Below, piece by piece: positions 1 through 64,000 of a stretch of DNA of 64,000 nucleotides; position 1 is the stretch's first letter, and each line of letters begins with the position of its first letter. A model generated the notes under the pieces. That model was not told where the DNA came from and did no database searches. It was given only the letters and a program-made list of their open reading frames with translations. A program made the position numbers and the translations under genes. Location: NCBI GenBank assembly GCA_964016885.1, contig OZ024756.1, forward strand, positions 14,818,001 to 14,882,000, read 5' to 3'. This DNA is from Eledone cirrhosa. Taxonomy: Eukaryota.

Positions 1-43200: not shown

Positions 43201-46200
43201 CTTGTGTGGATGTGTGTGTGTGTGGTGTGTGAGAAGAGCACTATCTCTGTAAGAATGATATCCCACCTTGTGTGGATGTGTGTGTGTGTGGTGTGTGAGA
43301 AGAGCACTATCTCTGTAAGAATGATATCCCATCTTGTGTGGATGTGTGTGTGTGTGGTGTGTGAGAAGAGCACTATCTCTGTAAGAATGATATCCCACCT
43401 TGTGTGGATGTGTGTGTGTGGTGTGTGAGAAGAGCACTATCTCTGTAAGAATGATATCCCACCTTGTGTGGATGTGTGTGTGTGTGGTGTGTGAGTAGAG
43501 CACTATCTCTGTAAGAATGATATCCCACCTTGTGTGGATGTGTGTGTGTGTGGTGTGTGAGTAGAGCACTATCTCTGTAAGAATGATATCCCACCTTGTG
43601 TGGATGTGTGTGTGTGGTGTGGGAGAAGAGCACTATCTCTGTAAGAATGATATCCCACCTTGTGTGGATGTGTGTGTGTGTGGTGTGGGAGAAGAGCACT
43701 ATCTCTGTAAGAATGATATCCCACCTTGTGTGGATGTGTGTGTGTGGTGTGGGAGTAGAGCACTATCTCTGTAAGAATGATATCCCACCTTGTGTGGATG
43801 TGTGTGTGTGGTGTGTGAGAAGAGCACTATCTCTGTAAGAATGATATCCCACCTTGTGTGGATGTGTGTGTGTGTGTGGTGTGTGAGTAGAGCACTATCT
43901 CTGTAAGAATGATATCCCACCTTGTGTGGATGTGTGTGTGTGGTGTGTGAGAAGAGCACTATCTCTGTAAGAATGATATCCCACCTTGTGTGGATGTGTG
44001 TGTGTGTGTGGTGTGGGAGAAGAGCACTATCTCTGTAAGAATGATATCCCACCTTGTGTGGATGTGTGTGTGTGGTGTGTGAGAAGAGCACTATCTCTGT
44101 AAGAATGATATCCCACCTTGTGTGGATGTGTGTGTGTGTGGTGTGTGAGTAGAGCACTATCTCTGTAAGAATGATATCCCACCTTGTGTGGATGTGTGTG
44201 TGTGTGGTGTGTGAGTAGAGCACTATCTCTGTAAGAATGATATCCCACCTTGTGTGGATGTGTGTGTGTGGTGTGTGAGAAGAGCACTATCTCTGTAAGA
44301 ATGATATCCCACCTTGTGTGGATGTGTGTGTGTGTGGTGTGGGAGAAGAGCACTATCCCACCTTGTGTGGATGTGTGTGTGTGTGGTGTGTGAGTAGAGC
44401 ACTATCTCTGTAAGAATGATATCCCACCTTGTGTGGATGTGTGTGTGTGTGTGGTGTGTGAGTAGAGCACTATCTCTGTAAGAATGATATCCCACCTTGT
44501 GTGGATGTGTGTGTGTGGTGTGTGAGAAGAGCACTATCTCTGTAAGAATGATATCCCACCTTGTGTGGATGTGTGTGTGTGTGTGGTGTGGGAGAAGAGC
44601 ACTATCTCTGTAAGAATGATATCCCACCTTGTGTGGATGTGTGTGTGTGGTGTGGGAGTAGAGCACTATCTCTGTAAGAATGATATCCCACCTTGTGAGG
44701 ATGTGTGTGTGTGTGTGGTGTGGGAGTAGAGCACTATCTCTGTAAGAATGATATCCCACCTTGTGTGGATGTGTGTGTGTGGTGTGTGAGAAGAGCACTA
44801 TCTCTGTAAGAATGATATCCCACCTTGTGTGGATGTGTGTGGTGTGTGAGTAGAGCACTATCTCTGTAAGAATGATATCCCACCTTGTGTGGATGTGTGT
44901 GTGTGGTGTGTGAGAAGAGCACTATCTCTGTAAGAATGATATCCCACCTTGTGTGGATGTGTGTGTGTGGTGTGTGAGAAGAGCACTATCTCTGTAAGAA
45001 TGATATCCCACCTTGTGTGGATGTGTGGATGTGTGTGTGTGGTGTGTGAGAAGAGCACTATCTCTGTAAGAATGATATCCCTCCTTGTGTGGATGTGTGT
45101 GTGTGTGGTGTGTGAGTAGAGCACTATCTCTGTAAGAATGATATCCCACCTTGTGTGGATGTGTGTGTGTGGTGTGTGAGAAGAGCACTATCTCTGTAAG
45201 AATGATATCCCACCTTGTGTGGATGTGTGTGTGTGTGGTGTGTGAGTAGAGCACTATCTCTGTAAGAATGATATCCCTCCTTGTGTGGATGTGTGTGTGT
45301 GTGGTGTGGGAGAAGAGCACTATCTCTGTAAGAATGATATCCCACCTTGTGTGGATGTGTGTGTGTGTGGTGTGTGAGTAGAGCACTATCTCTGTAAGAA
45401 TGATATCCCACCTTGTGTGGATCTGTGTGTGTGGTGTGTGAGTAGAGCACTATCTCTGTAAGAATGATATCCCACCTTGTGTGGATGTGTGTGTGTGTGG
45501 TGTGTGAGTAGAGCACTATCTCTGTAAGAATGATATCCCACCTTGTGTGGATGTGTGTGTGTGGTGTGTGAGTAGAGCACTATCTCTGTAAGAATGATAT
45601 CCCACCTTGTGTGGATGTGTGTGTGTGTGGTGTGGGAGAAGAGCACTATCTCTGTAAGAATGATATCCCACCTTGTGTGGATGTGTGTGTGTGTGTGGTG
45701 TGTGAGTAGAGCACTATCTCTGTAAGAATGATATCCCACCTTGTGTGGATGTGTGTGTGTGGTGTGTGAGAAGAGCACTATCTCTGTAAGAATGATATCC
45801 CACCTTGTGTGGATGTGTGTGTGTGGTGTGTGAGTAGAGCACTATCTCTGTAAGAATGATATCCCACCTTGTGTGGATGTGTGTGTGTGTGGTGTGTGGT
45901 GTGTGAGTAGAGCACTATCTCTGTAAGAATGATATCCCACCTTGTGTGGATGTGTGTGTGTGGTGTGGGAGAAGAGCACTATCTCTGTAAGAATGATATC
46001 CCACCTTGTGTGGATGTGTGTGTGTGTGGTGTGTGAGTAGAGCACTATCTCTGTAAGAATGATATCCCACCTTGTGTGGATGTGTGTGTGTGAGTAGAGC
46101 ACTATCTCTGTAAGAATGATATCCCACCTTGTGTGGATGTGTGTGTGTGGTGTGGGAGAAGAGCACTATCTCTGTAAGAATGATATCCCACCTTGTGTGG

Positions 46201-46696
46201 CTGTGTGTGTGTGTGGTGTGTGAGTAGAGCACTATCTCTGTAAGAATGATATCCCACCTTGTGTGGATGTGTGTGTGTGGTTTGTGAGTAGAGCACTATC
46301 TCTGTAAGAATGATATCCCACCTTGTGTGGATGTGTGTGTGTGGTGTGGGAGTAGAGCACTATCTCTGTAAGAATGATATCCCACCTTGTGCGGATGTGT
46401 GTGTGTGTGGTGTGTGAGTAGAGCACTATCTCTGTAAGAATGATATCCCATCTTGTGTGGATGTGTGTGTGTGTGGTGTGTGAGTAGAGCACTATCTGTA
46501 AGAATGATATCCCTCCTTGTATTCACATACGCATATGCACATGTGTATATATGTATATTGTTTTTAATTATAATCAATGTGCTGTATTAACTGGCTTACC
46601 AATGCACACTGTGAATTTATTTGCCCTAGGGGTCAGGAAGACACTCGGCATATATCTCAGAAACAACAATGAAAGAAAATAAAAATAATAATAATA
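40233..46696 (+). mobile_element. 5'-truncated R4/Dong-clade non-LTR retrotransposon (restriction-like endonuclease 40236-40576; 3' UTR resumes 46500-46685), flanked by (TAA)n
   Basis: TDQTIKAYRPDIIVKD..LIDMSIP.D.NI..KE..K..KYKDL.IEI.KMW..IPVIVGALG..QK..L.GTA.VLRR with one frameshift; (TAA)n on both sides. Confidence 0.85.
40554..46519. repeat. ~65-bp satellite, roughly 90 units: GAG(A/T)AGAGCACTATCTCTGTAAGAATGATATCCCACCTTGTGTGGA(TG)nGTGTG
   Basis: Direct reading; unit length varies with the (TG)n count. Confidence 0.97.
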
Positions 46697-46871
46697 ATTG
46701 TTTCTACATTTGGCACAAGGCCAGCAATTACCCCAGTGTATTACTGGTACTTTATTTTATCGACCCCGTAAGGATGAAAGGCAAAGTTAACCTCGGTGGG
46801 ATTTGAACTCAGACCATAAAGGGCCGTAACTCATTGCTGTTAAGCATGGCGTCCGACCCTCTACCGATACT

Positions 46872-47020
46872 GTTGAAAATTACGATTATTACTGGAATTC
46901 TATAAGAATCAAACATTCGTAATTTTCAACAAACAGGCGGAGTAGTTAGCTTTGATAAGCACCAAAAAGTGCGAAACAGAGCTCTATCAACTTTATCTCC
47001 CCTGTTTGCTGAAAATTGAA
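46872..47020 (+). mobile_element. Fold-back remnant with a decayed hammerhead (46944-46992)
   Basis: UUGAUAA GCAC-CAAAAA-GUGC GAAA CAGAGCUCUA UC AACU. Confidence 0.45.
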
Positions 47021-47107
47021 GTCAGTGAGACTGTCACTACTATAAAACAATAGCGTAAGGTCTTCGAAATGCTTTTAATTAAGCATACAGTGTATTGCAA
47101 AATACAC

Positions 47108-47193
<86 letters not shown>

Positions 47194-47568
47194 TATTAGT
47201 TACTACAGTGACGTATACAGGTTCTTGAGTTTTGTTGAGCTGTTCACCTTAATTCATTTAGCCTGTTATAATAACAATGGTGGTCATTAAAGTTTGAATG
47301 TAATCTGTTTTGAAAAGAATATATAAGAGCTCTTCAAAGGCAGGTAATTTCCAGTGATATTACCCTTGGGTATTTCTATCAAACTGTTACTACAGTATAT
47401 ATATATAAAACACAAAGGAATTGTGGTAAGGAACCAGAGTACTCAATACTTAGGGTAGTAGAGTGGGAAATAGGAAAAAGTATGACCTCGACAGCAGAGC
47501 TCAAGCCGAAATAGTCCAGAAATAGCCGTCGAAACGGCTTGAGCTCTGCCGTCGGGGTCATACTATTT

Positions 47569-47628
<60 letters not shown>

Positions 47629-48179
47629 GAATATATATGTATATGGTATAATATAATATATATATATATGTGTGTGTGTGTGTAACTTTATCACATACCA
47701 CAGCTGCTTAGCGCACATCATACTCACACGCAGACGTGTGTGTGGGGGGGAGTGTGTGTGTGTGTGTGTGTGTGTGTCCTGATATCAAGTTATAAACACA
47801 ATTTATTGGTATAATAGTTATTTCTCTTACAGGCACCCCTCCCATACATACTTCCCTCACTTACACACACACACATATATATGTGTGTGTGTGTGAGTGT
47901 GTGTGTGTATGTATGTATATATATATATATATATACATATATTTCTGTTTCTACGCACCTTCCATGTGTGTTCTGTACATGTGTATATAGGTTGTATGCT
48001 ATGGAATCAGCACTTAAGATAATTTAATCGAGAGAAAACAATATTAACAATATTTATGGAACTATGATGTTAGGGAATGTCGGACAAGCGCCATTTTAAA
48101 AGACGCAATCACAATACTTTTGTATTCTCTGCTACACTCATTCTCTCTCCCTCTTTCTAACACACACACACACACAAAC

Positions 48180-48848
<669 letters not shown>

Positions 48849-49097
48849 CAGCCATAATGTCCTATATCTCGGCAAAACCTATTTCCAGCCTCCAAATATT
48901 CGTTAATCACTTTATGGAAGATAATATAAGCTGCGAGGAGGGGGGGGGGGGGGGCACAGGGGGGGGGGGGGGGTGACACACAATAAAACAGCTTCCAATT
49001 TGATGTCGAAACAAAGTCATCGTCGGTTCAATTCACTTCCTTTATCTACACAGAGAAATCATGCCGCTTGTATATGCTCTGTGTGTGTGTATGTGTA

Positions 49098-49132
<35 letters not shown>

Positions 49133-49230
49133 GAGAGAAGGAGTAAGAGGGGAGAGAGGTATATGTAGAGAGTGAGGGGAGAAGAATGAAGGAGAGATTT
49201 ATAGACAGACAGACAAATAGATAGATAGAT

Positions 49231-50788
49231 TTCTATTTATTGCCACTAGGGCGCAAAAGAAGGGGACAAATACAAGGGGGCGGGGGGCGGGGAGTTTACA
49301 CAAAAAGGCGAGTAAAGAAAACAAATAACAAATATAAAATTAACAATAAAGTCCTTAATAAGGAGGGGGCGTTTGGGGGGGTCGCACAAAAGTGTGCAAC
49401 CCCTTCTCCTCAGGAGCACAGAGAGAGGGTGCTCCCTCGTTCCTTCCTCTTTTCCACCTACAGGCTGATGTAGAGTGAAGGCCCATTCACACGGGCCATT
49501 CTCGCCACTTTCACCCACCTTTCATAAAAACGACTGGGGTTGAGCACCTCTCTCTCCATCCTGATCCTTATTCCGAAATGATATCGGAAGAAACGTATCA
49601 GTTGTTGGCCAGAGAGAAAGGTGCCCGACCTGTGTCCTTTAGACGCGTCCACCATACAACCTCTTTCACCATGGCTATTACGCACAGAAACACCGCCTCT
49701 CCTTCATTTTTGAAGGGGGGAGGCGGCTTAATCGTTACAATGGCCTCGGTTGTCAACCGGATCGGTCCCACCCGTGACAGCAGTCGTTCGTCATAGCCCC
49801 ACAGATCGGCTACGCCCGAGCAGTGTACCAATGCATGTGCAACGGTTTCCTCGTCGCACACGCATCTGGGACAGATCTTTTTGGCGGGGTCCCTACCCGG
49901 GCGCCCGTGTCTGTAGAGATTTTCTCGAACGGGTAGAGCCCCTCGGTAGCACTGCCAGGCCAGGGACTGCTGGAAGTTATCCATAGGTCCCGGGCTGAAT
50001 GTCCTACCGAACAGGCTGGCCAGTTCGTCTTCCTCCATGCCTATGGCTTCTCCGAGGGCGTCGTCGCACCTGAGAATGCCGCGGTGGAGTCTCCACTGAT
50101 AACCGGGTCCGCCTGCCAGAGGGCCGTGAGCAGATAGATAGATAGATAGATATGTTTCTTTATTAGCCACAGGGGGCACAAAAGAAGGGGACAAATACAA
50201 AGGGGGAAGTTTACATACAATAAAAACGTGTAAAATGTTATCACAAATGCAATTTAAAAAATTAGTCGATTTTCCCCAAAAGGGGGAGACAGTTCATATG
50301 GGTAACACATACCCCCCCCAAAAAAATGTGCAACCCTCATCTTCAGGAGTACGAAGAGTTTGTACTCCTTTCCTCTCCTCCTCCTTTTCCTCAACCTACA
50401 GGCTGATATAGAGAGAAGGCCCATTCACTCGGGCCATTCTCGCCACTTTCACCCACCTTTCATAAAACTTGCTGGGGTACAGCACCTCTCTCTCCATCCT
50501 GATTCTTCTTCCAAAGTGGTATTTGAAAAAAAGAATCAGTTGTTGGCCGGAGAGAAAGGTGTCTGACCTCAGCCCTTTCAACCTTGTCCACCATACAACC
50601 TCTTTCGCCATAGCTATCACACAAAGGAAAACCGCCTCGTCTTCATTTTTGAATAGATAGATAGATAGATAGATAGATAGATTTCTTTATTAGCCACAAG
50701 GGTGCAACAAGAAAGGGGACAATACAAAGACATGCCGGGGATTTTACATACAGTCGTGTAAAAAATATAAAAACAAACAATTTCAACA
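49231..50788 (-). mobile_element. Three tandem 5'-truncated Tx1-clade copies (49231-50131, 50153-50653, 50683-50788) separated by (GATA)n
   Basis: ORF2 C-termini ..RVNGPSLYISL* in the first two; shared 3' end with AATAAA; GATA tracts at every junction. Confidence 0.9.
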
Positions 50789-51042
50789 TAGATAGATAGA
50801 TAGATAGATAAATTTCTATTTATTTGCCACGAGGGCACAAAAGAAGGGGACATTTACACAGTGGGGGAGTTTACATAAATCGAGTAAAGAAAAAAGGAAT
50901 AACAATAATAATATAACAATAAAAAGTCCTCAAAAGGGAGGGGGCGTGTTGGGGATTGCACATACCCCCGAAAAGTGTGCAACTCTTTTCGCGGGGGAAG
51001 CCCAGAGAGGAGGCGCTCCCCCTTTCCTCTTCACTTCTTCAC

Positions 51043-54000
51043 CTACAGAACAATGTAGAGAGAAGGCCCATTTACACGGGCCATTCTCGCTTCTTTCACC
51101 CACCTTTCATAAAACTGTCTGGGACCAAGCACTTCTCTCTCCATCCTGATTCTTCTTCCGAAGTGGTATCGGAAGAAGTAAACCAGGTGATGGCCGGAGA
51201 GAAAGTCACCCGACCTCAGACTTTTCAGGCGCGTCCACCACACAACCTCTTTCATCATGGCTATTACGCACAGAAAGACCGCCTCTGCTTCATTTCTGAA
51301 GGGAGGAGGCGGCTTGATGTTCACCACAGACTCGGCGGTTAATCGAATCGGCGCCACACGCGACAGCAGTCGTTCGACGTAGCCCCACAGATCGGCAACG
51401 CCCGGGCAGTGTACCAGTGCATGCGCAACGGTCTCCTCGTCGCGCACGCATCTGGGACAGATCTTTTTCGCGGGATCCCTGCCCGGGCGCCCGTGTCTGT
51501 AGAGCTTTTCTCGAACGGGCAGAGCCCCCCGGTAACACTGCCAGGCTAGGGACCTCTGGAAGTTGTCCATGGGTCCCGGGCCGAAAGTTCTACCGAACAG
51601 GCTGGCCAGTTCGTCCTCCTCCATGCCTAGCGACTCTCCAAGGGTGTCGTCGCCCCTGCTAGCCACCAACCCTCTATAGAATGTCGAGGTGGATTCTCCA
51701 CTGACAGTCGGGTCCGCTTGCCAGATAGCCGTGAGCGCCTGGGCACACTCGGTGTGCCAGTTGCCCAGTTTTCTCGGTCTTTGCTTCACCCAGGATTGCA
51801 GTTCGGTGAGCGAGACGAGCTGTGGGAAGGCTCGCCTCACAAACGGGGCCCACACCGGCTGACCGTTGAGGAATACCTGTAGATGCCGTAGCCTCAATGC
51901 GTGCCTACGCATCAACAGCCACGGCATACCCAGCCCTCCTTTCGAAGGGTGCTGGCAGCAGATGGATCTCCTCACCATGGGAGGCCGCTTCTTCCAGAGG
52001 AACTGGAAGAGCATGCGTTCCATGATGGTGAGCTTTTCCTTGGGGCAAGGCACGACGGTCAGGCGGTAGTAGATGACGGACGCTATGTAAGCGTTCGTCA
52101 CCTCCGCCCGACCTTTCAGTGATAGTTTGCACTTGGCCCACTTCTGGGTCAGCGCAAACACCCTGCTCGTCACCTCGCCCCAATTCTTCTCCACCTGGAG
52201 GTCCGGTCCGAACCAGACCCCGAGCAGCTTCACCGGGCCCTCCGTCCACCGCCCGACGACACCGTCTAACGGCATCGGTTTGCCCCTCCACGTTCCGAGT
52301 TGCAAACCGACTGACTTGTCCTGGTTCAGCTTAGCCCCCGTCAGCCTTTCGTATTCCTCCAGTAGGGTGGCGATCGCCCCGATTTCCGAGGCGTCCGCCA
52401 CCATTACTGTTACGTCGTCGGCATAGGCCGAGACCGCTTTGTGCAATCCGGGTTCCAGGGGTATGCCCCGCAGCAACTCCAACTTCCGCAGCAGTGGCTC
52501 GAGAGTCAATACGTACAGAAGGGAGGAGAGGGGGCACCCCTGTCTGATGGATCGGGTGATTTGAAACGGCTCCGAGAGGTAGCCGTTTACTTTAATCCTA
52601 GAGTAGATGTTGCCACTGTGCATGGCAGAAATCCAGCCCCTGAAAACGGGTCCGAAGCCCGCCGCCGCTAGCACCGCATCCAGGTAACCATGGTCGACCC
52701 TATCGAACGCCTTAGATTGATCCAAGTTGATCAGGGCCCCACCAAAGCCGGGTTCGTAGCCAACCCTCTCTATGATGTATCGCATGAGGTGGAGGTTGTC
52801 GTGAATGGACCTGGACGGGATAGCGCATGTCTGCGCGTCTCCCACCAAACCACCCACCACAAGCGCCAACCTCTTCGCCAACACCTTGGCCAAAATCTGT
52901 AACTCTGCATTCAGCAGAGTTATGGGCCTAAAGTTACTTAAGTCGTCCCCCTTGCTCTCGTCCTTCCTCACTAGCGTGACCACGCCCTTGGTCACAGAAC
53001 AGGGAATTCTCCCGTTCTGTTGCCAGTTGCAATAGACAGCCTCGAGGAGTTCGGAGAACAAGACCGGCATAGCTAAATAAAGTTCGTATGGTAGACCATC
53101 GAGACCCGGGGATTTGCGTCTGCTGCATTGGCTGAGCGCTTCCCCGATTTCAGTGGCTGTGATTGGCCCTTCGCAGCACTCCGCTTCGCCGCTCGAAAGA
53201 CGCGGTAGACCGTCGAGGTATGGACCGAAGTCCACATCCCCGTCCGGCCCCCCGCCACCTCCGAACAGTCGAGCAAAGTGCCTTTGAAAGGTCTCGCACA
53301 TTCGCTCAGGTTCAAGGATCACCCGTCCATCCTGGTCTCGCAAAGACCGAATGGTGGATTTAATCCCACTCTTGGCTTCTGTCACGCGGGCCCAGCTAAC
53401 AGCTTTGGTCCCCTCGTTTCCTAAAGCACGTATTTTACTTCGGACAACGCAGCCTTCGTGCTTCGCGTCAAAGAACTGGCTCAATGCCGTTCTCGTCGCT
53501 AACACTCTGGCTACGTCTCCGCTCCTAATCGCCTCTTCTAGTTTATCTGTTAACTCCCTTTCCCTCCTATTTCTATTCGCCGCTAGTTCCTTACTGTAAC
53601 CTATCGAACTTACTCTAATCTCTCTCTTTAGAGATATCCACCACCTACTGTTGACGATCGCTCCCGTCAACCGCATCTTAACTAAGCTACTAATCCGGTT
53701 TCTGTAATCTTTCTTTGTCGGTAAGGACAAGTTCATCTTCCAGTAACCGGGACCCTGTCTATGCGTTCTATCAAGGTTGACCACGCAGGTCACTAATTTG
53801 TGATCTGAATAGCCAACCATGATCAGTTCTGGACAACTAAATACGTCCCTATCCTTACTCCTAACCAAAAACCTATCTAGGTACGATCTTGATTGTCCAC
53901 TGCGGTTTGCCCAGGTCCAGGTTGGCGCAGTTGGACAATCTAGTCGAAATCTATCGACCAGGTCGAATCGATCGAGTAACCCCTTGAGGCTGCTACACCC

Positions 54001-54476
54001 CCCTCTATCGGGACATGCCCCTGCATAGTCCCAACGCGCATCTAGGATTCCATTCCAGTCCCCCACTAAAAGCAGGGAACGCGACGTTCCTAGAAAAGTC
54101 TCCAGACGTTGGAAGAAGTCGGCTCTTTCCGCCCCGAAGGGAGCATAAAGACCGACCAGTCTGAAAGCCCCGCCTTCACCACCTCCGACGTCCAGCACCA
54201 GTAATCGACCCCCCGGGTCCGAGTGAACAATCTGTACGTCGAGAGTCAGACGTTTATCCAGCAGTACGGCAACCCCCCCCCCCCCCCGCCTCCGGGTTGA
54301 CAGAGAGATGCGTGCATCTCAAAGTCATCGAAGGCGGGCGCCAGCTGTCTCACGCTGCTGATCCGACTCTCGCAAACAACCATCACATCTATACTTTGTG
54401 ACCTGAGGTCACTTAGAAGCTTTGCTTGCTTCCAAGCTGAGCTCAGGCCACGCGCGTTCAAACAGCCAACTCTCAA
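51043..54476 (-). CDS. Tx1 ORF2: APE endonuclease, reverse transcriptase, C-terminal zinc knuckle (~1140 aa); one frameshift in a 15-nt homopolymer at 54273-54287
   Basis: LNARGL, E, GVAVL, VGLYAP, GDWN, SYLDRFL, SDHKLV; KSPGLDG, NFRPITLLN, LDQSKAFDRVDH, RQGCPLS, AYADD, KLLGV; CPRC..ETVAHALVHC. Confidence 0.92.
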
Positions 54477-54629
54477 TTGATCTATTTTGGTGTTGAAAGT
54501 GAAGAAAGAAAAGCACTTACCTCTCCGGGTTGCGTAATTTCCATGGCATCAGGTGTGTTGGGTGGAGGGATGTTTTGTGGTGGTGTGGGGGTACACGTGT
54601 GTGGTGGGGTTGGGGTATTTGGAGTTGTG

Positions 54630-56318
54630 TCAGGGAGAGGGGCGGTTATGGGGAAATCTTTCAAGAGGACGCGATTCAACGGTTTTAAACAGGGGGGGGC
54701 TCACGTCCCGTCTAAATTGTTCTTTTAAGGAACGATAAAGGTCCAGAGGGACCTTTATCATTTTTAAATGGGTGAAGTTCTCTGTTGAGATAAAGTTTGG
54801 CCCTTCGGTCTGCACCATAGGGTTATTGTTTATTAATTTAACCAGTTTTTTGTTTTCTTTATTTATATATGTGTATTGCAACGTCTTTTTTTGTGATGCT
54901 GTCAATGTTTCGGAGAGGGGAGGCGCAGATTTATTTTTGTTTGTTGAGGGTGGGGTGTTTTTGATTGGAGTTGGTGTTTGTGTGTGGGTTATTTGTGGTG
55001 TGCTGGGTGTGTGTTTTCTTTTTTTTCTTTTAACTTGTCTGAAGGCTTCTCCTCCTTCTTCTTCAGAAGTTGGGGGAAACTCTTCAGCGCTAGGTGGGAG
55101 GGACGTGTTGTGTGGTTGTTTTTTTTTTGCGGGAGGGGTAGATTTGTTACTGTTTTTTTTATTATTTGTTTGGAATGGGTTTTGTGGTGGTGGTGGTGGT
55201 AATGTTTGTGTCGTGCTTGTGGTTGGTGATGGTGGTGGTGATGTTTGTGTTGTGGTTGGTGGTGGTGATTTTTGTGTCGTGCTTGTGTTTGGTGCTGGTG
55301 GTGGTGATGTTTGTGTTGTGTTTGTGGTTGGTGGTGTCTGTATTTTGTTTGCTGTGTGTGGTATTAGTGTATTTTTGGAGGTGGGTGGTGCTGGTGTACT
55401 GTTTGTGGTGGGTGTGGGCAATAGTCCTTTTTGGGGGATACGTTTCGGGCAGTTAGCCTTAACGTGTCCCCTTTCCATGCATAAATAGCATGCTGGTCTT
55501 CTCCCCTCTACAATTATGTCTATTGGGGTAAGGTCATCCAGCCAGATGCGATCCGGGATTTGTGCTATTCTTTCGGGCCTCATTTGGACTAGTATGTCGA
55601 GGCCCATTCCCAGGAACGCATCTCCAGTTGCCTTCCCCATTGACAGCATAGTGTCTTCGCCCATATCAATGAAGCCAGCAATAGCCCACCAGAAGTCCAT
55701 TGTGGGCAGCATTGTTTTTACTTTTACTCTCTGTGTTCTTCTACCCATGTAGGAGGGATAGAAGCTATATGTTGTCGACGAGAGTGGGCTTAGGGAAAGC
55801 TTCTCCGCCGTTTCTTTGTCTCTTGTTAGGACCGAAATGCTGCCATAGAGTCGGTCCTTTCGTATGAAGAGAATATTCTTCATATAGTCTTTTAGGACTA
55901 ACTCTATTTCCATTTGGCTGGGCTGTGCTGGCTTTCTTGTCTGGTTCAGTATAGTTCTGTATATAACTGTGTTTTCTGCTCTGGCTTTCTTGAATTCTGG
56001 GGGGGAGTTAATGGAAAACATTCCGTTCTCCCCCAAAACAATATGTTTCTTTGCTTCGGCCAGTTTTTCTCTGGCGGCAGTTAGGTCAATTGGTGTGTAT
56101 GTAATGGATTGCTTTGTTTTCTGGGCGAAAGTTGCCCTGTCGTTATTTGTATTATTTTCTGTTTGTTTGTTTTCTGTTTGCTCATTTTCCTTAACATTTG
56201 TTTTTTCATTTTGTTTGTTTGTTTCAATGTCTAATTTTGTTGTAATTATTTTTTGTTCTTCAGACTTGGGGGGCGTGGCAGAGCTAATGGCAGACATGTC
56301 TGCCATCTTTTCCGCCAT
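54630..56318 (-). CDS. Tx1 ORF1 (gag-like, zinc knuckle, Pro/Thr-rich tail); may extend to 54482 if the G8 run at 54692-54699 is a frameshift
   Basis: First ATG at 56318; VEGRRPACYLCMERGHVKANCP; basic QVKRKKRK. Confidence 0.85.
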   Translation of the reverse strand: MAEKMADMSAISSATPPKSEEQKIITTKLDIETNKQNEKTNVKENEQTENKQTENNTNNDRATFAQKTKQSITYTPIDLTAAREKLAEAKKHIVLGENGMFSINSPPEFKKARAENTVIYRTILNQTRKPAQPSQMEIELVLKDYMKNILFIRKDRLYGSISVLTRDKETAEKLSLSPLSSTTYSFYPSYMGRRTQRVKVKTMLPTMDFWWAIAGFIDMGEDTMLSMGKATGDAFLGMGLDILVQMRPERIAQIPDRIWLDDLTPIDIIVEGRRPACYLCMERGHVKANCPKRIPQKGLLPTPTTNSTPAPPTSKNTLIPHTANKIQTPPTTNTTQTSPPPAPNTSTTQKSPPPTTTQTSPPPSPTTSTTQTLPPPPPQNPFQTNNKKNSNKSTPPAKKKQPHNTSLPPSAEEFPPTSEEEGGEAFRQVKRKKRKHTPSTPQITHTQTPTPIKNTPPSTNKNKSAPPLSETLTASQKKTLQYTYINKENKKLVKLINNNPMVQTEGPNFISTENFTHLKMIKVPLDLYRSLKEQFRRDVSPPLFKTVESRPLERFPHNRPSP

Positions 56319-56541
56319 GCTGCCAAGAAAGAAATTTTTCGGCAAAAATAGATATTTATTTTACCCCCTAAAAAGGGGGTAAATGCAAAAATGTTTCCCT
56401 AAATAACAGGGGTTAGTGTTCCAAATGTGTTGCACTAAAAAATTTATCCGGTACTTACAATAGTAAGGGTAAATCCCGATGGAATAGCGGAGCCGATGCG
56501 AAGCGTGTCTTACTCTATCAAGATAGATAGATAGATAGATA

Positions 56542-56741
56542 ATTTTCTTTTTATTTGCCACCAGGGCATTAAAAAGTGGGACAAGTACAATGGGGGGAGT
56601 TTACATAACAAGGCGTCCTCAATAAGGAGGAGGCAATAACAAAATATAAAAATAAAATAAAATATAATAAGATAAAATTTATAACAAAATCCTCAATAGA
56701 GAGGAGGCGCCTTGGGGGTCGCACACACCCCCGAAAAAAAA
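56542..56741 (-). mobile_element. Additional Tx1 3' UTR fragment between (GATA)n tracts
   Basis: tttatttgccaccagggc..gggggagtttacata..gggggtcgcaca matches the other 3' ends. Confidence 0.8.
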
Positions 56742-59116
56742 ATAGATAGATAGATAGATAGATAGAGAGGAAGAATCAAACACTATATTTTAGTTATCTA
56801 TCATATGTATCAATCTGGAAGCAATGAACGGCAAAGTTAACCCTGAGATTTAAACACAGACCACACACTATAGACCCCTACACAATATTTCTATGTTAAT
56901 GTATTAACACAAACATACATTTTATCTGACTGTGAGTATTTAAAAGCTATGATCATATTGCAGAAGCAACAGTTAGAAAACTATAGTTCATATCGCTAGA
57001 GGGTAGGACGCCATGCTTTGAAGCATTGAGTTACCTCCCTTTATGATCTGAGTTCAAATCCCGTAAGGATGAAAGGAAAAGTTAACCTCGGCAGGATTTG
57101 AATTCGGATCAGAAAGGGGCGTAACTCTGTGCTACAAAGCATGTTGTCCCACCCTCTACCGATACTGCCAAACATGAAATCAAAATAATATTCTGTTAAA
57201 ATATATTTTATAACACCCCTAAAAATGTTTCTCCCCAGTAAAGAACTCACATCGATAAAAGAATGTTACACATATGTATCATCTATCGACAAAATGACAC
57301 ACGTACGCTTCAGTATTGTTTAATAAAATAGGCGTTCTCTGATCATTATTTTGCAGAGTTACGTCCCTTTACGATCTGAGTTCAAATCCCGCCGAGGTTA
57401 ACTTTGCCTTTCATTCATACAGAGGTCGATAAAATAAAGTACCAGTAATGTACTGGGTAATTGCTGGCCTTGTGCCAAAAATAGAAACAATTATTTTGCG
57501 GTGGATTGGCAGTATCGGTAGAGGGTCAGACGCCATGCTTTGCAGCAAAGAGTTACGACCCTTTATGATCTGAGTTCAAATCCCGCCGAGGTTAACTTTG
57601 CCTTTCATCCTTACGAGGTCGATAAAATAAAGTACCAGTAATGCACTGGGATAATTGCCGGCCTTGTGCCAAAAGTAGAAATAATTATTTTACAAATGTA
57701 TTAATCTTTTTTTTTTAAATTCATATTAGTGGTCCGTAGGATTTAAAACTATGAAAGCGACCGCTGCTTTAGGGGGTAGCTTAAGAAAGGTTCTTACATA
57801 AAAATTATAATAAAGGTTTTTAGATAAATATGAGCATTCTTTAATGAATAGTTCTGAAACAATTTTGTAACTTCAAAAAAAGTCGAAAGGGTGTCTCGTG
57901 CCCCGAGGCTCACTAGGCCAGTGCTTAACTCGGTTTCTGTGGTGTTAAGTGACTGAGAGTAACCCCCCCCCCCCCCACGACATTAGGATCGTACGTCCAA
58001 CACCCTTACCACTAGGCCACGCGCCTAAAGAGGGCTAACGCTATAGTAACAATTAAAAAGTAAGGCATTGATACATTGGTTATGCCAGAATATTGCTTCA
58101 GCCGACAGCTTCGATATAAATCAATTGAAATATAAACAACAGTTATACTAGTAATTCGAAACTAGCGTTGGTTTGGTCTCACAATAAAAATTATGAGTTA
58201 TGACAGTCACTGATAATGATTTTATAATAACATTAGTTTTTTTAAATTCAATATTTTATTACTATTTTAAAATACACAGGCGCGCAGGCATACGTACTCG
58301 CACGTGAATACACACACACAAACTCTCTCTCTCTTATATATATATATATATATATAAATTAATAAAAACAATGAAATAAAAACAAAGAACAAGTTCCTTA
58401 TATCAAAAAATTCATCATTTTACGATCGTTTCTGGGATGTGTGTTGGTATGTATATCATGTTTGAGATCTATGTAAAAATATTACAAATTATCAGAGAAA
58501 ATATACATACCTTCACATATACATGCCGTGCTCAGAAATGATGAGATGTGTTTATTGAAAAAAAAAAAGAATTGATATAAAGTGTCTGTTTGGGAACAGA
58601 TTTTGAATTGACCAACAGAAATGATTTAGAGGTCAAGTTGATAGAATAACAGTAGTAGAAATTAAATCTAGGAGTGGAGAAGTACAAATTAAGGCTTTGA
58701 ATTAAAAGAATACAATGGTGAGGAGACAATAAAGTCAAGTAAATAGTGAAGTGTACACGAAAATTTGATGTTATTAAAGAATGTTGTTAAAAACGAAGGA
58801 AAACATTTTTTTTGGGGGGATAAGGGTATTAGTGAGAAATACCAATCTTATTTAAACTACAAGGAATCTAGATACATAACAGGAAAATAAATTAATTGAT
58901 AGGTATACTTACAGGGATAAAATTATATTAATTCATATGAATGTGATAAATAAAGAAGTATAAAATTAAAGCAATAAAAAATATATGTATGGAAAAACTG
59001 AGATAGATAAACAAATTTATAAAATGTATTGTATCTATACAGACATTGATGATGTTAAAGATATTAATTATAATTAATAATCATAGGTATTAAATGTGAT
59101 AAATAGGGGGGATATA

Positions 59117-59171
<55 letters not shown>

Positions 59172-59264
59172 GAAGTAATTCCGTCGGAAAGGTCCAGGAA
59201 AAAAGAGTGCTCTATGTAGGTTACATAGCTTAATAGTTATGTAATAAACAACATAAGGCAATTA

Positions 59265-59325
59265 TTTCATTTACCAGTGGTTTCTTGAAAGCAAACAAAT
59301 TTTGCTTTCAATCATCAGAATGAAA
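59265..59325 (-). ncRNA. Complete type I hammerhead motif; further copies at 62390-62450 (+) and 62605-62665 (-)
   Basis: UUUCAUU CUGAUGA UUGAAAGCAAA-AUUUG-UUUGCUUUCAA GAAA CC-ACU-GG UA^ AAUGAAA; 7-bp stem I and 11-bp stem II. Confidence 0.8.
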
Positions 59326-59379
59326 AAATCCTGGTGTATTTATTGACATTGGATTTTAAAAACAAAAATATAATCTATA

Positions 59380-62586
<3,207 letters not shown>

Positions 62587-63063
62587 AACAACATAAGGCA
62601 ATTATTTCATTTACCAGTGGTTTCTTAAAAGCAAACACATTTTGCTTTCAATCATCAGAATGAAAAAATCCTGGTGTATTTATTGACATTGGATTTTAAA
62701 AGCAAAATATAATCTTTACACAATCCAGCCTCCTGTCATTTCATTGGCAGTATCGGTAGAGGGTCGGACGCCATGCTTTCCAGCATAGTTACGTCCCTTT
62801 ACGATCTGAGTTCAAATCCTGCCGAGGTTGACTTTGCCTTTCATCCTTACGGGGTCGATAAAATAAAGTACCAGTAATGCACTGGGTAATTGCTGGCCTT
62901 GTGCCTAAAGTAGAAACAATTATCATATTTAACTCCGTAATAGCACCACCAACTACAAAAACAAAGACGGTTGAACTGCTTTACGTTGAGTACTCTCTAT
63001 ATTATTACATTACGATTGACCATACGGAATAGACCAGCTCTATACAGTGGTGAACCTCAAAAC

Positions 63064-63128
<65 letters not shown>

Positions 63129-63197
63129 AAAACAAATAACGAAACGAAATTAAATTTCGCTTCGTTTGTAACTCACTTTTGTATGACTGACGCTTAA

Positions 63198-63679
<482 letters not shown>

Positions 63680-64000
63680 GTGCATTGCTTAGTAGTTAAA
63701 GCATCGGGCTTGCAATCGAAAGGTTGTGAGTTCAATTCTCGGACCGGGTGATGTGTTGTTTCCTTGAGCAAGACACTTTATTTCACGTTGCTCCAGTTTA
63801 CTCAGCTATAGAAATGAGTACCAGCCTGCCCGCCCAGCCAGTGGGATGGCGTTATCTTATGGCTAAAACAGCCGATTGGCGCCCGACAGACTGGTCGGTC
63901 AAGGTGATCAAGGTAATATATATATATATCATCATCATCATCATCATCGATTAACGTCCATCATCCACACCAGCATGGGTTAGAGGGTTTGGTTCCATTT

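What the first reader, a model, noticed from the sequence alone, without database searches (positions are those of the whole stretch)
49217..56765. Tx1-clade retrotransposon family that appears to target (GATA/TATC)n microsatellites and builds head-to-tail stacks
Seen: five same-strand copies (four truncated, one full length) with (GATA)n at all six junctions, including both outer edges. The 3' UTRs are diverged, so several subfamilies chose the same tract, and they end AATAAA followed by TATC with no poly(A). Known: Tx1-clade APE endonucleases can be sequence-specific (Kibi for (TC)n, Koshi for (TTC)n, Keno for U2, Mutsu for 5S, Dewa for tRNA spacers). Inference: this is a (TATC)n-specific lineage, a target I do not know to be described for Tx1, using a self-renewing landing pad.
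Basis: partly seen in the sequence, partly recalled or inferred. Interest (0 to 1): 0.85.

Follow-up and report, generated by a model that had tools for sequence, protein, structure and literature searches.

The report
GATA-microsatellite-targeting LINE retrotransposon lineage
A family of jumping genes in what is likely an octopus genome sits almost always inside GATA repeats, in one orientation, and piles up head to tail, likely because its own cutting enzyme picks that repeat, while a close sister family sits in AAT repeats instead, which would make target choice testable.

Summary
Confirmed and extended. Five same-strand copies from five subfamilies (one full length) are separated by six GATA tracts. 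Of 150 genomic copies sampled, 133 abut AGATA at a fixed register. 107 have at least 11/12 GATA-phase bases there, against 0.095% of background positions, and none is in TATC phase. 64 of 94 called 5' junctions also carry GATA. 32 copies have target-site duplications (9-30 bp, median 14) containing non-repeat bases, so the tract is genomic target, not an element tail. One subfamily is very young: 556 exact 3' ends, and 34 of 78 full-length loci have both ORFs intact. The ORF2 tree places the lineage among U2- and 5S-flanked (Keno/Mutsu-like) elements with moderate support; no named Tx1 or vertebrate L1 was available. New here: a sister family (68% identical ORF2, same 3' end motif) sits in (AAT)n instead, with 28 of 28 3' ends and 318 of 324 5' ends. 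Likely mechanism: an endonuclease nick after GATA, RNA-DNA pairing that fixes the start of reverse transcription, and duplication of the tract. I found no GATA-targeting Tx1 in the papers searched, but Repbase and Dfam could not be checked. New variant of a known kind.

The parts
49217..49230 (+). GATA tract 1, outer edge, at the end of a GACA/GA compound microsatellite
49228..50131 (-). 5'-truncated copy, subfamily A (about 900 nt; end of ORF2 plus 3' UTR)
   Evidence: 92.5% to full-length L237; 3' end by unified rule
50132..50152 (+). GATA tract 2
50153..50652 (-). 5'-truncated copy, subfamily B (about 500 nt)
   Evidence: 97.4% to L221-L223
50653..50682 (+). GATA tract 3
50680..50787 (-). 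5'-truncated copy, subfamily C (about 108 nt)
   Evidence: 99% to L242
50788..50810 (+). GATA tract 4
50811..56520 (-). Full-length copy, subfamily D (5.7 kb), the youngest in the stack
   Evidence: 99.5% to L085; 556 exact 3' ends in the genome
51043..54485 (-). ORF2: APE endonuclease, reverse transcriptase, zf-RVT; frameshifted in this copy at the C15 run 54273-54287
   Evidence: Pfam PF03372, PF00078 and PF13966 (the last below its curated cut-off)
54630..56318 (-). ORF1 with one CCHC knuckle and a Pro/Thr-rich tail (562 aa here, 611 aa in intact copies)
   Evidence: zf-CCHC E 0.018, below cut-off
56521..56541 (+). GATA tract 5
56542..56741 (-). 5'-truncated copy, subfamily E (200 nt)
   Evidence: 97.5% to L229/L230
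56742..56766 (+). GATA tract 6, outer edge
33106..33640 (+). Second, two-copy stack of the same lineage on the other strand: TATC tract, B fragment 33129-33240, TATC tract, fragment of a further subfamily 33274-33626, degenerate TATC

Best explanation
This is a stack of five copies of an APE-type non-LTR retrotransposon lineage that sits in (GATA/TATC)n tracts in one orientation with 9-30 bp target-site duplications, likely because its endonuclease nicks the GATA strand just after a GATA unit and primes reverse transcription there. Steps: (1) inferred: ORF2p nicks 5'-(T)AGATA^G-3'. (2) inferred: the RNA runs past AAUAAA into the downstream UAUC tract and pairs with the freed GATA-3' end, which fixes the start of copying and leaves out the poly(A). 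(3) duplication shown, nick inferred: a second nick about 14 bp away duplicates the target. (4) shown in outcome: each insertion leaves GATA on both sides, and later copies of any subfamily land there in the same orientation. A sister family with the same 3' end motif sits in (AAT)n instead, likely through a changed endonuclease specificity.
For: 3' flank: 133 of 150 end in AGATA; positions -1 to -7 match GATA phase in 89-99%; 0 of 150 are in the opposite phase. 5' flank: 64 of 94 called junctions against 0.32% background. Of 79 distinct full-length D copies, 78 have AGATA on one side and 79 GATAG on the other. Duplications holding non-repeat bases: 39 of 94 copies against 3-11 in 20 mismatched-pair shuffles; 32 end exactly at the 3' junction. 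Sequence beyond the duplication continues in GATA phase at 62-81% per position, which neither a tail nor a duplication can supply. Fifteen copies abut variants (GGTA, AATA, TATA, AATATT), so the abutting unit is not copied from the RNA. Same-strand family sequence lies in the 3' flank of 49 of 150 copies, opposite-strand in 2. Control: the 3' regions of 30 other LINE loci of this genome showed no GATA tract by TRF and mostly (ATT)n. APE catalytic motifs are intact. Tx1L endonuclease nicks its own target almost exclusively (PMC1950540, passages).
Against: No nicking assay, RNA data or empty allele from reads. 30 of 94 called 5' junctions lack a GATA tract, though some are miscalled breakpoints, and 26 of 94 show no duplication of 9 bp or more. 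Only 3 of 10 informative full-length D copies show a duplication, against 27 of 57 truncated ones (p = 0.49). Some sites have one GATA unit or none (L234, L241, L199, L233). PMC1950540 (abstract) found nicking in vitro less defined than integration in vivo, so the endonuclease may not be the whole cause. The copies were the best-scoring hits, so they are biased to young elements.
Confidence: 0.68

Rival explanations
1. The endonuclease is only mildly selective (AT-rich, A-ending sites). The specificity comes mainly from pairing of read-through UAUC RNA with whichever nick exposes GATA-3', so target choice is inherited from the donor's flank.
For: The most conserved positions are the 5-7 next to the nick, and conservation decays with distance. 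The GATA and AAT families share the 3' end motif and most of the hairpin loop. PMC1950540 (abstract) says factors beyond nicking contribute.
Against: GATA phase persists beyond the nick on the side the RNA cannot pair with (62-81%). 26 endonuclease columns separate all GATA families from both AAT families, including the loop tip, though shared ancestry alone would also give such columns. No GATA-type end in AAT, or the reverse, was found among 170 + 25 classified ends.
Confidence: 0.24
2. TATC is an element-encoded tail, as in L2, CR1 or RTE elements, and insertion is otherwise random.
For: GATA abuts the 3' end in 135 of 150 copies and there is no poly(A).
Against: GATA lies at 5' truncation points (64 of 94). 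Imperfect flanks are duplicated on both sides. 15 copies abut non-GATA units, and the perfect run is 7 nt or less in 56 of 150.
Confidence: 0.03
3. The stack is a tandem duplication, recombination product or assembly artefact.
For: Some homogeneous arrays repeat the same junction sequence (L083/L084; C24; C3b) and may be post-insertion duplications.
Against: The window's five copies belong to five subfamilies, 57-72% identical at the 3' end, with different truncation points. Mixed stacks recur across the genome, including one in an arbitrarily chosen 10-kb stretch (L259).
Confidence: 0.05

Closest known systems
Kibi (TC)n and Koshi (TTC)n of teleosts; crocodilian Tx1 families in (TTCC)n/(TTTC)n (PMC4494074, passages and section 15)
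   Same: APE non-LTR elements of the Tx1 group inserted preferentially into a microsatellite.
   Different: Target unit is TATC (and ATT for the sister family), not a pure pyrimidine repeat; host is likely an octopod.
Keno (U2 snRNA; PMC4494074) and Mutsu (5S rRNA; name-target link recalled)
   Same: Same ORF1 CCHC and ORF2 APE-RT-zf-RVT layout. U2- and 5S-flanked elements are the nearest labelled relatives (24-29% ORF2 identity).
   Different: They target one site in an RNA gene; this lineage targets a dispersed repeat. One U2-flanked element (L274) has an A-run at its 3' end, while this lineage has none.
Dong (TAA)n, Waldo (ACAY)n, Mino (AC)n (PMC3812793, passages); Togen (TG)n (PMC4640811, passages)
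   Same: Non-LTR elements that use microsatellites as landing sites; Dong shares the TAA/ATT unit with the sister family F.
   Different: Other clades (R4, R1 and NeSL-related; the first two recalled); none is listed with GATA.
'L1-Tx1' class in the Octopus vulgaris repeat annotation (PMC13282606: part 1 of 3 read, term search of the full text, one supplement)
   Same: 13 recently active families, 421 near-full-length insertions totalling 2.29 Mb, which fits 5.7-kb young copies. The families may be in that library if the host is that species or close to it (not tested).
   Different: 'Target' and 'GATA' occur 0 times in its main text; no insertion preference is reported.

Membership tests
L1 group APE non-LTR retrotransposon | ORF1 plus ORF2 with N-terminal APE, RT and C-terminal zinc motif | tested here: met
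   Pfam; PDB sequence hits are LINE-1 endonucleases and loop chimeras at E 7e-5 to 7e-4
L1 group APE non-LTR retrotransposon | 5' truncation and variable-length target-site duplications | tested here: met
Tx1 clade | RT phylogeny groups it with Tx1 elements rather than other L1 lineages | tested here: inconclusive
   IQ-TREE, 25 rows: sister to the 5S-flanked group at 91/97, in an unresolved ingroup with the U2-flanked group. FastTree runs with a distant outgroup put it outside that group with weak support. No named Tx1 or vertebrate L1 sequence was in the tree.
Tx1 clade | ORF1 with CCHC knuckle, not the vertebrate L1 ORF1 domain (criterion recalled) | tested here: met
   One CCHC motif, Pfam E 0.018 below cut-off, no Transposase_22 hit. 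Weak: other L1 lineages here also have CCHC.
Tx1 clade | Target preference: over 20% of flanks of one type (criterion in PMC4494074) | tested here: met
   107 of 150
Tx1 clade | Endonuclease nicks the target sequence specifically | not testable with these tools
   Needs an assay
Kibi / Koshi | Insertion into (TC)n or (TTC)n | tested here: not met
   Flanks are TATC/GATA
Kibi / Koshi | RT clusters with Kibi/Koshi | not testable with these tools
   No named sequences available
LINEs with element-encoded microsatellite tails (L2/CR1/RTE type) | Repeat at the 3' end only, 5' flank random | tested here: not met

The most novel reading that the evidence does not exclude
An undescribed Tx1-related lineage has switched microsatellite target within one host lineage. 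Five or more subfamilies use (TATC)n and two sister families use (ATT)n. Both sides are currently amplifying with over a hundred near-identical copies, and their ORF2 proteins are 68% identical. This is a natural pair in which a few endonuclease residues (26 candidate columns, including the hairpin-loop tip) would decide the target.
Probability: 0.5. Interest if true: 0.72.

Novelty: new variant of a known kind. Interest (0 to 1): 0.58.

Why it matters
How APE endonucleases choose microsatellites is called 'not well understood' in PMC3812793. Loop grafts between distant elements gave altered but not transplanted specificity (PMC1950540). Two young sister families at 68% identity with different repeat targets, many intact copies and the same RNA 3' end would let endonuclease-swap and RNA-flank-swap experiments separate protein recognition from RNA pairing. 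The finding also adds TATC to the list of targets. It explains kilobase-scale LINE stacks and arrays of up to ten 5.8-kb copies in this genome, and it warns that GATA microsatellite markers in this animal often sit beside high-copy LINE ends.

Tried and rejected
Sequencing runs for an empty allele: none was listed, so no reads were laid. Metagenome scan with a 41%-identical relative found no locus. The profile scan gave 80 loci, nearly all about 30% identical, so the target of the nearest outside relatives (P0004 group; Argonauta protein P0060) is unknown. Single-sequence fold of the endonuclease was too poor to use (mean pLDDT 47.8). The idea that full-length copies lack duplications was not supported (3 of 10 against 27 of 57, p = 0.49), and perfect-run length did not differ between the two sides (p = 0.90). 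A first junction caller ran into shared GATA tracts and was replaced. Of ten search slots, ten paper searches were answered, and none listed a paper on a GATA/TATC-targeting Tx1. The library lacks most subscription papers; Kojima and Fujiwara 2004 was not read, only cited by the papers read. Figure 3 and the supplements of PMC4494074, which list targets of known Tx1 families, could not be seen and may bear on novelty. PMC1074724 was not held. Three look-ups of earlier scan findings returned nothing. Flanking DNA at 5' ends of solo F copies was not obtained, and no truncated F copy with both junctions was held, so duplications are untested for F.

Full report
OBSERVATION. The window holds six GATA-phase runs of 14-30 nt between 49217 and 56766. 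Between them lie five minus-strand copies: A 49228-50131, B 50153-50652, C 50680-50787, D 50811-56520 (full length, 5.7 kb) and E 56542-56741. Their 3' ends are 57-72% identical to each other. Each is 92-99.5% identical to a separate genomic subfamily. D encodes ORF1 with one CCHC knuckle and ORF2 with APE, RT and zf-RVT. In this copy ORF2 is frameshifted at a C15 run. The host is likely an octopod: the only homolog with a species name is an Argonauta hians protein, 64% identical, and the assembly is 3.0 Gb.

SAMPLING. I searched G000 with the 3' end of each window copy, excluding the tract, and with D's 5' end and endonuclease, then fetched flanks. Hits are the best-scoring ones, so the sample leans to young copies. 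The 3'-flank set has 150 copies (D 39, E 29, C 29, B 28, A 25). It leaves out the window's own loci, L100 (no anchor) and five copies sharing a flank with another; two adjacent copies of one dimer (L083, L084) remain. Background is ten 10-kb stretches at round coordinates that I chose.

3' JUNCTION. All 150 ends fit one layout, which in window orientation is flank | 2-nt subfamily tag | TTTCT-like motif. The flank ends in AGATA in 133, in GATA in 135 and in ATA in 143. Positions -1 to -7 match GATA phase in 89-99%, falling to 60-74% by -18 to -20. At least 11 of 12 GATA-phase bases were found in 107 of 150 copies, against 190 of 199,400 background positions, and TATC phase in 0 of 150. AATAAA lies 6 or 8 nt before the end in 149 of 150. 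Fifteen copies abut other units, such as (GGTA)n, AATA, TATA or AATATT, so the abutting unit comes from the genome and not from the RNA.

5' JUNCTION. Of 94 called junctions in subfamilies A, B, C and E, 64 have GATA within -4 to +30 nt, against 38 of 11,740 background windows. Five further copies ran off the locus, 12 served as references, and some of the 30 negatives are probably miscalled breakpoints. Duplications of 9 bp or more that contain non-repeat bases were found in 39 of 94, against 3-11 in each of 20 mismatched-pair shuffles. 29 others are compatible with a pure-GATA duplication and 26 show none. 32 end exactly at the 3' junction, with lengths 9-30 and median 14. In these rebuilt empty sites the ten bases past the nick are in GATA phase at 62-81%. 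A few sites have one GATA unit (L234, L241) or none (L199, L233). Among 79 distinct full-length D copies (from 84 of 89 loci), 78 have AGATA on the 3' side and 79 start with GATAG on the 5' side. Only 3 of 10 informative ones show a duplication, which does not differ significantly from 27 of 57 truncated copies. As a control, the 3' regions of 30 other LINE loci from this genome showed no GATA tract by TRF and mostly (ATT)n.

STACKS AND ACTIVITY. Same-strand family sequence lies in the 3' flank of 49 of 150 copies and opposite-strand sequence in 2. 24 of 79 full-length D copies have another family 3' end within 150 bp of their 5' end. A five-copy D array spans 28.5 kb on C7. Five junctions at four loci have a single GATA between copies. 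Inference: a copy landing at the first GATA beside an older copy's 5' end would duplicate sequence identical to its own 5' end, which hides the duplication; template jumping is the alternative. Whether stacking exceeds random choice among tracts is untested: with 14 tracts per 100 kb and two family ends in the same 100 kb, abundance alone could give much of it. D has 556 exact 3' ends, and 34 of 78 loci checked have both ORFs intact.

SISTER FAMILY. Searching G000 with the RT of a U2-flanked relative returned a further young family, F. Its ORF2 frame is 1150 codons, 68% identical to D, with the same 3' end motif. All 28 distinct F-type 3' ends held abut AAT repeats of 6-40 nt. 318 of 324 exact F 5' ends genome-wide are followed by AATAATAAT, and ten are spaced 5.8 kb apart on C1. 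Among 170 GATA-flanked and 25 AAT-flanked ends classified by a looser pattern, none had the other family's motif. In a 14-row tree the five GATA subfamilies and the two AAT families fall on separate sides (100/99 among labelled rows), with the partial Argonauta protein inside the GATA group at weak support. 26 endonuclease columns separate them, including the tip of the segment that aligns with the L1 hairpin loop: Ser in GATA families, Ile or Met in AAT families. Shared ancestry would also produce such columns. No duplication could be tested for F, so element-encoded ends are not excluded there.

MECHANISM. Shown: fixed register, one orientation, duplicated target, persistence of the tract on both sides. 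Inferred from established target-primed reverse transcription: a first nick on the GATA strand after GATA and a second about 14 bp away. Inferred: read-through UAUC pairs with the primer, because AAUAAA lies too close to the end for cleavage to fall inside the element (typical distance recalled) and no poly(A) is copied; a role of read-through RNA in R1 elements is recalled, not read. The main rival is that pairing, not the endonuclease, supplies most of the specificity.

CLASSIFICATION. No named Tx1 sequences were available. I labelled relatives by Rfam hits in their flanks (U2: five loci; 5S: two). IQ-TREE on 25 rows and 860 columns (14 of 39 rows dropped for run time, including the distant outgroup and long branches) places the lineage plus an unnamed 39-44%-identical sister group beside the 5S-flanked group at 91/97, rooted on DUF4283-type L1s. 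FastTree runs with a distant outgroup put it outside the U2 + 5S group with weak support. It works like a Kibi/Koshi-type Tx1; Tx1 membership is likely but not proven, and it is not Kibi or Koshi by target.

LITERATURE. PMC4494074 (passages, section 15; figure and supplements not seen) lists Tx1 targets TC, TTC, TTCC/TTTC, U2 and transposons. PMC3812793 (passages) lists ACAY, AC, TC, TTC and TAA. PMC4640811 (passages) adds TG. PMC13282606 (part 1 of 3, term search, one supplement) counts 13 active L1-Tx1 families in Octopus vulgaris without mention of targets. PMC1950540 (abstract, passages) supports the hairpin loop as a determinant and notes other factors. PMC3747384, PMC8869645 and PMC9635652 (passages) added nothing on GATA. 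Ten searches listed no GATA-targeting Tx1; Repbase and Dfam were not checked.

VERDICT. The feature is real and sequence-directed: a new target for a known kind of element. The GATA/AAT sister pair is the most valuable part. Interest 0.58.

Noticed in passing
L431-L460; e.g. G000:C1:423.37-423.42 Mb: Sister family F (68% ORF2 identity) flanked by (AAT)n, with a ten-copy 5.8-kb-period array.
   Followed up: partly
window 54485 (- strand); L085:5290-5340: Subfamily D has ATA where sister subfamilies have the ORF2 ATG, overlapping the ORF1 stop of intact copies, in all 75 D copies printed (variants seen once were not printed). Yet D is the most recently amplified, so ORF2 may start without AUG.
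   Followed up: partly
window about 54510-54530 (- strand): A splice-donor-like GTAAGT/GTGAGT followed by a pyrimidine-rich stretch lies about 30-45 nt upstream of the ORF2 start in most copies of all subfamilies, including F.
   Followed up: no
window 33106-33640 (+): Second two-copy stack of the same lineage between TATC tracts.
   Followed up: partly
L199, L247 (subfamily C): Two independent C copies abut TAATATT instead of GATA; L199 has an 18-bp duplication.
   Followed up: no
L162/L163/L173/L176/L190: One A insertion with identical flanks at five loci, so amplified inside another repeat.
   Followed up: no
L093: A truncated D copy joins directly to the middle of a related subfamily element with no GATA; possible template switch or recombination.
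   Followed up: no
window 56500-56541: D's 5' end plus the first tract unit is an inverted repeat (TCTATC-AA-GATAGA) that could form a small hairpin, and the 5' ends of all five GATA subfamilies share an ACGCGT/ACACGT-like motif.
   Followed up: no
window 6784-9093 (+) and 38045-38554 (+): ORFs that look by eye like a broken Helitron Rep/helicase and a Penelope-type GIY-YIG end (names recalled, not tested).
   Followed up: no
window about 39400-45900: Long minisatellite array whose translation repeats HTHIHTRWDIILTEIVL.
   Followed up: no
L282, L291, L307 (metagenome loci): L1-group elements whose ORF1 carries a GDSL/SGNH esterase domain.
   Followed up: no
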